Positions 1 through 64,000 of a stretch of DNA of 64,000 nucleotides are shown in pieces. Below the pieces are notes generated by a model. The model had not been told where the DNA came from. It saw only the letters and a list, made by a program, of their open reading frames with translations, and ran no database searches. How positions within the stretch are numbered: the stretch's first letter is position 1; the number at the start of each line of letters is the position of its first letter. This DNA is from an uncultured Candidatus Binatia bacterium (GTDB lineage: Bacteria > Desulfobacterota > Binatia > HRBIN30), in assembly GCA_964534275.1 (NCBI GenBank), contig CAZHQG010000002.1:140243-204242 (forward strand), given 5' to 3'. Position numbers and translations under genes: made by a program.

Positions 1-507
1 GGCTCGCTGATCTCCGACCTCGTGTTGCGGCTTCATGCGGTGGATGCGGGCGAACACGCCGATTTTTTCGAGCGCCAACGTGCCGCACTGCTCGTGTACT
101 TGGAGTACCTGCGTGCCAATCCCACGTATGTTCGTCTGGCCGACGAGATCAAGCTTTACGCTCCTGATCTCTACCGCCGAGCGGTGGCGAGCTGGGTGGA
201 TCGTATGGCAGAGCGCATCCGCGCCGGTATCCGGGAAGGCAGCGTGCGTCCGATGAGTGAAGCCGAAATTACAGCGCAGGCTCACTTGCTGTTGGGGGCG
301 CGTCACTTCCTCGAGCAAATGTTGGAAACGAGTGACGGGCTCGACGATGCGGCCATCGTCGACGCTTACATCTCGCTGCTGCGCGACGGGCTGGCGCGGC
401 GCGAGAGGGGCGCCCGCTGGGTACGTGGTTCGGCGAAGGCCGCCACGCAGTCCAACCAACGGCAAGCAAGACGCCGCGCGCACGAAAAGAAAGGGGTGGG
501 TCGATGA
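1..507 (+). CDS. TetR-family transcriptional regulator, C-terminal ligand-binding part (5' end lies outside the window)
   Basis: Open frame runs from window edge to a stop at 505-507. The helical, TetR_C-like composition (LLVYLEYLRANP...HLLLGARHFLEQ) is typical of TetR effector domains. The stop overlaps the next ATG in an ATGA arrangement. Confidence 0.55.
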   Translation, partial: GSLISDLVLRLHAVDAGEHADFFERQRAALLVYLEYLRANPTYVRLADEIKLYAPDLYRRAVASWVDRMAERIRAGIREGSVRPMSEAEITAQAHLLLGARHFLEQMLETSDGLDDAAIVDAYISLLRDGLARRERGARWVRGSAKAATQSNQRQARRRAHEKKGVGR

Positions 508-1985
508 CTGCGAGCACTGGCGGTCGTTCTGCTCGTTCGGGAGAGCTTCGGTTCGTCATCATCGGGGCAGGAATGTCTGGGATCCTGAGCGCCATCAAGC
601 TGCGCGAAGCCGGCTTTCGTGACGTCGTGATTTACGAAAAGGCCGATCGACTTGGCGGCACGTGGCGCGACAACACCTACCCAGGGCTCACGTGCGACGT
701 ACCGTCGCACCTGTATTCGTACTCGTTTGCCTTGAATCCCGATTGGACCCATCGCTTTTCGCCTGGGCCGGAGATCCAGGCCTACTTCGAGAACGTGGCG
801 CGGAAGTTCGGCGTAGATGCGTTGATCCGGTACCGAAAAGAGGTCGTCCGGTGCGAGCACTCGAACGGCGGCTGGAAGCTCACGATGAGCGACGGCTCGC
901 AGGACGAGGCAGACTTCATCATTGCCGCCAGCGGCGTGCTCCACCACCCTGCATATCCGGATATTCCCGGACTCGATCGCTTTGGCGGCCCTGCGTTCCA
1001 CAGTGCACGCTGGGATCACTCCGTGCCCCTGTCGGGTCGCCGGGTTGGCGTGGTCGGAACAGGCTCGAGTGCCATCCAAATTGTCGGAGCCATTGTCGAT
1101 CAAGTGGCCGAGCTGCGGCTCTTTCAGCGGACGCCACAGTGGATCATGCCGATGAGCAATCCCCCGTACACCGAGGCCGAGAAACAGGAGTTTCGGGAGC
1201 ATCCAGAGCGGATCGTGCAGCTCCGCGAAGAGATCTCGCGCATGTTTGTCGACACGTTTGCCAACCACCTGGCGGACGTGAACTCCCCGCAACTGCAAGC
1301 GATTCACGCGGCGTGCGAGGCTCATCTAGAAAATAGCGTGCGCGACCCAGAACTGCGCGAGAAACTTCGTCCCAACTATCGCGCGGGCTGCAAACGGTTG
1401 ATCCTGTCCGAGAACTTTTACGATGCCATTCAGCGACCCAACGCAAAGTTGGTGACCGAGCCGATCGAGCGCGTCGAAGGGGCGGGCGTGCGCACCCGCG
1501 ACGGCGTTTTGCACGAGCTGGACGTACTGGTTTTGGCAACCGGATTTCGCGTCGATCGCTTCATCCGACCAACAGAGGTGATCGGCCGCGGCGGCGTACG
1601 GCTGGACGATGTTTGGAAAGACACCCCAGCCGCGTATCTTGCCATTTCGGTGCCCGATTTTCCGAACTTCTTCTTGCTGAACGGCCCGAATAGCCCGGTC
1701 GGGAACTTCTCGCTCATCGAAGTGGCGGAGTTGCAGTTCGCCTACATTTTGCAGCTCGTCGAGCTGGTACGTCGCGGCGTGTGCGCGGAACTGAGTGCGT
1801 CGCATGCAGCAATGCGGCGTTTCGATGCGGCGCGGAAACAGCAGGCGGCACGAACGATTTGGGCTAGTGGGTGCCGCAGCTGGTACCTGGACGGCGAGGG
1901 CGTACCCATCGCCTGGCCGTGGCCGTTCGACCGCTTCCGCGAAGAAATGTCCAGGCCGAACTTGGCTGACTTCGACCGGAGATAA
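504..1985 (+). CDS. Type I Baeyer-Villiger / flavin-containing monooxygenase (FAD/NADPH dependent)
   Basis: 493 aa. An N-terminal Rossmann motif IIGAGMSG and a second dinucleotide motif GVVGTGSSA are present. The BVMO fingerprint FxGxxxHxxxW(D/P) is seen as FGGPAFHSARWD. Confidence 0.85.
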   Translation: MTASTGGRSARSGELRFVIIGAGMSGILSAIKLREAGFRDVVIYEKADRLGGTWRDNTYPGLTCDVPSHLYSYSFALNPDWTHRFSPGPEIQAYFENVARKFGVDALIRYRKEVVRCEHSNGGWKLTMSDGSQDEADFIIAASGVLHHPAYPDIPGLDRFGGPAFHSARWDHSVPLSGRRVGVVGTGSSAIQIVGAIVDQVAELRLFQRTPQWIMPMSNPPYTEAEKQEFREHPERIVQLREEISRMFVDTFANHLADVNSPQLQAIHAACEAHLENSVRDPELREKLRPNYRAGCKRLILSENFYDAIQRPNAKLVTEPIERVEGAGVRTRDGVLHELDVLVLATGFRVDRFIRPTEVIGRGGVRLDDVWKDTPAAYLAISVPDFPNFFLLNGPNSPVGNFSLIEVAELQFAYILQLVELVRRGVCAELSASHAAMRRFDAARKQQAARTIWASGCRSWYLDGEGVPIAWPWPFDRFREEMSRPNLADFDRR

Positions 1986-1995
1986 AGGGGGAGCC

Positions 1996-2614
1996 ATGAA
2001 GCGCGAACACTGCTTGATCGAACGCGACGGCCATGGGCTGATCGTCACGCTGAACCGCCCCGAGGCAAAAACGCCCTGAGTGCGGGCATGCTAGCGGGGA
2101 TGTACCGCGCTTGGCGCCTGCTCGACGAGGAGGACGACTTGCGCATGGCGATCCTCACGGGGCAAGGCGATGTGTTCTGTGCTGGTGCCGACTTCAAGTC
2201 GATGGGTGCGGGAGAAATGGACGAAGAATTCATGAAGCTCATGTCCGAGATTCCTGATATCCATTGGCAGGCACTGCTTCGACACAACCGTCCGATGCAG
2301 CCAATCGTCGCGGCGGGGGAAGGTTCCGCGGTCGCGGGCGGCACCGAGACCCTGCTCGGCACCGACATTCGCGATGCGGCGGAGGAGGCCGTGTTCGAAA
2401 TCACCGAAGCGCGGAAGATTGCAGCCACGATTTGTGAAAACGCTCCACGTCGGTGCGCGCGCTCGTGCGGATGCTGCGCGAGGTGGGCGAAAGTTCCGGC
2501 GAGGCCCTTGCGAAAGAGCTCGAAGTCGGCAGCCCCATCTTCGGGACCCCCGACGCGCGCGAAGGCATGAAAGCGTTCGCGGAGAAGCGCAAACCCATCG
2601 ACAAGGACGGGTGA
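1996..2614 (+). pseudogene. Enoyl-CoA hydratase/isomerase (crotonase) disrupted by two +/-1 frameshifts
   Basis: Crotonase homology is split across three frames. Frame 1 (1996-2079) reads MKREHCLIERDGHGLIVTLNRPEAK. Frame 0 (2088-~2440) reads AILTGQGDVFCAGADFKSM...AGGTETLLGTDIR. Frame 2 (2441-2614) reads SVRALVRMLREVGESS...FGTPDAREGMKAFAEKRKPIDKDG*. The first shift is at the A5 homopolymer 2067-2071. The second is near 2441-2455. Confidence 0.6.
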
Positions 2615-2616
2615 CA

Positions 2617-4104
2617 ATGGCAGAGTTCCCGGCAAACGTCCCGGTGATTGTGGGCGTTGGTTTTCACCAAGAGCGCAACGAAGATCCCACTCAGTGCTCC
2701 GAGCCTTACCAGCTCATGGTGCAGGCAGCACGAGCGGCCGCTGCCGACGCAGGGTCGGAGGAGCTCCTGCGGCGCATCGAGTCGGTGTCGGTGCCGCGCG
2801 GGATGTGGCAATACCGGAATCCCGGTAGGCTCGTTGCCGAAGCACTTGGATGCTCGAGGGCAAAGAGCATCTTGTCGGACTTAGGAGTTCTGCAGCTCAC
2901 CCTGCTGAGCGAACTCTGTCAGTCGATTGCAGCAGGCGAACGTACGGTTGGCCTGGTCACGGGAGGGGAGGCCCAGTTTCGTGCCCTGCGGGCCATGATC
3001 ACGCAGCAGCGGGTGACGGATACTGAGCAGCCCGAGGAGACTCCAGCGCCGGATGTTCACCTTACCTCCTCCGACCCCTTTTGCAGCGATCTCGAGAGCC
3101 GGCGTGGTCTGAATCTGCCCGTGGAGTACTTTGCGATCATCGAATCGGCCTTGCGCTGTCACCAAGGCCTGAGCGTGGATGGGCACCGGGACCGTTTAGC
3201 TGCGCTGTACAGCTCGTTTAGCGAGGTCGCAGCCGGCAACCCGCACGCGTGGCGGCGCGAAATGGTAAGCCCCGAGGACATTCGCAATCCCTCCGCCAAG
3301 AATCCCATGCTGGCATTTCCCTACACGAAGAGACACTGCAGCCAGTGGAACGTAAACCGCGGGGTGGCCATTCTCGTTTGTTCGCTCCGCGTTGCCCAGG
3401 AACTTGGCCTCGACTCTTCGCGCTGGGTTTTCCCCGTTGTCACGGTCGAGTCGAAGCACGTAGTCGTGCTGGCTCAGAAAAGAACGCTGCATAGCCAGCC
3501 CGGAACGGTCCTGTGCGGACAGCGAGCCTTTGCTCTTGCAGGCATCACCCCTGCCGATCTGACCGCCGCAGAGCTTTACAGTTGCTTCCCGGCGGCAATT
3601 CAGTCGTTTGCGCTCGACCTCGGGCTGGATGGTGTCTGCCCCCTGACTGTCACTGGTTCCATGGCGTTTGCTGGGGGTCCGTACAACCATTTCAGCCTCG
3701 AGGGAGTGGCGAGAATGGTGGAGGTGCTCCGTGCTGGCGGTAGACCGCACCGGTTCGGGCTCGTCTCGAACTTGAGCGGCATCTTTGGAAAGCAAGCTTG
3801 CGTCTTACTTTCGGACGTCCCCAGGCCGGGTGGCTACGCGTACGAGGACGTCACCGAGGCGGTTGCCAAGATCGACCAACCTGTCCCGCTGAACGAGCAG
3901 TATACCGGGCCAGCGACCATCGTCGGCTACACGGTCGTGTTCCAACGGGACCATCCGTCACACGCGATCGCCATTTGCGATACGCCGGCTGGCGAGCGAA
4001 CGGTTGCGAAGAGCGAGGATGCGTTCTTGCTCGAAGCAATGATGCGCGAAGAGTTTTGCGGCCGCCCGGCCGAGATCTCGGCAGGCGGAGGCTTCCGATT
4101 GTAA
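2617..4104 (+). CDS. SCP-x/Ltp-type thiolase-like protein fused to a C-terminal OB-fold (DUF35-like) domain
   Basis: ATG at 2617 (MAEFPANVPVIVGVGF) follows the hydratase stop. The thiolase-like core is about 380 aa. The C-terminal ~80 aa (TGPATIVGYTVVF...AIAICDTPAGERTVAKSEDAFLLEAMMREE) resemble the DUF35 OB fold and lack the zinc ribbon. The upstream part of the listed 2374-4104 ORF is the out-of-frame hydratase 3' end. Confidence 0.75.
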   Translation: MAEFPANVPVIVGVGFHQERNEDPTQCSEPYQLMVQAARAAAADAGSEELLRRIESVSVPRGMWQYRNPGRLVAEALGCSRAKSILSDLGVLQLTLLSELCQSIAAGERTVGLVTGGEAQFRALRAMITQQRVTDTEQPEETPAPDVHLTSSDPFCSDLESRRGLNLPVEYFAIIESALRCHQGLSVDGHRDRLAALYSSFSEVAAGNPHAWRREMVSPEDIRNPSAKNPMLAFPYTKRHCSQWNVNRGVAILVCSLRVAQELGLDSSRWVFPVVTVESKHVVVLAQKRTLHSQPGTVLCGQRAFALAGITPADLTAAELYSCFPAAIQSFALDLGLDGVCPLTVTGSMAFAGGPYNHFSLEGVARMVEVLRAGGRPHRFGLVSNLSGIFGKQACVLLSDVPRPGGYAYEDVTEAVAKIDQPVPLNEQYTGPATIVGYTVVFQRDHPSHAIAICDTPAGERTVAKSEDAFLLEAMMREEFCGRPAEISAGGGFRL

Positions 4105-4371
4105 CGGCTCGAGGAGCTTTCCCAACACGGCGTCCGGGCTGCCGATTCCCGTGTACGCTCGATCTCGAATTCGCAGGCGCGTGGCGAAATCCAACCTGGC
4201 CGCCCCGCGAAGGTGCTGGGCAAAACTCGGACTGCCGCCGATGGCGTGTGTCTGTGCCGCTCGATGCACCTCCCAGGCAGCCCTGGGGCCTGCGGCTCGC
4301 GACAACGAACGGTTGGGAGAAAACCGTTTGACATGTTGCACGAAACTCTGTAGGGCCGCGACTGGAGGACT

Positions 4372-5412
4372 TTGGAAATGCACGAATGGGTGCGGCGGGG
4401 GGTGGGCACAGTAGCGGTGGTTTTGGCTATTGTTTCTTCGGCGTTTGCCACGCCACAGTCGCTGCCGCAGACGATCTTACCGGGGGTCGGCAGCACATCT
4501 TGGGAAATTCGCAATGATGGGGGCACGGACGGCGGGCCGTTTGCCGGGGTGTGTGACGGTTCCCCGGCATTTGGGTTCGATGACGCGACGTCTGCTTCCG
4601 GAGCCGGCGACGCGTACGACGGGGCCTGGAGCGTGTGGATCAACGGCAATCCCTTCGTCGCGCCAGGGGGGTTGGTGGATGTGACCGGCACGACGCTTCT
4701 GGCTGGCCCAGTAGCGATGTCGGGGTTGAATGTTTGGTTGCAGTATTTCTTTTCCACCACGCATCAGGCGGCAAGGATCCTCGTAATCCTGCAAAACCCC
4801 AGCCCAGTTGCGGCGAATGTCACCGTGCAAGTGCCGATCAATTTCGGCTCCGATTCAAATACGACGGTCGGGCACACTTCGTCTGGCGATACGACCGTGA
4901 CCACGGCTGACCGCTGGGTGGTGACTTCTGACGGGGGGCCGGGCGACCCGGTCAATACCACAGTCTTTTATGGACCAGGTTCTCCCGCGCTGGTCCCAAC
5001 AAGTTATACGCAGACGGTGTTCCACTGTGCTACTCGAGACGGTATCGGTGCGACATTCAACGTTTCGGTGCCGGGCTCGAGCGCCCGCGCGCTCCTGTTT
5101 TTTGCCGGCCTCGGCGATATCGCCGGTACGGGCAATTCGATTGCAGGAGCAATAGCGAACGCCACCCTGTTCGACTCGGTCACCAGCCTGGCCAATTCGA
5201 CAGACCTGCTCAGCGGTGTGACCGTTGGCACTTCTCAAAGCGCTTTAGTCCTGAATTGGGAAGGCTTGTCTGTGCAGTTGCCGCAGCAAGTCAGGACCGC
5301 AGCCGCCCCGCTGGTGAGCAACCCCCTACTGGTACTCTTTTGTGCGCTCATGCTGGCCGGGTTCGGCTGCTTGCAACTGCGCCGCGCGCGTGCCGGCGCG
5401 CCCATGTGCTGA
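4372..5412 (+). CDS. Secreted Gly/Thr/Ser/Asn/Val-rich cell-surface protein with C-terminal hydrophobic helix plus basic tail (sorting-signal-like)
   Basis: The N-terminal signal peptide is MEMHEWVRRGVGTVAVVLAIVSSAFA. The body is low-complexity and beta-rich. The C-terminus reads PLVSNPLLVLFCALMLAGFGCLQLRRARAGAPMC, a TM helix plus RRAR that resembles PEP-CTERM/exosortase-type tripartite signals without a canonical PEP motif. Confidence 0.55.
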   Translation: MEMHEWVRRGVGTVAVVLAIVSSAFATPQSLPQTILPGVGSTSWEIRNDGGTDGGPFAGVCDGSPAFGFDDATSASGAGDAYDGAWSVWINGNPFVAPGGLVDVTGTTLLAGPVAMSGLNVWLQYFFSTTHQAARILVILQNPSPVAANVTVQVPINFGSDSNTTVGHTSSGDTTVTTADRWVVTSDGGPGDPVNTTVFYGPGSPALVPTSYTQTVFHCATRDGIGATFNVSVPGSSARALLFFAGLGDIAGTGNSIAGAIANATLFDSVTSLANSTDLLSGVTVGTSQSALVLNWEGLSVQLPQQVRTAAAPLVSNPLLVLFCALMLAGFGCLQLRRARAGAPMC

Positions 5413-5609
5413 CGCATGGCCCTCTGTACGTCATCGTGGGTCCGGTCTCGCTAGCAGCTATCTCGAGAACCGGCGTCCCGGGTTCCACCGCTCGGTGCGA
5501 GCGGCACGAACGTTCTTGGATCGAATCGCTAACGCGCGGGTGCCAACGTGATCGGGGGCACAGAATCGCTGCGTCCATACACGCGTACGTTGTCAACGCG
5601 CTGGTCTGG

Positions 5610-5647
5610 AAGGCGCCAGGTCGGCATTGATTGGGCGCCTTTTGGTG
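5610..5647 (+). terminator. Candidate hairpin (8-bp perfect stem AAGGCGCC/GGCGCCTT, 16-nt loop) followed by TTTGGTG
   Basis: Seen directly within the 426-bp gene-free spacer between the surface-protein gene and rppH. The T-tract is weak. Confidence 0.25.
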
Positions 5648-5838
5648 TGGCCGCTCAGCAAGGTTCCTCCGTGGTTGATCGGCGGTGGTAACGCTGCACG
5701 GCTGCTACGCGGAGAACTTGAGCGAGGCAAGGCGGAAACAGGTGTGCTGTTCTGTTGTCGACGCACGAAACGGTGAGCTGCGCTACTCCGGAACCACGGG
5801 TTCGAGTTTTGGGGCCGGGTTTGTTACGAAGCTAGCGT

Positions 5839-6387
5839 ATGGTTTCTTTCCCAAAGCGCACTGCGGAACTGCCGTATCGATTGTGTGTCGGTGTTGCGGT
5901 GTTCCGCTCCGATGGCTGCGTGTGGATCGGTAAGCGGATTGCGGCAGCCGACGCCGAAGAAGGCATGGGCACCTGGTGGCAAATGCCTCAAGGTGGTCTC
6001 GACGAGGGCGAAAACCCGGAAGAGGCTGCACGTCGCGAACTGTGGGAAGAAACCTCGATGCGCTCGGTGAGGCTGCTTGGCGAGGTGCCCGGGTGGTTTG
6101 CGTACGACTTGCCGCCCGACTTGCAACGGATTGCGTGGGGCGGGCGTTATCGTGGCCAGAAGCAAAAATGGTTTGCCTTTCGCTTCGAGGGGCACGATTC
6201 AGAAATCGACGTGCATCGGCCCGGGGACGGTAAACACAAGCCGGAATTTGGCGAGTGGCGATGGGAGCAAGTGGAGCGGCTACCGGAACTCGTGGTCGGC
6301 TTCAAACGGCAGGTGTATGCGGCGCTCGTTCCCCACTTGCGACAGTTCGCCGAGCGGGCGCGCCAGCAGATCGAAGGAGCAACGTAA
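5839..6387 (+). CDS. rppH: RNA pyrophosphohydrolase-like NUDIX hydrolase
   Basis: The NUDIX box GGLDEGENPEEAARRELWEETS is present. The N-terminus YRLCVGVAVF... is RppH/NudH-like. Length is 182 aa. Confidence 0.8.
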   Translation: MVSFPKRTAELPYRLCVGVAVFRSDGCVWIGKRIAAADAEEGMGTWWQMPQGGLDEGENPEEAARRELWEETSMRSVRLLGEVPGWFAYDLPPDLQRIAWGGRYRGQKQKWFAFRFEGHDSEIDVHRPGDGKHKPEFGEWRWEQVERLPELVVGFKRQVYAALVPHLRQFAERARQQIEGAT

Positions 6388-6404
6388 ATGCGCGTTGCCC
6401 GAGC

Positions 6405-6989
6405 CTAGGTTGACCGCGATGGTCCTCGGCCTCGGAGCTTGCGTCCGGAACCCGATCGCGTGGATCCCTCGCGCGGTTGGCGCTGCGAGGCAAGTTCTTG
6501 TCCTCCAGTGGAAGTCGTGCGTCCCGCTTGGCGGCGCTGGCATCGAGCGCAGATGCCGTAAAGCTCCATGCGGTGGCCGGTAAACAAAAACCCTTCGCGA
6601 GCGGCCACTTCGGCTTGTAACTGCTCGATGCGCTCTTCTTCGAATTCCACGATGGTGCCGCAGCGCACACAAATGAGATGGTCGTGGTGATGTCCTTCGG
6701 TGCTTTCGTAGCGCGCCTCGCCGTTGAGGAAGTGGCTTTCCGAAGCCAAACCGCACTCGGTCAGCAGCTTCATCGTGCGGTAAACGGTTGCGTAGCCGAT
6801 CCGGCGGTTGACCTTTTTCACTTCGCGGTACAGCTCGTCCACGCTGATGTGCCGCTTGGCGGCGAAAAAGACACGGGCGATGTCATCCCGTTGGGCAGTG
6901 GATTTTAAGCCGAGACGACGCAGGTGCTCCTTAAAAATACGGAAACTCTCTGCTGCAGGATCGGTTTTGGGCGCAGCAGGGCGCTCCAT
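6405..6989 (-). CDS. fur: Fur-family ferric/zinc uptake regulator with unusual Arg/Gly/Ser-rich C-terminal extension
   Basis: The winged-helix N-terminus and the HHHDHLICVRCG...CARCQ metal-site motifs are typical of Fur. About 45 extra low-complexity residues follow the last Cys pair before the stop. Confidence 0.85.
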   Translation of the reverse strand: MERPAAPKTDPAAESFRIFKEHLRRLGLKSTAQRDDIARVFFAAKRHISVDELYREVKKVNRRIGYATVYRTMKLLTECGLASESHFLNGEARYESTEGHHHDHLICVRCGTIVEFEEERIEQLQAEVAAREGFLFTGHRMELYGICARCQRRQAGRTTSTGGQELASQRQPREGSTRSGSGRKLRGRGPSRST

Positions 6990-7000
6990 TCAGCCTCCGC

Positions 7001-7327
7001 TTACGCGTCGGTGGACGCGCCGGATGTCGATGCGACGCTACGCCCGAACAACTCGCGCGCAGGTGGGGAGAGAAACACATCGTCCAGGGGTTCCGTGCGG
7101 AGCACCTCCACCAGCACGTCTAGCTGCGCTTCTGGCGACGCGTCGCGGTCGAGGAAAATCATCTTCGTTCCTCGCACGAGGCACCCGCCCCCGCGAACGT
7201 GGTAGCCGACCTCGCGCAGGAGTTTTTCCTCGCGGACCGTATAGCCTAGACGCTCGGCAATCGCGCGTAGCTCTTCCACCAGGGCCCGAAACCGGGCGGC
7301 GCTGTGGCGTCGTTGTTGCGTTGCCAT
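7001..7327 (-). CDS. Hypothetical 108-aa protein, co-directional and immediately upstream of fur
   Basis: ATG at 7327 (MATQQRRHSAARFRALVEEL...). Coding-like GC3 and an 11-bp gap to fur support it. No family recognised. Confidence 0.45.
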   Translation of the reverse strand: MATQQRRHSAARFRALVEELRAIAERLGYTVREEKLLREVGYHVRGGGCLVRGTKMIFLDRDASPEAQLDVLVEVLRTEPLDDVFLSPPARELFGRSVASTSGASTDA

Positions 7328-7425
7328 GACTTGGCCAAATCTACCCGCGGCCTGGAAGCAACACAACCCGAACCCATTGCGCGTTCTGGCCAACAAGGCA
7401 AACTGCACGTGCTGGAGGTGCACAG

Positions 7426-9786
7426 ATGACCAGGGTTCTGGACGAAGCGCTCTTGCAGAGAATCGATGCGTACTGGAGGGCGGCGAATTACCTCACCGTC
7501 GGCCAAATTTATTTGCTCGACAACCCTTTGTTGCGGGAACCCTTGCGGCCCGAGCACATTAAACCTCGCCTCCTAGGCCATTGGGGCACTTCGCCTGGGC
7601 TCACGTTCATTTACACGCATCTGAATCGAGCAATCGTCGCTCACGACCTGAACATGATGTACGTCATCGGGCCTGGCCATGGGGGGCCGGCGATCATCGC
7701 CCACACGTATCTCGAGGGAACGTACAGCGAGTTGTACCCCGACGTTGCCCAAGACGAGGAAGGGCTGCGGCGCTTGTTCAAGCAGTTTTCTTTCCCGGGA
7801 GGGGTCCCGAGCCACGTCGCTCCGGAAGTACCAGGGTCCATCCACGAAGGCGGTGAACTGGGTTATTCCCTTGCGCACGCCTTTGGTGCCGCTTTCGACA
7901 ATCCCGACCTGATCGTGGCTTGTGTGGTAGGTGACGGCGAAGCGGAAACCGGCCCGCTGGCAACGAGCTGGCACTCGAACAAGTTCCTGAATCCTGTGTG
8001 CGACGGGGCCGTGTTGCCGATTTTGCATTTGAACGGGTACAAAATCGCCGGGCCCACGGTCTTAGCCCGAATCCCGCGCGAAGAGCTGGAGTCGCTCCTG
8101 CGCGGCTATGGATACGCGCCGCGCTTTGTCACAGGCTCGGATCCTCCCACGATGCACGAAGCGATGGCCCAAGCTCTAGAGTGGGCAATCGCGAGGATCC
8201 GAGAAATCCAAGAGCGTGCACGCGGCGAGGGGGACTCGGCACGGCCGATTTGGCCGATGATCGTGCTGGAAACCCCGAAGGGCTGGACCGGACCGAAGGC
8301 CGTCGACGGCAAACCGGTGGAAGGTTCGTTTCGCTCCCACCAAGTGCCCCTGTCGCGCGTGCGCGAAGACCCGGAACAGCTTCGCGCTCTGGAGGCTTGG
8401 TTGCGAAGCTACCGGCCTGAGGAGCTGTTCGACGACCGCGGGCGACTGCGGCCGGAGCTACGCGCCCTCGCCCCAAAAGGAGAACGGCGAATGAGCGCCA
8501 ACCCCCACGCCAACGGCGGGGTGCTGTTGCGCGACTTGCGTTTGCCAGACTTTCGCGAGTACGCCGTCCCCGTGCCGCAGCCCGGGGGCACGGTTGCAGA
8601 GGCCACGCGCGTACAAGGTGCATTCATCCGCGATGTGCTCCGGCTCAACGCCGAAGCGCGGAACTTTCGTGTGTTCAGTCCGGACGAAACCACGTCGAAT
8701 CGCTGGAACGACGTATTCGAAGTGACGAGCCGTTGCTCGGTTGCCGCCATCGAGCCGCATGACGAGGCGGTCGCACCCACAGGGCGCGTGATGGAAATGC
8801 TGAGCGAACACCAGTGCCAGGGATGGCTCGAGGGCTACTTGCTCACAGGCCGTCACGGCTTCTTCAACTGTTACGAGGCGTTCATCCACATCGTCGATTC
8901 CATGTTCAACCAGCACGCAAAGTGGCTCAAGGTTGCCCGCCACATTCCTTGGCGCAGACCCATTGCCGCGCTGAACTACTTGCTCACGTCACACGTGTGG
9001 CGGCAAGACCACAACGGCTTCACCCACCAAGATCCGGGCTTCCTCGACATCGTCGTCAACAAAAAGGCGGAACTGATTCGGGTGTACTTGCCGCCAGACG
9101 CCAACACGCTCTTGTACGTGACCGACAAGTGCCTGCGCAGCCGCGACTGCATCAACGTGATCGTTGCCGGCAAGCAACCAGCACCGCAGTGGTTCGATAT
9201 GGATGCCGCAATCAAGCACTGCTCTTCCGGAATCGGGATCCTCCCGTGGGCAAGCAACGACGAAGGGAGCGAGCCCGACGTCGTGCTTGCCTGCTGCGGC
9301 GACGTACCGACGCTTGAAACACTGGGCGCGGCTTGGCTCTTGCGCCGCTTTATGCCGGAACTCAAGGTGCGCGTGATCAACGTGGTGGACCTCATGACTC
9401 TGCAACCTCGCAGCGAGCACCCGCACGGGCTGACCGATGCGCAGTTCGACGTGCTGTTTACCACCAACAAGCCCATCATCTTTGCCTTCCACGGCTACCC
9501 CTGGCTGATTCATCGCCTGGCATACCGCCGCAGAAATCACCCGAATTTGCATGTGCGCGGCTACAAGGAGGAAGGCTCGACCACGACGCCCTTCGACATG
9601 TGCGTACGGAACGACCTCGACCGTTTCCACTTGGTGGAAGACGTCATCGATCGAGTGCCCTTCCTCGGAGCACGGAAAGCCTACGTAAAACAAGCGATTC
9701 GCGACAAGCTCGTCGAACACCGCGAGTACATCACGAAATACGGCGACGACTTGCCCGAAATTCGGGACTGGAAGTGGTCGGCTTAA
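7426..9786 (+). CDS. xfp: Xylulose-5-phosphate/fructose-6-phosphate phosphoketolase
   Basis: 786 aa with a TPP-dependent phosphoketolase signature ([20 protein letters not shown]...GDGEAETG). The RBS GGAGGTG lies 5 nt upstream of the ATG. Confidence 0.95.
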
Positions 9787-9845
9787 TGCAAGGGACGAGC
9801 AGCTAGCCCCTTGGGCGCGGGAGTCGCCGACACAGGAGGAACAAG

Positions 9846-11507
9846 ATGCCTGGAAGCCAGAGAATGGAGAGCCCTCGGCCAATCGAAGAAGTGGCCGCGG
9901 ATCTGGGATTGGATGCCAGTGATTTGATGGTCTTTGGTCGGCAAATGGCGAAGGTCGAAGCACACGCCCTCGAGCGCGGTCGGCGTCGTCCGGAAGAGCC
10001 TCGCCTCGTCTTGGTGTCGGGAATTACTCCCACTGCGGCGGGCGAAGGAAAAACGACCGTGAGTATTGGACTTGCCGACGCATTTCGTTTGCTGGACAAG
10101 TCTGTGTGCCTTGCGCTCCGGGAGCCTTCGCTCGGACCATGCTTTGGGGTGAAGGGCGGGGGTACAGGAGGTGGTGCAGCGAGCTTGGTGCCGGCAGATC
10201 GCATCAACCTCCACTTTACCGGGGATTTTCACGCGGTCACGGCTGCCCACAACTTGCTTGCTGCGATGGTGGACAACCACGTGTACTTCGGGAACCCGCT
10301 TGGCATCGATCCGCGGCGGGTTACCTGGAAGCGCGTGCTGGACATGAACGATCGCAGCTTGCGTTTCATCGTTACGGGGTTGGGCGGACCAGCCCACGGC
10401 GTTCCACGCGAGGCAGGGTTCGACATCACGGCGGCGTCGGAAGTGATGGCCATGTTGTGTCTGGCGCGGGACGCCGAAGATTTGCGTCAGCGGATCGACC
10501 GCACGCTGGTTGGCTTCACGTACGATGGCGCACCAGTGACCGCCGGCCAGATCCAAGCCACTGGAGCGATGCTGGCATTGCTTCGCGACGCGTTGCTCCC
10601 GAACCTCGTGCAAACACAGGCAGGAACGCCAGCGCTGGTCCATGGCGGGCCGTTCGCCAACATCGCCCACGGCTGCAACAGCATCATCGCGACGCGGCTG
10701 GCGCTCGATTGCGCCGACTGGGTCATCACCGAGGCGGGTTTCGCCTTCGATCTCGGGGCGGAGAAATTCTTCGACATCAAATGTGTCACCGCCGGGTTCG
10801 ATACGGCGGCCGTGGTGCTGGTGACGACCGTGCGGGCGTTAAAACAACACGGAGGCGTAGCGGCAGCAGACCTCGCTCGGCCGAACCCAGCGGCAGTTGC
10901 CAGGGGCTTGCCGAATCTCGACAAGCACGTGGAAAATATCCGCGTGTTTGGCGAGCCTCCTGTGGTGGCGGTCAACCGATTCACGACGGACACCGAAGAG
11001 GAAATCGAGGTCGTACGGCGCCGCTGCGCGGCCCTGGGCGTCCCCATGGCGATCGCCCAACCGTTCGACCGCGGGGGCGAGGGTTGCGTGACATTGGCGC
11101 GCACGGTGATGGCGCACGCGGAAAAACGCAGCAAGCGGTTCCAGCCCCTGTACGACTGGAACGATCCGGTGCCGCAAAAAATTCTTCGTGTCGCGCAAGC
11201 GATGTACGGAGCAAAAGGAGTCCAGTACACCAAAGAAGCAGAGCGCGACTTGGCCCTGATTGGCCGCTATGGGTTTGACAAGTTGCCCGTCTGCTTGGCC
11301 AAAACACCGACCTCGCTTTCCGATGACCCAAAACGCTTAGGCCGTCCCGCGGATTTTGACGTGACCGTTCGTTCCATTCAGCCAGCGACGGGTGCGGGCT
11401 TTCTCGTGGTGTTGCTGGGCGACATTTTGCGCATGCCAGGCCTACCAAAGATTCCCTTGGCAACCAGAATCGATTTGCGCGACGGGAAAATCGTCGGGCT
11501 TGCTTGA
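9846..11507 (+). CDS. fhs: Formate--tetrahydrofolate ligase (formyltetrahydrofolate synthetase)
   Basis: 553 aa. The P-loop region VSGITPTAAGEGKTTVSIGL and the conserved FTHFS core are present. An AGGAGG RBS precedes the start. Confidence 0.95.
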   Translation: MPGSQRMESPRPIEEVAADLGLDASDLMVFGRQMAKVEAHALERGRRRPEEPRLVLVSGITPTAAGEGKTTVSIGLADAFRLLDKSVCLALREPSLGPCFGVKGGGTGGGAASLVPADRINLHFTGDFHAVTAAHNLLAAMVDNHVYFGNPLGIDPRRVTWKRVLDMNDRSLRFIVTGLGGPAHGVPREAGFDITAASEVMAMLCLARDAEDLRQRIDRTLVGFTYDGAPVTAGQIQATGAMLALLRDALLPNLVQTQAGTPALVHGGPFANIAHGCNSIIATRLALDCADWVITEAGFAFDLGAEKFFDIKCVTAGFDTAAVVLVTTVRALKQHGGVAAADLARPNPAAVARGLPNLDKHVENIRVFGEPPVVAVNRFTTDTEEEIEVVRRRCAALGVPMAIAQPFDRGGEGCVTLARTVMAHAEKRSKRFQPLYDWNDPVPQKILRVAQAMYGAKGVQYTKEAERDLALIGRYGFDKLPVCLAKTPTSLSDDPKRLGRPADFDVTVRSIQPATGAGFLVVLLGDILRMPGLPKIPLATRIDLRDGKIVGLA

Positions 11508-11536
11508 ACGCTCTGGCTTCGGGCTGGAAGCGAACG

Positions 11537-12478
11537 TTAGCTCTGGACCGCAGCGCAAAGCGTTTCGGTGGCCCGCTCACGTGCTTGATCGATCGCCCGC
11601 TCCCAGGCAGCGGCATCGCGCGTATCGCTGCCTGGAGGAAACAGCAAAGCGCGAGAAGAGTTCACCACGCCGCCTTCGCGTCCGCGTGGGCCCTGCACGA
11701 AGCCTGCTACAGCAGCTTGCGCGCCGGCTCCTTGGGCACCGAAGCCAGGAACAAGGAACAAGGCGCTGGGTAAAAGCTCGCGGATGCGTTGGGCATCGGC
11801 GGAGTAAGCAGCGCCCACGACAGCCCCCAGGGCAGACCACCCGAGCGAACCACGCAAGCGTTCGGCGAGCGGGTTCAGTGCCTTGGCGACGCGCTCGAAC
11901 AGCCGCTCGCCCGCTGACGCGAACTCCTGGAAGTCACGTGCGCCCGGGTTGCTGGTTTTCACGAGCACGAATACTCCGCCGCCAAATTGCTCCGCCGCTG
12001 CGGTGAACGGCTCGAGGGAGTCGATCCCGAGATACGGGTTCACGGTCATGGCCTCGCAGTACAATGGCGAGGTTGGCGCCAAGTAGGCAGCGTAAGCGGC
12101 GGCCGTGGAATCGATGTCGCCCCGTTTTGCGTCGAGGATCACGAGCATCCCGAGTGCCCGCGCATAGGCCACCGTTCGTTCCAGCACAGCAATGCCTCGG
12201 GCCCCCATTTGCTCGAAAAAAGCGATTTGCGGTTTGACCACCGCAACGTGACCTTGGTAGCGGTCTAGCACCGCGCGGAGGAACGCTTCCACTTGCGGAG
12301 GAGTTTGAGGGTCGTTGGCAGTCATGGTACCGCGGCGGAAGAGGGGCGGCATGAGCGGCAGGTGTGGGTCCAAACCCAAGCACAACGGGTGGCCGAGGGT
12401 GCGCGTGCGCTCGATCAAACGATCGGCAAAGTGCAGCGGCGGTCCGCTGCGTTCCTTCGCTGTGTTGTTGGCGTCCAC
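11537..12478 (-). CDS. pyrF: Orotidine 5'-phosphate decarboxylase, long (type 2) form
   Basis: The active-site motif VILDAKRGDI is present. 313 aa is consistent with type-2 PyrF. Confidence 0.8.
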   Translation of the reverse strand: MDANNTAKERSGPPLHFADRLIERTRTLGHPLCLGLDPHLPLMPPLFRRGTMTANDPQTPPQVEAFLRAVLDRYQGHVAVVKPQIAFFEQMGARGIAVLERTVAYARALGMLVILDAKRGDIDSTAAAYAAYLAPTSPLYCEAMTVNPYLGIDSLEPFTAAAEQFGGGVFVLVKTSNPGARDFQEFASAGERLFERVAKALNPLAERLRGSLGWSALGAVVGAAYSADAQRIRELLPSALFLVPGFGAQGAGAQAAVAGFVQGPRGREGGVVNSSRALLFPPGSDTRDAAAWERAIDQARERATETLCAAVQS

Positions 12479-12496
12479 GTGCTGGTCCCCGAAGCC

Positions 12497-12892
12497 TTAG
12501 CGCACTGTCACGATAATCCGGCGTTCTCGCGGACCGTCAAGTTCCGCAAGCATCAAAGCTTGCCACGTCCCCAAGACCAGCCGCCCCGCATGCACCGGAA
12601 TCGTCTCGCTCGGCCCGAGCATGGCTGCTTTGATGTGCGCGGCCGCGTTGTTGTCGATCCGGTCGTGCCGCCAGATCCCGTGAGGCACGAGCTTGTCGAG
12701 GCAGTCGAGAAAGTCCGTGCACACGTTGGGATCGTCGTTTTCGTTGATCACCAAAGCTGCAGTGGCATGCGCTACGTACACGTGGCAGAGCCCTTCGTCG
12801 ACGCCGCTCTCGCGGACAATGTCGGCAACCTGCTTCGTGATGTCCACCAGTTCGTGTTTTCTGTGCGTACGTACCCGAAATTCCCGCTGCAT
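12497..12892 (-). CDS. yjbQ: YjbQ/UPF0047 family protein (secondary thiamine-phosphate synthase-like)
   Basis: 131 aa with the characteristic YjbQ core (HVYVAHATAALVINENDDPNV...HIKAAMLGPSETIPV). Confidence 0.8.
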   Translation of the reverse strand: MQREFRVRTHRKHELVDITKQVADIVRESGVDEGLCHVYVAHATAALVINENDDPNVCTDFLDCLDKLVPHGIWRHDRIDNNAAAHIKAAMLGPSETIPVHAGRLVLGTWQALMLAELDGPRERRIIVTVR

Positions 12893-12986
12893 GTTCGTAC
12901 CGCGCCTCTTCTTGCGCGGACTGCGATGTTACCCGAGCGGGGTTTGGGCTGCCACCGTTCGCGGCAGGAACCCGGGTCTCGCACCA

Positions 12987-13736
12987 CTACATCCAAGCGC
13001 CGCCGTCGATCCGCAGAATCTTGCCAGTAATGAAGGCTGCATCGTCGCTCGCAAGAAACGCTGCTGCCTTGCCGATTTCTTCCGGCGTGCCCGCTCGCCC
13101 GAGAGGAATCGTTGCCAGCAATGATTCCCCGTGTGCCCGAATCAGGCGCTCGCCCATGTCCGTGTGGATCAGCCCGGGCGCAATGGCGTTCACGCGCACC
13201 CCGGCGGGGGCGCACTCCTTTGCGAGGGTTTTGGTCAGGGCATTCACAGCCGCTTTGGCGGCGTAGTAGGGTGCCCCGAACGGAGCACAGAGGTCGGCGC
13301 CGATCGACGAGACCAAAATGACCACTCCGGAGCCTTGCTTCACCAGGTGCCCCACCGTGGCCCGGCACGTATAAAAAGCGCCGTGCAGGTCGACCGCAAT
13401 GACCTTGTGCCAGTGATCGACGTCGAGTTCCCACACGGGGGCCGGACGCGATGCCACGCCCGAGTTGGCAACCACGATATCCAAACGACCGAATTCCTTG
13501 AGGACCGTATCGGCCATCCGGCGAACTTGCTCCCAGTCGGAAACGTCCGCTTCCACCACGGCAGTTCGACGGCCGAGAGCGCGGATTTCCTCTGCGGTAG
13601 CCTCGGCAGAAGCTCGCTCACGCCGATAGTGTACGGCCACGTGAGCACCCGCGCGCGCAAGTTCCAACGCAATCCCGCGACCGATTCCCCGCGACGAACC
13701 GGTGACTAACGCAAATTTTCCTGTCAGGTCGGGCAT
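12987..13736 (-). CDS. SDR-family oxidoreductase (3-oxoacyl-ACP reductase-like)
   Basis: ATG at 13736 (MPDLTGKFALVTGSSRGIGRGIA). The TGxxxGxG and YxxxK (YYAAKAAV) motifs are present. Confidence 0.85.
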   Translation of the reverse strand: MPDLTGKFALVTGSSRGIGRGIALELARAGAHVAVHYRRERASAEATAEEIRALGRRTAVVEADVSDWEQVRRMADTVLKEFGRLDIVVANSGVASRPAPVWELDVDHWHKVIAVDLHGAFYTCRATVGHLVKQGSGVVILVSSIGADLCAPFGAPYYAAKAAVNALTKTLAKECAPAGVRVNAIAPGLIHTDMGERLIRAHGESLLATIPLGRAGTPEEIGKAAAFLASDDAAFITGKILRIDGGAWM

Positions 13737-13756
13737 GGCAAAAATCTCCTCGCTCC

Positions 13757-14785
13757 CTAGTCGATCGTTGCTGCCAGCTCGCGGTGCGCGGTGTTGGGAA
13801 GAGCACAAGACACCCGCTCACGCGGTAGCAAACGCCGCAGCGCATCCCAGCGTTGGAGAGCCTTCTCCACGTGCCGGCGAAAAGAGCCCTCCGCAACCGC
13901 CTCTTTCAGGGCTTCGGCGACCGCGAGAGCTGCAGCACTCGTTTGGCACACGAGAACTCCATCTGCTCCGGCACGAATGGAGGCGATTGCTGCTTCGGCC
14001 ACACCGCCTCGTTCGACAATCGCCCCCATCTCGAGGTCGTCGCTGACCACGACACCCTCGAAGCCTAGTTCCTCTCGGAGTACCGTGCGCAAAAAATATG
14101 GCTCGAGGGTTGCGGGAACATGGCTCCCGACTCCCTCGTACACCACGTGGGCGGTCATCAGCATCGGTACAGCGGAAGCAATGGCCTGGCGAAACGGGAC
14201 GAGCTCGCGCTTGCGCAACAAAATGTCTGGCGTGTCGACCCGCGGTAGGCCGACGTGCGAGTCCACCACTGTGTCCCCGTGCCCCGGGAAGTGCTTGCCA
14301 CAGCACAAAATGCCCGCCTCGCGGTAACCCTCGACTTGTGCCGCGCCAAGCCGAGCTACAACCAGCGGATCGCTGCTGAACGCACGATCTCCGATCACCG
14401 TGTTGTCAGCCCGAGTGAGCACATCGAGGACCGGCGCGAACACCAAGTCGAACCCCACACTGACAAGCTCACGGCCCATGGCGGCAGCGACGCTGCGGGC
14501 GAGGTTTGTATCGCCCTTTCGGCCAATTGCTGCTGCGGCGGGGAAGTGCGTGAACGGTTCGCCTAGACGTACCACCCGCCCTCCCTCGTGGTCGATGGCA
14601 ACCAGGGGTTGCCAGGGAAGAGCGTGTAAATCGGCAATGAGTTGCTGCAAGGCACCCAAGCCCGCATGGACGTTGCGGCGAAACAAAATCACGCCGCCCG
14701 GCCGCACGCGCTCGAGGAATGTGCGCGTTTCGCCGTCAAGATACGGCCCTGGGATTCCAACGGTGAGCAGGAAACCGGTTTCCAT
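13757..14785 (-). CDS. nagZ: Beta-N-acetylhexosaminidase, glycoside hydrolase family 3
   Basis: ATG at 14785 (METGFLLTVGIP...). GH3 N-terminal domain motifs are present (KHFPGHGDTVVDSHVGLP, VVSDDLEMGA). Length is about 343 aa. Confidence 0.85.
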   Translation of the reverse strand: METGFLLTVGIPGPYLDGETRTFLERVRPGGVILFRRNVHAGLGALQQLIADLHALPWQPLVAIDHEGGRVVRLGEPFTHFPAAAAIGRKGDTNLARSVAAAMGRELVSVGFDLVFAPVLDVLTRADNTVIGDRAFSSDPLVVARLGAAQVEGYREAGILCCGKHFPGHGDTVVDSHVGLPRVDTPDILLRKRELVPFRQAIASAVPMLMTAHVVYEGVGSHVPATLEPYFLRTVLREELGFEGVVVSDDLEMGAIVERGGVAEAAIASIRAGADGVLVCQTSAAALAVAEALKEAVAEGSFRRHVEKALQRWDALRRLLPRERVSCALPNTAHRELAATID

Positions 14786-14820
14786 TGCCTTGCAGCGTAC
14801 CGCTCGTGGTGCGGGGAGTA

Positions 14821-15135
14821 TCAGACCCGCACCCAGATATCGTCTCCTTCGATCTTGAGCTCGAAGTGCTCGACAGACGATTCGCTGTCCTCGAGGCACT
14901 CGCCGGTAGTGACATCGTAAGCCCACCCGTGCCATGGGCAAAAGACCGTGTGTCCGTCGAGTTCCCCTTCCGCCAAAGGTCCTCCCTTGTGCCGGCACGT
15001 GTTTTCGATCGCGTAAAACTTTCCGTCACGCGTATGGAACACGGCAATGTGGCGGCCGTTGACTTCGAAGGCCTTTCCCCGCTGCGGGGGAATCTCGCTC
15101 ACAGATCCAACGCGAACGAATTCAGGCATAAGCAA
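14821..15135 (-). CDS. Rieske [2Fe-2S] domain protein (NirD-like small subunit)
   Basis: The Rieske ligand motifs are CRHKGGPL and CPWHGW. Length is about 104 aa. Confidence 0.8.
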   Translation of the reverse strand: MLMPEFVRVGSVSEIPPQRGKAFEVNGRHIAVFHTRDGKFYAIENTCRHKGGPLAEGELDGHTVFCPWHGWAYDVTTGECLEDSESSVEHFELKIEGDDIWVRV

Positions 15136-15257
15136 TCGCTCCTTTGTGGCCGAGATGTGTGGCCGAAGTGTCTAGTGCGCTGAGCGGTGTGGGTCCAGAT
15201 GCCCGTCCCCTGCACCATTCTGCGGCCGTTTACTTTACAAGCTCGACTGCCTCGAGT

Positions 15258-15485
15258 ATGAGGCCCGTTGGCGACGAGGTATTCGGTATGCAGTTGGAAG
15301 TCGACGAAGCGGACGTGCAGTTACTGCAGTCCCTATTGCAAAGTCATGCGGTAACGCTTTCCCACGAGATCCACAAAGCGGCGACCCGGGAGTTCCGGAA
15401 GAAGCTCGAGGAAGAGGAGGCTCGCACGAAAGCGTTGCTGGATCGGCTTCGGGCAATTGCTGGCCCGGGTGGAACCTCGCGCTGA
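15258..15485 (+). CDS. Possible small (75 aa) coiled-coil protein
   Basis: ATG at 15258 (MRPVGDEVFGMQLEVDEADVQLLQSLLQ...KKLEEEEARTKALLDRLR). No family recognised. It lies in a 600-bp region between divergent genes. Confidence 0.3.
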   Translation: MRPVGDEVFGMQLEVDEADVQLLQSLLQSHAVTLSHEIHKAATREFRKKLEEEEARTKALLDRLRAIAGPGGTSR

Positions 15486-15749
15486 AAACTTTTTCGATCT
15501 GGGCGACTCCGCTTTCGGGACGCGCTGCTGGTCGGCCCGTCACTGCGGAGTCGCTCTGCGGTTTCCAAGGTCGGCGCGGGTGATGCATGGGCTCAGCACA
15601 ACTCGCGGTGCGAGGCAGGCGGGCACAGCGTGGGGTTCTCGTTGGGTGGCGCATGCGGGCAGCGCTAAGCGGGTCGTTGGGCCCGGGGGTCGGAAAAAGA
15701 TGGTTCCCGGCGTTGAGTATGCCGCCCGTTCGCGGTAAACAACGCCGCT

Positions 15750-16178
15750 GTGACAAACCCAGTTCCTAGCGAGATCCGTAATTTAGCTCGGTACCGCGAA
15801 GCGCTGCGCAAGCTGTTCCGTGCTACTGAACTCGCAGCGCGAGAGGTGGGCCTGACCCCCCAACAGCACTTGTTGCTCGTGGGTGCTGCAGGGCTTGGCG
15901 GCGCCGAGGGCGTGAGTATCAAGCGCCTCGCGGAATTTCTGCAACTTCGGCACCACACGGTGGTGGAGCTGGTGGACCGAGCTGAAGAGCAAGGATACGT
16001 GGTCCGCAGGGAAAATCCAGAAAACCGCCGCGAGGTGCTGGTAGCCGTTTCGCCGGCGGGCCTACGCAAGCTCAAGCAGCTTTCCACGCAGCACCGCCGC
16101 GAGTTGGAATTCATGCGGCGGCGGATGGACATTCTGGATATCGAGCGGGTTGGCACGCGGGGGCCGCGGCGCACCTGA
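15750..16178 (+). CDS. MarR-family transcriptional regulator
   Basis: 142 aa. The winged-HTH pattern (LTPQQHLLLVGAAGLGGAEGVSIKRLAEFLQLRHHTVVELVDRAEEQGYV) is typical of MarR. Confidence 0.85.
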   Translation: MTNPVPSEIRNLARYREALRKLFRATELAAREVGLTPQQHLLLVGAAGLGGAEGVSIKRLAEFLQLRHHTVVELVDRAEEQGYVVRRENPENRREVLVAVSPAGLRKLKQLSTQHRRELEFMRRRMDILDIERVGTRGPRRT

Positions 16179-16223
16179 AGGATCCTCGGCGCGGCGCGCG
16201 GCACCGATGCGCAAGCGGCGCGG

Positions 16224-18290
16224 TCAGGACGCTGTGCCGGGACGATAGATTTGCTGATACCGCAAATAGTGCGTCCACACTCGCTTCACGTAATCGCGCG
16301 TCTCGCGGTAGGTGATTTCTTCCACGAATTCGTCCGGCGCCAGGCCGTGCGCGCGCGCAAGCCAGCGACGGGCGGCTTCCTCTCCCCCGTTGTAGGCCGC
16401 CAGAGCGACAAAAGGTTGGTCGCCGAAGAGATCGAGTAGCTCGCGCAAGTGGCGTACGCCGAGCAAAATGTTCGTGCGCGGGTCGAACAAATCCACGCGC
16501 TCGGGATCGAGTCCGACCGCCGGTGCGACCCGCCGTGCGGTTTGGGGCATCAACTGCATGAGCCCGCAGGCTCCTGCCGGAGAGCATACTTCGGGATCGA
16601 ATAAGCTTTCCTGGCGCATAACTGCCAGAACGAATAGCGGGTCGATCCGCTGCGCGTTGGCGGCTTCGAGTATGTGTTCCTGGAACGCCAGCGGGTATTC
16701 TACCCGCTCCCGATCCGAGGGTGACCAGTCGCGCCACGACCAAACGGCACGCAGTGCGTCGGCGTATGCGTCGGTACGCATCCAGGCAGCCAAGAGAAAG
16801 GCGCGCCATGTCGGGTCGCCCACTGGTGCCCCGGCAGCGATGGCTGCCAGCTCTTTGCGCGCCAGCGACTGCACGCCAGCGGCCCGAAGGTGTTGCCAGC
16901 GCGTTCCATGGAACGGATCCATCGACGGCAAAGGGGGAATCTCCGGCAGTGTGGGTGCGGGCATGCCGAGGCCAGCGAGCCGTACGGTAGCGGCACCGAG
17001 GCCGCGCAGGCGCCGCTCGGCCATATGCGCATAGTAACTCGAGACCCCACTGGCCAGCTTGCGGTAAATCTGGTCGGCTTGGCGGGGCTGACCTCGGGCC
17101 TCGAGACACCGAGCACGCCAATACAGGCCGCGCTCGTCTTCATTGCCCAGGCGCTCGAACCAGCGCTGTGCTTCGCCTGCGTTTCCGCTTTTCCATGCGA
17201 ACCAGCCGCGCCACCAAAAGAACTCCCGCTGGAGGTCCGGTCCAACAAGCAACCGGTCGGTATCGGACAGGAGTGCCTGGGCGCGGGTCAGGTCACCGCC
17301 GCTGTAGGCAATGCGGGCGCGTGCCAACAAGGCACGCGGCGCCACGTCCGCGAGCGGGTAGCGCTGGAGAAGCTCCGCAAATACCCGATCGGCTGCCACG
17401 TCGCGGTTGCGGTTCCACAGCACGGTACCCATCCGGTACAGGGCACTGGCTGCAGACCGCGTATGGGGATATCGAGTTCCGACCATCCACCAGCCTCGAA
17501 GAGCGTCTTCCCACTGCGCCAACCCGTACGCGACTTCGGCAAGCACGACCAGCGCGCGAGCGCGCAGCTCGGGATCCATGCTTGTGGCCAAAGGTTCGGC
17601 CAGGTTGCGAGCGAGAGTCCAGTCGCGGTCGCGGATGGCCCACTCCGCTTCCTCTACCTGTTCTCCGGGGTTTGGCGCGAACTGCGGATGTGCCGCGCGC
17701 AGCTTGGTCAGGTGGCTTCGTGCACGCTCGCGCACCTCGGCGTTTTTCGCTTGGCCCCAAACCTCTCGGTACACCCGCGCAGCTTCCGCGTAGTCTCCGG
17801 CCCGCTCGCGGACGCGGGCAAGGACCAGCCGGGCGCGCTGCTGCCACTCGGGCGGCGGGGCCTGAGCAAGAACGCGCGTCGCCCAAAGTTGCGCACGGTC
17901 CGTAGATCCGGACTCCTCCAGCCACTCCGCCAAGTGCGCCGCCGCCTCGGCAAAGTAGATGCTTTGGGGGTACTCGCCCACCACCCGCTCCATGGCCGCG
18001 ATCGCATCCTGGCGTCGCTGGCGCTTGGCGGCGGCCAAGCCCGCGTGAAACCAACTATGATCCGCGAGCTCTGGGTAGGCGCGGGCCACGCGGACGAATA
18101 GCGCGTAGGCGCGATCGACGTCCTGTGCCCGCCACGCTTGCCAGGCTTGCCGGAAGCGCAGTTGCTTCTGTGTGTCGCCTTGCCAGCGCAGCCACCACGC
18201 TCCCGGATCGATGGATGCGAGCCACGAGCTCGGCCCACAGCCCGTCGCACCCAGCGCCACCCACACCAACACCCAGACCAGTTGCCGCAT
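16224..18290 (-). CDS. Soluble lytic murein transglycosylase (Slt70-like: superhelical domain plus C-terminal SLT domain), lipoprotein
   Basis: ATG at 18290 gives signal/lipobox MRQLVWVLVWVALGATGC. A long alpha-superhelical region is followed by the SLT catalytic motif AVMRQESLFDPEVCSPAGACGLMQLMPQTA and AAYNGG. Confidence 0.85.
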   Translation of the reverse strand: MRQLVWVLVWVALGATGCGPSSWLASIDPGAWWLRWQGDTQKQLRFRQAWQAWRAQDVDRAYALFVRVARAYPELADHSWFHAGLAAAKRQRRQDAIAAMERVVGEYPQSIYFAEAAAHLAEWLEESGSTDRAQLWATRVLAQAPPPEWQQRARLVLARVRERAGDYAEAARVYREVWGQAKNAEVRERARSHLTKLRAAHPQFAPNPGEQVEEAEWAIRDRDWTLARNLAEPLATSMDPELRARALVVLAEVAYGLAQWEDALRGWWMVGTRYPHTRSAASALYRMGTVLWNRNRDVAADRVFAELLQRYPLADVAPRALLARARIAYSGGDLTRAQALLSDTDRLLVGPDLQREFFWWRGWFAWKSGNAGEAQRWFERLGNEDERGLYWRARCLEARGQPRQADQIYRKLASGVSSYYAHMAERRLRGLGAATVRLAGLGMPAPTLPEIPPLPSMDPFHGTRWQHLRAAGVQSLARKELAAIAAGAPVGDPTWRAFLLAAWMRTDAYADALRAVWSWRDWSPSDRERVEYPLAFQEHILEAANAQRIDPLFVLAVMRQESLFDPEVCSPAGACGLMQLMPQTARRVAPAVGLDPERVDLFDPRTNILLGVRHLRELLDLFGDQPFVALAAYNGGEEAARRWLARAHGLAPDEFVEEITYRETRDYVKRVWTHYLRYQQIYRPGTAS

Positions 18291-18356
18291 GCAGAGCCGG
18301 GTAGCAAAAGCGTTCGCTTGCAGCGACACAGCGAGTTTGCGAACACTCGAACCGCC

Positions 18357-18956
18357 ATGTCGCGCCCGGTGATTCTGGCCTCGGCTTCTCCGCGTCGGAA
18401 AGAGTTGCTGGCCACCTTGCAGGTGCCCTTCCGCGTGGTTCCGGCCAATGTGCCAGAGGTCCCTGACCCGGAAGAGGCCGTGCAGGAGTACGTGCTGCGC
18501 TTGGCGGCTGCCAAGGCCGCAGTGGTGGCGGAACGCTTCCGCGATGCACTCGTAGTGGCCGCGGACACCGAGGTGGAACTTGACGGCGCGGTGCTCGGCA
18601 AACCGAGTTCTCCGGACCACGCTGTAGCGATGTTGCGTCAGCTTTCAGGCCGCACCCACCGCGTGTGTACCGGTGTATGCTTGCGTGAGGATCAGGCCGT
18701 GCTGGAGCTGTTCTCGGTGGAGACGTTGGTGACGTTCAAGCCCTTGAGCGACGAGGCTATCGCTGCGTACGTCGCGAGCGGAGAGCCCATGGACAAAGCC
18801 GGCGCGTATGGAGCACAAGGCGAAGGGCGCCGACTCATCGAACGGATCGAAGGGTCGTGGACAAACGTGGTCGGGTTACCCTTGGAGGAAGTGGCAGCCT
18901 GCTTGCGCCGCCATGGGGTGCTTGGGCCCCGAGTAGCCGAGTCGCTACGTGCATGA
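18357..18956 (+). CDS. maf: Maf nucleoside triphosphate pyrophosphatase
   Basis: The N-terminus MSRPVILASASPRRKELL and the Maf fold motifs are present. The stop overlaps the next start (ATGA). Confidence 0.9.
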   Translation: MSRPVILASASPRRKELLATLQVPFRVVPANVPEVPDPEEAVQEYVLRLAAAKAAVVAERFRDALVVAADTEVELDGAVLGKPSSPDHAVAMLRQLSGRTHRVCTGVCLREDQAVLELFSVETLVTFKPLSDEAIAAYVASGEPMDKAGAYGAQGEGRRLIERIEGSWTNVVGLPLEEVAACLRRHGVLGPRVAESLRA

Positions 18957-19663
18957 ACACCGAAGTTGCAGCACGCGTGGCGCAAGTTCGCGAGCGGGTC
19001 GCTACCGCAGCGCTGCGTTGCGGGCGCTCTCCTTCGGAGGTGTGCATCGTGGCAGTGGCGAAGACCCAGCCTGTCGAAGCTGTGCAGGCGGCAGTCGACG
19101 CTGGCATCACGAACATCGGCGAAAATTACGTTCAGGAAGCCCAAGCCAAGGCCGCCAAAGTCCGCGGGCCCGTCCGCTGGCACATGGTTGGCCACCTGCA
19201 GCGCAACAAGGTACGTGCTGCACTGCAACTGTTCGCCATGATTCACAGCGTGGATCGCGTGGCCTTGTTGGAAGAGATCGAAGCGCGTGCCGAGCAGCTC
19301 GGGCGCGAGTTTGTGGATGTGTTGTTCGAGGTGAACCTCGGCGGCGAGGCAACCAAGTCGGGAGTCGCTCCACACGCGTTGGGCGAGTTGTTCGCGGCCC
19401 TCGAGCGCTGCCCTCGCGTGCGGGTTCGCGGCCTCATGTGTATTCCCCCGCCTACCGAGTCGGCAGAACGAAGCCGACCATTTTTCCGCCGCTTGCGCGA
19501 GCTTCGCGATCAGTGGCAGGCCGCGGTTCGTGGGCAAGCGGAGCTCACGGAGCTTTCCATGGGGATGAGCGACGATTTTGAAGTAGCGATCGAGGAGGGC
19601 GCGACCATGGTTCGCATTGGCCGCGCGCTCTTTGGCGAGCGGCCTGCAAAGCACCAGCCCTAG
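18953..19663 (+). CDS. yggS: YggS/PLPHP-family pyridoxal-phosphate homeostasis protein
   Basis: The alanine-racemase-fold PLP-binding signature is present ([26 protein letters not shown]). Confidence 0.9.
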
Positions 19664-19719
19664 CGGGTGTACGTTCCCGGCGCTGGGCTGGAAATTCAGA
19701 AGAAGGAGGTCGAGGAGCG

Positions 19720-20583
19720 ATGGCGACAAAACGAACAACGGCCCGTGGGGCGCGCCAACCGCGGGTAAAGGCACTGCCTCCCATCGGCTTGATCGGTGCC
19801 GGGAACATGGCCAGTGCACTCATGCGGGGATTGTTGCAGGCAGGGCTGAGTTCTCCTGCGACGCTAATCGCCAGCGACGTGGACAAGGCGAAACTCGCTG
19901 CGCTCAAGCGGCAGTGGAAGATCCAGACGGCGACCCGCAACACCGCTGTCGTCGAAGCGGCCAAGGTGCTGGTGCTGGCAGTGAAACCGCAGGACTTGGA
20001 TGTCGTGCTCCAAGAGATCCGCGGTTCGATCACCCCGCAGCATTTGGTGATCAGCATTGCTGCGGGCGTACCGACCAGCAAGATCGAATTTGCACTCGGT
20101 GGCGACGTGCGGGTGCTGCGCGCCATGCCCAACACGCCGGCGCTGGTGGGCAAGGGAATGACGGTACTTGTCCGCGGGCGCTACGCCACGGCTGCGGATG
20201 TGAAGCTCGGACTCCAGATTTTCGGAGCGGTGGGCGATGCGGTCGATGTGGAAGACGAACGCATGCTCGATGCGGTGACCGGGCTTAGTGGGAGCGGGCC
20301 CGCGTATGTGTACTTGTTCGCCGAAGGGCTGATTGCGGGCGGCGTGGCCGCCGGGCTCACGGCGGCGTTGGCTGCACGCCTTACGTTCCAAACAATCGCT
20401 GGAGCTGCCGCGATGCTCCTAGAGACCGGGCAGCGCCCGGAGGACTTGCGCGCGCAAGTGAGTTCTCCGGGAGGCACGACTCTGGCGGGTCTCAGCGAGC
20501 TGCACCGGCGAGGATTCAAGGACGCGCTGGTGGCCGCTGTGGTCGCGGCCACGCGACGCTCGCAGGAACTCGGGCGCAAGTAG
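19720..20583 (+). CDS. proC: Pyrroline-5-carboxylate reductase
   Basis: The NADP Rossmann motif IGLIGAGNMASAL and ProC C-terminal dimerisation domain motifs (SSPGGTT) are present. Confidence 0.9.
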   Translation: MATKRTTARGARQPRVKALPPIGLIGAGNMASALMRGLLQAGLSSPATLIASDVDKAKLAALKRQWKIQTATRNTAVVEAAKVLVLAVKPQDLDVVLQEIRGSITPQHLVISIAAGVPTSKIEFALGGDVRVLRAMPNTPALVGKGMTVLVRGRYATAADVKLGLQIFGAVGDAVDVEDERMLDAVTGLSGSGPAYVYLFAEGLIAGGVAAGLTAALAARLTFQTIAGAAAMLLETGQRPEDLRAQVSSPGGTTLAGLSELHRRGFKDALVAAVVAATRRSQELGRK

Positions 20584-20592
20584 TTCGTCTGG

Positions 20593-22224
20593 ATGTTTCG
20601 CAGCAATCGACCATACGGGAGTGGCTGGCGTGCACAACGGTCGCTCGTGCTGGCTCGGCGAGGTCTCGTGTGCACCAGCCAAGCGCTTGCCACCAGCGCC
20701 GGCGTGGAAGTGTTGCGCCGTGGAGGCACGGCCATGGATGCCGCGCTGGCGGCGAACCTGGTACTGTGTGTGGTCGAGCCGTACAACACAGGGCTCGGGG
20801 GCGACTGCTTGTTGCTGTACTGGAATGCTGCTGAACACCGCCTGTACGCCTTGAACGGAAGCGGCCGAGCTCCCGCCGCACTCGATGTCGACGTGCTGGA
20901 GGCGCGAGGCTTTACATCGATGCCGCTCACTGGTGTGTGGAGCATCACGGTGCCAGGGGCGGTCCAGGCGTGGGCGGACGCTCACGGGCGCTTCGGACGG
21001 CTCCCATGGGACACCTTGTTCGAGGCGGCCATCGACTACGCAGAACACGGCTTTCCGGTAACGGAAGTGATCGGTTACGAGTGGAGATTGATCGTCCACG
21101 CTGGGATTTTACAGGATCCGGTTGCGCGTGCGTGGTTCACCTGCAACGGAGAGCCGCCGGAACTGGGCGAGATCGTTCGCTTGCCCGAGCTTGCCCGTTC
21201 CTTCAAGGAACTTGCTCGCTCTGGGCCGGACTGGTTCTATCGTGGACCGTTCGCAGAAGCCGCCGCGCAGGCGGTCGCCCAGCAGGGCGGGGTTCTCAGT
21301 TTGCAGGACTTTCGGGAACATTGCTCTACCTGGGTGGACCCGCTCACCACCACGTACCGCGGTTACGAACTTGTCGAATTTCCGCCCAGTACCCAGGGCA
21401 TCGCGGCGCTGCTGGCACTGAACATCCTCGAAAATTTCGACCTGCCTGCATACGGGCCACAAGCGCCCGAGGTGCACCACTATCGGATCGAGGCAGTGAA
21501 GTTGGCGCTGGCCGATCGCAACCGGTATGTGGCAGACCCCGAGTTTGCCAGCGTGCCGGTCGAGGGATTGCTGTCGAAGGACTACGCCCAAGGCCGCGCC
21601 GCCGTGCTCCACCCGCAACGCGCGTTAGTGCAACCGGCGCCGGGAAGAATGCTGCCAGGCTCCGATACGGTGTACTTGGCAGCCGCGGATTCCGAGGGGA
21701 ACCTGGTGTCGATGATCAGCAGCTTGTACTTTCCCTTTGGCTCAGGGGTCGCGGTGCCGGGCACCGGGGTGGTGCTGCAAAACCGTGGCGCCGGCTTCGT
21801 GCTCGAGCGTGGACACCCCAACTGCGTGGCGCCACGCAAGCGCCCGTTGCATACCATCATTCCCGCCATGCTCTTGCATCAGGGCCAACCGGTGGTGGCT
21901 TTCGGCGTGATGGGTGGGGATCATCAGGCTCAAGCGCACGTGCAAGTGGTGTCGCACATGGTGGACTTCGGGGCCAACATTCAAGAAGCTTTGGATGCTC
22001 CACGGTTCCACGTCATCGAGCGCAATCGTGTCGCGTTCGAAGAAGAATACGATCCGGTGTTGGTGGCGGCCTTGTCGCAGCGCGGGCACGCAATTGCCGA
22101 CCCCGCGGAAGTGCGCATCCGTGGCGGATTTGGCGGGGGCCAAGGAATCATGGTGCACCCGCGGTCCGGGGTTTTGTGGGGCGGTTCCGACCGGCGCAAA
22201 GACGGGACTGCCGGCGGGTATTAG
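20593..22224 (+). CDS. ggt: Gamma-glutamyltranspeptidase
   Basis: 543 aa. GGT family motifs are present, including the autocatalytic Thr region (DSEGNLVSMISSLYFPFGSG) and GGDCLLLYW. Confidence 0.9.
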   Translation: MFRSNRPYGSGWRAQRSLVLARRGLVCTSQALATSAGVEVLRRGGTAMDAALAANLVLCVVEPYNTGLGGDCLLLYWNAAEHRLYALNGSGRAPAALDVDVLEARGFTSMPLTGVWSITVPGAVQAWADAHGRFGRLPWDTLFEAAIDYAEHGFPVTEVIGYEWRLIVHAGILQDPVARAWFTCNGEPPELGEIVRLPELARSFKELARSGPDWFYRGPFAEAAAQAVAQQGGVLSLQDFREHCSTWVDPLTTTYRGYELVEFPPSTQGIAALLALNILENFDLPAYGPQAPEVHHYRIEAVKLALADRNRYVADPEFASVPVEGLLSKDYAQGRAAVLHPQRALVQPAPGRMLPGSDTVYLAAADSEGNLVSMISSLYFPFGSGVAVPGTGVVLQNRGAGFVLERGHPNCVAPRKRPLHTIIPAMLLHQGQPVVAFGVMGGDHQAQAHVQVVSHMVDFGANIQEALDAPRFHVIERNRVAFEEEYDPVLVAALSQRGHAIADPAEVRIRGGFGGGQGIMVHPRSGVLWGGSDRRKDGTAGGY

Positions 22225-22252
22225 CAAATCAATCGCTTGATCTTGATTTTGC

Positions 22253-22930
22253 TTGCGGGATTGGTCCAAGTACTCTCGCGAGAGGGAGACCGTCGTGTGG
22301 ACCGATCGCGAAGCCAAGGAACAAATCATTCAAATCACGAACGAGTTGTTCGCCCACGGTTTACTCACGGCAACGGGCGGGAACATCAGTGCTCGCGCGG
22401 CCGACGGAGAAACCATCTGGATTACGCCAAGTCAGTTGTACAAAGGTGGACTCCACGAACCGGATCTTGTGCGCATCCGGCGCGACGGCTCGGTGGTCGA
22501 GGGCGAGCGTGTTCCTTCGGTCGAGTGGCAAATGCACTGGGGCGCATATGACGCTCGGCCAGATACGACTGGAGCGGTGCACACGCATGCACCCGTAGCC
22601 ACGGCATTCGGGATTACCAACCAAGTCTTTCCGCCGATCAACACGGATGCGATTTTTCTCCGCGATACGCCCCTCGTGCCCTGGTATATGCCGGGCTCCA
22701 AAGAGCTTGCCGACGCCGTTCACGAGGCGTTGAAGAAAAGCCGCGGTTGCATCTTACAGAATCATGGCCTGATGACTGTAGACAAAACCCTGCGCAAAGC
22801 CGCGACCCGCGCGATGATGATCGAAGAGACGGCAAAAATTGTTCTCTACGTCAAACAGTTCGGGGGCACGGTCACGTACATCCCCGACGAATGGATCGAG
22901 CGCTTGGCGCCTCTCGCGGATTTTATCTGA
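22253..22930 (+). CDS. Class II aldolase/adducin-family protein (L-fuculose-phosphate aldolase-like)
   Basis: The zinc-ligand pattern (HTHAP..., NHGLMTVDKT) is present. Length is 225 aa. Confidence 0.75.
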   Translation: MRDWSKYSRERETVVWTDREAKEQIIQITNELFAHGLLTATGGNISARAADGETIWITPSQLYKGGLHEPDLVRIRRDGSVVEGERVPSVEWQMHWGAYDARPDTTGAVHTHAPVATAFGITNQVFPPINTDAIFLRDTPLVPWYMPGSKELADAVHEALKKSRGCILQNHGLMTVDKTLRKAATRAMMIEETAKIVLYVKQFGGTVTYIPDEWIERLAPLADFI

Positions 22931-22968
22931 CCGCTCGGGGCTACCAGGAGTCCGCGCCCGGACCGTCC

Positions 22969-25056
22969 TTAGCCGATCGACAAGTTGGGTACCGGAAGTC
23001 CTGGCTGGGGCAGTAACTTTGCGAGCGCGTCGGGCTGGGTCACCGGCGGCGAGCACGTAAACCCGCAGCACACGTAGGCTACCGCTTCAGTCTGTGGGGG
23101 CAGTGGTTTGTCGCGTACGAGCGGCAACGGGCCCTTGGGATCCTCCGGGGATGCGACGACGAGTACCCGGTGAGGTACGTAATGCTGTCGGACGAGCCGA
23201 ACGAGATCTTGTGCGGCTCCGCGGCGGGATTCCAGAATCACGGCGGTCCACGGTTGAACCACGTCGAACAGCGCTGCACACAGCATGCTTGGGAATCCCG
23301 AAGGCTGCGCGTGCATGGTGGCGGCGTAGGTTTCCAGCACCTTGCGGGCGTGTCGTTCGTAGGTCGGATTGCCGGTCAGGTGCGCCAGACGAAGCAGTGC
23401 TCGGCAGGCAACCGAGTTTCCCGATGGGGTGGCGCCGTCGAATACGGGCTTGCTGCGGACCACGAGTGCCTCTTGCCGGTCGCTGGTGAAGAAAAAGCCC
23501 GCGCTTGCGGAGTCCCAAAAGTGTGCCAGTAGCTCGTCGCCTAGCAAGCGGGCGCGCTCGAGGTCGCGGCTTTGTTGCAGCGCCTCGAACGAGTCCAAAT
23601 ATGCCTGCAGCAGGAACGAAACGTCCTCCAAGTGCGCTGGGTACTTGGCGATGCCTTGCGCGTAGGTACTCAAGAGTCCCGTGCTTGGCCACAACCGGTC
23701 CTCGAGGAACTGCAAGGTCTGACGCACGACTTCTGCGTACATGGGGTCGCCAAGAACTTCGGCAGCGAGCGCAAACGCCGACACCGCGAGGCCGTTCCAG
23801 GCGGTGAGGATTTTATCGTCCAGCGCAGGTGGTACGCGCCGTTGGCGCGCGAGGAACAGTTTCTCCCGAGCCTCCTGAAGTGCCACAGTCACTTCGTCGA
23901 CAGGTCGTTGGTAGAGCTTTGCCAACTGCTCCGCCGCGAGGGTTCGATGGAGCACGCTCTGGCCATGTTCGAAGTTGCCTTGGTCGGTGACATCCCAGTA
24001 TCGGCAGGCGAGCTCTGCAAGATCAGGTTCGAGCACGTCGCGCACTTGCTGCGGGTTCCAGACGTAAAACTTCCCTTCCTCTCCTTCGCTGTCCGCGTCT
24101 TGGGAAGAATAAAACCCGCCTTCGGGGGAACGAAGCTCGCGCAGCATGTAGGCCAGTGTTTCGCGCGCAACTTGGGCAAACTCAGCCCGGTGCGTCGCCT
24201 GGTACGCAAACAGGTACAGGCGGGCGAGAAGCGCGTTGTCGTAAAGCATTTTTTCGAAGTGGGGTACGAGCCAGCGCTCATCGACCGAGTAGCGGTGAAA
24301 CCCTCCGCCAAGTTGGTCGTAAATTCCGCCCCAGGCCATCTTGTGCAAGGTGTGCTCGACCATGTCGCGAAACCGCGGGTCGCCCGACACCGCGAAGAAC
24401 TGCAGGAAGTACTCGAAGATGGAGGCGTTGGGGAACTTCGGCGCTCCTTGCAGGCCCCCGTGGACAGGGTCGTAGAGCGATGCCAGGCGATGCGCCGCGT
24501 GATCGAGCAACGCGCGGTCGCACGGAGTTGTGGATGCTTCGGGAGTTTCCACCCGTTGCAGGGCTGCAATCAGTTGCGCCGCAGTTTGGTCGATCTCGTG
24601 CCGTTTCTCGCGATACGCTTGCGCTACGGCCTGCAAGACTTTGCGAAAGGCTGGCAAGCCGTGGCGGTCTTCCGGTGGAAAATACGTTCCCCCGTAAAAC
24701 GGGCGCCCGTCAGGGCACAAGAAGACGGTCAGCGGCCATCCCCCTCGGCCGGTCAATAGTTGCACAGCGGTCATGTACACATGGTCCACATCTGGGCGCT
24801 CCTCGCGGTCCACTTTCACGTTCACGAACAGCGTGTTCATCAGCCGGGCGGTTTCCGGGTCCTCGAAAGACTCCCGCTCCATGACGTGGCACCAGTGACA
24901 CGCAGCGTAGCCAATGCTGAGCAGGATGGGTTTGTCCTCCCGGCGTGCTCGCTCGAACGCTTCGGGGCCCCAGGGATACCAGTCGACCGGATTGTGCGCG
25001 TGTTGCCGGAGATAAGGGCTCGTCTCACGAGCTAAGCGGTTGGTGTGCGTTGCCAT
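22969..25056 (-). CDS. Thioredoxin-domain protein of the YyaL/DUF255 family (N-acyl-glucosamine-epimerase-like (alpha/alpha)6 C-terminal domain)
   Basis: ATG at 25056 ([59 protein letters not shown]). This N-terminal signature is characteristic of the family. Confidence 0.85.
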
Positions 25057-25549
25057 CGTGTCTCCTTCCACGGGTCGGGTGCCCGGTTCGTCCAACGTTC
25101 GCAGCTTGGGGGAACAAAGCAAGACCGCATCCTTCGCCTTGCGGGCCGCCCGCGGGGATCGTCGGCCCCCACATGGCGCCGGGTAAAGTACTTCCTCATC
25201 CGACCGGAGAGCGGACCGAACGAGGAGAGGATTGTCGGGTTGCCGCCGTGGCAGCTCCGCCCCGAGGATTGGTGAGACGGCTGATTCTGGCCTGCGTTCG
25301 CTGTCGGCTGCCCACAAACGCCCGGCTCAACAACGGCGCTGTTGGTGTGTGGCGACGGCGGGGCTGCCAGGTTCCCGTGCTGTTTTCGAGAAGAAGCCAG
25401 GCACGAGGCGAAGGAATAGCCTGGATCGAGGCTTACGAATCCGGGTGGATGGACGGTCCGTTCGGTGCGGTCGCGGCAGTCTTGCCCCCGGTCTGGCATT
25501 TGCGCGTCGGGTGTGGCGATAAGGAGCGTATTGGAGGTCGGAGTTCGCC

Positions 25550-27208
25550 GTGGGATTTCGTCCACCACCAGCAATCGAGCCAGCAACCGCTGCGTTTTGG
25601 CATGCTTGCCGCGACGGCCGGCTCGAATTCCGTTTTTGCCCGCGTTGTGAGTGGTTCATTCACCCGCCGCGGCCGATCTGCCCGCAATGTCACAGGACAG
25701 AGCTCGAGTCCCGGCAAGTGTCGGGGCGGGGGACGGTGCACACCTACACCGTGAACCACAAGGCGTGGTTTCCTGGGCAGGAAGTGCCGTACATCATCGC
25801 GATCGTCGAACTGGAGGAGCAACCCGGCTTGCGGCTCCTCAGCAACATTGTCGAGTGTGCCCCCGAGGAAGTGCAGATCGGCATGCCGGTACGTGTGCAG
25901 TTCGAAGTGTTGAACGACGAGGTGGCTTTACCGGTGTTCGTTCCTGACTTGGAGCGCGCGAGCCCGCGGGAGGGCACTCAAGAACCGCGTCGTGTCGAGG
26001 TCCGGCCGGAAAGTCCGTCAGTCGTTTCCTCAGGCGAGCCGTTGGAGCGGCGCGCCGTGCTCTCCGGTGTTGGCCAATCGGCCATCGGTCGTCGTCTCTT
26101 TCGCGACGAGCTCGACCTCACCTGCGAAGCAGCGCTTCGAGCGATTGCCGACGCGGGGCTGCGGGTTTCCGACATCGATGGGATCGCTGCCTACCCCGGA
26201 CCAGTCACGAACGTGCCCGGTTTTTCCGGTCCCAGCATTTACGACGTACAGGATGCGCTCGGACTCTCGGTGCGCTGGCACTTGTCCGGAATGGAGGGCC
26301 CGGGCCAAATCATGCCCATCATTGCGGCAGCGTTGGCCGTGGCCAGTGGGCTGGCGCGACACGTGTTGGTGTATCGTACCGTTACCGAGGCCACCGCGGC
26401 AGCCGACACCGGGCGCCGTGGGATTGGTGCTGGCGCGCGAGAAATCACCGGCTTTGCTGCCTTTCTCGTACCGTTTGGAGCGATGTCGGCAGCCAATTGG
26501 CTTGCGCTGTACGCGCGCCGCCACATGCACGTGTATGGAACCCAGCGCAAGCACTTAGGCGCGATCGCGCTGACTGCCCGCGAACATGCTCGCTTGAACC
26601 CGGCTGCCGTCTACCGCGAGCCGCTCACGTGGGACGACTACTGGCAAGCGCGCATGGTGAGCGACCCGTTTTGCTTGTTCGATTGCGACGCTCCGGTCGA
26701 TGGCTCCACGGCCGTGATTGTGTCCTCTGCGGAGTGTGTGCGCGACCTGGCCAAGCCAGCAGTGCGCATCGAAGCTGTGGGGACCGCGCTCGGCAAACGC
26801 CCGTTGTGGGATCAGTGGCCGGACTTGACCACGATGGCAGCGCACGATTCCGCCCGGCATCTGTGGAGTCGTACAACCCTGAGACCGAACGACGTGGATA
26901 CCGCCCAGCTTTACGACGGGTTTTCGTTCCTCACGTTGTCTTGGCTCGAAGCCCTCGGATTTTGCGGACCGGGCGAAAGCGGACCCTTCGTCGAAGAAGG
27001 TCACATCCGGCTGGGCGGGAGGCTTCCACTGAACACGTGGGGTGGACAACTCTCGGGCGGCCGCTTGCACGGTTTTGGATTCGTGGCTGAAGCAATTCGA
27101 CAAATCCGCGGCGAGTGCGGTGAGCGCCAAGTGCCGGACTGCGAAGTTGCCGTGGTGGCAGTCGGAGGAGGTCCCGTTGCCGGCTGCATGCTCCTGACGC
27201 GTGCGTAA
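25550..27208 (+). CDS. Fusion protein: N-terminal DUF35 (zinc ribbon plus OB fold) joined to a C-terminal SCP-x/Ltp-type thiolase-like domain
   Basis: GTG start with GGAGG RBS. Residues ~1-130 carry the zinc ribbon CPRCEW...CPQC and the OB fold (GRGTVHTYTV...PYIIAIVELEE). A linker is followed by the thiolase-like domain (AVLSGVGQS...AVGGGPVAG). Confidence 0.8.
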   Translation: MGFRPPPAIEPATAAFWHACRDGRLEFRFCPRCEWFIHPPRPICPQCHRTELESRQVSGRGTVHTYTVNHKAWFPGQEVPYIIAIVELEEQPGLRLLSNIVECAPEEVQIGMPVRVQFEVLNDEVALPVFVPDLERASPREGTQEPRRVEVRPESPSVVSSGEPLERRAVLSGVGQSAIGRRLFRDELDLTCEAALRAIADAGLRVSDIDGIAAYPGPVTNVPGFSGPSIYDVQDALGLSVRWHLSGMEGPGQIMPIIAAALAVASGLARHVLVYRTVTEATAAADTGRRGIGAGAREITGFAAFLVPFGAMSAANWLALYARRHMHVYGTQRKHLGAIALTAREHARLNPAAVYREPLTWDDYWQARMVSDPFCLFDCDAPVDGSTAVIVSSAECVRDLAKPAVRIEAVGTALGKRPLWDQWPDLTTMAAHDSARHLWSRTTLRPNDVDTAQLYDGFSFLTLSWLEALGFCGPGESGPFVEEGHIRLGGRLPLNTWGGQLSGGRLHGFGFVAEAIRQIRGECGERQVPDCEVAVVAVGGGPVAGCMLLTRA

Positions 27209-27340
27209 GAAACAGTTGGGCAACACCGTGCCCGTGCGCTGCCTGGTCCTTTGCGCGTGCTGCGTGGGGCCAGCTAAAGTCTGTGGCCCGAAGTTCGGAC
27301 GCGACCATACGCGCAGCCAGCCGAGGTTAGGAAGTGCCCG

Positions 27341-28423
27341 TTAGGAGGGCCTCTTTGCGGAGCGCTCTGCTGGGGGCACAATGCGCAAGCGCGGCCGGTA
27401 GGACGCGTCGCGTAAGAGATAAAAGATCCCGCCAGAAAGCGTGGGCGCTTCCGCGACCCAGAATCCAAGGGCAGCCGAAAGAATCGAGCTTTCGAGGCCG
27501 ATGCGGTGTGCAAGCATCAACGCTTGGACGATCTCCCGCACACCCTCGCCGGCGATGGTAAACGGGCTAATGACCGTGGCAAAAATCTGGATCGTCGATC
27601 CAAAAATCACTTCCCAAAACTCGGCGTGGTGAGCCCCAACTGCAATGGCGGTAAGGAAATACGTGACAGCGGTGAAAAAATGCACCCCGAAGCTCAGTGC
27701 GGCGGCCGCGACGAGTCGGGCCTTTTGATCGCGGTAGGCCGCCGCGGCTCCGTGCAGGCGTTCCACGAAGTTGCCGATTCGTACGCGCCGGAGTTGTGGC
27801 GCCCAGTCCAAGAACCACAGCAACCAGCGCGGATGAAGTAAAATGGCGAAAAATCCTACGCAAACGAACGCGGCGAGGGGAATGGTCAGCCAGCCCACCA
27901 TCGCGGCACGTTCTCCGAGAATCGTGTGGCCGAGGGGGAACGTGACGAGAAAGCACAGGAAAATACCGACGATTCCGAGGCCCTTTTCGATCGCGGTTGC
28001 TGCTGCGGCCTCGACCGTGCGCCCGCTAAAGCGTGCGGCATCGTAGAGCTTGTAGCCGTCGAGCCCGAGCGTCGAGGGCAGGAAGGTGCCGAGGAAACGG
28101 CCAATCAAGAACGTGGTGAACACGTGCCACAGGGGAAAGTACAAGCCTTGCCCCCGGAGTAACACGTTCCAGCGCAGCATCGAACAGGCCATGCCACACA
28201 TCCGCACGACAAACGCCAAAAGGGCGAAGCGCCAGAATACCCCGGTGTCGATGCGAGGCAGGTAGTCGAGGATTGCTCGGAGGGCAGAAACACGTGCGCC
28301 GTCGCTCGTTTCTACTGGGTGCTGCAGCAGCAGGTAAAATGCCGCTACAGTAACGCCGCACTTGGCAGCAAAGGAAAGACTCGTGCGCGCCCAGCTGCGT
28401 TCCGCGCTTGCAGGGGTGGACAA
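27341..28423 (-). CDS. Polytopic membrane protein of the flippase-like / lysylphosphatidylglycerol-synthase-TM-region (UPF0104) family
   Basis: 360 aa with about 8 predicted TM helices. The pattern matches the LPG_synthase_TM/flippase-like domain. It is the last gene of a minus-strand cluster. Confidence 0.65.
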   Translation of the reverse strand: MSTPASAERSWARTSLSFAAKCGVTVAAFYLLLQHPVETSDGARVSALRAILDYLPRIDTGVFWRFALLAFVVRMCGMACSMLRWNVLLRGQGLYFPLWHVFTTFLIGRFLGTFLPSTLGLDGYKLYDAARFSGRTVEAAAATAIEKGLGIVGIFLCFLVTFPLGHTILGERAAMVGWLTIPLAAFVCVGFFAILLHPRWLLWFLDWAPQLRRVRIGNFVERLHGAAAAYRDQKARLVAAAALSFGVHFFTAVTYFLTAIAVGAHHAEFWEVIFGSTIQIFATVISPFTIAGEGVREIVQALMLAHRIGLESSILSAALGFWVAEAPTLSGGIFYLLRDASYRPRLRIVPPAERSAKRPS

Positions 28424-28426
28424 CGG

Positions 28427-29089
28427 TTAAGGTCTCCTCTGTGAACGGCTTTCGATTTCGCGCAGACGAATCTCCAGCTTGCGCAAGCGATCTGCGAAGG
28501 AGTCTCCGGTCGAACTAAGTTGACGTTCCGAAGCGTCTTCCGGCTTTTTTTCCAATGCCTCGAGTCTTCTTTCCAAGCGGTCCAGTCGTGTCTCGATCGC
28601 TTGCAAGCGAACCTCGTCTGCGGGCTGTTCGGGCGGGAGCCCGGGGGACGCTTGAATCGTCGCTTGCGTGGACTTTGTCTCCCCCGCGGTGCCCGGGCCG
28701 GGAGGTCCAACGATGGCGACATTTTGCGGCTCGCGCACGACCATCTCCCAGCGCCCCCGGAATTCCCGAATCGTTCCGCTGGCACGGATGGTCTGACCAG
28801 GAAGCCGATGCTCGGCGTCGGGAAAGCGGCTCAGCAACCCTTCCACCAACAGCAAATCGAGCGTGGCAGGCGGCTGCCCGAGCTGCAGACGCACCACGTT
28901 TCCCTCTCGGCGCCCAGCCTCCACTCGAGCTTCGACCGTGACTTCCTCGCCGACGTACAATGGGGCCACGCTCACATCGATGAGCGGAGGGGCAGTCGCC
29001 ATCGCCGCGCCTGCAAGCATCGTGGAGACAAGCGCTGCCGCGGCGACGGCGACGCGCTGGCTCCTGCAGGAGCTACAGTTCGAACCCAC
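28427..29089 (-). CDS. Secreted protein with OB-fold-like N-domain and C-terminal coiled coil
   Basis: A probable GTG start at 29089 yields the signal peptide ...RVAVAAAALVSTMLAGAAMA|TAPP. An alternative ATG lies at 29020. The OB-like segment is (VTVEARVEAG...VVRLQLG...IRASGTIREFRGRWEMVV). It is followed by a Pro-rich linker and heptad repeats (RLQAIETRLDRLERRLEALEKK). Confidence 0.45.
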   Translation of the reverse strand: MGSNCSSCRSQRVAVAAAALVSTMLAGAAMATAPPLIDVSVAPLYVGEEVTVEARVEAGRREGNVVRLQLGQPPATLDLLLVEGLLSRFPDAEHRLPGQTIRASGTIREFRGRWEMVVREPQNVAIVGPPGPGTAGETKSTQATIQASPGLPPEQPADEVRLQAIETRLDRLERRLEALEKKPEDASERQLSSTGDSFADRLRKLEIRLREIESRSQRRP

Positions 29090-29240
29090 GTTCGGCCTCG
29101 TCTTCGTCCGGGGTGGGAGCCAGCTCTTCAAGTTTGCGGAACACAACTTCGATGAGCTTGTCGATGCGGCGGTATTCGCCGGATCGTGCCGCGGCACGGG
29201 CGACACTGACCGCCAAACGGAGCTTTTCGTCGCGAGTCAT
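29073..29240 (-). CDS. Small hypothetical protein (55 aa)
   Basis: ATG at 29240 with GAGGTGG RBS (MTRDEKLRLAVSVARAAARSGEYRRIDKLIEVVFRKLEEL...). Its 3' end overlaps the downstream gene. Confidence 0.4.
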   Translation of the reverse strand: MTRDEKLRLAVSVARAAARSGEYRRIDKLIEVVFRKLEELAPTPDEDEAERGFEL

Positions 29241-29469
29241 GGTCCACCTCTGTGTTTGCCAATCCGGCAAGCGTATAGCGCCACGAAGCAACATTTTCTT
29301 TTCATCGCCGGCGCTTCGTGGATGCGAACAGAAACCACCAGTGTGGGTGGAGGAAGTTTGCCACGTTTGCAGAAGAGTGGTACGCTGCAGCGCACGTTCG
29401 CTCAGGGTTCGCTCGCGCCTCCCTTCGTGGCGTTGGAGTGTCCCACAGGCGAAGAAAGGAGTGCCGCAA

Positions 29470-29646
29470 ATGGCAGGCGGGAAGACGTTCAAAAGGGACC
29501 AGAAACGACGCAAAGAGATGGCCCGAAAGCTCAAGCAAGAGGAAAAGATGCGGAAACGCCTGCAGCGGCGGGAAGAGAAGCGCAGCGGTGTGGCGAAGGA
29601 GGAAGAGGAAATCACGATCCCGCCGCAAGGGCCGCTCACGAGCTGA
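29470..29646 (+). CDS. Small (58 aa) highly basic Lys/Arg/Glu-rich protein, divergent from the minus-strand cluster
   Basis: ATG at 29470 is preceded by GAAAGGAG RBS with 8-nt spacing. It encodes MAGGKTFKRDQKRRKEMARKLKQEEKMRKRLQRREEKRSGVAKEEEEITIPPQGPLTS. Confidence 0.4.
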   Translation: MAGGKTFKRDQKRRKEMARKLKQEEKMRKRLQRREEKRSGVAKEEEEITIPPQGPLTS

Positions 29647-29728
29647 CACTTCTCGGCGACAGAGCGCGAAGCGTGCAGAGCTAGGCAAAACCTCATCGCG
29701 TCCGGCCGTTGTATCGAGCTTCCGCGGG

Positions 29729-30892
29729 TCACCGAATCGGATAGTGATAGCCTAAGTCCACCGCGCCAATTTTTACGCAGTCGTTTTCCGTGCCCGGGAC
29801 GCAACCGGGGGGGCAGCAGCCCGCGCCAATGCAATCCGGCTTGTTGTCCACTTGCGTGGTACGCTGCGCGAGGAGGGCGACAAGTTCAGGGTCTGTATCG
29901 GGGTCCCCTGCGTCCATGATCGCGCTTCCGCCACGGCATTCGTCATCCGTTCCGGGAATGCGGAAACCGTTCTGGTTCCCTGGATCCAGCCAAAATGGGT
30001 CTACGTTCAGGTCGTGCGGACCAGCGCTGGCGTTGAAAAAGCCGTCACGATTGAGGTTGTAGTCGCCGTCGAACCCAACAGTGGAGCTATCCACGGTAAT
30101 TCCCCGCGGCGTGTTGCCGACGAAGATATTGTTCCGTGCCAGAATCGCTTCCGAAGGTCGGCCAGATTCGTCGCTAGCCATGACCAGGCCGTTGCCCCGA
30201 TTTGCGTAAAATGTGTTGTTCACGACCGCGACGTTGCTGGAGGCGAGCAGCGACACACCGGGCCCGCCATTGCGAAGGATGAGATTGTTCCAGATGCGCG
30301 TACCAGCCGCACGGAGCAGCCGTATGCCGTCGCGGGAATTTTCCCGTACGATCGAGTTGCGAATCGTGACGGCATTCCCCTCGCGGATTTCGATACCGGC
30401 GCGCGTTGCCCCACGCACGGTAAACCCGTCGACGGTGAGCCCGTCCACTCCTTCCAGCGAGATCCCTGTGGCTGCGCCGGCGGCGTTGATCACCACCTCG
30501 CCAGCGGGAAAACCGGTGAGCTGACCAGTCACGTCGGCCACCACGGTAATCGGGCCGTTCAAGTCGCTCGCTGTCACGCGGAACGGTGCGTACACTCCTG
30601 CAGGTACAGCGACCACGGCTCCAGGAGGAGCAACGCGAATGGATTCTACGATGCCGCGGCTTCCTGGCTGAACTTGGACAGGAGTTTGCGTGGGAGTCGG
30701 CGAGGGTGGAGCAACCGTGCGGGTCGGGGTGAACGTCGGCTCCCCAGGGCGCAACGTACGCGTCGGCGTGCGGGTAGGCGTGCCGGGCGTAACCGCGGGT
30801 CCGCCGTTGCCTCCCCCTCCGCACCCCGACGTAGTGACGAGTACAAACCCAAAGACGCACAGTGCAGTAAGCGACAAGCTCCGTAGCGGCAT
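29729..30892 (-). CDS. Lipoprotein with right-handed parallel beta-helix repeats (NosD/pectate-lyase-fold) and Cys-rich C-terminus
   Basis: ATG at 30892. The lipobox is LVTTSGCGGGG. A Pro/Thr-rich linker is followed by repeated N-rich beta-helix turns (IRNSIVRENSRDGIRL.., NNLILRNGGPGVSL.., NNTFYANRGNGLV..). The C-terminus has 8 Cys. Confidence 0.7.
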   Translation of the reverse strand: MPLRSLSLTALCVFGFVLVTTSGCGGGGNGGPAVTPGTPTRTPTRTLRPGEPTFTPTRTVAPPSPTPTQTPVQVQPGSRGIVESIRVAPPGAVVAVPAGVYAPFRVTASDLNGPITVVADVTGQLTGFPAGEVVINAAGAATGISLEGVDGLTVDGFTVRGATRAGIEIREGNAVTIRNSIVRENSRDGIRLLRAAGTRIWNNLILRNGGPGVSLLASSNVAVVNNTFYANRGNGLVMASDESGRPSEAILARNNIFVGNTPRGITVDSSTVGFDGDYNLNRDGFFNASAGPHDLNVDPFWLDPGNQNGFRIPGTDDECRGGSAIMDAGDPDTDPELVALLAQRTTQVDNKPDCIGAGCCPPGCVPGTENDCVKIGAVDLGYHYPIR

Positions 30893-31013
30893 GCGCCAAT
30901 CCTTTCCCGAGGCAAGATGCACGGCCCCGTTTAGCCACACGAACCGCAAGATGTCCACCGCCGTTTGCAAGTGGATTCCTCGGCCGTGCCCGAAGGGTTC
31001 CGGAAGGGACGAG

Positions 31014-31502
31014 TTACGCTGGGGCAGTTCGGGGCCGGATCATGTATGTCGTGGTTGCACGCGCTGCAAGTTGGCCCGCTGCCCAAATATCGACTTCGGC
31101 ATATGCGCTACGCTTGCTTGCCCGCAGTACGAAGGCCTCGGCGGTGACCAAACCAGGAGGAATGGGCTCGAGGTAGTTGATCTTCATTTCGATCGTCAGA
31201 AGCAACGTGCCCTCTTCGTACAGAGTTGCCAAAGCAGCTGCTACGGCGGTGTCCGCCAGCCCGAAACTGGCCCCACCGTGCATCACGCCTGCCGGCTGCA
31301 TCAGTTCGAGTCGGTTTTGGACTTCCAACCGGGCGTAGCCTTGGCGAAGTTCGACCACGCGGATTCCTAAGTGGCCGGGAAAGAAGCGGTTGTCTTCGTT
31401 GAACCGGGTCGAAATGAGGCGTGCCCGCTCGGGATCGAGGGGCGGATAGTCGTGGCCGTGATTGCCAGACCTTAGTCGCTCTCCGATACGAATATGCGCC
31501 AT
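31014..31502 (-). CDS. PaaI/4HBT-family hotdog thioesterase
   Basis: ATG at 31502 (MAHIRIGERL...). The hotdog motif GVMHGGASFGLADTAV is present. Confidence 0.8.
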   Translation of the reverse strand: MAHIRIGERLRSGNHGHDYPPLDPERARLISTRFNEDNRFFPGHLGIRVVELRQGYARLEVQNRLELMQPAGVMHGGASFGLADTAVAAALATLYEEGTLLLTIEMKINYLEPIPPGLVTAEAFVLRASKRSAYAEVDIWAAGQLAARATTTYMIRPRTAPA

Positions 31503-31786
31503 GCGTACGTGCCTATCTTGCGACAAGGCTTGGGTCCAGCCAGGGGCTGCTGCAGGCCCGGAGGACCAGACGCGAGCGAGCCATGACGGGCGCGAGGCTC
31601 CTACCAGGAGGGCGCCCGAAGCCGACCGTGAGGACGGGCACACGAGTCGGACCAGGGGACCTCGTTCGAGGCAAGATTGCAAAGGAAGAACTTTGTCCGT
31701 TCCGTGCAATTCGAAGGATTTGCTTGACAAGGCGGCCGAAGTCGTTTACCGAACCACTCCTGTCAGAATTGATTTGGAAATCCGAT

Positions 31787-31873
31787 ATGCACGTCTTTCG
31801 CAAAGCACGGGAATTGGGTCTGCTTCTGGGGCTGTTGCTTCCTTGCCCGCCCGGTGCGTCTGCGGGGACGTGA
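31787..31873 (+). CDS. Leucine-rich leader peptide (28 aa, 7 Leu in a 9-residue run) of the leu operon attenuator
   Basis: It encodes MHVFRKARELGLLLGLLLPCPPGASAGT*. The Leu codons are ttg ctg ctt ctg ctg ttg ctt. It sits 130 bp upstream of leuA and is followed by a perfect terminator hairpin. Confidence 0.6.
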   Translation: MHVFRKARELGLLLGLLLPCPPGASAGT

Positions 31874-31896
31874 GTCAGGATTACGGAACCGCAAGG

Positions 31897-31936
31897 CGCC
31901 ACGGGCGGGAATCGCTGCCCGTGGCGTTTTTATTTT
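31897..31936 (+). terminator. Intrinsic terminator / attenuator hairpin of the leu leader
   Basis: The perfect 10-bp stem is CGCCACGGGC (31897-31906) / GCCCGTGGCG (31917-31926) with a 10-nt loop. It is followed by TTTTTATTTT. The leader segment CCCGCCCG (31844-31851) can alternatively pair with CGGGCGGG (31902-31909). Confidence 0.65.
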
Positions 31937-32005
31937 CGCCGCGAGCAGCTCCCTCCGGTGGCGTCGATGGAAAGGAAACCACGGAATCGAGAAGGGAGTG
32001 AAACC

Positions 32006-33559
32006 ATGAGAGAACATCAAGCGGATGTGGTGAGGATCTTCGATACCACGCTACGCGATGGCGAACAGTCGCCTGGTGCCAGCATGAATGTGGAGGAAAA
32101 GGTGTTGGTGGCCCGGCAGCTCGAGCGCCTGGGCGTGGACGTCATCGAGGCTGGCTTTGCCGCTTCGTCGCCCGGCGATTTCGAGGCAGTCGCGAAAGTG
32201 GCGGAAACCGTGACGCAGCCGGTGGTGTTAAGCCTGGCGCGCACGCGGGAGAACGACATCGTGCAAGCAATCCGCGCGGTGGAAAAGGCTCGCAACCCGG
32301 GTATTCACGTGTTCATTGCCACCTCCGACCTGCACCTCGAACGGAAGCTGATGATGAGCCGACAGGAAGTGTTGGACGCCGCCTGCTGGGCCGTGGAGTA
32401 TTGCCGAAAGCACCTGGACTACGTGGAATTCTCGGCTGAAGATGCGTCACGGTCGGACCCCGAATACCTCGTCCAAGTCTTTGGCGAAGTGATTCGTTGC
32501 GGTGCCCGGGTGGTGAACGTGCCCGACACGACCGGCTATGCGATTCCGGAGGAGTTCGGTGCTCTCTTTCGGTACCTGATTGCGAATACTCCGGGAAGCG
32601 ACCGGGTGGTTTGGAGCGCTCATTGTCACAACGACCTGGGCATGGCAGTGGCGAACTCCCTGGCTGCTGTTCGCAACGGTGCGCGGCAAGTGGAGTGTAC
32701 GGTGAATGGAATTGGCGAACGCGCTGGCAACACCTCGTTGGAAGAGGTGGTGATGGCGATCCACACGCGCAGCGACTTCTTCAAGCTGCGCACGAACATC
32801 GTGACGGAGCAAATTTACCCCGCTAGCCGTTTGCTAGCGCAAGTTACCGGGCTGGTGGTTCCGGCAAACAAGCCCATCGTTGGCGACAACGCGTTTGCCC
32901 ACGAGGCCGGGATCCATCAGGATGGAGTGCTGAAGGACAAGCAAACCTACGAAATCATGCGCCCGGAATCGATTGGTTTGCCGAGCAACAAGCTCGTGCT
33001 GGGCAAGCATTCTGGCCGGCACGCGTTTGCGCAGCGGCTCAAAGAGTTGGGGGTCGACTTGTATGGCGTGGACATGAACAAGGCCTTTGCCAAGTTCAAG
33101 GAACTCGCCGACCGGAAGAAGTTCGTGTACGACGAAGACATCCTCGCCATCGTTACCGAAGAAGCGGTGCGCGGACCGGACTACCTCGAGTTGCTGCACC
33201 TAGAGGTCAGTGCGGGCACCAACTCCGTACCCAAAGCGGTGGTGCGGCTGCGCGTGGATGGTACGGAAAAAGAGGGTGCGGCCCATGGGGACGGGATGGT
33301 GGACGCGTGTTTCAAGGCGATTTCCGACTTGGTCGGCGTGCACCCGCGGCTCGAGCGATATGCAGTAAAAGCCATTACCGGCGGTACCGATGCGCTGGGT
33401 GAAGTTTCGTGCCTCATTAGCTTGAACGGGGTGACCGCCACAGGGCAAGGAGCACACACGGACATTGTGCACGCCAGTGCCTTGGCCTATGTGAACGCGC
33501 TCAACAAAGTTCAGAATCGCCGCACGCGATACCGCCAAATTTCTGGCGAAGAGCCGTGA
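32006..33559 (+). CDS. leuA: 2-isopropylmalate synthase (with C-terminal LeuA allosteric domain)
   Basis: The motifs LRDGEQ and HCHNDLGMAVANSLAAV and a C-terminal regulatory domain are present. The RBS GGGAGTG is upstream. Confidence 0.95.
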   Translation: MREHQADVVRIFDTTLRDGEQSPGASMNVEEKVLVARQLERLGVDVIEAGFAASSPGDFEAVAKVAETVTQPVVLSLARTRENDIVQAIRAVEKARNPGIHVFIATSDLHLERKLMMSRQEVLDAACWAVEYCRKHLDYVEFSAEDASRSDPEYLVQVFGEVIRCGARVVNVPDTTGYAIPEEFGALFRYLIANTPGSDRVVWSAHCHNDLGMAVANSLAAVRNGARQVECTVNGIGERAGNTSLEEVVMAIHTRSDFFKLRTNIVTEQIYPASRLLAQVTGLVVPANKPIVGDNAFAHEAGIHQDGVLKDKQTYEIMRPESIGLPSNKLVLGKHSGRHAFAQRLKELGVDLYGVDMNKAFAKFKELADRKKFVYDEDILAIVTEEAVRGPDYLELLHLEVSAGTNSVPKAVVRLRVDGTEKEGAAHGDGMVDACFKAISDLVGVHPRLERYAVKAITGGTDALGEVSCLISLNGVTATGQGAHTDIVHASALAYVNALNKVQNRRTRYRQISGEEP

Positions 33560-33582
33560 GGTGAGTCTGCTGAGGGAGAGAG

Positions 33583-34686
33583 TTGGTGCGCGTTTTAGTA
33601 TTGCCGGGAGACGGGATTGGTCCGGAAGTGACAGCTCAGGCACAGCGGGTACTGGAACGCTGTGCCGAGCTGTTTGGCTTGAGCCTGGAGTTCGATACCG
33701 CGGTTGTGGGTGGAGCGGCGATCGACCGTACTGGCACGGCCCTGCCGAGCGAAACGTTGAAGTTGGCGCTCGACAGCGACGCGGTGTTGCTGGGCGCTGT
33801 GGGTGGCCCGAAATGGGACGACCCGCAGGCGAAAGTCCGCCCGGAACAAGCGCTGCTCGGGTTGCGCAAAGAGCTGGGCTTGTATGCCAACCTGCGTCCG
33901 GTACGCCCCGTTCCTGAGCTTCTCGATGCCTCGCCGTTGAAACCAGACGTCTTGCGAGGGGTCGATTTAGTCGTGGTGCGCGAGCTCACGGGCGGAATTT
34001 ATTTTGGCCAGCCAAGCGAGCGTCGCGTGGGCGCGAACGGACGTGAGGCCGTGGACACCATGGCTTACAACGAGCACGAGATTGCCCGGTTGCTGCACAC
34101 CGCCTTTGGGCTTGCGCGACAACGGCGCCGCCGGCTGACGTCGGTCGATAAGGCAAACGTATTGTCCTCGTCGCGGTTGTGGCGCGAGGTGGCACACGAA
34201 GTCCGGAGGGAGTACCCCGACGTGAGCTACGAGGATGTGCTCGTGGATGCCATGGCCATGCATCTGTTGCGCCGCCCCCGCGACTTCGATGTGATCGCTA
34301 CGGAAAACTTGTTTGGCGACATCCTTACGGACGAAGCTTCGATGCTGGCTGGTTCCATGGGCTTGCTGCCTTCGGCTTCTCTGGGGGAGGCGCGCAACCG
34401 TTTGGGGTATCCACGCGGTCTGTACGAACCGATTCATGGCAGCGCTCCGGACATTGCGGGGCAAAACAAAGCCAATCCGTTGGCGGCGATTCTTTCTGCC
34501 GCGATGTTGCTGCGGCACTCCCTCGGGCACGAGGCTGCGGCATGCGCAGTGGAGAGCGCCGTCGCCCGCGTGCTCGCAGACGGGTTGCGCACTCCGGATA
34601 TCCAGCAACGAGGCTGCCGCCTGGTGGGATGCGAGGAAATGGGCGCTGCTGTAGTCGGCGCGCTCGAGGCACTGCCCCGAGAATGA
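33583..34686 (+). CDS. leuB: 3-isopropylmalate dehydrogenase
   Basis: The N-terminus [15 protein letters not shown] and the IPMDH/IDH family core are present. The start is TTG 33583 or GTG 33586. The RBS GAGGGAGAGAG is upstream. Confidence 0.95.
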
Positions 34687-35717
34687 GAAAGTCGCAGTAC
34701 AACGTCGCCATCATTGGCGCCACTGGCACTGTGGGGCGCGAGCTGGTGGCAGTTCTCGACCAACGTGGCTTCCCTCTGGGCTCTTTGCGATTGTTTGCCA
34801 GCGCGGCCTCGGCCGGTGACGAAAACGAGGTGGCCGGCGTGAGGATCGAAGAGCTCACGGGCGACACGAGGCTCAAGGACACGGATTTGGTGTTCCTCGC
34901 ATGCCAAGAAACGGTAGCGCGCGTGTGGCGTAGCCGTGCCCTCGAGGCTGGGGCGTTCGTGATCGACTTAGGCGCGGGCAATGCTGGTGCTCCATCCATG
35001 CCGCTTGTGGTACCGGAGGTGAACGCCGCAGCGCTGGCGCGCGTGCGCGAAGGGCGCCTCGTTGGCAGCCCCGACCCTGCCGCGATCGCGTTAGCGGTGG
35101 TGCTGGGTGCAGTGAGTCAGATCGTTGCAATCCGCGACGTTGTCGCAACCGTGCTCGACCCCGTTTCGTTGGCTGGGCGTCAGGGAATCGAGGTTCTGGA
35201 GCAGGAGCTGTACGACTTGCTGAACGGTCGAGAACCAGCTCCGCCGCGGATTTTTTCTCAGCGGATCGCCTTTAACGTCGTTCCCGATGTGGGCGGGGGC
35301 ACGGCAACCCTAGAAACTCGCGGGGAGCAGGTGTTGCGAGAGCACGTGCGCTTGCTGCTCGGGGACCCTGGACTTCCGGTGCACGCGACTCGTGTGCAAG
35401 TTCCCGTGTTTTTTGGGCTCTCGATTGCGGTCGAACTGCGGCTCGCGCGATCGGTGACCGTGCACGAAATCGAGTCTCACTTACAGTCGGCTCCTGGCGT
35501 CTTGCTCGTCGCATCGGGAGGCGAGGTGCAAGGTGCACCGCTGCCGTTGCCAACGCCCGCAACGGTCATGGGCAGCGATGCCACGCACGTCGCGCGTGTG
35601 CGGGTAGATCCCGAGGTCCCCTCGGTGGCTTGCTGGCTGGCAATCGACAATACCCGCAAAGGGTCGGCAACGAACGCGGTGCAAATTGCCGAGTTGTTGG
35701 TTCGCGACTACCTGTGA
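34683..35717 (+). CDS. usg: Aspartate-semialdehyde dehydrogenase homolog (USG-1-like) lacking the catalytic Cys and His
   Basis: ATG overlaps the leuB stop (ATGA). NAD(P) motif [11 protein letters not shown]. Asd-like throughout. The segment [10 protein letters not shown] aligns to Asd GIIANPNCSTIQ with Cys replaced by Pro. The segment [11 protein letters not shown] aligns to VPV(F/Y)YGHAEAV with His replaced by Leu. The C-terminus [19 protein letters not shown] is Asd/USG-like. Confidence 0.8.
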
Positions 35718-35723
35718 GCGCGC

Positions 35724-36542
35724 ATGCGCTACAAGTTGCTCGTCCAGTACGAGGGCACTGCGTATTTGGGTTGGCAAGTACAGCCGCATGGCCGGACGAT
35801 TCAGGGTGAATTCGAGCGTGCCTTGCGGAACCTCACCGGCGGGGCGGTCCGCGTTGCCGCGGCTGGGCGTACGGATGCTGGTGTGCACGCCTCCGGCCAG
35901 GTGGTGAGTTTTTCCCTCGACCGCGCTTGGGCGCCGGAGGTCCTAGCCCGGGCACTCGACGCCATCACGCCGGCGGACATTGCCGTGTTGCAAGCGGAAG
36001 TGGTACCCGACGATTTCGATCCGCGAAGGTGGGCACTAAGCCGCACGTACACGTACCGCATTTGGAACCACAGGGTAGGTTCTCCGTTTTGGCGACGTTA
36101 CGCGTGGCACGTTCCATACCGGCTCGACATCGCGGCGATGCAGGACGCGGCTGCGGTGCTGTGTGGCGAGCACGATTTTGCTGCGTTCCGCGCTGCTGGC
36201 TGTGCGGCAGCTCACTCGCGCCGGCAGGTGCTGCAGAGCACCTGGATCGGGCAGGGACCCTTACTCGTGTACTCCATCGAGGCGAACGGTTTTTTGCGCC
36301 ACATGGTGCGGAACGTAGTGGGCACCTTGGTAGAAGTCGGAAGCGGCAAGCGTTCCCCGGACGATATGCGGCGCCTGCTTGCGGCGAAGGACCGTACGCT
36401 AGCCGGGCCGACTGCCCCAGCACATGGGTTGTGCCTTTCGCGGGTCCGCTATCCCGATCCTCTCGTTCGCCCGGGACAAAAGAACGGCGCCCAGCTACGG
36501 GAGGTCACCGAGCCAGGCGCCGACACAGACGACGTTTCCTAG
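35724..36542 (+). CDS. truA: tRNA pseudouridine(38-40) synthase
   Basis: The N-terminus MRYKLLVQYEGTAYLGWQVQP and the catalytic Asp region AAAGRTDAGVHA are present. Confidence 0.9.
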   Translation: MRYKLLVQYEGTAYLGWQVQPHGRTIQGEFERALRNLTGGAVRVAAAGRTDAGVHASGQVVSFSLDRAWAPEVLARALDAITPADIAVLQAEVVPDDFDPRRWALSRTYTYRIWNHRVGSPFWRRYAWHVPYRLDIAAMQDAAAVLCGEHDFAAFRAAGCAAAHSRRQVLQSTWIGQGPLLVYSIEANGFLRHMVRNVVGTLVEVGSGKRSPDDMRRLLAAKDRTLAGPTAPAHGLCLSRVRYPDPLVRPGQKNGAQLREVTEPGADTDDVS

Positions 36543-36569
36543 CCTAGTTGCTCAGGCAGTTCCGGTTGC

Positions 36570-37415
36570 TCACAGGGTGTAGGCGATTCCCAGAGCGATG
36601 CCCCAGTCGGTGGCGGCGTCCGTGCCGCCTACCATTCCGGTGGGCCGGACGATCAAGCGGTCCGAAAAATACATATCCACGCCAGGCCACACCGTGAGGT
36701 CGACGTTGCGGAAGCCGCCTTGGTGGAACACCCGCAACACTGCTTCGCCGCGGAGCGTGTAAAAATCGTTGCCTTTGAGAAACAAAGATAGGCTCGTGTT
36801 GAAGACATCGGGAACATCGCCAGTGAAAAACTGGTATCCCAGGTGGCCACCGAGTCCAATGCGCCCCCAGGTGACCCGACTTGAGACGAACGGGTTCAGT
36901 CCGACCTCGTCCGTACCGAAGTCCTTGCTCTTGCTTCCGGACGGAACGGAAACTTGCACGCCCGCGCCCCAACGCATGATGTCCATCACAGGCTGGGTAA
37001 ACTTGCCGTAAAGTTGGACGTCACCCATGTCTTCTTTGGTGCTCTTTTGGCCAGCGACGGTGCGCGACTCGATGTAACCAGGCAAAAGAAAACCAACTTC
37101 CGCGTTCTTGGACAAACCATAGGACCCGAGCAAATTGAAAATTCCGCCGTCGGTGCTGATTTCCTTTCGGGCAATTGCCGGTGGCTTCGGAATGCGGAAA
37201 CCGATCAAGTTGAACCTTGCCCCCGGATCGTCTTGAACTTTGATCCCTTGGACTTCGAGCCGGAACCGTCCCTCGTCCACCGTGGCTGCATCGATCGTGA
37301 ATGTCCGGAAGGTTCGCTCGTGTCCGGAAAGCTCCACCGCCCGCGCGTGGGATGCCACGGCCATTGCCGCCGCGATCAGCCCGATCCCAATCCTCCGCCT
37401 GATTGCATCACCCAT
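36570..37415 (-). CDS. Outer-membrane beta-barrel protein (MetA-pathway/OmpW-like size class)
   Basis: The signal peptide is MGDAIRRRIGIGLIAAAMAVASHA. Amphipathic beta-strands alternate throughout. The C-terminus has an aromatic residue near the end (GIAYTL). Confidence 0.65.
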   Translation of the reverse strand: MGDAIRRRIGIGLIAAAMAVASHARAVELSGHERTFRTFTIDAATVDEGRFRLEVQGIKVQDDPGARFNLIGFRIPKPPAIARKEISTDGGIFNLLGSYGLSKNAEVGFLLPGYIESRTVAGQKSTKEDMGDVQLYGKFTQPVMDIMRWGAGVQVSVPSGSKSKDFGTDEVGLNPFVSSRVTWGRIGLGGHLGYQFFTGDVPDVFNTSLSLFLKGNDFYTLRGEAVLRVFHQGGFRNVDLTVWPGVDMYFSDRLIVRPTGMVGGTDAATDWGIALGIAYTL

Positions 37416-37886
37416 CGCTTCCCCTCCTTGTCACCTGGGCCGTGAACCCGGAGAGTGTGCTCTCGGACTCCTCGGCCGTTCGATTTGGTTGGCGATGCTA
37501 CGTCGCCGCCCGCGAAAATGTCAAGCGTTGGCTGCCGCTTTGTAGCTGGAACGGGCTCCCGACTCCGCAACGACCACACGGGAAGTATGGGTCCGCCCAC
37601 GAAATCAGGGCACTTGTGACCACGCTGAGCCATCGAACCGGCACCTCGGACCCTGAGTGGTCCCCTTGCAGCAATGGCTCCGGAGCGACCCGTGCGCTGT
37701 AAACGTATTTGTTAGGGCCGGGTCTGCTCGCCGGCCGGCGGTACTGGTGTAGCCATCGTCGTGCCCGTCGAGGCTCGAGACCGCCTGCCGGACGGCGCGG
37801 GCCGGCTCCGTGGATTCGCACCTTCGGGTGGCTGGATCTCTGAGTGTGCTGGAAACGAAGCTCGCGAGAGGAGCGGCCGTGCAGCG

Positions 37887-39119
37887 TCACTCTGGGGCTC
37901 CAAGCCAGTACGAGGGAATGACCACAATGTTCTTGTTCGCTGCGGCTCGCGCCACTTTCGGGTCCACGGTGTAGGAGACCACGAAAACAAAACGATTTGC
38001 ACCGACGAAACCGTATTTTTCCAGTCGCTGCAAACGCTTTTCGAGTTTCGTTAAGTGTTTGAGTCCCAAACGTGCCTTGGCTTCGCCAACCACCGTGACC
38101 GTTTGCCCGTTTTGTACGGCAGTGCCGAAAATGTTCAATTCCTCTGCTCCGCCATCCGGATACTCTACCCATTTTCGCTCCAGTGCACCCTGGACCTCGA
38201 GACCGAAATGCTTTCGAAGCACTTTCGGTAAACGGAAAATGGCACGGTCCTCCAGGCCGTAGCCCACGGCGTCCGACAAGTTGGCAAGCATTTCACGTGT
38301 TTGCCGATGGTCGCGCACAAGCGCCTGCACTTGTTTGGTGAGTTGGCGAAGTTCCTGCTGCGTTTGCCGGTGCGATTCGGTGAGTTCCTTTAGGCTGCGC
38401 TGGGTTTCCTCCATCGCGGCAGTGAGCGCTGCAAAGCGGAGATCTGTCGCGTTGCGGAATTCGCAATACTCTTGATAGGCGCGCTCCTGGGCTGCCGTGA
38501 GTTCGGCGAAACGCTGGTTGGCGACTCTGCGGAACTCGGAGAATTCTTGGTATGCACGTTCCTGGGCGGCGGTGAGGCTAGCGACTGCGGCCTCGGTGCG
38601 TTGCTGGGCAGCAGCGAGTTCGGCGAAGCGCTGGTCTGTTGAGGCACGAAGCTGGGCAAGCTCTTCCCCCGTGCGCTGCTGGGCTGCAGCAAGTTCGGCG
38701 AAGCGCTGGTCAACGACTGTGCGGAACTCGGAGAATTCTTGGTATGCGCGTTCCTGGGCGGCGGTGAGGCTAGCGACTGCGGCTTCGGTGCGCTGCTGGG
38801 CAGCGGCAAGCTCTTGTACTCGGTGTTCGGTTCGGGCTTGCGCGTCGGCGAGAAGTGCGAAGCGTTGGTCGACGTGACGGCGGAGTTCCACCAGCTCGTG
38901 TTCGACACGTTCCTTCAATCGCTCGTCGGTGCGTTGCTGGGCTTCCGCAAGATCACGCAGGGCGTCACGCAGTTCTGCAAACTCAGCCTTGGTCACTTGG
39001 TCGCGCATCTCGTCGTAAAGGGTGGCCAGTGCGCGTACCAACACCGCGGCGGTATCCGGATCGAGGCTCCGGCCCGCTACGGCACTGAGTTCGGCAAGTG
39101 TGGATGCAAAGGTAGCCAC
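37887..39119 (-). CDS. Coiled-coil repeat protein with C-terminal PD-(D/E)XK-like (DUF3782-like) domain
   Basis: 410 aa. The N-terminal two-thirds consist of repeated heptad modules (FAELAAAQQRTEAAVASLTAAQERAYQEFSEFR occurs twice, plus diverged copies). The C-terminal ~130 aa read YPDGGAEELNIFG...VTVVGEAKARL, consistent with a restriction-endonuclease-like D...E.K arrangement. Confidence 0.7.
   Translation of the reverse strand: MATFASTLAELSAVAGRSLDPDTAAVLVRALATLYDEMRDQVTKAEFAELRDALRDLAEAQQRTDERLKERVEHELVELRRHVDQRFALLADAQARTEHRVQELAAAQQRTEAAVASLTAAQERAYQEFSEFRTVVDQRFAELAAAQQRTGEELAQLRASTDQRFAELAAAQQRTEAAVASLTAAQERAYQEFSEFRRVANQRFAELTAAQERAYQEYCEFRNATDLRFAALTAAMEETQRSLKELTESHRQTQQELRQLTKQVQALVRDHRQTREMLANLSDAVGYGLEDRAIFRLPKVLRKHFGLEVQGALERKWVEYPDGGAEELNIFGTAVQNGQTVTVVGEAKARLGLKHLTKLEKRLQRLEKYGFVGANRFVFVVSYTVDPKVARAAANKNIVVIPSYWLGAPE
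38461..38830. repeat. Intragenic tandem direct repeats (~180-bp period)
   Basis: Two ~100-bp copies at 38527-38632 and 38708-38806 are >90% identical (ggaactcggagaattcttggtatgcRcgttcctgggcggcggtgaggctagcgactgcggcYtcggtgcgYtgctgggcagc...). A diverged third copy lies at 38461-38525. Confidence 0.85.
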
Positions 39120-39329
39120 GTGGTCTTGTATAACCCAAATCGGCGACTTTGCCGACCCGTCCTTTACAACCGTAGAAACAGTGATCCGTCACGCACCACG
39201 GGCGGTGCAGTGGGCGTTGTGCGCGCAGGGGCTATCGGTTCATCTTTCCCCGATCTGGGTTTTTGCACACCAGAGATGTGTCCCGCTGTAGCGACGAGTG
39301 GCCACCGATGCGCAGCCATCAAACGGCCG

Positions 39330-39357
39330 CGTATCGTTCCCCACACGCGTGGGGATA
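39330..39357. promoter_or_regulatory. Bulged inverted repeat GTATC-gtt-CCCCAC-acgc-GTGGGG-ATAC; candidate operator or RNA hairpin upstream of the coiled-coil gene
   Basis: Seen directly at 39330-39357 within a 450-bp gene-free spacer between the recN stop and the coiled-coil gene start. Confidence 0.3.
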
Positions 39358-39568
39358 CAAGAGTGTTGGCCGGGCAAGACGCCCGCGCTCCTAGGCCATT
39401 CCACCACTGGTTCCCGTGGCAATGCAGCGGTTCCGGCCGTCGCCCGTGTCCAGAACCCCAAGATGTGGGACGTGATGAGGGCTGTCCGTGAGGGAAACGA
39501 GGAATGGGCCTAGACCGCTGGGGGCCGTTGGTGTCGCCTTTCGGCGACAAGCGCCGACGCGTGAGACC

Positions 39569-41272
39569 TCACGACGGCTTGAGTGCCGCCAGCAGTTCGC
39601 GTGCGTAGCGTTCCGACTCGGTCCCAGTGCTGCCCAGCATGCGGGCCAGTTCGCGGACGCGTTCTTGCCCGGCGACGGCCCTTGCCCGGGTGTACGTCCG
39701 TCCGTTGCGCACGTTCTTTTCTACCGCCAGGTGGCAGTCGGCAAATGCCGCAATTTGGGGCAAATGCGTGATGCAAAGAATTTGCTGCTGGCGTGCCAAC
39801 GCGTGCAGGCGCTTGCCCACCGCCGTAGCCGTGGCGCCGCCAATGCCGGCATCCACTTCGTCGAAGAGCCACAACGCAGCACTGCGAGCGGCCCCAGTGA
39901 GTACTTTGAGGGCCAACATGACGCGCGACAGCTCGCCACCCGAGGCAATGCGAGCCAGCGGTCGCGCAGCTTCTCCCGGGTTTGCACACCAAAGGAACTC
40001 CACCGCATCGGCCCCAGTGTAATCAAAAACCCCCGATTCCTGTTCTGCCAGCTCGTGCTCCGCCGCTCGGGCCAGCTCTTCGGTCCCCTTGCGGCGAAAC
40101 TCCACTTGCAAGGCAGCTTCTCGCATGCCGAGGGCGCGGAGTTCCTGGCGCACCCGGGTTGCCAGGTCTTGCGCCGCCCGTTGGCGTGCTTGCGACAGTG
40201 CGTGCGCGATTTCCCGCACTTGGGCGAAGCTCCGATGCAGCTCTTCTCGCAGTGCTTGTGGGTCCGGCGTCGTCTCCTGCAACGCTTCTAGTTCGCGTTC
40301 CAGTTCTTCGAGCCGATCCGGTAAATCGTCCGCTTCACATCCATACTTGCGCGCGAGGCGGCTGAGAAGCGCGAGGCGGTCTTCTACCGCGGCAAAGCGC
40401 TCGGGGTCGAACTCCAGGCGGTCGAGATACCGGCGCAGTTGAAACGCCGCTTCGCTCATCAGCGTTCGCGCTTGGTGGACAAGGTCGACAGTCGCGGTGA
40501 GTTCTGGATCGATGCGGGCTGCTTCGCCAAGCGCGTGCGTGATTCGCGTGGCCAGGTCGACCACGTTCGTTTCCGCCGACTCCAGTGCCGCCTCGCTTTC
40601 GCCGCACAATCGCTGCAGTTTTTCCACGTGCCGGAGCTTCTCTCGCTCTGCCTGCAGTTGTGTGTGTTCTCCGGGGACGAGACGCGCTTGTTGCAACTCG
40701 GCAACTTGGAAGTGCAACAGTTCCATCCGGCCCTGCACGGTTCCGGCACTGTCGAGCGCTTGCCGCCACCGGCGGTACGCCGCCTGCCACGCAGAGTACG
40801 CCTGTTCCATTTCGGCGCGCCGTGCTTGCAGGCCGGCGAACTCGTCGAGAAGGTCCAAGTGGGTTTCCGGACGCAGCAGCGCTGTTTGTTCGTGTTGCCC
40901 ATAGATGTGCACCAAAGACGCGCCCAGTTCGGCAAGTTGCGTCGAGGAAACCGCGGAGCCATTCACCCACGCGCGGCTGCGCCCAGTACGCGAGAACACC
41001 CGACGCACAACGACTTCGCTGGCGCCGGGCAAGCCCTGACGGTCGAGCCACTCTGGAGCCACGTCCTCGAACAAGGCCTCCACGCTGGCTTCGTCGCTGT
41101 CGGTGCGAATCAAGTCTGCCGAGGCGCGGCCTCCGCACAGTAACGCGAGGGCCCGGACGATCACGCTCTTGCCGGCGCCGGTCTCGCCGGTGAGCACGTT
41201 CAGGCCGGGCGCGAGCTCCAGTTCGAGCTCGTCGATGACCGCCATTTGTCGAATTGCAAGGTGTCGCAGCAT
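39569..41272 (-). CDS. recN: DNA repair protein RecN (SMC-like ATPase)
   Basis: The Walker A motif LTGETGAGKS, a long coiled coil, and the C-terminal signature and Walker B motifs (GGELSRVMLAL, LWLFDEVDAGIGG) are present. Confidence 0.95.
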   Translation of the reverse strand: MLRHLAIRQMAVIDELELELAPGLNVLTGETGAGKSVIVRALALLCGGRASADLIRTDSDEASVEALFEDVAPEWLDRQGLPGASEVVVRRVFSRTGRSRAWVNGSAVSSTQLAELGASLVHIYGQHEQTALLRPETHLDLLDEFAGLQARRAEMEQAYSAWQAAYRRWRQALDSAGTVQGRMELLHFQVAELQQARLVPGEHTQLQAEREKLRHVEKLQRLCGESEAALESAETNVVDLATRITHALGEAARIDPELTATVDLVHQARTLMSEAAFQLRRYLDRLEFDPERFAAVEDRLALLSRLARKYGCEADDLPDRLEELERELEALQETTPDPQALREELHRSFAQVREIAHALSQARQRAAQDLATRVRQELRALGMREAALQVEFRRKGTEELARAAEHELAEQESGVFDYTGADAVEFLWCANPGEAARPLARIASGGELSRVMLALKVLTGAARSAALWLFDEVDAGIGGATATAVGKRLHALARQQQILCITHLPQIAAFADCHLAVEKNVRNGRTYTRARAVAGQERVRELARMLGSTGTESERYARELLAALKPS

Positions 41273-41304
41273 ACGGAACGATCGCGCCGGCTCGGCGCCA
41301 GTGC

Positions 41305-42162
41305 TTAACGCTCGCCCCAGCGCAACTTGTTGCGCAAAACATCAAAATAGCTGCGCTGCGGCGACTGTACGAGCGGTGCTCGCAACGCTGCCTTGCGAAT
41401 CTCCACTTGGTCGCCCGTGGTCAGAGGAAAGGCCTCTTGCCCGTCGATGGTCAGCACCACGTCTTCTTCCGGTGTTTCGACCGACACCCGCACGACCGAC
41501 TTGTCTGGCAGCACGATGGGCCGATTCGTGAGCGTGTGGGGGCAGATGGGGCTGAGCACCAGGACCTCCACGGCAGGATGCACAATGGGCCCGCCAGCGG
41601 ACAGGGAATACGCCGTGGAACCCGTGGGTGTAGTTACGATGAGGCCGTCCGCTTTGTACACGCACAGCTCCTGGTCGTCCACGGAGGTCCGCAAGTCGAT
41701 CATGCGGGCCAGCACCCCTTTGTTGATCACCGCGTCGTTCAGTGCCAAGCGCTCGGCCAGCACTTGTTCGCCCCGTCGCCAGCGTACGTGCAGCATCATG
41801 CGGCGGTCGACCTGCAACTGCCCTTGCAGGATCTGGCCGAGGAAGTCGTACAGTTCGTCCACCGTGGTCGCCGTGAGGAAGCCTAGCCCCCCGAGATTCA
41901 CCCCGAGGATGGGTACTTCGCGCTCGCGCAGTAGGCGCGCCACACTGAGGATGGTGCCGTCGCCGCCCAACACGATGACCAGGTCGACGCTTTGCACGAC
42001 CTCCTCGCGGGTAGCGGCGCGGGCTTGGGGGGCGGCAGTGGCTAGCACCGGCGTTTCGACCCAAACTTCGATTCCCTGTGCCCGGAGCCAGTCCGCTAAC
42101 CGGGCTGCGACCTCGAGCGCCCGCGGCTGACCTCGCTTGGCGATGATGCCGACTGACTGCAT
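41305..42162 (-). CDS. nadK: NAD(+) kinase
   Basis: The motifs GGDGT and NxGxLGFL are present. 285 aa. It lies 32 bp upstream of recN. Confidence 0.9.
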   Translation of the reverse strand: MQSVGIIAKRGQPRALEVAARLADWLRAQGIEVWVETPVLATAAPQARAATREEVVQSVDLVIVLGGDGTILSVARLLREREVPILGVNLGGLGFLTATTVDELYDFLGQILQGQLQVDRRMMLHVRWRRGEQVLAERLALNDAVINKGVLARMIDLRTSVDDQELCVYKADGLIVTTPTGSTAYSLSAGGPIVHPAVEVLVLSPICPHTLTNRPIVLPDKSVVRVSVETPEEDVVLTIDGQEAFPLTTGDQVEIRKAALRAPLVQSPQRSYFDVLRNKLRWGER

Positions 42163-42291
42163 GCACGCAGGCTACCACAGCAGGCCACTTCAGGGCTACC
42201 GCCGCTCCGGGCACGGGCGCGAGTTGCCGCCGACTGTTTTCCTGCTACCAGCGGGGCACTGGCGACATGCAAGCGGCGCGAGGCGGTTGGG

Positions 42292-43911
42292 GTGGTGTGG
42301 CGTAGCGGTACGTTGCAAATCGGCCGATCTCTGCAGCGCGCAGCACGAGCGTTGTGGTTGGCCGTGAGCCTGGCAACTGTCGCGGCGGGGTGCCGAAGCG
42401 GCCCCGAAGTTCGAGCGGAGTCGACGCAGGACTTGCTCTCGCGCTGCCCGATCGGGGAAGTGCGCACGGATGTTTCCTTCCCCGGCGTGAGGGAATCCGT
42501 GCGCGCGCCCCGCAAGGAAGCGTGGGAGCGTAGGTTTTCCAGTCGGGCCGAGTTCAAAGCGGCGCTGCGGGCCCGGCTGGAAGCCTGGCCAGAACGCTCT
42601 CCAGCCGCCATGCCCGACCTGCCCCGCGACCCACGTGCATTCGCCATGCAAGTGGCCCGCGACACGTGGCGCGGGTTGCGTGGTCTTCGCGACCGGCAAC
42701 ACGGCTTGCCCATCGATCACGTGCGGTGGCTCGGGCCGACCTTCGCGGCGGAAGATGCGGAGATCGGTGATTACACGAGCAGCTCGAATGTCGGCTTGTT
42801 TTTGCTCGCGGTGGTAGCCGCACGCGATCTTGGTTTGGAAACGCATGACAGTGCCGTGTCGCTCGTTCGCGCCCTGCTGGACACGCTGGCGCGGTTGGAG
42901 CGGTATCGTGGCTTTTTTTTCAACTACTACGATACCACCTCGCTCGAGCGGACCAGCCACCTGATCTCGTTTGTCGATTCGTCGTGGCTCACGGCCGGCA
43001 TGCTGGTTGCGCGCAACGCTTTTCCCGAACTCGCCGCCCGCATCGAAGGCTTCTTGGCTGAGGAGAACTACGCTTTGTTTTACGACCCGAGCCGGGGCCA
43101 AATGCGTCACGGCTATTATGTCGTGCCAGGTGTCTACTCGCCGTTTCACTACGGCGTTCTTTTTACCGAAGCGCGCTTGGGGAGTTTGCTGGCCATCGGC
43201 AAGGGCGACGTGCCGCGCAGTCACTGGTACGCATTGGTTCGAACCTACCCGCCGGGTTGCAAGTGGCAACGTCAGGCGCCGGTCGAGCCAAGCGTGGAGC
43301 GTAAAAACGGGTACCCAGTCTACCGCGGCTACTACCGCTGGCGAGGGATGTACTACGTGCCCTCGTGGGGTGGCAGTATGTTCGAAGCGCTCATGCCTTT
43401 GCTGCTCGTGCCAGAACACAAGCTGGCGCCCCAGGGCTGGGGAGGAAATGCTTTGGCGCACGCCATCGTGCAGCGACGGTTCGCGATGGAGAAGTGGAAC
43501 CAGCCGGTTTGGGGAGCCTCGCCAAGTATGAACCCGAACGACACGGACTATCGCGAGTTTGGGGTTCCAGTTCTGGGTACACGTGGCTATCCGGGCGGCG
43601 CCGTGAGCCCGCATGCTTCAGCCCTTGCACTCGTCGTGACCCCGGACGAGGCTTTGGCGAATCTGCAGCGACTAGCGCAGCTTTATCCGATCTATGCCGA
43701 CTTCGGGTTCTTCGATGCGGTCGATCCAAGTACTGGCAGCGTTGCACGCGGCTACTTGAACCTCGACCAGTCGATGATCCTGGTATCCTTGGCCAATTAC
43801 CTCTTGCCTGGCGGAGTGTGGCAGTATTTCGTGAGCGACCCGCAAGTGCGTCGTGCTCTCTCGTTGTTGGCCGAAGAACGGTTGTTTTCCGCAGACGAAC
43901 GCCCGCTTTGA
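42292..43911 (+). CDS. Lipoprotein with DUF3131-like (putative glucoamylase / GH144-like (alpha/alpha)6) domain
   Basis: GTG start. The lipobox is LAVSLATVAAGC. The remainder resembles the DUF3131 family by pattern (aromatic-rich YYRWRGMYYVPSWGGSMFEALMPLL). Assignment is from memory only. Confidence 0.55.
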   Translation: MVWRSGTLQIGRSLQRAARALWLAVSLATVAAGCRSGPEVRAESTQDLLSRCPIGEVRTDVSFPGVRESVRAPRKEAWERRFSSRAEFKAALRARLEAWPERSPAAMPDLPRDPRAFAMQVARDTWRGLRGLRDRQHGLPIDHVRWLGPTFAAEDAEIGDYTSSSNVGLFLLAVVAARDLGLETHDSAVSLVRALLDTLARLERYRGFFFNYYDTTSLERTSHLISFVDSSWLTAGMLVARNAFPELAARIEGFLAEENYALFYDPSRGQMRHGYYVVPGVYSPFHYGVLFTEARLGSLLAIGKGDVPRSHWYALVRTYPPGCKWQRQAPVEPSVERKNGYPVYRGYYRWRGMYYVPSWGGSMFEALMPLLLVPEHKLAPQGWGGNALAHAIVQRRFAMEKWNQPVWGASPSMNPNDTDYREFGVPVLGTRGYPGGAVSPHASALALVVTPDEALANLQRLAQLYPIYADFGFFDAVDPSTGSVARGYLNLDQSMILVSLANYLLPGGVWQYFVSDPQVRRALSLLAEERLFSADERPL

Positions 43912-44142
43912 CGTTCGCGTGCCCAACCGCGACCCAGTGCGCATCCGGCCGCACCGAAATCCGGAAACGGCGCGCTCCTCGCTGTGTGCCGAGCTGGAAG
44001 GCAGAGCGACGTCGGGCCACCAGCCGATGCGGCTGCAAGCGTGACCGGACGGCCGCCGCACGTTGGCCCGGCTCCCACGTCGAAGCGTGGCCCATCCAAA
44101 AAGGAACGGGCTGGTCTTGACCGAGCACGGGCGACCCAGTAA

Positions 44143-44158
44143 GTGAACGTTTGTTCAC
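44143..44158. promoter_or_regulatory. Perfect palindrome GTGAACGTTTGTTCAC (GAAC-N4-GTTC core) 22 bp upstream of the NMO start codon
   Basis: Seen directly. It matches the GAAC-N4-GTTC architecture of Cheo-type (LexA/DinR-like) or TetR/GntR-type operators. Confidence 0.45.
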
Positions 44159-44179
44159 ACGACGGAAGGACGGAGAACG

Positions 44180-45316
44180 ATGCGTACGCCTATTTGCGAT
44201 CGACTAGGAATCGAGCTGCCGATTTTTGCCTTCAGCCACTGCCGAGACGTGGTAGCGGAGGTGAGCAAGGCCGGCGGCTTTGGGGTGCTTGGAGCGGTGG
44301 GTTTCTCGCCGGACCAGCTCGAAGTCGAGTTGGAATGGATCGACCGGCATGTTGGGGATCGGCCGTACGGCGTGGATATCGTGATTCCCGGAAAGTACGA
44401 GGGCCAGGGCGTCATGGATCCTGCCCAGCTCGAGGCGCAGCTCCGCGCCATGATTCCGCCGGAACATATCGCGTTTGCCGAAAAGATCCTCGAAGAGCAT
44501 GGTGTACCCAAGTTGCCTCCCGGGGAGCGTCCGGTGGGCCAGTTGCTGGGCTGGACGGCAGCAACAGCCACGCCGCAGGTAGAGGTAGCGCTGCGCCACC
44601 CGAAGGTTCGTTTGATTGCGAATGCTTTAGGAACGCCTCCGCGAGAGGTGATCGACGAAATTCATCGCACCGGGCGACTGGTCGCAGCGTTGTGTGGCTC
44701 GGCAAAACACGCCCTTTCCCACAAAGAAGCCGGCGTGGACATCGTTGTGGCTCAAGGCACGGAAGGGGGCGGGCACACGGGGGAAATTGGCAGCATCGTG
44801 CTGTGGCCCGAGGTGATCGATGCAGTGGCGCCCTTGCCCGTGTTGGCTGCCGGGGGGATTGGCACCGGCCGGCAAATCGCGGCAGCGCTGGCGATGGGCG
44901 CACAGGGCGTGTGGACAGGCTCGTTGTGGCTCACCGTGCGTGAAGCGGACGTTCCGCCGGCGCAGATGGAGTGCTACCTGCGCGCGAGCAGCCGCGACAC
45001 GGTGCGGTCCCGTTCGTTTACTGGAAAGCCCTGCCGCATGTTGCGCAATGCGTGGACCGAGGCGTGGGAACGTCCCGATGCCCCAAAGCCGTTGGGCATG
45101 CCGCTGCAATTTATGGTTACGGCAGACGCGGTTGCCCGCGGGCATCGCTATGCCGAGAAAGCCAAAGACGTGATGTTCAACCCGGTCGGGCAAATCGTCG
45201 GCCGGCTGAACACGGTGCGTAGCGTCAAAGAGGTGATCTACGACCTCGTACAGGATTACCTCGAGGCAGTAGAGCGGCTGCAAAAGCTCTCGGCAGTGGA
45301 AGCGTCCGCAGCTTGA
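44180..45316 (+). CDS. Nitronate monooxygenase / FabK-like FMN-dependent oxidoreductase (2-nitropropane dioxygenase family)
   Basis: 378 aa. NMO TIM-barrel motifs are present (PIFAFSHC, GFGVLGAVG, VAQGTEGGGHTG, LAAGGIGTGRQIAAALAMGAQGVWTGS). Confidence 0.85.
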   Translation: MRTPICDRLGIELPIFAFSHCRDVVAEVSKAGGFGVLGAVGFSPDQLEVELEWIDRHVGDRPYGVDIVIPGKYEGQGVMDPAQLEAQLRAMIPPEHIAFAEKILEEHGVPKLPPGERPVGQLLGWTAATATPQVEVALRHPKVRLIANALGTPPREVIDEIHRTGRLVAALCGSAKHALSHKEAGVDIVVAQGTEGGGHTGEIGSIVLWPEVIDAVAPLPVLAAGGIGTGRQIAAALAMGAQGVWTGSLWLTVREADVPPAQMECYLRASSRDTVRSRSFTGKPCRMLRNAWTEAWERPDAPKPLGMPLQFMVTADAVARGHRYAEKAKDVMFNPVGQIVGRLNTVRSVKEVIYDLVQDYLEAVERLQKLSAVEASAA

Positions 45317-45428
45317 GCGCCGGGCTCGTAGCCAGCGGAGAAACGCGGGAAACCATTTGGCAACTCGGTCCACCGGGTTGCCTCTGCGCCAGTGGGCGCA
45401 TACACCTGCCGCTGCAATCCTGGCAGCC

Positions 45429-46565
45429 ATGGCAGGCGTGACCCTGAAACACGTAAGCAAGGTCTTCCCCGACGGGACGGTCGCTCTGTCGGAGATGGAT
45501 TTGGAGGTAGCCGACGGCGAACTGTTGGTGATCGTTGGCCCTTCTGGCTGCGGCAAGTCGACGCTGCTGCGCATCGTTGCTGGACTCGAGGACGCGACTA
45601 CCGGCGAGGTCTGGCTCGGGGACCGGATGGTGAACGATGTACCGCCGCAGCAGCGCAACGTCGCCATGGTGTTCCAGGACTACGCACTCTACCCGTTTCT
45701 GACCGTCGAGGAAAATCTCGCCTTTCCGTTACGCATGCGCAAACTACCCCGGGCTGAGCAGCGCGAGCGGATTGCACGCGTTGCACGCATGCTCGACATC
45801 GAGCTGTTGCTGCAAAAGTATCCGCGCGAGCTCTCTGGCGGCCAGCGGCAACGAGTGGCCATGGGACGGGCGTTGGTTCGGGACCCGGCAGTGTCGCTGC
45901 TCGACGAGCCACTTTCGAACCTCGATGCCAAATTGCGCGTAAGTGTGCGGGCGGAAATTGCCGCCATTCAGGAGCGCACGCGGACGACGATGATTTACGT
46001 CACTCACGACCAAACGGAGGCCATGACGCTGGGGCATCGGGTAGCCGTGCTCGACCGCGGGCGCCTGCAGCAAATCGCTCCTCCACGGGTCCTCTACGAG
46101 GAACCGGTCAACGCGTTCGTTGCCGGGTTCATTGGCAATCCCCCGATGAATTTGTTTCCGGCCATCGTGGAGTCACGCAACGGACAAACGTGGCTGCGGG
46201 TGGAGGGTGTCCGCCTGCTGGTCGATTCACGACGCTTGCCGCAGTCGCTTGTGGGCCCCTCGCCTGTGGTCACCGCTGGTGTGCGTGCAGAAGCCATCGA
46301 GTGCAGCACGACCGGTGGCCCCGGCTTCGAACCGGCTACGGTCGAGCACGTGGAGCATCTCGGGCATGAATCGCTGATGTATATCCGCCTGCAGGCCGCA
46401 GCGAGCGTACGTTGGGTCGTGCGCATGCCGGGCATGCAGCAATTGCGAAAGGACTCCACGGTGTTCGTCCGCGTCTTGCCAGAACGGTGGTACGTGTTTG
46501 CCGAGGCGCTGCCAGGCGATTACCGGCGCCCGGCTGCTGCCCAGCGTTCGAGCGCGGACCAGTAA
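45429..46565 (+). CDS. ABC transporter ATP-binding protein (MalK/UgpC-type with C-terminal TOBE-like domain)
   Basis: Walker A GPSGCGKST, signature LSGGQRQRVAMGRAL, Walker B LLDEPLSNLD. No cognate permease or binding protein is adjacent. Confidence 0.85.
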   Translation: MAGVTLKHVSKVFPDGTVALSEMDLEVADGELLVIVGPSGCGKSTLLRIVAGLEDATTGEVWLGDRMVNDVPPQQRNVAMVFQDYALYPFLTVEENLAFPLRMRKLPRAEQRERIARVARMLDIELLLQKYPRELSGGQRQRVAMGRALVRDPAVSLLDEPLSNLDAKLRVSVRAEIAAIQERTRTTMIYVTHDQTEAMTLGHRVAVLDRGRLQQIAPPRVLYEEPVNAFVAGFIGNPPMNLFPAIVESRNGQTWLRVEGVRLLVDSRRLPQSLVGPSPVVTAGVRAEAIECSTTGGPGFEPATVEHVEHLGHESLMYIRLQAAASVRWVVRMPGMQQLRKDSTVFVRVLPERWYVFAEALPGDYRRPAAAQRSSADQ

Positions 46566-47032
46566 GGTACGCACGCGCGCCGTTCCTGAACCCATGTGCG
46601 CGCCGTGACGAGCGACATGTTCCGAGTGCGGTACACGTAAGCAATGGCAATGGAAGGCGCGCGGTTGATGCCAGCATTGCAGTGCACGTACGCGCGCTTG
46701 CCTTCCGCAGCCCGGTCGCAAAGCCATTCGAGAGCGGGTTCGATGGCTTCGAGCAAGCTTTCGTGGGAACCGTCGACGATGGGAATGCGATGAAAATCGA
46801 TCCCGCGCACGGCACACGCACGTTGCAAGCTAGCGAGAGAAATATTTTTGGCAGCCAAGTCGGCGTCGTCCTGCAGGTTCAAAATGGCCCCAACGCGGAG
46901 CGTTTCGGCAAGCCACGGCACGTCATCTGGCACCAGATATTCGCCTACCAAAAGTTCCGGAAGAATTTCCGTGCAAGACGGTTTTGGAGTTGGGCGCGCT
47001 GGCGAACCCCATGCTCGCAGCCAGTAGGACAT
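46520..47032 (-). CDS. Dual-specificity protein phosphatase (CX5R)
   Basis: The active-site motif VHCNAGINRAPS is present. The 3' end overlaps the convergent ABC ATPase gene by ~46 bp. Confidence 0.75.
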   Translation of the reverse strand: MSYWLRAWGSPARPTPKPSCTEILPELLVGEYLVPDDVPWLAETLRVGAILNLQDDADLAAKNISLASLQRACAVRGIDFHRIPIVDGSHESLLEAIEPALEWLCDRAAEGKRAYVHCNAGINRAPSIAIAYVYRTRNMSLVTARTWVQERRACVPYWSALERWAAAGRR

Positions 47033-47281
47033 CGTGGCGAGGGCGTGTACGCAAGCGTACTCGTTTTCTCAAGTTCCCCGGGGAGTCCTGTGTTTTGCGA
47101 TCGAGAACGGCCAGATGTGCTTGGGAGGTTGGCCACATGTCTCGTCGGGCCGACGTGCGCCTCGAACAATCGTTGCACCATAGGAGAACGCGAGCTGCGG
47201 ATGCGGCATTACGAGTGTTGGACGCTTTTGACTTTTGCCTGGCAAGCCACGTAAATTGAGGCGCCTTGGGAAGGAGGTCGC

Positions 47282-47695
47282 ATGGGAAACGTGCGTGGAA
47301 TGACGATTGGAGTTGCGGCTTTGTTGTGTGTACTGGCCGATCCCGCGATGGCGCAGCGTGGGCGGGTGACCAGTGCGCAAGAAATCGCCTCGGTGTTGAC
47401 CGTTCGCGACGTGCGCGTAGAGGGTGACGTGGTGCGTGCTACGTTGGTCAACCATGCGCCACGCCGGCTGGCGGATGTGCGCTTGCTGATTCGACATGCA
47501 TGGCTGTGGAACAACGAGCGGAACCCGGGAACGGACAATCCCGGGCGTACCGACACGTACGTTCTTCCCGCGGAAATTCCAGCGGGAGGCACCTACAATT
47601 TGGAATACAAGATCGTTCCGCCACTGCCGCGCCGCAGCGATGGCCGGTTTGTGACGACCGTGGAAGTCATCAGCTTTACCGAGGTGGGCTTCTGA
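47282..47695 (+). CDS. Secreted hypothetical protein (137 aa)
   Basis: The signal peptide is MGNVRGMTIGVAALLCVLADPAMA. It lies 8 bp upstream of ybgA. Confidence 0.5.
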   Translation: MGNVRGMTIGVAALLCVLADPAMAQRGRVTSAQEIASVLTVRDVRVEGDVVRATLVNHAPRRLADVRLLIRHAWLWNNERNPGTDNPGRTDTYVLPAEIPAGGTYNLEYKIVPPLPRRSDGRFVTTVEVISFTEVGF

Positions 47696-47703
47696 CTGGA
47701 GGG

Positions 47704-48684
47704 ATGGAAGCGCGCAGAGGCCCGACCGCAACTGTAGCCGAGCGGCCGCGCATCGGGATTTCCGCATGTTTGTTGGGCCGGGCGGTCCGGTACGACGGAG
47801 GTCATAAGCGCGATGCGTTTTTGACGGAGACCTTCGGCCAGTTCGTCGAGTGGGTGCCTGTTTGTCCCGAAGTCGAAGTTGGGTTGGGGGTGCCGCGCCC
47901 GACACTGCGGCTCGAGCTCGATGGCGACCAAGTTCGCTTGCGGATCCCCTCCACGGGGGAGGACCTGACCGAGAAAATGCAGCGCTGGGCGGAAAAACGT
48001 GTGTCCGGCTTGCTGCGGGAGAATCTCAGCGGGTTCGTGGTGAAAAAGGACTCGCCAAGCTGCGGCATGGAGCGGGTGCGGGTATACGCAGGACACGGTC
48101 CACCGCGTCGCAACGGTGTGGGGGTGTTCACTGCAGCGCTTCGCTCGGCGATGCCCCACCTACCAGTCGAAGAAGAAGGCCGACTGCACGCCCCTCGCTT
48201 GCGAGACAATTTCGTGGAACGGGTATTTGCGTACCAGCGTCTGCGCCAATTGTTCTCGGGACCTTGGGGACGAGGGGCGCTAGTGGCCTTCCACACGGCG
48301 CACAAGTTGCAACTCATGGCGCATTCCCCGCAGTTGTATCAAGAGCTCGGGCGCTTGGTGGCGCACGCAAAAGAGCTTTCGCGTGCGGAACTTCGTCAAC
48401 GCTACAGCGACTTGTTCATGCGCTGTTTGGAGGTGCTGGCCCCCACCCGCCGGCATGTGAACGTGCTGCAACACATGGCAGGCTACTTGCGCCCTCACCT
48501 CGACCCACCCGCTCGGGCAGAGTTGCAGCGGCTCATCGAAGAATATCGGCGCGGCCTCGTTCCGCTGGTGGTGCCGCTCACGCTGTTGGGATACTTCGTG
48601 CGCAAATATTCCGTCGGGTATTTGTTAGGGCAAACGTACCTCGAGCCCCATCCGCGGGAACTAATGCTGCGGAACCACGTGTAG
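47704..48684 (+). CDS. ybgA: YbgA-like DUF523/DUF1722 fusion protein (TudS-type [4Fe-4S] thio-nucleobase desulfidase-like N-domain)
   Basis: ATG at 47704 with GGAGGG RBS. The N-domain Cys pattern is (ISACLLG...CPEVEVGLG...SPSCG). The C-terminal DUF1722 is helical. Confidence 0.75.
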   Translation: MEARRGPTATVAERPRIGISACLLGRAVRYDGGHKRDAFLTETFGQFVEWVPVCPEVEVGLGVPRPTLRLELDGDQVRLRIPSTGEDLTEKMQRWAEKRVSGLLRENLSGFVVKKDSPSCGMERVRVYAGHGPPRRNGVGVFTAALRSAMPHLPVEEEGRLHAPRLRDNFVERVFAYQRLRQLFSGPWGRGALVAFHTAHKLQLMAHSPQLYQELGRLVAHAKELSRAELRQRYSDLFMRCLEVLAPTRRHVNVLQHMAGYLRPHLDPPARAELQRLIEEYRRGLVPLVVPLTLLGYFVRKYSVGYLLGQTYLEPHPRELMLRNHV

Positions 48685-49033
48685 CAACCTGCTCGAGAAG
48701 TGGCTGCCAAACGCTGCCTGGGGGTAGAGCAAGCGCTGCCCCGAGGCGGCGTACGGGCGAGGTGGTAGGGCCTGAGTCGATTGTGGCACCGTGGAGTGGG
48801 GTTCCCATCCGGAGCGGGGTGAGGGGCGCATGGGTGCTGCCCGCTCTACCCGATGCGCCCCGATGCGCTGACAGCCAAATGGCGTGCATTCTGCCTCGCG
48901 CCCCGTTGCCCGCGACAAGGCCGAGCCTGTCATCCGAGCGGTCGCACCGTACCCGACCAAATCGAGGGTGATCTTCGGCCTCTTCGAGGATCCGAGTGCG
49001 TGGGGACAACCGCTTGCCTTGGCGTTTGCCGTT

Positions 49034-49876
49034 CTAGGGGGCCGCGTCGCCAAAGGGTTGTTTCCAACCAGTGCTCCGGATCCAACGGATGTATGCCATG
49101 AGGGCGTTCAATTGATGCGGGGTGAGTCGATCGCCGTACGCAGGCATGTAGACGCGTTGCCGCTCGATGAAGCGACGTGCCAGAGGATGGCGGCGCAACC
49201 GGTCGATATTGCCCTCTTGGATCCACTGGCGCAACTCGTCATCGTTGCGCACCAAGTCGCGAAAGTCGTTTCCCCACCAGCCTGGGATGTAGCCTTTGAA
49301 CGAGCCTGGGTTTGGAACGCCGCCCGCGCCCATGGGCCCGTGGCAATGGAAGCAGCCGAACTCCACGGCGAGCTCGTGTCCCTCCCGTGCGAGCGGATCG
49401 CTGGGGAGAACAAGATCCGACCGTGCGCGAATGTACGCGATCAGGTCATCGACCTCCCGATCCGATAGGAAGCCGCGGTATGCCGGCATCACGAGCAACC
49501 ACTGACGTGTCTTTTCCCGATACGCCGGGTCGCTGCGTTTGCGCGCCGGAGCACCGTCGAGGATGTATTCCCGGAGTTCTTGCTCGTTCTTGGCCCACAT
49601 CATGGGAACGCCGCCGGCGAACCCGGGGACTTCTTCGTCTTCGCTGCCAGGGTTCTTGACCCCACCCATGCCGTCGGGCCCGTGGCAGGTGAAGCAGCCC
49701 GATCGCAGCGCGATTTCATAGCCGCGCCGGGCTGCGGTGGTCTCCACATCGAGGATGATCCTGCGAGCCGACGGGTACACCCAGATGGCCAGGACGAAAA
49801 AAAACGCGAGCGTCCAAAAGCGCCGAACCAAAAACTCCCGCAGCCGCCGCACCCCGTGCTCCGATCCTGGCTTCAC
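49034..49876 (-). CDS. Membrane-anchored diheme c-type cytochrome
   Basis: Two CXXCH motifs (CFTCHG, CFHCHG) follow an N-terminal TM anchor (FWTLAFFFVLAIWVY). The GTG at 49876 overlaps the archease TGA stop (GTGA). Confidence 0.75.
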   Translation of the reverse strand: MKPGSEHGVRRLREFLVRRFWTLAFFFVLAIWVYPSARRIILDVETTAARRGYEIALRSGCFTCHGPDGMGGVKNPGSEDEEVPGFAGGVPMMWAKNEQELREYILDGAPARKRSDPAYREKTRQWLLVMPAYRGFLSDREVDDLIAYIRARSDLVLPSDPLAREGHELAVEFGCFHCHGPMGAGGVPNPGSFKGYIPGWWGNDFRDLVRNDDELRQWIQEGNIDRLRRHPLARRFIERQRVYMPAYGDRLTPHQLNALMAYIRWIRSTGWKQPFGDAAP

Positions 49877-50304
49877 AAATCCACAACCACCGTCGCGACC
49901 CAACGCCCGTTTTGTTTCCGTACCGAAAGGCGGTGCAACGTAACTGCCTTTACGTCGGCGCTCAACCAGTGTCGGGAGGGGTCGACTTGTTCTCCGGCGA
50001 GCACTGCCTCCGCTCGATAGGGCGGCTGTTCAGCATGCACCGTGCACGACGTTGCGCGCAAGAACAGCTGCTCCGCATCTTTGAAGTACAGGATCTCCTC
50101 GAGGAACCGTACGAGCAAAAAGTCGAGATCCTCGGCCTCGACCACGACGGTACGCTGCTCCCGTTCCTGCACGGCTTCCGGGTTCCCGACCATGAGCGAC
50201 AGCAACGCGTCGGCAGCGGAGCGAAAGCACTCTTCGAGCGTATCTCCCCATGCCTCGAAGCCGGCATCGGAAATCGGGGCATCCTCGAGCCAGCGAAACG
50301 GCAC
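49873..50304 (-). CDS. Archease (RtcB activator)
   Basis: The GTG start at 50304 lies 6 bp after the rtcB stop. The N-terminus reads MPFRWLEDAPISDAGFEAWGDTLEE, where the archease pattern is FxxLEHTADxGxxAxGxxLEE. Length is 144 aa. Confidence 0.7.
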   Translation of the reverse strand: MPFRWLEDAPISDAGFEAWGDTLEECFRSAADALLSLMVGNPEAVQEREQRTVVVEAEDLDFLLVRFLEEILYFKDAEQLFLRATSCTVHAEQPPYRAEAVLAGEQVDPSRHWLSADVKAVTLHRLSVRKQNGRWVATVVVDL

Positions 50305-50309
50305 GCGCC

Positions 50310-51797
50310 TCAGCCCTTTACGTTTCCAATGGGAGTGAAGCGCACAACGGGCAGGCTCAGTCCCGCTTCGGTGGTGGCCGCGACGACCGCGTCGATGTTC
50401 TTGTAGGCGGCCCCAGCTTCCTCGGCTAAGCCAGCGTACGATACGCTGCGAACGTAAATGCCCCGTGCAGCCAGCGCTTGTTCGAGTTCCTTGCCGTGGA
50501 ATTGCTTCTTGGCAGCGTGGCGGCTCATCGTGCGTCCACTGCCGTGGGCTGTGGTAAAAAAGGCTTGTTTGCCCGTGGACACCCCGCGCAATAGGTAGGA
50601 GCCAGTTTCCATACTGCCGCCAATGATCACCGGCTGGCCAATCTCCCGGTACGGAGCGGGTACGTCGGGCATACCAGGCGCGAACGCCCTTGTCGCGCCC
50701 TTGCGATGTACGAGAAGCTTGCGCCTGCGGCCGCCCACTTCGTGTTCTTCGAGTTTGGCGGTGTTGTGACAAACGTCGTATACCATTTCGAGTCCGAGCT
50801 CGCGCGCGTCGCGATGCAAGACCTCGCTGAAGACCTCGCGGACCCGGTGCAAAATCATCTGGCGGTTCGCGAACGACATGTTGATGCCACACTTCATGGC
50901 TGCGAAGTACGCTTGCCCTTCGGGAGAGCGGAACGGGGCGCAAGCAAGGTCGCGGTCGGGCAACTTGATCCCCCACTTCTTTTCCATGAGCGGCGCGAAT
51001 TGCTGGACGTAGTCGCTCGCGATCTGGTGCCCGAACCCACGGCTTCCGCAGTGAAACATGACGACGACCTGATACGGTTTGGTAATCCCCATCACCGCTG
51101 CAGCCTCGGGATCGAACACGTGCTCGGGTTTCACGATTTGGATTTCCAAATAGTGATTGCCAGACCCGAGCGTTCCAACTTGTGTCCGCCCGCGCTCCAA
51201 CGCTCGACGGCTTACTTTCGATGGGTCTGCTCCTGCAATCGCGCCGCCTTCTTCCGTGCGCTCCAAGTCTTCGGGCCAACCGTATCCATGAGCCACGCAC
51301 CAGCGTGCGCCCTGGACGGCGACTTCCGCGAATTCGTCGTCGGAGAGTTTCAAAAAGCCGTGCGCTCCGACGCCGGCCGGCACCCGGCGGTACAGGGCGT
51401 CCACCAGCTCTCGCACCCGTTCGCGAATCTCATCGTACACCAAGTTGGTACGCACCAAGCGCATCCCGCAATTGATGTCGAACCCGATGCCTCCGGGCGA
51501 GATGACCCCTTCGTCAGGATCCATTGCGGCCATGCCCCCGATCGGGAACCCATAGCCCCAGTGGCCATCGGGCATGCAAAAGGCCCGCTCCACGATGCCA
51601 GGGAGCATGGCGACGTTCGTGACCTGCTCGAACACGCCGTCGTCCATTTGCTCGAGTAGCTCTTCCGTGGCGTAAATCCTCGCCGGCACCCGCATGCCTG
51701 GTTTTGCGTCAGGCGGAATCTCCCAGGTAGCAGGCCCAACGGGAACAACTTTCTTCCTCAATTCCGAGCCCTTTAGTGCCGGTACCGCCATGCTCAT
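50310..51797 (-). CDS. rtcB: RNA-splicing ligase RtcB
   Basis: ATG at 51797 (MSMAVPALKG...). RtcB metal and GTP-site motifs are present (DGHWGYGFPIGG, FDINCGMRLV, GSGNHYLEIQ, HCGSRGFGHQ, VCHNTA, TTAHGSGR). Confidence 0.9.
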   Translation of the reverse strand: MSMAVPALKGSELRKKVVPVGPATWEIPPDAKPGMRVPARIYATEELLEQMDDGVFEQVTNVAMLPGIVERAFCMPDGHWGYGFPIGGMAAMDPDEGVISPGGIGFDINCGMRLVRTNLVYDEIRERVRELVDALYRRVPAGVGAHGFLKLSDDEFAEVAVQGARWCVAHGYGWPEDLERTEEGGAIAGADPSKVSRRALERGRTQVGTLGSGNHYLEIQIVKPEHVFDPEAAAVMGITKPYQVVVMFHCGSRGFGHQIASDYVQQFAPLMEKKWGIKLPDRDLACAPFRSPEGQAYFAAMKCGINMSFANRQMILHRVREVFSEVLHRDARELGLEMVYDVCHNTAKLEEHEVGGRRRKLLVHRKGATRAFAPGMPDVPAPYREIGQPVIIGGSMETGSYLLRGVSTGKQAFFTTAHGSGRTMSRHAAKKQFHGKELEQALAARGIYVRSVSYAGLAEEAGAAYKNIDAVVAATTEAGLSLPVVRFTPIGNVKG

Positions 51798-51841
51798 GAA
51801 ACTACTCGCCTCTCGGGATTCTGGCAACTGGTCGAGAGCCG

Positions 51842-52714
51842 GTGGTTGCACGTGCGCGTCGTACTCGCGAGAACATCGGATTCGTGAGATACGTGTTGGA
51901 ACTCCGCGTTTCGCACGCGAACGTGGACTTCGTTGGCGAACAAAAGCTTGCCGACTTGCTCGGAATGTTCGAGCAGGCTGCGGTCGAAGCCTCGCAAGCC
52001 TGCGGCTGGGATCCTCGAGCATACGCTGCCGCGCAGCGAGTATGGATGATTCGGCGCACGCGCGTGTGGCGCTGGGCGGCGGTTGGCGGGCTCGACCAAC
52101 TGCGCGTGGAGACGCAGGTGGCAGACGTACGCCGAGCGCGCTCTTTGCGCGAGTACCGCGTGTGGTCCGGGTCGGTGCTCGTTGCCGAGGCCGCCACGGA
52201 TTGGGTGTACTGCGATGTTCAGCGAGGACGACCAGTGCGCATCCCCGAAGAACTGGCTGCTGCGTTACATGGCGGTGGAGCCGTTCCGCACTGCGAGCGC
52301 GCCCCGCACCCGTTCGAGACACCGGCGGAGTCCCCGGAGATCGAAACGGTCACGGTACAGCCGTCGCACTTGGACCACGTCCAGCACGTGAACAACGCCA
52401 CGTACGTAGACTTCCTGGACAACGCAGCTTTGTCGTGGTGCGGGCGCCAAGGTTGGCCGCTTGCCCGTATGCTTGCAGAAGGCGGGGCCCTGCGGCCCGT
52501 AGGTATCGATGTGGAATACCTCGACGATGCGGGCGTAGGCGAGTTCTTGGAGGTTGCCACGTGGGGGCGGTGGGAGCGAGACGAGGAGGGGCCTCCCCGC
52601 GCGGCTTCGTTTTGGCAGGTGATTCGCCGGCCGTCGGGTAGCACGCTGCTGCGTGCCTTCGCGCACTACCGTTGGCGCCAACGTTCGCCGGTGCTCGGAG
52701 CGCCTCCCTCGTAA
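51842..52714 (+). CDS. Acyl-ACP/acyl-CoA thioesterase-like double-hotdog protein
   Basis: Two hotdog halves are present, the second carrying HLDHVQHVNNATYVDFL (4HBT-type). Start uncertain. Confidence 0.6.
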   Translation: MVARARRTRENIGFVRYVLELRVSHANVDFVGEQKLADLLGMFEQAAVEASQACGWDPRAYAAAQRVWMIRRTRVWRWAAVGGLDQLRVETQVADVRRARSLREYRVWSGSVLVAEAATDWVYCDVQRGRPVRIPEELAAALHGGGAVPHCERAPHPFETPAESPEIETVTVQPSHLDHVQHVNNATYVDFLDNAALSWCGRQGWPLARMLAEGGALRPVGIDVEYLDDAGVGEFLEVATWGRWERDEEGPPRAASFWQVIRRPSGSTLLRAFAHYRWRQRSPVLGAPPS

Positions 52715-52950
52715 AGCGAGTGTTTGTTCCTTCCAGAAGTTTTCATGTGCCGTGGTTCGGTGAGCTTGGAGAGCCACAATTCGCTCAGGCCGCATCCTGT
52801 ACGCGAACCGGTTGGAGCGCTCCGTGGCACAGGAGCCAGGAATCGCGGCCAGATGGAAAGAAGACAAGGAGGCGCGCATCGGCTACCGGTCGCCAGGTCC
52901 TAGAGCACCCGCCGATCCACTGACCGATGCGCGCCTCGAATCCACGTAGC

Positions 52951-53964
52951 TTATCGTGGCAGTTCCGGCTTCGCGATGTATTGCGCGTCGATGCGGCCGG
53001 TGAGCGCGTTCAAGAAAGCGACAATGTCAGCAACGTCTGTGTCGCTCAGTTGTCGGCCGAGTTGGTACTCCGCCATGAGCCGCACCATTTCCGGCAACGT
53101 GCCGATGCTGCCGTCGTGCAAGTAGGGGGCAGTTTTGGCGACGTTTCGTAGCGACGGAACCTTGAAGAATCCGCGCTCTGCCTCGTTGCCCGTGACCTTG
53201 GCTCGCCCGGGGTCCTCGGTGGGATACGGCTTTACCAGGCCAAGCTTCTGGAACATCGTGCCGCCCACAGTCGGCCCATTATGGCAGGTGACGCAACCAA
53301 CGGAGATAAATTTGGACAGGCCTGCGCGTTCTTGTTCGTTCAGGGCCGAGTCGTTTCCCGCCAAGAAGTCATCGAAGCGCGATGGTGTCACCAACTTGCG
53401 TTCGAACGCACCAATGGCCCGCGCAATGTTGTCGTAGGTAATCGGCTTTTCCTGTCCCGGGAATGCGGCGCGAAACAGAGGCAGGTAGCCGGGGATCTTT
53501 TCGAGCTTCGCGACCACCGCTTCCTCTGACGGCATGCCCATCTCGATGGGATTCAAAATGGGGCCTTTCGCTTGTTCTTCGACGTCGCGCGCACGGCCGT
53601 CCCAGAACTGGGCAATGTGGAACGCCGCGTTGTAGGTGCTCGGCGAATTCCTGTCGCCGCGGCGGCCGTCGTGGCCGGGGGACGTCTTCTCGTTATCGAC
53701 GCCAAAGCGGTCGAGTTGGTGGCAACTGTTACAGGCAATCTTATCGTTTACCGACAATCGGGCGTCGTAATACAACATCCGCCCGAGGCGAATTTTCTCT
53801 TCGGTAACCGGATTTTCTTTGCTCTCGGCCACCGGAGGCAACGGCGAAAAAATGGCCGCCGCTCGGGCGCGTAGCTCCGCGGGCGACTCGCCTTCCGCTT
53901 TCCCGAGCGTCCCAAAGATCGCAAAGATCGCAAGCAAGACTGCAAAACACCGAAAACGCCTCAT
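52951..53964 (-). CDS. Diheme cytochrome c peroxidase (CcpA/MauG family)
   Basis: ATG at 53964 with signal MRRFRCFAVLLAIFAIFGTLGKA. Two heme motifs CNSCHQ and CVTCHNG are present, along with a conserved Trp and His-rich interdomain region. Confidence 0.85.
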   Translation of the reverse strand: MRRFRCFAVLLAIFAIFGTLGKAEGESPAELRARAAAIFSPLPPVAESKENPVTEEKIRLGRMLYYDARLSVNDKIACNSCHQLDRFGVDNEKTSPGHDGRRGDRNSPSTYNAAFHIAQFWDGRARDVEEQAKGPILNPIEMGMPSEEAVVAKLEKIPGYLPLFRAAFPGQEKPITYDNIARAIGAFERKLVTPSRFDDFLAGNDSALNEQERAGLSKFISVGCVTCHNGPTVGGTMFQKLGLVKPYPTEDPGRAKVTGNEAERGFFKVPSLRNVAKTAPYLHDGSIGTLPEMVRLMAEYQLGRQLSDTDVADIVAFLNALTGRIDAQYIAKPELPR

Positions 53965-54193
53965 AGGAAACCCAATCCTCCTTTCCACCACTGGGTTCCA
54001 CCGGCGCGTATGTCGGGCCGGTGGCAACGCCTGTTGATAATGCAGCTCGGCGGTGAGTCCAGTGCCTTGCGACTGCGAAAACAAAGTCGCCGGTTCGGGT
54101 GCGGACGTTCGCGAGTTGCTGGCGAAGGCGCCTTCCTTGCCTCGCGCTTCTAGCCTTTGCAGAGTTGCGGCGAACACCTATACGTCGCTCGCT

Positions 54194-54955
54194 ATGGCAG
54201 GTTCATGGTTCGATCTCGAGGGACGTGTTGCCTTGGTGACTGGGGCGAGCCGGGGGCTCGGACGCACCATGGCGCTGGCGTTGGCTCGCGCGGGTGCTGA
54301 CCTCGTATTGGTCGCGCGTACCGCCAGTGCTCTCGAAGAAGTTGCCGCAGAGGTTCAGCAGCTCGGGCGCAAAGCCGTGGCAGTGGTGGCGGACGTTACC
54401 CGAGAAGAAGACGTGCGGTCGATGGTGCGCCAGAGCATGGCTGCATTCGATCGGATCGACATCCTGGTGAACAACGCTGGGGTGGGGGAAAGTCGCTCGC
54501 TCCTCGAGTTGGACGTGGAACAATGGGACCACACCATGGCCGTGAACGTGCGCGGTCCGATGCTGTGCTGCAAACATGTGGGTCCGGTGATGATCGAACA
54601 GCGGCGAGGCAAAATCATCAACGTCGCCTCCGTGCTCGCCCTGCGGGCAGCGCGCTACATGTCGCTGTACTGCGCTAGCAAGGCAGCGCTGGTGCAATTT
54701 TCTCGTGCGCTGGCCCTGGAGTGGGTGCGATTGAACATCCAAGTCAACGCACTGTGCCCGGGATACTTCCTCACCGATATGAACCGAGAATTTTTCGCTA
54801 CCGACCGCGGGCAACAGTTTATCCGGGACTTGCCAATGAAACGACTTGGCCAGCCAGAGGAACTCGAAGGCGCTGTCGTGTTCTTGGCCTCCGACGCAAG
54901 TAACTACATGACCGGAGCCTGCTTGCTCATCGACGGCGGGTTCCATCTGGCGTAA
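54194..54955 (+). CDS. SDR-family oxidoreductase
   Basis: The motifs ALVTGASRGLGRTMA, NNAG and YCASKAAL are present. Confidence 0.85.
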   Translation: MAGSWFDLEGRVALVTGASRGLGRTMALALARAGADLVLVARTASALEEVAAEVQQLGRKAVAVVADVTREEDVRSMVRQSMAAFDRIDILVNNAGVGESRSLLELDVEQWDHTMAVNVRGPMLCCKHVGPVMIEQRRGKIINVASVLALRAARYMSLYCASKAALVQFSRALALEWVRLNIQVNALCPGYFLTDMNREFFATDRGQQFIRDLPMKRLGQPEELEGAVVFLASDASNYMTGACLLIDGGFHLA

Positions 54956-55102
54956 CCCTTTGTGCTTGGCCGTAACGCGGTTGACGCCGCGGAAAAAAGC
55001 GGCCTGGTTGTAACACGAAGATCCTCTGCGGAAAGCAAAGTTCGTCACGCCGCGTTGCCGTGCAGCTCGGTACGGGAGTTGCAAAACCCGCGGCTCGTGT
55101 GG

Positions 55103-58099
55103 ATGCGCAACGACACAGAGGTTGCGTCGACGGCAGCCAGCCCGGCAGCGGTGAACCGCGCGATTGCGGAGATCATCGCGGAGCGGATTGCCCGCTACGC
55201 CCCCATCGCGGCAGGCATGTTCGTTGGTGTGGGCGCTGTGCAGGCCTTTGCGGCTGCGCCACCCGTGTCATGGATTCCTGTGCTCCTTTCTGGGCTACAA
55301 GCGTTCTTGTTGTGGGGCGAAGCCGAACTTGTGAGGCATCGCTGGTTCAGAGACCGAGCGGTGGCGATAGGCTTGGTAGTAGGGTTTGCAGTGAGTGCTT
55401 TGCTGGTCGTCGGGAGCTGGTGGACACAACTGTCGCTCCTTGCCGTGCTTGTAGTCACGGCATTTTCGCTCACGGCGGCGGCGGTGCTTCCCTGGGGACT
55501 AGTTCCGCAGTTGTTTCTGGCGGGGAGTTCCCTCGCATCGGTGGTTGCTGTTTTTGCGGTCACCACGGGAGTGGGGGAGTTGGCTACGCCGCACGGGGTC
55601 TTTGCGCTGTTCGCGCAGATCCTTTCGTTGCGCGTGGCGGTGGAAACGCGAAAGACCCATGCCTTGGCCGTGGAGGCCCGCTTGTTGGCCGAGGCCGCCG
55701 GCGCGCTCTACCGTGAGGTCGTCGAAACCGCGGTAGAAGCCATTTACCGCACCGACATTAATGGGCGCATCGTCTTTGCCAATGCCGCGGCCGCGCACTT
55801 GTTTGGGCTGAAGCTTGAAGAGCTGATAAGGCGGCACCTTTGGGAACTCGTTGCTCCGCGAGCGCGCGAAGAGGTGCGTGCATATTATGCCGATCAGTAT
55901 CGGAACAGAACTCCGGTGACGTTTCGCGAAATTCCTCTGCTCGACGCTGCGGGAGGAGAAAAGTGGGTCAGCCAAACCGTGCAGTTGTGGGGCAGCGGCT
56001 CCCAAGTGGAGGGCTTCCACGCCGTGGCTCGCGAGATCACGGATCGGGTTCGCATCGTCGAGCAGCTTCGGCAAAGCGAAGCGCGGTTCCGCAGCACGTT
56101 CGAGCGCGCCCCAATTGGGATCGCGCTGGTGGCGCCGGACGGCAGGTTTTTGCGTGTGAACGCCGCGCTGTGCCGCATGCTCGGATATACCGCGGAAGAG
56201 CTTCTGGAACGGGACTTTCAGTCGCTCACGTACCCTGACGATCTAGGGCCAGACCTCGTGTTGGTTGAGGAGTGTCTTGCTGGCGCACGGGACACCTACG
56301 AGATGGAAAAACGTTACATCCGGCGCGACGGGCGCCTGGTGACGGCTCGCCTTCTGGTCGGGCTGGTGCGCGACTCGAAGGGGATACCCGTGCATTTTGT
56401 TTCGCTCATCGAGGATATCACCGAGCGGCGTGCCATGGAGCAGGCACTTCGCGAAAGCGAGGAGCGGTTTCGCTCTTTGGCGGAGGCTGCGTTCGATCCC
56501 ATTGTCGTGACCGATGCTGCCGGCACCGTGTTGTTTTGGAATGGCGCGGCAGAGCAACTGTTCGGTTACCCTCGCAACGAAGCGTGTGGAAGAAGCGTGA
56601 GCGAGCTGTTGGACATACAAGACCCAGGCGGTTCGAGCGAGGGTCCGTTTCTGGAGGTCTTGCGCCAATGCGTGCAAGAAGGGTCAGGGCTGCGGCGCGA
56701 ACTGTGGCTCCGCTCTCAGGGATCCGGCGAGATCCCGGTCGAGGTTTCCCTGAGTGTCATTGGCGCCCACGAGCAAAAGCGCGTCGTGGGGATTTTGCGG
56801 GACGTGCGCGCCTACAAGGAACTCCAGTGGCATTTGCAACGCGCAAAGGAGGCTGCGGAAGAAGCTACCCGAGCCAAAACGATGTTCCTTGCCAACATGA
56901 GCCACGAGATTCGTACACCGCTCGCGGGAGTGCTTGGAGCGCTGGACTTGCTTCGCGAGACGGCGCTCGACGGCGAGCAAAAGGAATACGTCGAAACGGC
57001 GGTAGCGTCGGGACAAGCCCTGCTCGGTTTATTGAACGACCTGCTGGACCTCTCCAAGATCGAAACCGGGAAACTCGAGTTCCGACGCGAGCCCCTCGAT
57101 TGTCATGCCTTGCTTGCTGAAGTCGGGCAAATGTTTGCCGTGCGAGCACGGAGCCAAGGGCTGTCGTTCGAGATCGAAGTCCACCCGCAAGTTCCACAGT
57201 GGGTCATCGCGGACAAGGCCCGAGTTCGGCAGATCTTGGTAAATTTAGTCGGTAATGCCTTCAAATTTACGCCCAGAGGCTTTGTTCGGGTGGAATTGAG
57301 CGCGCATCGGTCGCGTTCCGATACGGGCGCTCTTTGCCAGCTTCATCTCTCCGTGCGGGACTCCGGGCCGGGCATCGCGGCGGTGGATCTCGAACGGATC
57401 TTTGCCCCGTTCGAGCGAGGCCGCTCAGAAGGCGGCCCGAGCGGAGCAGGCCTGGGATTGGCGATCGCGCGGCGGTTAGCAGAAGACATGGGTGGGCAGC
57501 TTTGGGCAGAAAGCAGCGAAGGCAAAGGCAGCACGTTTCACCTTGTGCTGCCGGTGGATTTGCCGGCTCCCACTGCAGTTGCCGTCGACGAGCCGGACCG
57601 ACAAGCCGTCGGTCGCCGCAGTTTACCTCCGCCTCCCTGGCGCATCTTGGTTGCCGAGGACCATCCGGTAAACCAGTTGCTCGTGCGCCGAATCCTCGAG
57701 CGCCGCGGGCACGAGGTAGCTGTAGCGAGTGACGGTGAGGAAGCCCTTCGGCTGCTCGAGGCGGAGCGCTTCGACCTTTTACTAGCCGACGTGCAAATGC
57801 CCAAACTGGACGGGCTGCAACTGATCGAACAAGTGCGCGCCCGCGAGCAAGCAGGGCAGTGCTTCGCGCGGCAGGGCAACTGCCTGTCGATCGTTGCATT
57901 GACCGCTCACGCCTGGCGGGAAGACCGCGATCGTTGCTTGGCTGCTGGCGCCGACGCGTACCTCAGCAAGCCCATTAGCGCCGAAGGTTTGCTCCGCACC
58001 CTGCACGGCTTGGTGGCGCCTACCAGCCCGGAAACAGCCGAAACGAGCGAGACAGCGCCCCCGGTGCTCGATGCCCCTGCATCGGCGCGAGTCTTGTAG
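55103..58099 (+). CDS. Hybrid sensor histidine kinase: multi-TM N-terminal sensor, three PAS/PAC domains, HisKA, HATPase_c and C-terminal receiver (REC) domain
   Basis: About 5-6 TM helices lie at the N-terminus. Three PAS-like repeats are present (two begin LRQSEARFRS / LRESEERFRS). H-box MSHEIRTPLAG. G-boxes GPGI...GAGLGLAIA. REC ILVAEDHPVNQ...LLLADVQMPKLDG. Start codon uncertain (ATG 55103 or upstream 54962). Confidence 0.85.
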   Translation: MRNDTEVASTAASPAAVNRAIAEIIAERIARYAPIAAGMFVGVGAVQAFAAAPPVSWIPVLLSGLQAFLLWGEAELVRHRWFRDRAVAIGLVVGFAVSALLVVGSWWTQLSLLAVLVVTAFSLTAAAVLPWGLVPQLFLAGSSLASVVAVFAVTTGVGELATPHGVFALFAQILSLRVAVETRKTHALAVEARLLAEAAGALYREVVETAVEAIYRTDINGRIVFANAAAAHLFGLKLEELIRRHLWELVAPRAREEVRAYYADQYRNRTPVTFREIPLLDAAGGEKWVSQTVQLWGSGSQVEGFHAVAREITDRVRIVEQLRQSEARFRSTFERAPIGIALVAPDGRFLRVNAALCRMLGYTAEELLERDFQSLTYPDDLGPDLVLVEECLAGARDTYEMEKRYIRRDGRLVTARLLVGLVRDSKGIPVHFVSLIEDITERRAMEQALRESEERFRSLAEAAFDPIVVTDAAGTVLFWNGAAEQLFGYPRNEACGRSVSELLDIQDPGGSSEGPFLEVLRQCVQEGSGLRRELWLRSQGSGEIPVEVSLSVIGAHEQKRVVGILRDVRAYKELQWHLQRAKEAAEEATRAKTMFLANMSHEIRTPLAGVLGALDLLRETALDGEQKEYVETAVASGQALLGLLNDLLDLSKIETGKLEFRREPLDCHALLAEVGQMFAVRARSQGLSFEIEVHPQVPQWVIADKARVRQILVNLVGNAFKFTPRGFVRVELSAHRSRSDTGALCQLHLSVRDSGPGIAAVDLERIFAPFERGRSEGGPSGAGLGLAIARRLAEDMGGQLWAESSEGKGSTFHLVLPVDLPAPTAVAVDEPDRQAVGRRSLPPPPWRILVAEDHPVNQLLVRRILERRGHEVAVASDGEEALRLLEAERFDLLLADVQMPKLDGLQLIEQVRAREQAGQCFARQGNCLSIVALTAHAWREDRDRCLAAGADAYLSKPISAEGLLRTLHGLVAPTSPETAETSETAPPVLDAPASARVL

Positions 58100-58354
58100 C
58101 GCGCGTGCCTGACCGTGGCGCCAAGACCGCGCACCGGACCGCTCTCCCTTCCACGGCAACCCGGTGAATTGCCACCGCATCCAAGGACCCGAGTCGCTTC
58201 ACGCACGCCCGTCGAAACGGCGGAGGAGTGTGCTGAGCCGTAGCGAGATGTTGACCTTCAGGAATCGGGATCGTGGGGACGCGAGTTCTTCACACACCTG
58301 CAGGCGCGAAGCGGCGGACTCCGGGAAGTTTGTGCAGCGCTTCCGAACGGGGAA

Positions 58355-58443
58355 CGGAGAGGGAGGGATTCGAACCCTCGGTAGAGTTTTAGCCCTACAC
58401 ACGCTTAGCAGGCGTGCGCCTTCGACCTCTCGGCCACCTCTCC
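58355..58443 (-). tRNA. tRNA-Ser (anticodon GCU), type II with long variable arm; CCA not encoded
   Basis: The reverse complement reads GGAGAGGTGGCCGAGAGGTCGAAGGCGCACGCCTGCTAAGCGTGTGTAGGGCTAAAACTCTACCGAGGGTTCGAATCCCTCCCTCTCCG. The acceptor stem is 7 bp. The anticodon loop is CTGCTAA. The T-loop is GGTTCGAATCC. Confidence 0.85.
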
Positions 58444-58465
58444 AAGCGTTAGATGGCGGCTTTGC

Positions 58466-59236
58466 TTACCTTTCCTCTGTTCCCGGTGCAACTGCACGGC
58501 GGAGGACGAGTTGGCGCAGAACCTGGGCGTCGTACACCGCAGCCGCATGGACGTCGTTGTTGAAATACGCGTAGCAAGGTTTCCCGGCCCGCGCTTGGCT
58601 GCGCAGCCAACGGGCCCAACGCCGTAGTTTTGGTCGGGTGTAGCGTCCGGCGTAACCCGGCAGCGGGCCGTGAAAGCGTACGTAAGCAGCGGGTCCGACG
58701 CTCACGCGGGGTACGCGCAGACCGGGAAAATCATGCACGACAAACACGGCGCCGTGCTCGGCGAGCAGTTGTCGAATCGCTGGCACGAACCAGCTCGGAT
58801 GGCGGAACTCGAAGGCGTGCACCCAGTTCTTGGGCAGCAAGCGCAAAAAGGCGTCCAGGCGCTCCGGGTCGCAATGCCACTGCGGGGGCAACTGGTAGAG
58901 GATCGGACCCAGGTGCTCGCCGAGCTCCGCGACGGTACGGAGGAATTGCTCGAGAGCGCGGTCGACCTCCTTGAGCTTCTTGCGATGCGTAACAAACCGG
59001 TTGGCCTTGACTGCGAACAGGAACCCTGGCGGGGCCAGCGTGCGCCAGTTCTGAACGGCCTCTACGGTCGGCATGCGATAGAACGTGTTGTTGACCTCCA
59101 CGGTGTCGAAGCGCTGCGCATAAAAGGAAAACCACTGCGCAGTGGGAAGGTCGTCCGGATAAAATTTGCCGCGCCACCCAGGATAGAGCCAGCCGGAACA
59201 GCCGATGTGGATGGGAGCTAAGCGGCTGCCTGCCAT
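58466..59236 (-). CDS. DUF72 (YecE/UPF0759) family protein
   Basis: ATG at 59236 (MAGSRLAPIHIGCSGWLYPGWRGKFYPDDLP...). The signature is typical of DUF72 TIM-barrel proteins. The 5' end overlaps the upstream radical-SAM gene by 19 bp. Confidence 0.8.
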   Translation of the reverse strand: MAGSRLAPIHIGCSGWLYPGWRGKFYPDDLPTAQWFSFYAQRFDTVEVNNTFYRMPTVEAVQNWRTLAPPGFLFAVKANRFVTHRKKLKEVDRALEQFLRTVAELGEHLGPILYQLPPQWHCDPERLDAFLRLLPKNWVHAFEFRHPSWFVPAIRQLLAEHGAVFVVHDFPGLRVPRVSVGPAAYVRFHGPLPGYAGRYTRPKLRRWARWLRSQARAGKPCYAYFNNDVHAAAVYDAQVLRQLVLRRAVAPGTEER

Positions 59237-60333
59237 ACGCCAGGAAGAGCGGTTCCGCAGTCGGGGCAGCGGCCACCAACCACGCGATTGGCGAGCAACG
59301 TGAACCCGTACCGTTGGATCAGCAAGCTTTGGCACTGGTGGCAAAACGTGTTCTCGCCGCCTTCGCCGGGTACGTTGCCTTCGTACACATAGTGCAAGCC
59401 GGCCTCGAGCCCGATTTGCCTGGCGCGGCGCAATCGGGGCACAGGAGTGCGCGGCCGATCGAGCAGGCGGTAGGTGGGATAAAACTGCGTGACGTGCCAA
59501 GGAATGTCGCGGTCGACGCTCACGAGAAACTCGGCAATTTGGCGAAGTTCCTCGTCGCTGTCGTTGTGGCCTGGGATGACCAAAGTGGTCACTTCCACCC
59601 AAATGCCCAGGCTTTTGTAACGGCGAATGTTTTCCATGACCGGACCCACACGGGCGCCGGTCATTTGCTTGTGCGCACTTTCCCGGAATCCTTTTAAATC
59701 GATGTTGGCTGCATCTAGGTACGGCGCGATGGCTTCTAGGGCTTCCTTGCCAATGTACCCGTTGGTCACGAACACGTTGCGCAGCCCGCGGCTGTGGGCA
59801 AGCCGTGCCGTGTCGTACGCGAACTCGAAAAAAATTGTGGGCTCCGTGTAGGTGTACGCAATGCTGGTGCAACCACTCCGCAGCGCTGCCTGCACCACTT
59901 CTTCCGGGCTGACATCTTCACCAGGGATGCGGGCGCCAGCCTCGCGCAAGCTGAGGCACAGCACTTCGGGATTTTCACCTCCCGCTTCGGCCCCGTTGCC
60001 CGTGTCGGCGCAAATGACTCCTTTTTCCTTGGGTTGTTGGGAGATTTCGTAGTTCTGGCAGTGCAAGCAGCGAAAGTTGCACCCCACCGTGGCGATGGAG
60101 TACGAGAGCGAGCCCGGGAAGAAATGGAACAGCGGTTTCTTCTCGATCGGGTCGACATGTCGTGCCACGAGGCGGCCGTACACCAGGGTAAACAGCTTGC
60201 CCTCCACATTCACCCGTACTCCGCACGCCCCGCGACGCCCGCGAGCAATCTTGCAGTCGAGAGCACATAACGTGCATGCCACCCTCCCGTCGGGGCAGGG
60301 GTTCCAGAACATCGCCTCGCGGATCGAACTCAT
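59218..60333 (-). CDS. AmmeMemoRadiSam-system radical SAM enzyme (PflA-like activase family)
   Basis: ATG at 60333 (MSSIREAMFWNPCPDGRVACTLCALDCKIARGRRGACGVR...HVDPIEKKPLFHF). The radical SAM motif CNFRCLHCQN is present. The N-terminal Cys cluster is typical of the family. Confidence 0.8.
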   Translation of the reverse strand: MSSIREAMFWNPCPDGRVACTLCALDCKIARGRRGACGVRVNVEGKLFTLVYGRLVARHVDPIEKKPLFHFFPGSLSYSIATVGCNFRCLHCQNYEISQQPKEKGVICADTGNGAEAGGENPEVLCLSLREAGARIPGEDVSPEEVVQAALRSGCTSIAYTYTEPTIFFEFAYDTARLAHSRGLRNVFVTNGYIGKEALEAIAPYLDAANIDLKGFRESAHKQMTGARVGPVMENIRRYKSLGIWVEVTTLVIPGHNDSDEELRQIAEFLVSVDRDIPWHVTQFYPTYRLLDRPRTPVPRLRRARQIGLEAGLHYVYEGNVPGEGGENTFCHQCQSLLIQRYGFTLLANRVVGGRCPDCGTALPGVWQAAA

Positions 60334-60353
60334 CGGGCCTCCAGCGTCGCCCA

Positions 60354-62090
60354 TTACACTGCACATTCGCGGCACTCGGCAAGAGCCGCGTCGTCGACCA
60401 GCGACAGCACCTGTCCCCGACGGCTGCCGTAGCGGTACACCGTGATGCCCTTGAGCCGGTGCTCGCGTGCCATCAGGTAAATGTCCCGCACTTGGGCCGG
60501 CGTGGCGTCAGCAGGCAAGTTGATGGTTTTCGAGACTGCCGCATCCACGTACGCTTGAAACTGCGACTGCATGCGCACGTGCCATTCGGGGGCGATTTCC
60601 AGCGCAGTTGGAAAGCGCCGCCGCACTTCTTCCGGCAGGCTGGCGAGGTCGCGAATCGATCCGTGCTGCTCTACGTGTTCGCGCACAGCGGGGGCTTGGT
60701 CGCCAAGTTCCGCGAGGAGGCGTTCGAGAGCGGGGTGAACTTCGACGAAATGCCGCCCATCGAGCAAGCGGCGGCAGACAGCCAAGGCGAACAACGGTTC
60801 GATGCCACTCGAAACGCCCGCAATGAGACTGATGGTTCCGGTCGGGGCAATGCAAGTCACGGTGGCATTGCGTAGCGCGCGGTAGCCAATGCCGGGCCAA
60901 ATACTTTCAGGAAACGCGGGGAACGAGCCGCGGCGTTTCCCGAGCTCGAGCGAGGCGATCCGCGCCTCGACACTCAGGAACGCCACGATTTCGCCCGCAA
61001 GCGACACCGCTTCGATCGAGTCGTAAGGAATGTTCAACTCGATCAACAGGTCGGCCAGGCCCATGACCCCGAGGCCGATTTTGCGGGTGCGGCGGGTTGC
61101 CGCCTCGATTTCCGGGAAGGGGTGGGCGGTGGCCTCGATGACGTTGTCGAGGAACACTACGGCGTCGTGAATCGCCGATCGCAGCTCGGGCCAGTCGAGG
61201 TCGTTTCCGCTAACGAAGCGGGGCAGGCTGATCGACCCGAGCACGCACGATTCGTTCGGTAACAGCGGCTGCTCGCCGCAAGGGTTCGTGGCCTCGATCG
61301 TGCCCAGCGCCGGTACCGTATGGTGCTTGTTGATTTCGTCGAGAAATACGAGGCCCGGATCGCCGCACTCCCACGCTGCCTCGGCGATGAGGTCGAGCAA
61401 ATGGTTCGGATCGACGTGGCGCACGATGGCGCCAGTGCGCGGGTTCACGAGCGGGAACGGTTGGCCACGCTCCAACGCCTCGAAGAAGCCCTCCGTCATA
61501 CCCACGCTGATGTTGAAGTTCTCTAGGCGTCCGGGCGTGACCTTCGCACGGACGAAGTCCTCGATATCGGGATGCGACACCCGGAGCACGCCCATGTTGG
61601 CGCCGCGGCGGCGCCCGCCCTCGCGAATGACGGCCGTCGTGTGGTCGAACAACTCCATGAACGAGACCGGACCCGAGGTCACTCCACCGGTACTCCGCAC
61701 CCGGTCCCCGCGCGGCCGCAACGCGCTGAAGGAGAACCCCGTGCCGCCACCGGTTTGGTGGATCCGGGCCATGCGCAGCAAAGCAGTGAAAATCGAGTCG
61801 AGGTCGTCGTCGACAGGAAGAACGAAACACGCCGCCAGTTGCCCGCCCGGAAGGCCCGCATTCATGAGGGTGGGCGAGTTGGGCAAGAACTGCAAACTCG
61901 AAAGACGCTGATAGAACCGCTCTTCCCACTCTTGTGGCGACTCGCCGAACTTCTCGGACGGGGCCGCCACCGCCCGCGCCACGCGACGGAACATGCCATC
62001 CGCATCTTCGATCAGCGCACCCGTGTCGTCGCGCCGCAGATAGCGCTCCTCGAGGACGGCAATCGCTGCCGGGGAGAGATGAGGTTCCAT
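60354..62090 (-). CDS. nrdJ: Adenosylcobalamin-dependent (class II) ribonucleotide reductase
   Basis: ATG at 62090 (MEPHLSPAAIAVLEERYLRRDDTG). RNR active-site motifs are present (LMNAG...ACFV, TNPCGEQPLLPNESCVLGS). The monomeric class II size of 578 aa fits. Confidence 0.85.
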   Translation of the reverse strand: MEPHLSPAAIAVLEERYLRRDDTGALIEDADGMFRRVARAVAAPSEKFGESPQEWEERFYQRLSSLQFLPNSPTLMNAGLPGGQLAACFVLPVDDDLDSIFTALLRMARIHQTGGGTGFSFSALRPRGDRVRSTGGVTSGPVSFMELFDHTTAVIREGGRRRGANMGVLRVSHPDIEDFVRAKVTPGRLENFNISVGMTEGFFEALERGQPFPLVNPRTGAIVRHVDPNHLLDLIAEAAWECGDPGLVFLDEINKHHTVPALGTIEATNPCGEQPLLPNESCVLGSISLPRFVSGNDLDWPELRSAIHDAVVFLDNVIEATAHPFPEIEAATRRTRKIGLGVMGLADLLIELNIPYDSIEAVSLAGEIVAFLSVEARIASLELGKRRGSFPAFPESIWPGIGYRALRNATVTCIAPTGTISLIAGVSSGIEPLFALAVCRRLLDGRHFVEVHPALERLLAELGDQAPAVREHVEQHGSIRDLASLPEEVRRRFPTALEIAPEWHVRMQSQFQAYVDAAVSKTINLPADATPAQVRDIYLMAREHRLKGITVYRYGSRRGQVLSLVDDAALAECRECAV

Positions 62091-62704
62091 GGAAGTTGCC
62101 TCGGACACGTTCACTCCAGAGCTACGGCATTTGTCCTGAACCTGCAAGCTGCACCCCCTGGCGCTGGCGATATGCGTCTTGTTCGCGGACAGCGCCACAC
62201 ACCCGGGAAGACTCAACTTCTACGAAAACCCCTGCACGCAAGCCGTAGGCGCGCGGTTTCCGCGCCTCTTCCTGTACGCAGGAACACGCTTCCCCTCGGG
62301 TAAGGGAATCCTGCACCCATCGAAATCCCCCTGCCGTCACACACCGCATGGAGGGGCGACGCGGTAGGTCGCCCTTGGGCGGTGATGAGTGGGATCCACG
62401 CCGACCGTTCCCCACCGCAGTCAGCATCCCGGCGACGCGGTGCGTTGCCCTTGGCGGGTGATGGCCGGGCTCCTCGCTGGCGCCCTTCTTCTGGCTTCCG
62501 GCACGCAGGTTGGACGGCACCCGGGCATCTTGCCGGGAGCGCGGTCGTTTGGGCCTTGAAAAGCAGCCGTTTACGCATCGATGAAGAAGGATTACGCCGA
62601 ATTTTTGCTGCCCCCCACTTCCTTGTTTGAAAACCGAGTGTCATGCGGGTATCACAAAATGTCGCGGCGGAAAGCCGGGACTGTTGGACACCAGGGAGAG
62701 TTCT

Positions 62705-64000
62705 ATGCGGAGGGAACAAGTTGCGCGACTGGGAGCGCTCTGTATCGCGGCGCTTCTTTTGGGACCGGCCTGCACACGGGCGGAAGGGACGTCGGAGCCG
62801 TGCACCAACACGTTTTCGAGTACCTACGAGCTGATTCAGCGAGCCATTTTCGAGAACAAGGGCTGCACCAACCAAGTTTGTCATGGTGAGGCCCGAGCTG
62901 GCGGGCTGGATTTGCGCGCAGAGGCTTCGTACGAGAACTTGATCGAAGTTCCTGCGGCCACTGTGCCTGGCTGGAAGAGGGTCGTGCCTGGCCGGCGAGA
63001 TCTGAGCTTGCTGTTCATCAACCTGGCAGCGAAGACCCTGCCCCGGCAGTACCAAGCCCCGTTGCGGCCCATGCCGTTGGATCCCCTCCCTGCGCTGAGT
63101 GCGGATGAAGTAGAGGCCGTCCGCCGTTGGGTGGAAGCGGGAGCGCCGCGTTCTGGTACGGTTGCCGGCACCGCGGAACTTCTCGACGCTTGTTTGCCGC
63201 CGCCAGAGCCCATTGCCATTAAACCCTTGGATCCGCCGTCTCCGGGCGAGGGAGTGCAAATCCGCATGCCGCCGTACACGCTCGCGCCGCACTCCGAGCG
63301 GGAAACCTGCTTCGTGAGCTACTTCGACGTGAGCGATCAAGTTCCGGAGCAGTTCCGCGGGCCAGACGGGAAGACGTTCCGTTACCGACGCAACGAGATT
63401 CGACAAGATCCGCTGAGCCATCACTTGATCGTGAGCTTGTATACTGGAGAAGCCGCTCCTGACGATCCAGCTTGGGGTCCGTTCTCTTGTCGGGGTGGGG
63501 AACGCGACGGCACGCCGTGCAACCCGACCGATTTGACCTTCTGCGGAGAGGGAATTTGCTCTACGACGCCGGTCAACAGCATTGCTTGTATTGGCTTTGG
63601 TCCGCAAGATTTGAATCTTGGCTTGGCAGCATCGGGCTTTACCGGGACTCAGGAAACAGCGTCGGAGTTTCGTTTTCCGCACGGCGTGTACCGCGAAGTG
63701 CCCATCCGCGGGATGATTATTTGGAACTCCCACGCATTTAACTTGACGGACAAACCCGGCTTGCTGCGTGCGTGGTTGAACTTCGAGTTCGCGCCTCCGG
63801 AAGAACAGGTTACCCCGTCGCTGCAAATCTTCGACACGCGGACGATCTTCAAGATGACGCCGGTGCCCCCGTTCCAAACTAAGGAAGTGTGCAGTCACTA
63901 CACCTTGCCGCGGTTTGCCCGGCTATTCGAGTTGAGTTCGCACGCGCATAAACGGATGAAGCGGTGGCGAACCTTCGAGGGCGAGTTTTCTTGCCAGGGT
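62705..64000 (+). CDS. Secreted protein with planctomycete-cytochrome-C-like (PSCyt) N-terminal motif; 3' end beyond the window
   Basis: ATG at 62705. The signal/lipobox-like N-terminus is MRREQVARLGALCIAALLLGPAC. The PSCyt-like motif is ELIQRAIFENKGCTNQVCHGEARAGGLDLR. The open frame continues uninterrupted to the window end and is absent from the provided ORF list because no stop is reached. The opposite-strand 561-aa ORF (62213-63898) is Arg-rich shadow. Confidence 0.55.
   Translation, partial: MRREQVARLGALCIAALLLGPACTRAEGTSEPCTNTFSSTYELIQRAIFENKGCTNQVCHGEARAGGLDLRAEASYENLIEVPAATVPGWKRVVPGRRDLSLLFINLAAKTLPRQYQAPLRPMPLDPLPALSADEVEAVRRWVEAGAPRSGTVAGTAELLDACLPPPEPIAIKPLDPPSPGEGVQIRMPPYTLAPHSERETCFVSYFDVSDQVPEQFRGPDGKTFRYRRNEIRQDPLSHHLIVSLYTGEAAPDDPAWGPFSCRGGERDGTPCNPTDLTFCGEGICSTTPVNSIACIGFGPQDLNLGLAASGFTGTQETASEFRFPHGVYREVPIRGMIIWNSHAFNLTDKPGLLRAWLNFEFAPPEEQVTPSLQIFDTRTIFKMTPVPPFQTKEVCSHYTLPRFARLFELSSHAHKRMKRWRTFEGEFSCQG

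Follow-up and report, generated by a model that had tools for sequence, protein, structure and literature searches.

Three proteins of the thiolase fold are the closest described relatives of the protein analysed here. Sal, the bile-acid side-chain aldolase of Comamonas testosteroni (Sal-Shy; PDB: 9MYR), acts immediately after an enoyl-CoA hydratase, carries Gly in place of the nucleophilic Cys and uses Tyr302 and Cys304 of a YDCY motif, placed in the literature at the position of the thiolase HDCF motif, as its catalytic pair; its DUF35 partner is a separate, zinc finger-containing domain located on a MaoC-type hydratase (PMC12329534). In Ltp2-ChsH2, the steroid C17 side-chain aldolase of Thermomonospora curvata (PDB: 6OK1), one catalytic Tyr belongs to a YDHF motif and a second is Tyr344, the DUF35 domain with its Cys4 zinc ribbon is provided in trans by ChsH2, and the hydratase is the MaoC-type ChsH1-ChsH2. 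Ltp2 and Sal are dimers, whereas MsTLP1 of Mycobacterium smegmatis (PDB: 4EGV; Pfam PF18313) is a monomer composed of a thiolase fold and a six-stranded C-terminal β-barrel that is largely distant from the putative active site. In MsTLP1, Gly102 stands in place of the thiolase Cys89, and the protein has no thiolase activity; this negative for thiolysis is the sole biochemical result for TLP1 proteins (PMC3406046).

The window (the whole stretch of 64,000 nucleotides analysed, from an uncultured Candidatus Binatia bacterium) encodes a member of this already described TLP1 family, with a PF18313 match that exceeds the Pfam cutoff. The best explanation of its features, which we hold with moderate confidence, is that it is not a thiolase and most likely carries out the retro-aldol cleavage of a 3-hydroxyacyl-CoA in an operon with a Baeyer-Villiger monooxygenase (BVMO) and a crotonase. 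To our knowledge, no TLP1 protein has a demonstrated activity of any kind, and we know of no pairing of the crotonase EchA19 with a TLP1 protein.

Locus organization and decay of the hydratase gene

The initial annotation placed three genes of the same direction between positions 504 and 4104, downstream of a TetR regulator. All four genes were found there, co-directional and closely spaced, and both ends are exact gene boundaries (Table 1). The TetR gene is cut by the window edge, and its stop codon (505-507) overlaps the BVMO start codon at 504. By itself the fragment gives only a weak TetR_C_25 match; its identity is based on the intact orthologue of locus L001 (268 aa), which carries PF00440 (TetR_N) and is 97% identical to window positions 1 to 504 by tblastn. 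L003/L004 have a truncated copy of the regulator gene, and the copy in L059 carries a frameshift.

Table 1. Features of the TetR-BVMO-crotonase-TLP1 locus, in window coordinates
Feature	Position	Strand	Basis or remark
TetR-family regulator, 3' part	1..507	+	gene start upstream of window
Type I Baeyer-Villiger monooxygenase, 493 aa	504..1985	+	Pfam Pyr_redox_3 and FMO-like; PDB matches; motifs
FAD dinucleotide-binding motif GAGMSG, BVMO	564-581	+	motif
Second BVMO motif GGTWRDNTYPGLTCD	654-698	+	motif
BVMO fingerprint FGGPAFHSARWD	981-1016	+	motif
NADPH dinucleotide-binding motif GTGSSA, BVMO	1056-1073	+	motif
Conserved Arg in CKR, BVMO	1389-1397	+	motif
EchA19-like enoyl-CoA hydratase (crotonase) pseudogene	1996..2614	+	ECH_1 E 2e-15; NCBIfam PRK07799/EchA19
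Frameshift 1: A5 run where A6 needed (NRPEAKNAL)	2067..2071	+	TGA stop created at 2077-2079
57-aa in-frame deletion junction (...TEAR/KIAA...)	2406..2420, junction between 2414 and 2415	+	alignment to L005 ECH
Frameshift 2: one base absent (ENAP-SVRAL)	between 2449 and 2450	+	comparison with L001, L002, L059
TLP1-family thiolase-like protein, 495 aa	2617..4104	+	thiolase-fold domain ~aa 1-402
DLGVLQ loop, place of thiolase nucleophilic-Cys loop	2878..2895	+	alignment to 4EGV
YSCFP motif (Tyr321, Cys323), proposed catalytic pair	3577..3591	+	alignments to 6OK1_A and SCP2-type thiolases
C-terminal OB-fold domain (TLP1_add_C), ~90 aa	3823..4101	+	Pfam 36.7 bits, cutoff 26.1

The first gene had been assigned to the type I BVMOs from its fingerprint, and the assignment holds. 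Its product matches the structures of cyclohexanone (CHMO), phenylacetone (PAMO), and steroid (STMO) monooxygenases in two aligned blocks with E about 1e-69 and has every sequence fingerprint of CHMO, PAMO, STMO, and OTEMO, although it is ~50 residues shorter than these enzymes. JGI names it CzcO-like.

The second gene, annotated as a frameshifted enoyl-CoA hydratase, is indeed a frameshifted crotonase, but the damage goes further and has left the window with a pseudogene. Three frames are needed to read it, and after repair of both frameshifts it comprises 206 codons vs 265 in intact orthologues. The first frameshift, a 1-nt loss in an A-run, is common to the window, L001, and L002, and L059 agrees with the window here, so the lesion cannot be put down to misassembly of the window sequence. 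Global alignment with the intact L005 orthologue identifies the segment missing at the deletion as RGLFPL...ALAEAK, and the junction is identical in L001 and L002, both lesions being found in three independent assemblies. At the second frameshift L001 and L002 have G and L059 has A, while the base is absent in the window alone, which is either an additional real lesion or an assembly error. About 100 nt of the gene are left in a sister lineage, and it is nearly lost in L003/L004. More distant relatives have an intact EchA19-like hydratase of 265 aa that retains both catalytic glutamates and matches the structures of EchA19 (Rv3516, Mycobacterium tuberculosis; PDB: 6WYI, 4F47) over its full length with E 2e-78; the window copy differs from EchA19 by its two frameshifts and its deletion.

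The ancestral gene order of this TetR-linked operon was thus BVMO, EchA19-like enoyl-CoA hydratase, TLP1. In the window lineage the hydratase gene has decayed, with dN/dS of 0.7-1.4 among conspecific copies of the remnant, whereas the BVMO and TLP1 genes are still under purifying selection (0.08-0.12 at three divergence depths; 0.08-0.10 for the BVMO against its relatives), TLP1 despite the loss of the crotonase. These values, and the intact BVMO and TLP1 genes of the window, make it very unlikely that every gene of the operon has lost its function in this lineage and that only a decaying relic is left. The decay of the crotonase would fit such a relic, as would the damaged TetR genes and the frameshifts or internal deletions in BVMO, crotonase, or TLP1 of loci L009, L047, L049, L053, and L056, but several of these damaged loci may stem from error-prone assemblies.

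Putative active site and C-terminal domain of TLP1

The catalytic Cys and His of true thiolases, singled out for a check by the initial annotation, are gone: alignment to 4EGV and to 134 diverse family representatives (31-46% identity to the window TLP1 query) revealed that the whole Cys-His-Cys set is missing. The Cys89 position is occupied by Gly90/Val91 in the DLGVLQ loop (Gly90 in 133 of the 134 representatives; Cys absent), GHP is replaced by GGP, and CxG by LSG. MsTLP1 is similar over its full length, with the same thiolase fold and C-terminal barrel, a YSCF fingerprint, a Gly-containing loop in place of the nucleophilic Cys loop and GG-x in place of GHP. It differs in having NGG where the window protein has LSG; the latter belongs to a distinct subfamily (Binatia, Myxococcota, marine Gammaproteobacteria) and lies in a BVMO/crotonase operon, a setting not described for MsTLP1.

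Members of the cluster are named acetyl-CoA C-acetyltransferase by JGI and NCBI, which is likewise the name of NCBIfam PRK08257. Read literally, these public annotations would make TLP1 an ordinary degradative or biosynthetic thiolase. That reading is contradicted by the lost nucleophilic Cys, GHP His, and CxG Cys, by the failure of MsTLP1 to catalyse the thiolase reaction when assayed (PMC3406046), and by the PRK08257 score of the window protein (318 bits, under the 757-bit cutoff), and we regard it as scarcely credible.

After 4EGV, the nearest structural relatives of TLP1 are thiolase-like proteins partnered with DUF35, Ltp2 and Sal among them. In sequence alignments, YSCF takes the place of the catalytic YDHF motif in Ltp2 (6OK1_A), whose Tyr falls on Tyr321, and of the HDCF motif in SCP2-type and archaeal thiolases. 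By way of this shared position, Tyr321 and Cys323 are plausibly equivalent to the catalytic pair of Sal, both proteins having Tyr and Cys in an aligned Y-x-C-[FY] motif and Gly for the nucleophilic Cys. The three motifs differ in that the Asp of YDCY and YDHF is replaced in YSCF, and the His of YDHF is replaced by Cys; if the motifs are matched by position, Tyr344, the second catalytic Tyr in Ltp2, would correspond to the GGP segment (Gly354). Among the family representatives Tyr is conserved in 132/134 and Cys in 131/134, and YSCFP, Gly90, Glu118, Lys392, and Asn357 are almost invariant.

Near-invariance at such low identity is typical of an active site, not of a binding surface. Together with the purifying selection that still acts on TLP1 where the crotonase has been lost, it argues against a non-catalytic TLP1 that keeps the thiolase fold as an acyl-CoA or lipid binder, or as a scaffold assisting the crotonase or oxygenase. 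We consider this role improbable, even though every canonical thiolase residue is gone, MsTLP1 is without thiolase activity (PMC3406046), DUF35 proteins serve as scaffolds in related complexes (PMC12329534), and P0249 has a fusion of TLP1 with a lipid-binding SRPBCC domain.

The C-terminus had been described as a DUF35-like OB fold. The OB fold is there, as is the thiolase-like domain before it, but the family is TLP1, the Pfam search returned TLP1_add_C and not DUF35, and this domain lacks the zinc ribbon that DUF35 has. A profile-profile comparison by hhalign nevertheless indicates remote homology to the OB half of DUF35, with a probability of 82-86% (P about 1e-5, score 34 vs 13.4 for the best of 60 column-shuffled controls and 11 for the reversed one), and recurring, though weak, PF01796 matches in TLP1 members (6/96, best E 1.7e-4) point the same way. 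The domain is fused in cis in TLP1 and separate in Sal and Ltp2.

Gene neighbourhoods and the proposed reaction

The proposed coupling of TLP1 to an enoyl-CoA hydratase receives strong backing from gene adjacency and natural fusions. A crotonase is found in the 7-kb flanks of TLP1, mostly directly upstream, in 22 of 29 Binatia, Myxococcota, and other non-gammaproteobacterial loci, and near TLP1 in 6/22 gammaproteobacterial ones. TLP1 genes adjoin or are fused with crotonases in several phyla, and crotonase-TLP1 two-gene units occur in contexts with nothing else in common. The fusions are TLP1-ECH in Novosphingobium and SRPBCC-TLP1-ECH in P0249, and the two genes overlap in Massilia and in the bva cluster of Pseudomonas SBV1 (PMC4619459). 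A BVMO is present in 16/51 TLP1 loci and in some cases abuts TLP1 directly, an aldehyde dehydrogenase is divergent and upstream in 10/22 gammaproteobacterial loci, and SDR-type dehydrogenases are close to TLP1 in only 3/57. Distant members have other settings, for example beside a P450 or a luciferase-like oxygenase.

Retro-aldol cleavage is a plausible reading of TLP1, and we infer both this chemistry and its connection with the BVMO. The adjoining crotonase would supply a 3-hydroxyacyl-CoA, so that TLP1, like Sal, would act immediately after an enoyl-CoA hydratase. Tyr321 would take the proton from the β-hydroxyl, as Tyr302 does in Sal, and the acyl-CoA enolate would receive a proton from Cys323, as it does from Cys304 in Sal, while the fused OB domain may hold the structural role of the separate DUF35 protein of Ltp2 and Sal. 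Cleavage would give a short acyl-CoA and an aldehyde or ketone; a ketone is expected from a substituted β-carbon and would suit the BVMO of the same operon as a natural substrate. Several observations count against this scheme. The motif is YSCF instead of YDCY or YDHF, MsTLP1 is monomeric in contrast to the dimeric Ltp2 and Sal, its C-terminal barrel lies largely away from the putative active site, and distant TLP1 members have the other settings named above. The neighbouring aldehyde dehydrogenase, P450, GMC oxidoreductase, and acyl-CoA ligase are also expected in an ordinary alkane/lipid oxidation cluster.

TLP1 could instead catalyse other thioester chemistry, namely decarboxylation of a malonyl-type CoA ester, PhlC-type C-acyl transfer or thioester hydrolysis, with a crotonase that is not a simple hydratase, which we find possible but unlikely. 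Crotonases catalyse many reaction types, and the one beside the TLP1-like ORF11 of Pseudomonas SBV1 acts as a CoA-dependent ammonia lyase rather than as a hydratase; in the subfamily of the window TLP1, however, the partner is close to the true hydratase EchA19, with both catalytic glutamates retained. The TLP1 neighbourhoods examined show no recurring carboxylase that would form malonyl-CoA. The only activity recorded for TbSLP, a trypanosomal SCP2-thiolase-like protein with a YDCF motif, is a weak malonyl-CoA decarboxylase activity, but the same authors propose it to be an aldolase because the catalytic pair of Sal is present (PMC12329534).

Retro-aldol cleavage is our preferred reading, and the interpretation first offered is supported in part. 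The loss of the thiolase residues, the OB fold, and the coupling to a hydratase stand, whereas the DUF35 label and a working hydratase in this operon are not supported, and the ancestral partner is an EchA19-type crotonase rather than a MaoC-type ChsH1/ChsH2 hydratase. With the hydratase decayed in this genome, hydration followed by retro-aldol cleavage cannot run from the operon alone; and since it is dead here and nearly lost in L003/L004, TLP1 is not strictly dependent on an adjacent crotonase. In this organism, a hydratase gene outside the operon may provide the hydration step, or the BVMO-TLP1 pair may act on an already hydroxylated substrate.

Operon architecture and gene identities

The left end of the window (1..4104) carries four co-directional genes with almost no intergenic spacing, and the coordinates and gene identities that the initial annotation gave for them are correct. 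They encode a TetR-family regulator, a type I Baeyer-Villiger monooxygenase (BVMO), the remnant of a crotonase, and a thiolase-like protein with an extra C-terminal domain.

Features of the operon, crotonase lesions and downstream genes (window coordinates)
Feature	Position	Strand	Remarks or basis
TetR-family gene, 3' part	runs off left window edge, ends 507	+	stop overlaps ATG (504) of BVMO
Type I BVMO, 493 aa	504..1985	+	motifs and alignment to structures
Crotonase remnant	1996..2614	+	read in three frames
Frameshift 1, one A missing	A-run 2067-2071	+	makes stop at 2077-2079
Clean 57-aa in-frame deletion	junction 2414/2415	+	alignment to intact orthologue
Frameshift 2, one base missing	after 2449	+	G or A there in other assemblies
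Thiolase-like protein with extra C-terminal domain, 495 aa	2617..4104	+
ORF, 346 aa	4372..5412	+
NUDIX hydrolase	5839..6387		Pfam annotation of syntenic L001 locus
Fur-family regulator	6405..6989	minus	Pfam annotation of syntenic L001 locus
Phosphoketolase	7426..9786		Pfam annotation of syntenic L001 locus

The regulator is identified from the intact 268-aa orthologue (PF00440) on L001, a 99%-related contig, which matches window positions 1..504 at 97%. At another near-identical locus, L059, which encodes the exact TLP1 protein of the window, the TetR gene has one T fewer in a T-run (58..63 in the window; 447 in L059) and is called as only 137 aa, and at L003 and L004, which belong to a sister lineage, only about the first 63 TetR residues are detectable. 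The regulator may be decaying alongside the crotonase.

The BVMO contains the FAD motif GAGMSG, GGTWRDNTYPGLTCD, the fingerprint FGGPAFHSARWD, the NADPH motif GTGSSA and the conserved Arg. The consensus patterns FxGxxxHxxxW[P/D] and GGxWxxxx[F/Y]P[G/M]xxxD, the two Rossmann motifs and the Arg are all present and in register with the CHMO alignment, and two aligned blocks match cyclohexanone, phenylacetone and steroid monooxygenases with E about 1e-69. A promoter and terminator scan of positions 1..5500 gave counts at or below shuffle expectation and hence no usable signal. The ORF directly downstream of the operon, hydrophobic at its N-terminus and ending in a C-terminal tail that is both hydrophobic and rich in Arg, is without a Pfam or NCBIfam match and is kept at the same position in three near-identical loci (L001, L002 and L059). 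The neighbours at 5839..9786 are of housekeeping type and unrelated to the operon.

A TLP1 family protein with a cis-fused OB domain

The protein encoded at the end of the operon aligns over its whole length with MsTLP1 of M. smegmatis (PDB: 4EGV), the prototype of the type 1 thiolase-like protein (TLP1) family, at E 4e-44, or at E 4e-53 when a profile of 34 relatives is used. MsTLP1 is a monomer with a thiolase fold and a six-stranded C-terminal barrel, and has no thiolase activity and no known function (PMC3406046); its monomeric state and absent activity are known for this one member of the family. The full-length thiolase fold alignment, the additional C-terminal β-barrel and the fingerprint defined in the same work, namely YSCF replacing NEAF/HDCF and a Gly substituted for the nucleophilic Cys (PMC3406046), are all found in the window protein (YSCFP, aa 321-325; Gly90), which adds a new member to the TLP1 family, so that the domain fusion itself is already known. 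The family is large, with 718 clusters at 50% identity reaching E<1e-30 when compared with this protein; a length of about 490-500 aa is shared by most of the 150 best representatives listed. Public databases annotate members of the family as acetyl-CoA acetyltransferases. A literature search for TLP1 function, papers citing 4EGV included, returned no assigned activity. Two leads were dropped: the Mycolicibacterium neoaurum "Thl" aldolases are a system of two genes, ThlA/ThlB, for which no link to TLP1 is stated, and a paper on Ambrox degradation, found through the terms retro-aldol and Baeyer-Villiger, is without a relevant enzyme assignment.

The catalytic residues rule out a true thiolase. 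Alignment through 4EGV places the thiolase set Cys89/His348/Cys378 (Zoogloea numbering) at G90/V91, G354 and L386, with the GHP motif changed to GGP and the CxG motif to LSG, so none of the three residues of the Cys-His-Cys triad, whose retention would have spoken against the initial annotation, is present. At the nucleophile position, which lacks a Cys, 133 of 134 representatives keep Gly90, and Val91 varies. The YSCFP segment aligns with HDCF of archaeal and SCP2-type thiolases and directly with YDHF of Ltp2 (PDB: 6OK1), a steroid side-chain retro-aldolase; its Tyr is found in 132 and its Cys in 131 of the 134 representatives, which are 31-46% identical to the query. The protein shares with Ltp2 and the bile-acid aldolase Sal (PDB: 9MYR) a thiolase fold without the nucleophilic Cys and a Tyr that opens the Y-D-[HC]-[FY] motif. 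In Sal, where Gly likewise replaces the thiolase nucleophile, Tyr302 and Cys304 of YDCY are the catalytic base and acid, and Ltp2 uses the equivalent Tyr294 and a second Tyr (PMC12329534, 2025); TLP1 is not mentioned in that paper. By sequence alignment, Cys323 of the window protein occupies the position of Sal Cys304 and of the HDCF Cys, and there is no Tyr at the position of Ltp2 Tyr344. TLP1 thus appears to carry a Sal-type Tyr/Cys pair.

The C-terminal domain is an OB fold. The initial annotation had described it as DUF35-like, a description that holds for the fold and for a remote similarity, but not for family membership in the Pfam sense, as Pfam assigns the region to TLP1_add_C (PF18313; 36.7 bits, cutoff 26.1) with no DUF35 score. 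The C-terminal 93 aa contain no CxxC pairs, and the N-terminal rubredoxin-like zinc ribbon segment (PF12172) is absent. Sub-threshold matches to the DUF35 OB model PF01796 occur in 2 of 23 close relatives and in 6 of 96 distant ones (best E 1.7e-4); no other family from outside the thiolase/ketoacyl-synthase superfamily turns up in more than two of the latter. Since an HMM search of the PDB with the domain profile yielded 4EGV and chance matches only, with no DUF35 chain, the link required profile-profile comparison. Using hhalign, eight annotated OB-fold/zinc-ribbon partners of thiolase-like genes, taken from plasmids, were compared with a 132-sequence profile of the TLP1 C-terminal domain, giving probabilities of 82-86% at a score of 34, with P between 6e-6 and 1e-5; scores fell to 11 for the reversed control and to no more than 13.4 for 60 column-shuffled controls. 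Only the stretch of DUF35 beyond the zinc ribbon takes part in the match, where it pairs with the core of the TLP1 domain. The domain and the OB half of DUF35 are probably remote relatives, which fits with the folds that come next after 4EGV in closeness to the thiolase domain (Pyrococcus thiolase, BbsB, Ltp2, PhlC and Sal), all enzymes that work with DUF35 partners.

By analogy, TLP1 would work most like Sal and Ltp2. Three points nevertheless set it apart from these enzymes as a group, one being that its prototype is monomeric. In Sal and Ltp2 the DUF35 partner is a separate domain that has a zinc ribbon and sits on a MaoC-type hydratase, whereas in TLP1 the OB domain is in cis and lacks the ribbon, and the hydratase partner is a crotonase.

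Lineage-specific decay of the crotonase

In place of the intact frame of ~260 aa and complete spiral fold of an EchA19-like crotonase, the window has a gene broken by two frameshifts and a 57-aa deletion, lesions that were located by repairing the two single-base losses and then aligning the product to an intact orthologue. Sequencing error as the cause of frameshift 1 and the deletion is ruled out: both are also found in L001 and L002, which were independently assembled from other samples, and are real because they are common to independent assemblies. The base missing after 2449 is unique to the window among the assemblies compared, being the sole difference between its crotonase and that of L059, and represents an additional mutation or, alternatively, an error of assembly. 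Among near-identical strains, dN/dS is 0.7-1.4 for the crotonase remnant and 0.08-0.12 for the flanking BVMO and TLP1 genes. The latter two are under purifying selection; the local crotonase has decayed into a pseudogene in a lineage-specific manner. At L003 and L004, whose TLP1 is 89% identical, ~100 nt of the crotonase 3' end are left within a 144-nt spacer, and at TLP1 identities of 73% and beyond an intact 265-aa crotonase gene lies in the same place. This orthologue matches EchA19 of M. tuberculosis, a cholesterol side-chain hydratase (PDB: 6WYI, 4F47), at E 2e-78 and keeps both catalytic glutamates. The 64-kb window has no second EchA19-like gene and no other β-oxidation gene, hence no replacement hydratase. 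The exact TLP1 protein of the window is also carried by contigs of up to 842 kb.

The divergence of L003 from the window differs between adjacent genes, with dS of 0.17 for BVMO (97% amino acid identity) and 0.60 for the neighbouring TLP1 (89%), which suggests recombination or replacement of one gene. In other relatives, TLP1 of L053 (7001-7784) is without about 238 internal residues, and BVMO, crotonase or TLP1 is frameshifted in L049, L056, L009 and L047. Repeated decay of a dispensable cluster could explain this damage, as could indel errors in some of the assemblies.

Crotonase coupling and a possible hydrate-and-cleave reaction

A scan of species-representative genomes gave 48 loci, which together with contigs from protein look-ups made up 51 non-redundant loci. 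Neighbours were scored by tblastn with family representatives, a census from naive ORFs having been dropped because long antisense ORFs in the GC-rich genomes polluted it. In Binatia, Myxococcota and other loci from outside the Gammaproteobacteria, an EchA19-like crotonase lies within the flanks in 22 of 29, mostly directly upstream of TLP1 and often as an isolated two-gene unit amid unrelated genes; BVMO is found in 10 of the 29. A conserved TLP1 cluster is shared by marine Pseudomonadales and Cellvibrionales MAGs (L015-L050). The 22 gammaproteobacterial loci have an aldehyde dehydrogenase divergently upstream in 10 and an acyl-CoA ligase directly downstream in 10, along with P450s of two families (7 and 6), crotonase (6), BVMO (6) and esterase (4), and acyl-CoA dehydrogenase and GMC oxidoreductase genes also occur; this cluster has the look of a catabolic island specialised for a hydrophobic substrate. 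Only 3 of 57 loci have an SDR-type dehydrogenase close to TLP1. BVMO-TLP1 pairs with no crotonase between them are also found at L040, L042 and L044.

The two genes can be linked still more closely. On a Massilia plasmid the order is ligase-TLP1-ECH-ECH with overlapping genes, and in the β-valine cluster of Pseudomonas SBV1 a TLP1-like ORF overlaps the crotonase BvaB2 (PMC4619459). A plasmid of Novosphingobium sp. EMRT-2 (L060, 6986-9340) encodes a single 784-aa TLP1-crotonase fusion, named only "enoyl-CoA hydratase-related protein" in RefSeq and with CoA transferase and TetR genes coming after it, and a 985-aa metagenomic protein (P0249) joins an SRPBCC (lipid-binding) domain, TLP1 and crotonase, with the Tyr and Cys retained. 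Adjacency across phyla and the fused genes argue strongly for a shared pathway of TLP1 and crotonase. Two more distant members of the family (42-45% identity; L058, 7145-9512, and L057, 8001-10753) instead adjoin oxygenases. In one, the gene of a luciferase-like monooxygenase runs into the TLP1 start; the other has a convergent P450. Pairing with an oxygenase may recur more widely in the family.

The initial annotation is confirmed in its observation and partly supported in its interpretation, which was a hydration followed by retro-aldol cleavage. The absence of thiolase residues and the coupling to crotonase speak for it, but the local hydratase is a pseudogene. In the reaction we envisage as most likely, a 3-hydroxyacyl-CoA made by the crotonase would be cleaved by TLP1 in a retro-aldol step, with Tyr321 as the putative base, Cys323 as the putative acid and the cis-fused OB domain standing in for the DUF35 partner. 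BVMO may handle the carbonyl product or a ketone precursor, a role that aldehyde dehydrogenase could take in the gammaproteobacterial clusters. More speculatively, the hydrated form of a β-substituted substrate would be a tertiary alcohol, and because such an alcohol cannot be dehydrogenated, an aldolase might take the place of the dehydrogenase and thiolase steps and have a ketone-consuming BVMO attached. In the present genome, the hydratase would have to be supplied in trans, unless the retained BVMO-TLP1 pair has a hydratase-independent role.

Extended to the whole family, the proposal is that TLP1 proteins are monomeric retro-aldolases with a cis-fused DUF35-type OB partner, forming with EchA19-like crotonases a two-enzyme hydrate-and-cleave unit that bypasses the dehydrogenase and thiolase steps of β-oxidation for acyl-CoAs not oxidisable at the β-carbon, and releases ketones or aldehydes to co-encoded BVMOs or aldehyde dehydrogenases. 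We put this forward tentatively, as a possible reading that is on balance somewhat doubtful. The window itself is a cautionary case, with the hydratase of the module dead and its own copy of the module incomplete; relatives with intact crotonase-TLP1 pairs, for example L005, L054 and L055, are better experimental entry points.

TLP1 has had a crystal structure since 2012 without a function, while databases propagate the acetyl-CoA acetyltransferase name. The Sal-like YSCF pair, the probable remote DUF35 relationship of the OB domain and the adjacency to or fusion with crotonase in several phyla allow a testable assignment to a non-thiolytic aldol-lyase step after hydration. If confirmed, the aldolase principle of Ltp2 and Sal would reach beyond steroid side chains, it would concern a family widespread in soil and sea (Binatia, Myxococcota, Halieaceae, Spongiibacteraceae and sphingomonads), and many genome annotations would need correcting. 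An orphan structural family would gain a specific function that can be tested, and intact gene pairs in which to do so.

Follow-up and report, generated by a model that had tools for sequence, protein, structure and literature searches.

A Candidatus Binatia gene coding for DUF35 fused to a thiolase-like domain: a putative single-chain acyl-CoA C-C lyase

The gene at 25550..27208 (plus strand) of the window, the 64,000-nucleotide stretch of Candidatus Binatia DNA that was analysed, codes for a 552 aa protein (plus stop) in which DUF35 is joined to a thiolase-like domain. It was delimited with the ORF list, Pfam, NCBIfam and PDB matches and homologue clusters. The reading frame opens with GTG and has no internal stops. 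A Shine-Dalgarno-like GGAGGT can be read from the sequence at 25534..25539 (plus strand), 10 nt 5' of the GTG. The homologues carry the same N-terminus, MGFRP(P/L)PA(I/L)EP, as the 552-aa protein, which supports the GTG at 25550 as the start.

The gene stands alone and is divergent from the YyaL gene, as the earlier note had described. The YyaL/DUF255 gene, located on the minus strand, was given a start at 25056 on the basis of its Pfam match and the lengths of its homologues, so the spacer in the ORF list measures 493 bp (25057..25549). The gene on the 3' side (27341-28423) lies on the strand opposite to the fusion gene. The neighbours in the window are housekeeping genes (SLT, P5C reductase, GGT, class II aldolase, YyaL, LPG_synthase_TM-like and LeuA), among which we found no adjacent gene for a MaoC hydratase, an ACAD or an aldehyde dehydrogenase. 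A frameshifted crotonase reading frame is present elsewhere within the window. We considered a regulatory RNA or another conserved element in the spacer and rejected it: an Rfam search of the 493 bp gave no match at E <= 1, the distance to YyaL varies (493 bp in the window, 240 bp in HR30, 113 bp in L002), and the sequence is unconserved except for a block of about 30 nt adjoining the YyaL start. No sigma-70-like consensus site was found in the 493-bp spacer.

The N-terminal part of the product includes the rubredoxin-like zinc ribbon of DUF35 (aa 17-53, 25598..25708, plus strand), matched by zf-ChsH2 (PF12172; 26.7 bits, cutoff 23.2), and the OB-fold subdomain (aa 55-132, 25712..25945, plus strand), where OB_ChsH2_C (PF01796) matches aa 55-119 with 78.7 bits (cutoff 27.1). 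Both models pass their gathering thresholds, which bears out the complete DUF35 that had been claimed for the N-terminal 130 or so residues. The zinc ribbon reads C30-x2-C33-x10-C44-x2-C47 (CPRCEWFIHPPRPICPQC; Cys4 ligands at nt 25637-25690), as described earlier, and C-x2-C-x10-C-x2-C is the canonical ChsH2-type finger (PMC12329534). All four cysteines are invariant in the 60 homologues of alignment A1. In a PDB sequence search, aa 7-134 matched the ChsH2-DUF35 chain 6OK1_B (E 2.8e-24). By these matches, aa 17-132 are a canonical Cys4 DUF35 with a predicted zinc ribbon and an OB fold, like the solved DUF35 structures.

A linker of 33 aa (aa 133-165, 25946..26044, plus strand), delimited by low pLDDT and unconserved alignment columns, connects the two halves. 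It is rich in Pro, Glu, Ser and Arg, varies in length and sequence among the homologues, is predicted to be disordered (pLDDT 44-54 for residues 140-160) and is missing where relatives have two genes (L011 and L013). For the full-length AF2 model the pTM is 0.88 in spite of the disordered linker, which implies a confident predicted placement of the two domains relative to each other.

The rest of the protein (aa 166-552, 26045..27205, plus strand) is an SCP2/Ltp-type thiolase-like domain according to its 6OK1_A, Foldseek and NCBIfam matches. Pfam places Thiolase_C_1 at aa 421-543 (130 bits, cutoff 28), and aa 168-548 match Ltp2 (6OK1_A) with E 4.7e-62 in the PDB sequence search. The two halves thus have their best matches in 6OK1_A and 6OK1_B, confirming their homology to partners that are normally separate. 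6ok1 is also the top Foldseek match (E 8.6e-36, TM normalised to target 0.85), and SCP2-type thiolase-like structures are in general matched with probability 1.00 and target-normalised TM of 0.79-0.90. NCBIfam scores are far under all curated cutoffs; PRK07855 ("lipid-transfer protein") gave 287 bits, below its cutoff of 469.

The active site departs from that of thiolases. In the alignment to the Pyrococcus furiosus thiolase 7YVY, the Cys of AACASGG, the nucleophile, faces Gly247 (26288..26290, plus strand), which is invariant in A1; CtSal and TcLtp2 likewise have Gly in this position (PMC12329534). The second motif, Y455-D456-G457-F458 (26912..26923, plus strand), was located by gap-free alignment to 6OK1_A; its equivalents are Ltp2 YDHF, Sal YDCY, SLP YDCF and SCP2-thiolase HDCF. 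In gap-free HMMER alignments Y455 corresponds to Ltp2 Tyr294, and G457 to Ltp2 His296 and Sal Cys304. Y455, D456 and G457 are invariant in alignments A1 and A2; 79 of the 88 members of the scanned blastp cluster, which includes a few nearby paralogues, carry YDGF. The third motif, N495-TWGGQLSGG-R505-L-H507-G (27032..27073, plus strand; Arg505 at nt 27062-27064), was located by alignments to 6OK1_A and 7YVY, which are gap-free here and place Arg505 where Ltp2 has Tyr344, Sal has Gln352 and thiolases have the His of GHP. N495, G498, G499, Q500, L501, G504, R505 and G508 do not vary among the relatives, whether fused or not, and the ending GR[LT] occurs in 79 of the 88 scanned proteins. A D378-C-D motif is invariant as well, and H507 nearly so. 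Glu249 and Gln253, located beside Gly247, were also considered as catalytic residues and rejected, being unconserved in the wider family.

All the thiolase catalytic residues are thus replaced: the nucleophilic Cys by Gly247, the acid/base Cys by Gly457 and the GHP His by Arg505. Since all three are absent, "thiolase" is, as far as sequence can tell, only a fold label for aa 166-552, and the protein is predicted not to be a true thiolase. Of the SCP-x/Ltp-type thiolase-like domain named earlier, the fold stands while the thiolase chemistry does not.

More than 120 clusters (at 90% identity), 65-99% identical to the protein, share the architecture of about 550 aa. With the uninterrupted reading frame, this agrees with a single covalent fusion gene and not with two genes split by a stop or a frameshift. 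An artefact in which adjacent DUF35 and thiolase-like genes were merged by assembly or sequencing error could be suspected, as split gene pairs do exist in relatives and the crotonase frame mentioned above is frameshifted. It is very unlikely given the number of independent clusters, and several SRA assemblies, independent of one another, contain sequences of 99% identity, the fusion is continuous in complete RefSeq genomes and plasmids too, and single-ORF fusions account for 69 of the 86 related loci; we consider its chance negligible. The 86 loci were called fused or split from tblastn HSP frames and a stop-codon check. Classing by open stretches was rejected, as off-frame ORFs stay open in high-GC DNA and fusions were over-counted.

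The fused loci belong to Binatia and many Actinomycetota. The single-ORF fusion of DUF35 followed by the thiolase-like domain is present in Mycobacterium, Nocardia, Rhodococcus, Streptomyces, Gordonia, Amycolatopsis, Frankia, Thermomonospora and Acidimicrobiia, so the distribution that the earlier note had asked about shows an architecture not peculiar to the lineage. The two partners are indeed commonly linked, as that note supposed; the linkage is, however, neither universal (L011 and L013, inside the Binatia clade, are genuine two-gene versions) nor lineage-specific. Fusions of DUF35 to thiolase-superfamily domains were already listed in 2010 (PMC2954200), and RefSeq names the fused homologues "OB-fold domain-containing protein". 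The gene is a fairly ordinary lipid-metabolism gene from a family already in the databases under generic names.

Split DUF35-then-thiolase gene pairs are interleaved with the fusions in the tree. In an unfused relative with 55% identity (P0123), DUF35 is encoded by a gene of its own that lies immediately upstream and overlaps by 4 bp, and at L075 two ORFs are in frame with a single stop codon between them. As this gene order exists in close relatives, the fusion most simply would have arisen by loss of the stop/start junction in an adjacent DUF35-then-thiolase-like pair.

The gene at 2617-4104 had been taken for a mirror fusion of the same two domains, a view that the profile searches do not support. 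Its C-terminal barrel matches PF18313 with 36.7-40.9 bits (cutoff 26.1), the protein matches 4EGV (E 4.4e-44), and most of its 120 homologues carry PF18313. By these matches it is a TLP1-type protein, homologous to MsTLP1, with a thiolase-like domain and a PF18313 barrel, and this architecture is no more peculiar to the lineage than the DUF35 fusion. DUF35 was not detected in this barrel by Pfam or HMM profiles, and the DUF35 HMM found no second DUF35 in the 64-kb window. The barrel has no zinc ribbon and appears to be remotely DUF35-like at best.

Homologue loci suggest a catabolic setting; this pathway context is drawn mainly from homologues at 45-50% identity. Near them are genes for ACAD (42 loci), P450 (40), SDR (39), acyl-CoA ligase (24), CoA-transferase (17), thiolase (16), aldehyde dehydrogenase (15) and crotonase (13). 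In actinobacterial homologues the genes around the fusion are those for P450, CoA ligase, ACAD, MaoC/crotonase and aldehyde dehydrogenase. The operon of Rhodococcus pRB98 runs from an AMP-binding gene through P450 to the fusion and on to others, aldehyde dehydrogenase and ACAD among them, and a Streptomyces plasmid operon includes P450, ACAD, CoA ligase, MaoC, crotonase and CaiB genes followed by thiolase and the fusion. A Binatia relative with 73% identity has P450 immediately 3' and ACADs and a CoA-transferase 5'. The set of ACAD, hydratase, aldolase and aldehyde dehydrogenase is the logic of aldolytic cleavage of steroid side chains (PMC12329534). We also looked for a conserved operon partner in Binatia and rejected the idea, as contexts vary there and only the divergent pairing with YyaL recurs (in the window, L089, L087 (HR30) and L002/L003).

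The Tyr that acts as catalytic base in the two characterised thiolase-fold aldolases is kept, as Tyr455. We propose, with confidence and doubt evenly balanced, that the gene codes for a self-contained, probably homodimeric acyl-CoA C-C lyase of the retro-aldol type. It would be a single-chain version of the complexes of a thiolase-like enzyme with a DUF35 helper, dimerising through the thiolase-like domains, while DUF35 would pack on the thiolase-like domain and help to shape the acyl-binding cleft; one polypeptide would in this way reproduce the alpha-beta-beta-alpha assemblies of Ltp2-ChsH2(DUF35) and Sal-Shy(DUF35). The presumed reaction is the cleavage of a beta-hydroxyacyl-CoA to an aldehyde or ketone and a short acyl-CoA. 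With residue roles taken from the Sal paper (PMC12329534), Tyr455 would deprotonate the beta-hydroxyl, the backbone of Gly247 would contact this hydroxyl, and Arg505, with His507, may take over from Ltp2 Tyr344 the task of stabilising the enolate or giving it a proton. As substrate, an acyl-CoA derived from a lipid, branched or cyclic, is probable.

The general acids of the known aldolases, Ltp2 Tyr344 and Sal Cys304, are both missing, and the Sal variants C304A, C304S and C304H are dead (PMC12329534). As neither acid is present, a Tyr/Arg aldolase would be without precedent and might not work in this way. A search of the literature for a YDGF-motif thiolase-like enzyme or for Binatota thiolases returned nothing relevant. 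The predicted active site is distinct from those of Ltp2, Sal, SLP and SCP2-thiolases. A bolder idea, which we hold tentatively and with more doubt than belief, is that the YDGF/Arg505 clade, in its fused form as well as where DUF35 is a separate partner, constitutes a third, hitherto undescribed catalytic solution among thiolase-fold C-C lyases, where a Tyr/Arg (±His) centre replaces Tyr/Tyr (Ltp2) and Tyr/Cys (Sal). Its substrates would be branched or cyclic lipid-CoAs other than steroids, handled by Actinomycetota and Binatia in catabolic clusters linked to P450, and the single chain would be self-sufficient without a hydratase-borne DUF35.

The same residues can be read differently. The invariant Arg, which replaces a neutral acid or oxyanion residue right in the catalytic centre, and the loss of both general acids would also suit other carbanion chemistry on a CoA thioester, such as decarboxylation of a beta-carboxy-acyl-CoA of the malonyl type, or a reaction that cleaves or condenses a carboxylated substrate, with Arg505 binding the carboxylate and Gly457 making room; the related TbSLP does have a weak malonyl-CoA decarboxylase activity (PMC12329534). 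However, Tyr455 and Gly247 are aldolase hallmarks, aldehyde dehydrogenases recur near the homologues and the neighbourhood has no sign of dicarboxylate substrates, and we find this chemistry unlikely. The lost catalytic residues, with neither known general acid in place, could instead mean a non-catalytic acyl-CoA- or lipid-binding "lipid-transfer protein", or an enzyme-recruiting scaffold comparable to the silent TLP1. DUF35 proteins are known to scaffold thiolase/HMGCS and PhlABC complexes (PMC12329534), and MsTLP1 has no thiolase activity (PMC3406046). The residues that in homologues line the active site are nevertheless strictly conserved across phyla at 45-99% identity (Y455-D-G, N495, Q500, R505 and D378-C-D invariant, H507 nearly so), and the homologue genes are located within catabolic operons beside enzymes that call for a step of C-C cleavage, making a non-catalytic role distinctly unlikely in our judgement.

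A genuine degradative or biosynthetic thiolase with its helper fused, similar to BbsAB or the archaeal thiolase/DUF35 complex, is what the database names would imply: the JGI label is "acetyl-CoA acetyltransferase", and NCBIfam models called "acetyl-CoA acetyltransferase" and "thiolase domain-containing protein" match (PRK06158 with 267 bits, and others). The thiolase fold itself, the presence of 7YVY, 7PXP and 6ESQ among the structural neighbours and the SDRs in some homologue operons, as in the bbs pathway, point the same way. Yet every NCBIfam score is under its cutoff, Gly247, Gly457 and Arg505 are invariant in place of Cys, Cys and the GHP His, and Sal and Ltp2, where the nucleophile is likewise replaced by Gly, are incapable of thiolysis (PMC12329534); we regard a true thiolase as highly improbable.

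If the lyase proposal is correct, several thousand proteins labelled "acetyl-CoA acetyltransferase", "thiolase family protein" or "OB-fold domain-containing protein" are misnamed and would be aldolase-like C-C lyases, not thiolases. A one-chain DUF35-aldolase would suit the study of the role of DUF35 and might serve as a biocatalyst scaffold, a motivation already named by those who studied Sal and Ltp2. The interleaving of fused and split forms makes this a clean case, provided by nature, of obligate partners whose genes have repeatedly fused and come apart. For the window itself, the practical outcome is a corrected annotation and no new kind of system.

Among known systems, the SCP2-type thiolases with an obligatory DUF35 partner belong to the same fold class and are structural neighbours of the fusion protein, but they have catalytic Cys residues, consist of separate subunits and are only 24-26% identical to it. 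TLP1 differs in having its barrel at the C-terminus and without a zinc ribbon, and MsTLP1 is monomeric (PMC3406046). The second-best PDB match is 4U4E, a putative thiolase from Sphaerobacter thermophilus (E 1.3e-45). A fused N-terminal DUF35 is found in other subfamilies too (P0157/P0185/P0254 and P0176/P0181). 4U4E and these subfamilies are 33-37% identical to the fusion protein but have other signatures, either YDSF/YDAF with SYTH..MYG, or YDAF/YENF with GEAY(I/V)HG.

The bile-acid C5 side-chain aldolase Sal-Shy(DUF35) of Comamonas testosteroni (9MYR) is about 27% identical. Sal needs Cys304 of its YDCY (Tyr302/Cys304 dyad), while the fusion protein keeps the Tyr and has Gly457; Sal Gln352 stands against Arg505, and the finger of Shy-DUF35 is Cys3His instead of Cys4. 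The best match in sequence and structure for both halves is Ltp2-ChsH2(DUF35), the steroid C3 side-chain aldolase of Thermomonospora curvata (6OK1), where Ltp2 is about 32-34% identical to the fusion protein. It consists of two chains with DUF35 borne on the MaoC hydratase and belongs to a steroid catabolic cluster, whereas the fusion protein is one chain without MaoC, and a steroid gene cluster is absent from the window. The oxyanion-hole His296 and the general acid Tyr344 of Ltp2 are replaced by Gly457 and Arg505, both family-invariant. The two systems share the C-x2-C-x10-C-x2-C zinc finger of DUF35, Gly at the thiolase nucleophile position and the Tyr of the xDxF motif (Tyr294 in Ltp2, Tyr455 here).

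The fusion gene is an uninterrupted reading frame of 552 codons (25550-27208, plus strand). Its GTG start is preceded by a GGAGG Shine-Dalgarno sequence and is supported by the N-terminus MGFRP(P/L)PA(I/L)EP, conserved among the homologues. Pfam matches above gathering score are zf-ChsH2 (aa 17-53), OB_ChsH2_C (aa 55-119) and Thiolase_C_1 (aa 421-543); the NCBIfam "lipid-transfer protein" and "thiolase domain-containing" models span aa 165-550, all scoring far below their curated cutoffs. The zinc ribbon, C30-x2-C33-x10-C44-x2-C47, has the spacing of the canonical Cys4 finger of ChsH2-type DUF35 proteins. Each half independently finds its best PDB sequence match in one chain of a single entry, 6OK1 (the Ltp2-ChsH2 steroid side-chain aldolase of Thermomonospora curvata): chain A for the thiolase-like half (aa 168-548, E 4.7e-62) and chain B for the DUF35 half (aa 7-134, E 2.8e-24). 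Pfam matches, Cys4 spacing and both 6OK1 chains thus bear out the proposed placement of a DUF35 zinc ribbon and OB fold N-terminal to a thiolase-like domain. A hidden stop or frameshift, which would make two genes of the frame, was looked for and the frame is continuous. More than 120 clusters (90% identity level), 65-99% identical, have the same architecture of about 550 aa and are labelled "bacterium HR30", "Candidatus Binatia" or "Deltaproteobacteria" MAGs, and near-identical copies are present in independent SRA assemblies. This is one gene, and the bacterium it comes from belongs to Binatia, near HR30 and KatS3mg077. An AlphaFold2 model built from 60 homologues (mean pLDDT 83, pTM 0.88) shows disorder only in the linker (about aa 133-165) and in some loops. 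Since this pTM was reached in a two-domain chain, we take DUF35 to be confidently packed on the thiolase-like domain in the model.

The earlier note had paired this gene with that at 2617-4104, read as an independent fusion of the same partners in mirror order. By sequence, the 2617-4104 product belongs with the thiolase-like proteins of TLP1 type, with matches to PF18313 (TLP1_add_C), to the PRK08257 models (below cutoff) and to Mycobacterium smegmatis TLP1 (4EGV, E 4.4e-44), and most of its best 120 homologues share the TLP1-type architecture. MsTLP1 is a monomer without thiolase activity, and its C-terminal beta-barrel has six strands in an SSB-like topology (PMC3406046). The C-terminal domain of the 2617-4104 protein has no zinc ribbon, the Pfam DUF35 models do not match it even at E <= 10, and a DUF35 HMM built in this analysis detected neither this domain nor, in a PDB search, 4EGV. 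The barrel of TLP1 may thus be distantly related to the OB domain of DUF35, as a form devoid of the zinc ribbon. The claim of two fusions is at best partly right. Between this gene and a putative flavin monooxygenase gene (504-1985, plus strand) lies an enoyl-CoA hydratase (crotonase) frame (1996-2615, plus strand) broken over three frames by two frameshifts, either a pseudogene or a product of assembly indels. The 493-aa product of 504-1985 has a dinucleotide-binding GAGMSG motif near its N-terminus and reads like a flavin-containing/Baeyer-Villiger-type monooxygenase. Downstream of it come the broken crotonase and the TLP1-type gene, an arrangement that suggests a small cluster for lipid or ketone oxidation about 21 kb from the fusion gene.

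Clustering at 50% identity leaves only three fused clusters close to the fusion protein. The next relatives are unfused proteins of about 390 aa that keep YDGF and GR(L/T)HG; for one of them, P0123, a DUF35 of 134 aa is encoded by a gene of its own just upstream, with a 4-bp overlap, a gene order equal to the domain order of the fusion. Scanning the GTDB species genomes yielded 80 loci. All 86 related loci were classified from their tblastn reading frames and a check for stop codons: 69 carry single-ORF fusions and 16 adjacent DUF35-then-thiolase-like gene pairs, the last being cut by a contig end. The fused form is present in Binatia and widespread in Actinomycetota (Mycobacterium, Mycolicibacterium, Nocardia, Rhodococcus, Gordonia, Streptomyces, Amycolatopsis, Frankia, Thermomonospora echinospora and Acidimicrobiia). 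Both forms are found on RefSeq plasmids, the fused one labelled "OB-fold domain-containing protein", and other fused DUF35-thiolase-like lineages with different motifs exist. Krishna et al., 2010 (PMC2954200), had already listed DUF35 fused to domains of the thiolase superfamily. The architecture is recurrent and known, and covalent linkage is no peculiarity of this lineage.

The thiolase-like domain was placed in a neighbour-joining tree, which was bootstrapped with 60 replicates on 48 taxa. A large actinobacterial clade made up wholly of fusions was recovered in 60/60 replicates, as was a Binatia clade including the fusion gene and the two-gene relatives L011 and L013. A grouping of Binatia with a mostly split Acidimicrobiia/mycobacterial clade, excluding the big fused clade, appeared in 59/60. 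This topology requires a minimum of two events of fusion or fission. In L011 (10001-11568) and L013 (4319-5883), whose thiolase-like parts are 75-79% identical, DUF35 and thiolase-like parts are two genes in different frames; the aligned parts are 14-23 nt apart, where the linker would not fit. Fused and split forms thus coexist among close relatives. In L075, from the gammaproteobacterial MAG UBA7310 (10001-11557), the two ORFs share a frame and a lone stop codon at about aa 132 parts them; this sequence, one mutation short of fusion, shows how readily the junction changes.

As described earlier, the fusion gene stands alone: the DUF255 gene YyaL starts at 25056 on the minus strand, divergently and across a 493-bp spacer, and the next gene downstream runs the other way. 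To the left lie SLT transglycosylase, P5C reductase, gamma-glutamyltranspeptidase, class II aldolase and YyaL genes, to the right those for an LPG_synthase_TM-like protein, an unknown protein, a beta-helix protein and LeuA; these are unrelated housekeeping genes. The divergent pairing recurs in a 99%-identical contig, HR30 (82%) and one 73% relative, with spacers of 113, 240 or 493 bp, and is absent in others. A block of about 30 nt, ACGTTCGCAGC...GAACAAAGCAAG (25094-25126), 40-70 nt ahead of the YyaL start, is kept in HR30 (L087) and locus L002, the remaining spacer being unconserved; the block may be a leader or an operator for YyaL. The window has a GC content of 62.4%, and its only Rfam gathering-level match is an 89-nt tRNA (58355-58443, minus strand).

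Neighbouring genes were clustered across all related loci. Families nearby include acyl-CoA dehydrogenase (ACAD; 42 loci), cytochrome P450 (40), SDR (39), Amidohydrolase_2 (25), acyl-CoA ligase (24), CoA-transferase III (17), classical thiolase (16), aldehyde dehydrogenase (15) and crotonase (13), with an alpha/beta-hydrolase directly downstream in 11. In one Binatia relative the next gene downstream is a P450, with ACADs and a CoA-transferase on the upstream side. Such a set, paralleling steroid side-chain degradation, is expected around an aldolytic step in branched or cyclic lipid-CoA breakdown; this context is family-level, drawn from homologues at 45-73% identity, and is no evidence for the window locus. 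Plasmid pRB98 of Rhodococcus oxybenzonivorans (L090, 6399-14692) carries, in this order, AMP-binding, P450, fusion and further genes including aldehyde dehydrogenase and ACAD; a plasmid of Streptomyces sp. NBC_00080 (L091, 127-10668) carries P450, VOC, ACAD, CoA ligase, MaoC dehydratase, crotonase and CaiB genes, followed by thiolase and after it the fusion. Both are annotated catabolic operons with an aldehyde dehydrogenase nearby, their fused homologue being an "OB-fold domain-containing protein", and are good experimental entry points toward the substrate.

Catalytic residues were mapped through HMMER alignments, gap-free around the catalytic motifs. The nucleophilic Cys of Pyrococcus furiosus thiolase 7YVY (AACASGG) corresponds to Gly247. 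The motif HDCF of SCP2-thiolase, YDHF of Ltp2, YDCY of Sal (bile-acid side-chain aldolase of Comamonas testosteroni) and YDCF of SLP is Y455-D-G457-F here, with Tyr455 at Ltp2 Tyr294 and Gly457 at Ltp2 His296 and Sal Cys304. Arg505 (GGRLHG) takes the place of Ltp2 Tyr344, Sal Gln352 and the His of the thiolase GHP motif. Gly247, Tyr455, Asp456, Gly457, Asn495, Gln500, Arg505 and His507 do not vary among 60 Binatia homologues; across 16 sequences, unfused relatives (44-56% identity) included, all remain invariant except Gly247 and the nearly invariant His507. YDGF and GR(L/T)HG each occur in 79 of 88 proteins of a blastp cluster scanned from the related loci, which also contains a few nearby paralogues.

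Such conservation speaks for a functional active site of its own type, and we found no paper describing it in a literature search. Our best reading, inferred from the residues, is a retro-aldol-type acyl-CoA C-C lyase, in which Tyr455 would act as base and Arg505, alone or together with His507, would stabilise the enolate or protonate it. The chemistry could also be another carbanion reaction, e.g., decarboxylation of a carboxylated CoA ester whose carboxylate Arg505 would hold. Alternatively, the protein could bind its ligand without catalysis, a reading against which the conserved Tyr455, Gly457 and Arg505 speak.

The putative lyase can be set beside the characterised enzymes. In Ltp2, Tyr294 is the base and Tyr344 the acid, Sal operates via Tyr302 and Cys304, and in both a Gly whose backbone touches the substrate hydroxyl replaces the thiolase nucleophile (PMC12329534). 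The fusion gene encodes a new, uncharacterised DUF35-associated thiolase-fold enzyme, whose fused form is widespread and already in databases, and its sole interesting feature is the active-site signature. The protein has none of the thiolase catalytic residues; it shares the Gly (Gly247) and the Tyr (Tyr455) with Ltp2 and Sal but has neither of their known general acids, so that Gly247 / Tyr455-Asp-Gly457 / Arg505 sets it apart from thiolases and from both known thiolase-fold aldolases.

Follow-up and report, generated by a model that had tools for sequence, protein, structure and literature searches.

In this study, the question was whether the minus-strand genes between positions 27,341 and 31,502 of the window, a 64,000-nucleotide stretch of DNA from an uncultured Candidatus Binatia bacterium, form one operon devoted to the modification of a membrane lipid or glycan, as was proposed in a preliminary description, or a set of separate units. 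All six open reading frames of that description were present at or near their reported positions, and most of what was said of them held with small corrections. A single pathway operon was rejected; the reading to which we lean, with a little over even confidence, is that of a Binatia-specific syntenic block of separate units, together with the working model for its last three genes that is given below. At least three units lie in the region, and the following features are referred to throughout.

31014..31502, minus strand: hotdog-fold thioesterase, 162 aa, TIGR00369 PaaI/YbdB/4HBT-II-like subfamily
29729..30892, minus strand: beta-helix lipoprotein, 387 aa, with a PF13229 match and a lipobox
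29470..29646, plus strand: stand-alone gene of a basic, K/R/E-rich protein ("K-rich"), 58 aa, with an AAGGAG ribosome-binding site
29241..29469: divergent intergenic region, 229 nt, defined on a four-genome alignment
29073..29240, minus strand: s55, cytoplasmic protein, 55 aa, from 133 clusters and an AlphaFold2 model
28427..29089, minus strand: exported OB/coiled-coil (OB/CC) protein, 220 aa, from a homologue alignment and an AlphaFold2 model
27341..28423, minus strand: stand-alone PplT/YbhN-type flippase-like inner-membrane protein, 360 aa, with a PF03706 match
15288..16178, plus strand: displaced tail of the ancestral block, from HMM hits
15288-15473, plus strand: d62, 62-aa helical protein (HMM hit)
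15750-16178, plus strand: MarR regulator (HMM hit)

Gene content of the region

The thioesterase, whose gene lies between a leuA leader and the gene of the beta-helix lipoprotein, matched PF03061 (4HBT; 6.9e-18) and TIGR00369 (79.6 bits, cutoff 36.6), and its best solved relatives were PA5202 and HI1161. It was first described as a PaaI hotdog thioesterase, of which the hotdog thioesterase part stood; the PaaI label was overstated because the TIGR02286 (PaaI) match scored 42.3 bits, with the cutoff at 118.9, by which a PaaI equivalog was ruled out. The protein also lay under the equivalog cutoffs for MenI, EntH and YdiI. Orthologues and a custom HMM placed the start of the beta-helix lipoprotein at the ATG at 30892 instead of the TTG at 30970. 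Its lipobox is TTSG ahead of Cys 24 and is followed by a Pro/Thr linker; the right-handed beta-helix (CASH-type) domain matches PF13229 (Beta_helix; 1.4e-20), and the C-terminal region contains six Cys. Its beta-helix repeats, lipoprotein character and linker were recovered as first described, and the reported 8-Cys tail was corrected to six, eight being the number in the entire protein. The protein was weakly similar to AlgE mannuronan epimerases, and the score against the NosD subfamily model was 29.7 bits (cutoff 300).

The 58-aa gene lies in a gap of 488 nt inside the cluster, and the strong ribosome-binding site ascribed to it was present. The first 26 residues of its product were invariant (identical in 30 sequences) and followed by a variable, acidic tail. 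The family numbered over 335 protein clusters (55-89 aa), for which no Pfam family was found. Compared with orthologues, the gene carried 13-18 synonymous and 1-4 nonsynonymous codon changes over 34 codons, and s55 carried 15-24 and 2-9, respectively, over 40 codons. The small ORFs had been open to the suspicion of being spurious; both proved conserved, with mostly synonymous changes. They are true genes under strong purifying selection, and they are the best-conserved parts of the block. Moreover, the 58-aa gene was also found without the block, beside Peptidase_S26 and other genes, and it was rejected as a member of the cluster, its larger family being present in unrelated contexts as well.

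At each side of the divergent spacer (229 nt) there were conserved -10-like elements and ribosome-binding sites. The four-genome alignment showed a conserved -10-like GCTATA(A/C)GC at 29271-29279, upstream of s55, and a conserved TTGC..N17..TAnnnT-like element with AAGGAG upstream of the 58-aa gene. These elements are putative promoters, assigned by eye, as was the signal peptide of the OB/CC protein. The spacer had no Rfam match at E <= 1.

The s55 model (pLDDT 74) has one helix at residues 3-19, another at 24-40 and, behind them, a disordered acidic tail ending in F-K/E-L, and relatives were found neither in Pfam nor in the PDB. The 3' end of its gene was said to overlap the next gene, which was confirmed, since it overlaps the GTG start of the OB gene (29089) by 17 nt. 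The OB/CC protein carries a Sec-type signal peptide with cleavage between AMA and TAPP, an OB-fold domain at residues ~35-126 (core pLDDT above 90), a linker containing a VQASPG motif and a pair of heptad coiled-coil helices (residues 158-180 and 197-217), so that both the homologue alignment and the model agreed with the earlier description of an exported OB-like protein with a coiled coil. Weak PF01336 hits were obtained in 11 of 12 members. A profile search returned 810 representatives, among them OB repeats carried by exported PLD/Nuc-like lipoproteins and by the ectodomains of Ser/Thr kinases, and the relatives of the OB domain are extracytoplasmic. The closest enzymes fused to these relatives resemble cardiolipin synthase no more than they do the Nuc nuclease, which points away from lipids as the OB ligand.

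The flippase gene begins with a TTG 3 nt past the stop of the OB gene, with GAGGAG in front. Its product matched PF03706 (3.5e-17, profile positions 6-287 of 302) and TIGR00374 (47.5 bits, cutoff 43.2) and has eight hydrophobic segments, in agreement with the 8-TM UPF0104 flippase-like protein first described; its profile gave no sequence match to solved structures at E <= 1. The operon-like spacing noted for the cluster holds for its last three genes, given the 17-nt overlap and the 3-nt gap.

Conservation of the block across Binatia

Comparison of loci from Binatia relatives bore out the expected co-occurrence in the same order, and gene order was kept across Candidatus Binatia at ~50% identity of the OB protein. 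All 13 GTDB species with an s55 match were Binatia or mislabelled MAGs. Across the loci of 13 GTDB Binatia species, taken with s55 at the centre, the adjacent 58-aa gene and the downstream MarR gene were each present in 12, the beta-helix gene, which sits upstream of the 58-aa gene, in nine, the OB gene in eight, the flippase gene in four and the thioesterase gene in two. The thioesterase accompanied the block solely in the closest relatives (L003, L004, L006, L024 and L031), and trio spacing comparable to that of the window was seen in L003, L004, L006 and L024. The block is modular, each part of the trio being found without the others in some Binatia: the flippase is missing beside s55 and OB in L014, L017, L018, L019, L020, L022 and L023, the flippase follows s55 with OB absent in L021 and L040-L042, and OB and the flippase are kept without s55 in L033 and L034. 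In relatives, d62 and MarR lie directly behind the flippase. In the window, the order from 15.3 to 22.2 kb is d62, MarR, SLT/TPR, Maf, ProC and GGT, an order that in L003, L004 and L006 is met behind the flippase; an inversion of ~12 kb that displaced d62 and MarR is the simplest explanation.

Flippase orthologues shared 60-79% identity within Binatia and 51-60% elsewhere. At 61% identity or more (n=20), s55 and/or the OB gene stood directly upstream in all that had upstream sequence; ~60 of 80 orthologues lay outside the block, and their neighbours in other lineages were TetR/AcrB, a DsbA-like protein, FeoAB and GpsA. At 22 of the loci of lower-scoring orthologues (51-55% identity), a non-homologous 260-aa lipoprotein that has a SHOCT-like C-terminal helix was encoded upstream on the same strand. 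This pairing in the sister group provides a second example in which an exported partner bears a C-terminal oligomerisation helix. The lipoprotein-to-flippase gaps in the B2 group are 40-500 nt, so that these genes are loosely spaced and tight coupling is absent.

Working model and alternative explanations

In the reading to which we lean, the hotdog acyl-CoA thioesterase and the beta-helix (CASH) lipoprotein form a loosely linked first unit, probably independent of the rest; the very highly conserved, divergently transcribed 58-aa gene is a monocistronic second unit; and s55, OB/CC and the 8-TM protein make up a trio that is coupled in translation and has a putative promoter of its own. The function of the trio is inferred as follows. 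The PplT protein may act as a general inner-membrane lipid translocator with no dedicated lipid-synthesising enzyme attached, and in this lineage it would be co-expressed with the OB/CC protein, a probably oligomeric OB-fold ligand-binding protein that may bind an extracytoplasmic ligand, probably a polyanion, at the outer face of the membrane. The s55 protein may be a small cytoplasmic partner or regulator.

The coupling of the trio may instead be a lineage-specific accident of gene order, because most s55/OB loci lack the flippase and most of its orthologues lie outside the block. Synteny would then reflect no common function: s55 and OB/CC would be self-contained, for example as an exported stress protein that binds polyanions or DNA, together with its small cytoplasmic partner, and PplT a housekeeping lipid translocator that is merely downstream in some Binatia. 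The seven loci with s55 and OB but no flippase, the loci where the flippase follows s55 without OB, the unrelated neighbours of the flippase elsewhere and the fusion of OB relatives to Nuc-like PLD domains and kinases, with lipid enzymes not among them, all fit this explanation. However, the OB-to-flippase gap is held at 3-7 nt across genomes whose synonymous sites are saturated, the closer flippase orthologues all stand directly behind s55 or OB, and the sister clade has independently paired the flippase with an exported lipoprotein; an absence of common function is thus considered possible but rather doubtful. The combination of a basic N-terminus and an acidic tail is typical of nucleic-acid binders, a point in favor of a regulatory or nucleoid-associated set made of s55, the 58-aa protein, d62 and MarR, with OB, PplT and beta-helix as variable cargo under its control. 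Such a set would also suit the constancy of s55, MarR and the 58-aa gene, each of which is present at 12 of the 13 loci, beside the variation of OB, flippase and thioesterase, as well as the far better conservation of the small proteins compared with the envelope proteins. It is nevertheless improbable, for the structure predicted for s55 is a simple helical hairpin without a DNA-binding motif, the 58-aa gene is also found at a distance from all members of the block, the inversion moved d62 and MarR 12 kb while the trio was retained, and L033 and L034 keep OB and flippase without s55.

In the operon originally proposed, the thioesterase and beta-helix proteins would be enzymes, the flippase an exporter and OB the periplasmic partner. 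The five genes do share one direction, their order is kept in the five closest relatives, the beta-helix gene is near the block in nine of 13 species, and other PplT proteins belong to lipid-modification operons (PMC12713373). But the thioesterase and beta-helix genes are 121 nt apart, and both are cut off from the rest by the 488-nt gap with its opposite, independently conserved gene, which has its own promoter-like elements. The cluster is split further in bacterium HR30, where a toxin-antitoxin insertion (HsdM-fragment/MNT/HepT) lies between the beta-helix gene and the rest. Nor does it move as one unit, with the thioesterase at two of 13 species loci, only with the closest relatives, and the flippase at four. 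Furthermore, neither a hotdog thioesterase nor a secreted CASH lipoprotein fits the role of a lipid head-group transferase, and no lipid synthase, glycosyltransferase or acyltransferase was found in the trio or beside the 80 flippase orthologues examined. One lipid- or glycan-modifying operon of five genes is therefore regarded as very unlikely.

Comparison with known systems

The thioesterase resembles the PaaI/YbdB/4HBT class II enzymes in its hotdog fold and TIGR00369 match, and Arthrobacter 4HBT and PaaI are also among its solved relatives; it differs from them in that its locus lacks paa, men or ent gene context. The extracytoplasmic PF01336-type OB repeats share the pattern YVGxxVTVEG...FP.PP..Y.GK.VRV.G...Y.G.PEIIV..P.QI., with profile E-values from 1e-14 to 1e-36. 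In the PLD/Nuc-like lipoproteins and Ser/Thr kinases, two to six tandem OB repeats are fused to a catalytic or signalling domain, whereas the window protein has a single OB domain and a coiled coil without an enzyme. The periplasmic OB-fold proteins of the BOF family (YgiW/VisP, YdeI/OmdA) are likewise listed among the closest known systems.

The likeness of the flippase-like protein to PplT/YbhN (UPF0104, PF03706), in which the MprF flippase domain stands alone, extends to the full-length PF03706 match, the TIGR00374 score above cutoff, the eight hydrophobic segments and a length of ~360 aa without a fused enzyme domain. With MprF itself, which joins an aminoacyl-phosphatidylglycerol synthase to a flippase, it shares the transmembrane flippase module; it lacks the C-terminal synthase domain and ends ~35 residues past the last TM segment. 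For stand-alone PplT (YbhN), a role as general translocator of phospholipids has been proposed (10.1101/2022.03.11.483950), and a lipid-modification operon includes the predicted flippase GpgF (PMC12713373). E. coli ybhN is neighboured by clsB and ybhP, and gpgF/hexF by a glycosyltransferase and a deacetylase (10.1101/2022.03.11.483950; PMC12713373), whereas the operon partners in the window are s55 and the exported OB/CC protein, and a lipid enzyme is absent.

Gene content of the cluster

All open reading frames of the preliminary description were found in the window, which has a G+C content of about 62% and whose closest protein matches come from Candidatus Binatia, near bacterium HR30 and the KatS3mg077 MAG. 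The cluster contains the following genes:

27341-28423, minus strand: PplT-type (YbhN-type, flippase-like) membrane protein, eight hydrophobic segments; PF03706 at 3.5e-17, TIGR00374 above cutoff
28427-29089, minus strand: predicted exported OB/coiled-coil protein (OB/CC), with a predicted OB fold and two coiled-coil helices
29073-29240, minus strand: s55, a 55-aa protein with two predicted helices
29470-29646, plus strand: 58-aa basic protein, with an AAGGAG ribosome-binding site
29729-30892, minus strand: beta-helix lipoprotein (predicted); PF13229 at 1.4e-20
31014-31502, minus strand: hotdog thioesterase; PF03061 at 6.9e-18, TIGR00369 at 79.6 bits (cutoff 36.6)

The thioesterase had been described as PaaI; the TIGR02286 equivalog gave 42.3 bits against a cutoff of 118.9, and it was the generic hotdog model TIGR00369 that was passed instead. 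For the beta-helix gene, orthologues and an HMM built in this study placed the start at ATG 30892, giving a product of 387 aa. The N-terminus, read by eye as MPLRSLSLTALCVFGFVLVTTSG followed by the lipobox Cys at position 24, appears to be a signal peptide ending in a TTSG/C lipobox, after which comes a Pro/Thr linker, and the product is predicted to be a lipoprotein. Its C-terminal region holds six Cys, rather than the eight previously ascribed to it. Among family models, the protein passed just the generic ones for Beta_helix and parallel beta-helix repeats, and it is not a NosD by the subfamily model TIGR04247 (29.7 bits, cutoff 300).

A gathering-threshold Rfam scan of the whole window returned one tRNA and nothing else, and a scan of 27200-32000 at E <= 1 gave no match; the cluster therefore contains no known riboswitch or leader. 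Beside the cluster, at 31787-31940 on the plus strand and directly upstream of leuA (31958), a 28-codon ORF, MHVFRKARELGLLLGLLLPCPPGASAGT, has 7 Leu in 9 residues and is followed by a 16-bp GC-rich hairpin with a T-run (31893-31940). A Leu-rich peptide and a near-identical hairpin also precede leuA in two related loci, L004 and L006 (the latter being bacterium HR30). Rfam had no match at this leader region, which would seem to be a leucine leader-peptide attenuator of Binatia.

Gene order and transcription units

The conserved gene order was borne out, as one and the same succession occurs in three Binatia genomes whose OB proteins share only about 50% identity: thioesterase, beta-helix gene, 58-aa gene (opposite strand), s55, OB, PplT, a 62-aa gene (d62) and MarR. 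In HR30 (L006 5236-6488), an HsdM N-terminal fragment and a nucleotidyltransferase/HepT (MNT/HepT) toxin-antitoxin system lie between the beta-helix and 58-aa genes; the window is free of this insertion. Neighbours were then counted with per-gene HMMs over 13 GTDB species loci, which the s55 alignment had retrieved and which are all Binatia or obviously mislabelled MAGs. The 58-aa gene adjoined s55, and MarR lay downstream of it, in 12 of the 13 loci each; the beta-helix gene was upstream in 9, and OB, PplT and the thioesterase were nearby in 8, 4 and 2, respectively. The combinations seen were s55 alone, s55 with OB, s55 with PplT, and all three; moreover, L033 and L034 carry OB and PplT without s55. 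The place of an absent PplT is often occupied by typA on the opposite strand.

In the window, the 62-aa gene and MarR are found at 15288-16178, followed by SLT/TPR, Maf, ProC and GGT. Because this order matches that downstream of PplT in the relatives, the two genes have apparently been separated from s55, OB/CC and PplT (hereafter the trio) by an inversion of about 12 kb. The inverted segment spans approximately 15.2-27.3 kb, with d62 to GGT (15288-22224) on the opposite strand relative to L003, L004 and L006. The d62 product (15288-15473, plus strand; L003 9853-10041) is a conserved helical protein of 60-62 aa with the stretch HEIHKxATREFRKRLEEEEERTKALI, encoded between the flippase and MarR genes in close relatives, and it has no Pfam family.

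The genes of the trio are tightly spaced: OB/CC begins with a GTG that gives it a 17-nt overlap with the end of s55, and the TTG start of PplT, with a GAGGAG site ahead of it, lies 3 nt past the OB/CC stop. The beta-helix gene and s55 are separated by a gap of 488 nt that holds the 58-aa gene. Between that gene and s55 lies a 229-nt spacer that carries conserved elements at both sides, namely GCTATA(A/C)GC about 31 nt ahead of the s55 start and a TTGC-N17-TAnnnT-like element with an AAGGAG site ahead of the 58-aa gene. In all genomes compared, 121-171 nt separate the thioesterase gene from the beta-helix gene. With high confidence, we infer at least three transcription units, which would be the thioesterase (with the beta-helix gene), the 58-aa gene, and s55-OB-PplT. 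The conserved divergent spacer and the opposite-strand 58-aa gene argue against the single five-gene operon proposed earlier.

The small proteins

Both small ORFs proved to be real genes, with conserved homologues and an excess of synonymous codon changes. Compared with orthologues, s55 showed 15-24 synonymous and 2-9 nonsynonymous changes over 40 codons, and the 58-aa gene 13-18 and 1-4 over 34 codons, with the differences gathered at third codon positions in both. This excess points to strong purifying selection at the protein level. Neither protein has a relative in Pfam, NCBIfam or PDB.

Homologues of s55 form 133 clusters of 54-95 aa, mostly 55-64, among which the core MTxDEKLRLAVSVARAAARSGEYRRLDKLIEIVFRKLNEL is almost invariant. 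AlphaFold2 predicted a helical hairpin (residues 3-19 and 24-40) followed by a disordered acidic tail. A ribbon-helix-helix DNA binder was ruled out, as the model gives two helices and no N-terminal strand.

The 58-aa protein has homologues in more than 335 clusters. Since the family is also found in unrelated contexts, e.g. behind a signal peptidase gene, the protein is unlikely to be functionally part of the cluster. In its alignment, the 26 N-terminal residues MAGGKTFKRDQKRRKEMARKLKQEEK were identical in 30 of 30 sampled homologues, with synonymous sites saturated. Such invariance despite saturation suggests binding to a highly conserved macromolecule, for example the ribosome, RNA or DNA; the protein could be an undescribed ribosome- or nucleoid-bound factor, independently of how the trio is read.

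The OB/coiled-coil protein

The N-termini of OB/CC homologues are variable and hydrophobic and end in AxA-like sites, which is what a cleaved Sec signal would look like and favours the longer form with the GTG start. In the AlphaFold2 model, the OB core has pLDDT above 90 and the two helices show heptad Leu/Ile spacing. PF01336 matched the window protein at 15.4 bits, below its cutoff of 27, and matched 11 of 12 family members weakly; profile relatives clear it plainly. The BOF (YgiW/YdeI) family model was not matched, and the seven-stranded barrel of MCE/MlaD-type lipid-transfer proteins was not found. The idea that s55 and OB are one frameshifted protein (anti-sigma-like, single-pass) was ruled out by the variable junction, which between lineages is an overlap of 17, 14 or 4 nt or a gap of 3-70 nt, and by the occurrence of each gene alone.

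A word-based search found 11 homologues, and a profile search of 1.84 billion representatives gave 810 matches, 181 of them at E <= 1e-10. The long relatives are of three kinds: lipoproteins in which a pair of PLD-like domains precedes 2-4 OB repeats; Ser/Thr kinases that have a TM helix and carry three OB repeats on the outside; and tandem-OB proteins. Because its relatives are exported lipoproteins, kinase ectodomains and tandem-OB proteins, the OB domain is, on this comparison, probably an extracytoplasmic ligand-binding module, for which a polyanion is a plausible ligand.

Among these relatives, P0264, P0279, P0336, P0304 and P0326 are exported lipoproteins with two PLD/Nuc-like domains (2-4 C-terminal OB repeats) and Ser/Thr kinases (three repeats as the ectodomain), and their repeats belong to the same subfamily as the window protein. 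The PLD parts stay below every curated cutoff; among solved proteins the Nuc endonuclease comes closest to them, and there is a resemblance to cardiolipin synthases as well. Both the PLD/Nuc-like lipoprotein and the kinase architectures with OB repeats appear to be undescribed.

The PplT-type protein and its orthologues

The last gene of the trio is, as judged from profile matches, a stand-alone PplT/YbhN-type protein. It matched PF03706 at 63.3 bits (cutoff 33.4) over profile positions 6-287 of 302 and TIGR00374 at 47.5 bits (cutoff 43.2), and Kyte-Doolittle analysis gave eight hydrophobic segments (16-32, 67-83, 105-121, 148-164, 179-195, 237-253, 272-288 and 308-324). A profile of PplT had no meaningful match among PDB sequences, as was also the case for the s55 and 58-aa profiles.

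When metagenomes were scanned with eight aligned orthologues as query, 80 loci were returned. All 20 orthologues of at least 61% identity belong to the Binatia block, where they come immediately after s55 and/or OB wherever upstream sequence is available, and the other 60, at 51-60% identity, lie outside it. One outside subgroup has variable neighbours, with a divergent TetR/AcrB pair and a convergent DsbA-like gene. In the other, a conserved lipoprotein of about 260 aa with a SHOCT-like C-terminal helix is encoded upstream of PplT on the same strand in 22 loci, with FeoAB and GpsA farther upstream. This lipoprotein is unannotated (L075-L110, e.g. L085 4760-5542; PplT orthologues of 51-55% identity), and its helix reads LSPEQLRALADLEEARRxGEITEAEY. 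Homology between it and OB/CC was ruled out (hhalign probability 0.5%).

Function of the trio

The preliminary description had proposed an operon for membrane lipid or glycan modification. This was not supported because no modifying enzyme accompanies the trio; moreover, no glycosyltransferase, deacetylase, acyltransferase, PLD or other lipid enzyme stands beside any of the 80 PplT orthologues. Hints at a glycan link came only from two loci and are not conserved: in one Binatia lineage (L014 4779-7626) the s55-OB pair lies directly behind a YfhO-family (GT-C) membrane protein, and in another (L015 9532-14174) several glycosyltransferases in a row, of GT1/GT4, GT2 and GT9, come after the s55-OB-PplT-MarR block.

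The best-supported reading is that PplT would be a housekeeping-type translocator which, in one Binatia lineage, would be expressed together with s55, a small cytoplasmic protein, and with an oligomeric OB protein that is exported. That PplT is functionally linked to an exported partner is argued for by the tight spacing, which is kept despite saturated synonymous sites, and by the second lineage, which pairs PplT with a lipoprotein; we hold this partner model with low-to-moderate confidence. The modular presence and absence of the block genes suggests that any such link would be facultative. It is quite unlikely that the trio is a new kind of envelope machine, in which the PplT translocator would act together with a dedicated exported oligomeric OB/CC receiver. 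If that were true, the SHOCT lipoprotein pairing of the sister lineage would suggest that stand-alone PplT generally needs a periplasmic partner for substrate hand-over or sensing. A conserved PplT and OB/CC operon and the parallel SHOCT pairing would offer concrete partners for PplT.

Three families without a Pfam model were defined in this study, those of s55, the basic 58-aa protein and OB/CC; they are real and strongly constrained, and help the annotation of Binatia, an uncultured phylum. All three (for OB/CC, the domain architecture) are undescribed and, as far as seen, limited to Binatia and relatives.

The PplT protein adds a new member to a known family, for which the combination with s55 and OB/CC is a new gene context. 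Stand-alone PplT (YbhN) proteins have been proposed as general phospholipid translocators, the missing flippases of prokaryotes, on indirect evidence that includes E. coli PplT (10.1101/2022.03.11.483950). Lipid-modification operons such as gpgSDF also encode family members that are predicted to be flippases; the evidence for GpgF is likewise indirect (PMC12713373). Unlike MprF, which has a fused C-terminal aminoacyl-phosphatidylglycerol synthase, the window protein (360 aa) has PF03706 as its sole Pfam match. It also differs from HpnL, as the NCBIfam search at E <= 0.1 gave TIGR00374 only and not the HpnL equivalog, and no hpn genes lie near it in the window. Finally, whereas operons of the gpgSDF, hexSDF and clsB-ybhN type contain a lipid enzyme, the partners of PplT in the window are s55 and the OB/coiled-coil protein.

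Follow-up and report, generated by a model that had tools for sequence, protein, structure and literature searches.

The leuABCD operon of Escherichia coli and Salmonella is preceded by leuL, an ORF of 28 codons with four consecutive Leu codons, rare ones among them, and by a terminator located before leuA. The enterobacterial his attenuator is built of six segments, which pair as A:B, C:D and E:F or, alternatively, as B:C and D:E. In Corynebacterium glutamicum, a Leu leader peptide is found upstream of leuA (PMC4046766). The actinobacterial LEU element is a pseudoknot with the base stem pairing the Leu codons with the Shine-Dalgarno (SD) sequence of leuA; a terminator is not obvious in it, and how it works is disputed (PMC1262725). 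Mutations of the Leu codons in the leuA leader of Streptomyces coelicolor did not act as classical attenuation would predict, and binding of a protein was put forward as a model (PMC1262725); therefore, the appearance of an attenuator alone is not proof. In mycobacteria, leaderless polycysteine short ORFs act as attenuators (bioRxiv 10.1101/834739). A 2010 survey gave Proteobacteria and Actinobacteria as the only groups with leader-peptide systems known at that time, and added Firmicutes (PMC2965389). A search of the literature for RNA-level regulation or attenuation in Binatia yielded no paper.

Here we describe a leader preceding leuA of an uncultured Candidatus Binatia bacterium, in a stretch of 64,000 nucleotides (the window) with a GC content of about 62% throughout. 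It is very probable that this leader is a ribosome-mediated, Leu-sensing transcription attenuator controlling leuA, leuB, an asd-like gene and truA. The features below were computed; H1 is the terminator hairpin of the window, and H2 is a second hairpin, seen in most relatives.

31724..31729, plus strand: -35 hexamer TTGACA of the leader promoter; TTGAC(A/T/G) stands upstream of 61/61 leaders.
31747..31752, plus strand: weak -10-like hexamer TACCGA, aligned with TAGTTC/TAGCTG in the closest relatives (L001/L002) and with TATAAn/TAGAAT in the other groups.
31787..31873, plus strand: leader-peptide ORF, 28 codons and TGA, encoding MHVFRKARELGLLLGLLLPCPPGASAGT; read from the sequence, with homologous ATG mini-ORFs (20-38 codons) in about 60 related loci.
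31814..31840, plus strand: putative regulatory Leu codon cluster (TTG, CTG CTT CTG, CTG TTG CTT), unique in the window, with Leu kept in relatives.
31790..31872, plus strand: predicted anti-antiterminator hairpin formed between the two halves of the ORF, the 3' one including CCCGCCCGGUGC; minimum free energy (MFE) folds, -37.3 kcal/mol for the ORF alone.
31846..31909, plus strand: predicted antiterminator hairpin, about -44 kcal/mol; the MFE structure when the 5' edge is at 31843-31846.
31893..31930, plus strand: intrinsic terminator stem-loop H1, 16 pairs, 10 G-C pairs, loop GAAUCG (6 nt); terminator scan, folding energy -30.1 kcal/mol.
31927..31936, plus strand: terminator U-tract TTTTTATTTT; reading of the sequence and terminator scan.
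31937..31963, plus strand: degenerate remnant of H2, weak and without a T-run; aligned to the H2 columns 199-229, -8.7 kcal/mol versus about -20 kcal/mol in relatives.
32006..33559, plus strand: leuA (2-isopropylmalate synthase), the first gene under the proposed control; Pfam HMGL-like, HCS_D2 and LeuA_dimer.
33583-34686, plus strand: leuB; Pfam.
34683-35717, plus strand: asd-like gene; Pfam PF01118 and PF02774 (aspartate-semialdehyde-dehydrogenase-like).
35724-36542, plus strand: truA; Pfam.

The gaps between leuA, leuB, the asd-like gene and truA are 23, -4 and 6 nt, respectively, and the four genes probably form one operon. The start codon of the asd-like gene overlaps the stop codon of leuB (ATGA, 34683-34686), which suggests translational coupling, and leuA is preceded by the SD sequence AAGGGAG (31992-31998). 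The sequence-only reading of this DNA had singled out the order leuA-leuB-usg-truA as worth noting. The order itself holds, with 'usg' being the asd-like gene; the arrangement is not peculiar to this genome and is common in groups a and c of the related loci described below. Among 80 such loci, leuA-leuB occurs in 74, the asd-like gene after it in 45, and truA after that in at least 32, a count limited by the 3-kb flank; in group b there is no asd-like gene after leuB.

The upstream neighbor, a 4HBT thioesterase gene starting near 31503, lies on the opposite strand, and therefore the hairpin before leuA cannot be a terminator of an upstream gene. Between this gene and the leader promoter there is a GC-rich spacer of about 220 nt (31504-31723) with no convincing ORF, which presumably holds the thioesterase promoter. 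Elsewhere in the window, a 410-aa ORF on the minus strand (37887-39119) encodes a coiled-coil-like protein in which a long stretch, ...DQRFAELAAAQQRT...EAAVASLTAAQERAYQEFSEFR..., is duplicated internally. The only tRNA of the window, and its only match at the Rfam gathering score, is tRNA-Ser (anticodon GCT) at 58354-58444 on the minus strand.

Direct reading of the segment 31400-32300 bore out the ATG-started 28-codon ORF with seven Leu codons in nine positions that had been noticed earlier: the ORF starts at 31787, has 28 sense codons and ends with TGA at 31871-31873, with Leu at codons 10, 12, 13, 14, 16, 17 and 18 (31814-31840), so that the run is split as L-G-LLL-G-LLL. Its SD sequence is weak in the window (GGAA, 8-11 nt 5' of the ATG). 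Leu codons CTG, CTC and TTG are common in a genome with 62% GC, and a 500-nt intergenic region following a divergent gene makes spurious ORFs easy to find; one might thus suppose that the ORF arose by chance in GC-rich DNA and that the hairpin is a constitutive terminator or insulator. However, a search of all six frames of the 64-kb window for at least seven Leu in nine codons retrieved a single site, that of the leader ORF, and none in 20 shuffles; the upstream gene being on the other strand, there is nothing to terminate; the unit is conserved in about 60 loci with LeuA 67-93% identical to that of the window; and the hairpins covary. We regard this explanation as extremely improbable and close to refuted.

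The terminator stem-loop had been described from the sequence alone as a perfect 10-bp GC-rich hairpin about 70 nt upstream of leuA. The hairpin and its location stand, with 69 nt from the end of the T-run to the leuA ATG (32006), whereas its length had been underestimated, the scan giving 16 pairs (31893-31930). Within the 5' arm of the terminator, CGGGCGGG (31902-31909) is perfectly complementary to CCCGCCCG (31846-31853). This pairing, also proposed earlier as an antiterminator, turned out to be the outer helix of a longer hairpin (31846-31909), and its columns are about 97% paired across relatives. The longer hairpin consists of the outer 8-bp helix, a 2x2 loop, six base pairs of GCGUCU with AGGCGC, and inner stems. 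The anti-antiterminator hairpin (31790-31872) is predicted to form when no ribosome occupies the leader. The region 31750-31940 folds more stably than its own shuffles (z = -3.1).

The terminator and the antiterminator are predicted to be mutually exclusive, as the sequence-only reading had expected folding to show. When no part of the leader is masked, folding favors the terminator state over the antiterminator state by 12.8 kcal/mol. To represent a stalled ribosome, everything 5' of its leading edge was made unavailable for pairing; with the 5' part masked in this way (edge at 31830-31846), the antiterminator is equal to the terminator or better by up to 2.5 kcal/mol, so that masking the 5' half of the leader shifts the balance by about 13-15 kcal/mol. 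In a footprint model with the leading edge at the A-site plus 13 nt, the MFE structure has 0/16 terminator pairs if the ribosome stalls at any of the Leu codons 12, 13, 14 and 16. The terminator persists if it stalls at codon 10, 17 or 18, and all 16/16 pairs are present when the ribosome has reached the stop codon. A simulation in which pairing was forbidden inside the footprint alone always kept the terminator; it is misleading because it allows pairing across the ribosome. As the masked states are nearly iso-energetic, the modeled switch relies on co-transcriptional kinetics: the antiterminator can form first, before the 3' arm of the terminator is made.

Downstream of the terminator, CUCCCUCC (31950-31956), in the loop of the degenerate H2, is complementary to the leuA SD sequence AAGGGAG and paired with it in the MFE structure. 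Translational control by this pairing was set aside, as the fold of 31931-32030 is no better than that of shuffles (z = 0.33).

We scanned the LeuA query against one genome per species, all of them metagenome-assembled genomes (MAGs), and fetched the 80 closest leuA loci, the best matches being 'Bacterium HR30' (93% identity) and a Binatia MAG (92%); the scan places the window in Candidatus Binatia. The earlier reading was to stand or fall with a Leu-rich mini-ORF at orthologous loci, and such a mini-ORF is indeed found upstream of leuA in about 60 of these 80 Binatia loci. Together with it the whole unit is homologous and located in the same position: the promoter, the ATG mini-ORF with a Leu run, and hairpins with compensatory changes. 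The mini-ORFs have 20-38 codons (mode 27) and precede the LeuA motif DTTLRDGEQ by 130-210 nt. They fall into three groups: (a) window-like leaders ending in ...LGLLLGLLLxCPPGASAGA; (b) leaders with ...LGLLLGLLLSIPPEGSEGGV; and (c) leaders of Binataceae with MFCNLLPELLLSLALTGAHARRASGQV.

About a dozen Binatia loci have no Leu leader (L024, L025, L028, L034, L035, L051, L053, L057, L062, L064, L072 and L079). In these, leuA directly follows a membrane-protein gene (...FLLYTLSGPLLW...KRRREK; about 100-130 nt before leuA), and a strong hairpin with a T-run (e.g. GCTCCCGTTGGC..GCCGCGGGAGTTTTTATTTTT) is situated about 20-30 nt before the leuA start. The apparent 'leaders' of L034, L053, L064 and L079 were excluded, being C-termini of the upstream membrane-protein gene. 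Several of the contigs with clearly Binatia-like LeuA and leaders (L004, L017, L026, L039, L043, L054, L057, L061, L072, L078 and L079) carry discordant record labels, namely Enterobacteriaceae, Margulisiibacteriota, Limnocylindria, Acidiferrales, Methylomirabilota, Verrucomicrobiia and Syntrophobacteraceae, which suggests mis-binned or mis-labeled MAGs.

In 39 leader sequences anchored on an invariant CCG codon, six core positions encode Leu in 30-38 of the 39 sequences by means of three to five synonymous codons each (CTG, CTC, CTT, CTA, TTG). Retention of Leu through synonymous codons points to selection on the meaning of the codons. Rare Leu codons are enriched in the leaders compared to leuA of the same loci (CTT, 23% vs 4%; CTA, 11% vs 1%), and the last Leu codon of the leader is CTT in 50/61 leaders. 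All leaders have an ATG start, and the spacing between the in-frame stop codon and H1 is constrained. The tail of the ORF evolves differently: in L004 and L012 it reads PPVRLGGA, compared to PPGASGGA in the others, due to a one-base shift with the nucleotides otherwise unchanged. This points to selection on RNA pairing, and the tail, conserved as nucleotides and not as a peptide, is the antiterminator strand.

These patterns bear on the possibility of a separate small gene, in which the mini-ORF would encode a hydrophobic, membrane-active peptide and have a terminator of its own; its place before leuA would then have nothing to do with leucine sensing, or the peptide would act additionally in trans. 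In favor of this, the hydrophobic LGLLLGLLL segment could enter a membrane, a promoter and a terminator are conserved parts of the unit itself, and a leader peptide acting in trans is known (peTrpL, PMC7298713). On the other hand, the peptide is not conserved outside the Leu run, its N-terminal parts and length (20-38 codons) differ between relatives, frame-shifted tails are tolerated with their nucleotides retained, and the alternative pairing with the terminator arm is conserved. In addition, the unit without exception directly precedes leuA, and as no second promoter is evident, leuA can be expressed only by transcription past the terminator. We therefore consider an independent peptide gene very improbable.

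Transcription of the leader would start from a conserved sigma-70-type promoter: comparison across loci shows the pattern TTGAC(A/T/G), 17/18 nt, TAnnnn at 61/61 leaders. A strict consensus scan of the window found no promoter here, a false negative that arose because the -10 hexamer is weak, and the TTGACA/TACCGA pair was recovered by comparing the leaders. The transcription start of the window copy is expected near 31759. In 52/61 leaders the ATG follows the -10 hexamer by 7-13 nt (mode 9), and therefore most Binatia leader ORFs are likely to be leaderless or nearly so, with a 5' UTR of a few nucleotides. The window differs in this respect. A 13-nt insertion between the -10 hexamer and the ORF (window 31753-31786), relative to L001/L002, has shifted the start codon, and the distance from the -10 hexamer to the ATG is 34 nt, whereas it is 12 nt in these two leaders, the nearest to the window, and 9 nt for the majority of the family. 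The window copy is thus probably not leaderless; yet the ATG-started frame leading into the Leu run has been retained. Upstream of this ATG there are an in-frame CTG at 31760 and an in-frame TTG at 31769.

An alignment of 39 leaders (groups a and b) was scored for a set of specified structures, with S1 the ORF tail, S2 the 5' arm of H1, S3 its 3' arm, and S4 the 5' arm of H2. Controls in which the partners were moved by 1-3 columns had 33-54% of cells paired.

H1: 91.7% of cells paired; six pairs changed on both sides, e.g. 149:181, G-C 18 / C-G 13.
H2: 97.1% of cells paired; six compensatory pairs, e.g. 204:224, U-A 22 / C-G 14.
S1:S2: 82% of cells paired overall, versus 33-49% in its own shifted controls; the 8-bp core almost always paired.
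S3:S4: 95.1% of cells paired; pairing maintained by G-U wobble where H2 covaries.

At the covarying sites of H2 the pairing with S3 is kept via wobble pairs (177:205, U-G 24 / U-A 12; 178:204, G-U 23 / G-C 16). When the register of the anti-antiterminator helix in the window was moved onto the alignment, 57.7% of cells were paired, and this helix was dropped as a conserved element at the level of columns; an analogous pairing is seen in the individual folds of L004, L007 and L048. Automated detection of terminators over all loci was crude, with hairpins mis-assigned in many sequences of groups a and c, and our claims about the structures of the family rest on individual folds and column counts.

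In most relatives H2 is present and followed by a better T-run than H1, and it is likely the terminator there. The segments of these leaders form a chain, with S0:S1, H1 and H2 as the default and S1:S2 and S3:S4 as the alternatives. With its 5' part masked, the leader L004 switches in the predicted fold to S1:S2 and S3:S4, and H2 is lost. In group b (L037), both hairpins persist at equilibrium whatever the stall position, and therefore any relay there would be kinetic. The folding model thus establishes the relay for group a (e.g. L004); for group b it indicates conserved pairing potential. A strong U-tract after H1 is found only in the window, L001 and L002, the other group-a relatives having TTTGTGTTTC at this place, and H2 of the same three leaders is weak and without a T-run. 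Thus, in the lineage of the window, H1 is the terminator and S1:S2 the antiterminator, and the comparison of sequences indicates that this lineage has reduced a two-hairpin relay to one terminator.

In Rfam, no family matched the leaders searched. A search of 31000-32600 with Rfam at E<=10 gave no match to Leu_leader (RF00512), T-box or riboswitch models, and only chance miRNA- and sRNA-like matches on the hairpin; at the gathering score, the window and the leaders L001, L004, L037 and L048 matched no family apart from the distant tRNA-Ser. A T-box leader, a known riboswitch and membership in Leu_leader were ruled out on this ground. The sequence-only reading had assigned the locus to ribosome-stalling attenuation of the leuL type: with a conserved mini-ORF and mutually exclusive folds, the mechanism stands, while kinship with the leuL family is not borne out, the Rfam Leu_leader model giving no match at E<=10. 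Similarly to leuL, the window has a 28-codon ORF with a Leu run that includes rare codons, an intrinsic terminator between the leader and leuA, and an antiterminator built with the terminator's 5' arm; stalling of the ribosome would be the readout. Unlike leuL, it belongs to another phylum, has no detectable similarity to it in sequence or structure, has a split Leu run (seven of nine, vs four consecutive) and precedes leuA-leuB-asd-like-truA instead of leuABCD.

The leaders of most Binatia relatives (e.g. L004) resemble the his attenuator in that they would relay the position of the ribosome to a distal terminator through a chain of segments. In the window the relay appears collapsed, with the U-tract on H1 and a remnant of H2; moreover, the codons are for Leu and not His, and there is no sequence relationship. 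With the actinobacterial leuA leaders (PMC4046766, PMC1262725) the locus shares a mini-ORF with Leu codons directly upstream of leuA in a high-GC genome. Unlike the LEU element, it shows a clear intrinsic terminator, its antiterminator is a hairpin, and the Leu codons are about 150 nt from the SD sequence. Compared with the LEU element as described in PMC1262725, there is a strong terminator before leuA, and the fold of 31931-32030 does not surpass that of shuffles (z = 0.33); hence the locus was not assigned to this class. Finally, most Binatia sensor ORFs (52/61) may, judging from their -10 spacing, be leaderless or nearly so, like the mycobacterial polycysteine ORFs; unlike these, they would sense Leu and not Cys, with intrinsic termination as the output, and the window copy is probably not leaderless.

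The case of S. coelicolor, with its non-classical leader mutations and the protein-binding model (PMC1262725), raises the possibility that the RNA switch is genuine but responds to, for instance, a regulatory protein, an uncharged tRNA or a small ligand, in which case the Leu-rich ORF would be incidental or accessory; operation of this kind was put forward for the actinobacterial LEU element. The folding of group b, where the alternative pairings are not favored at equilibrium, would agree with it. However, no T-box or riboswitch matched at E<=10 in the window or at the gathering score in relatives, and what is conserved in the alignment falls on pairing strands and not into unpaired pockets. 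Besides, an untranslated RNA leaves unexplained the synonymous turnover of the Leu codons, the constant ATG and the constrained distance from the stop codon to H1, and rare Leu codons are enriched in the leaders. A switch operated without the ribosome is quite improbable.

The locus thus combines a cluster of codons for the end product of the operon, a terminator between the ORF and leuA, a mini-ORF conserved together with its regulatory codons, and an antiterminator exclusive of the terminator, with the upstream sequestering partner predicted in individual folds only. In the model, the antiterminator strand is left free by stalls at codons 12-16 but not by a ribosome that has reached the stop codon.

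Ribosome-mediated attenuation would proceed as follows; where transcription starts, that the ORF is translated, that ribosomes stall and how this regulates the genes are all inferred. Transcription would begin from the promoter with TTGACA at 31724 and the weak -10 hexamer at 31747, and the ORF would be translated while the leader is being transcribed. With charged tRNA-Leu plentiful, the ribosome would pass the seven Leu codons and reach the TGA at 31871, where it would cover or split the antiterminator; the terminator (31893-31930) with its U-tract would fold, and most transcripts would end at about 31936. With low charging of tRNA-Leu, the ribosome would stall within 31814-31834 and mask the leader's 5' half. 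As this half would no longer sequester CCCGCCCG, the RNA from 31846 onward would be free. The freed segment would pair with the 5' arm of the terminator as it emerges, forming the antiterminator (31846-31909); the terminator would be blocked, and the polymerase would read into leuA.

The leaders of the relatives allow for a wider reading, which we suggest tentatively. It is quite possible that the window element is one state of an undescribed attenuator family spread throughout Binatia, whose ancestor had a near-leaderless ORF and a six-segment relay (S0:S1, H1 and H2 versus S1:S2 and S3:S4), and that in the lineage of the window the first hairpin gained a U-tract and the distal terminator decayed. 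If true, this would be a natural record of an attenuator being rebuilt with its logic preserved, and would extend leader-peptide attenuation to a phylum beyond Proteobacteria, Actinobacteria and Firmicutes.

In summary, the mechanism itself is a textbook one and would only moderately surprise a specialist; what is new is a sequence family of this classical mechanism in an uncultured phylum. With it the leader-peptide attenuators gain a family of unrelated sequence, and as no Rfam 15 family matches these leaders, automated annotation relying on Rfam would miss them. Two architectures of one mechanism, the single terminator and the two-hairpin relay, stand side by side, and in most copies the ORF starts 7-13 nt after the -10 hexamer; the two traits are useful for studies of attenuator evolution and for the design of similarity-independent searches. 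For Candidatus Binatia, a group known only from metagenomes, the leader very probably provides a concrete regulatory annotation of leucine biosynthesis.
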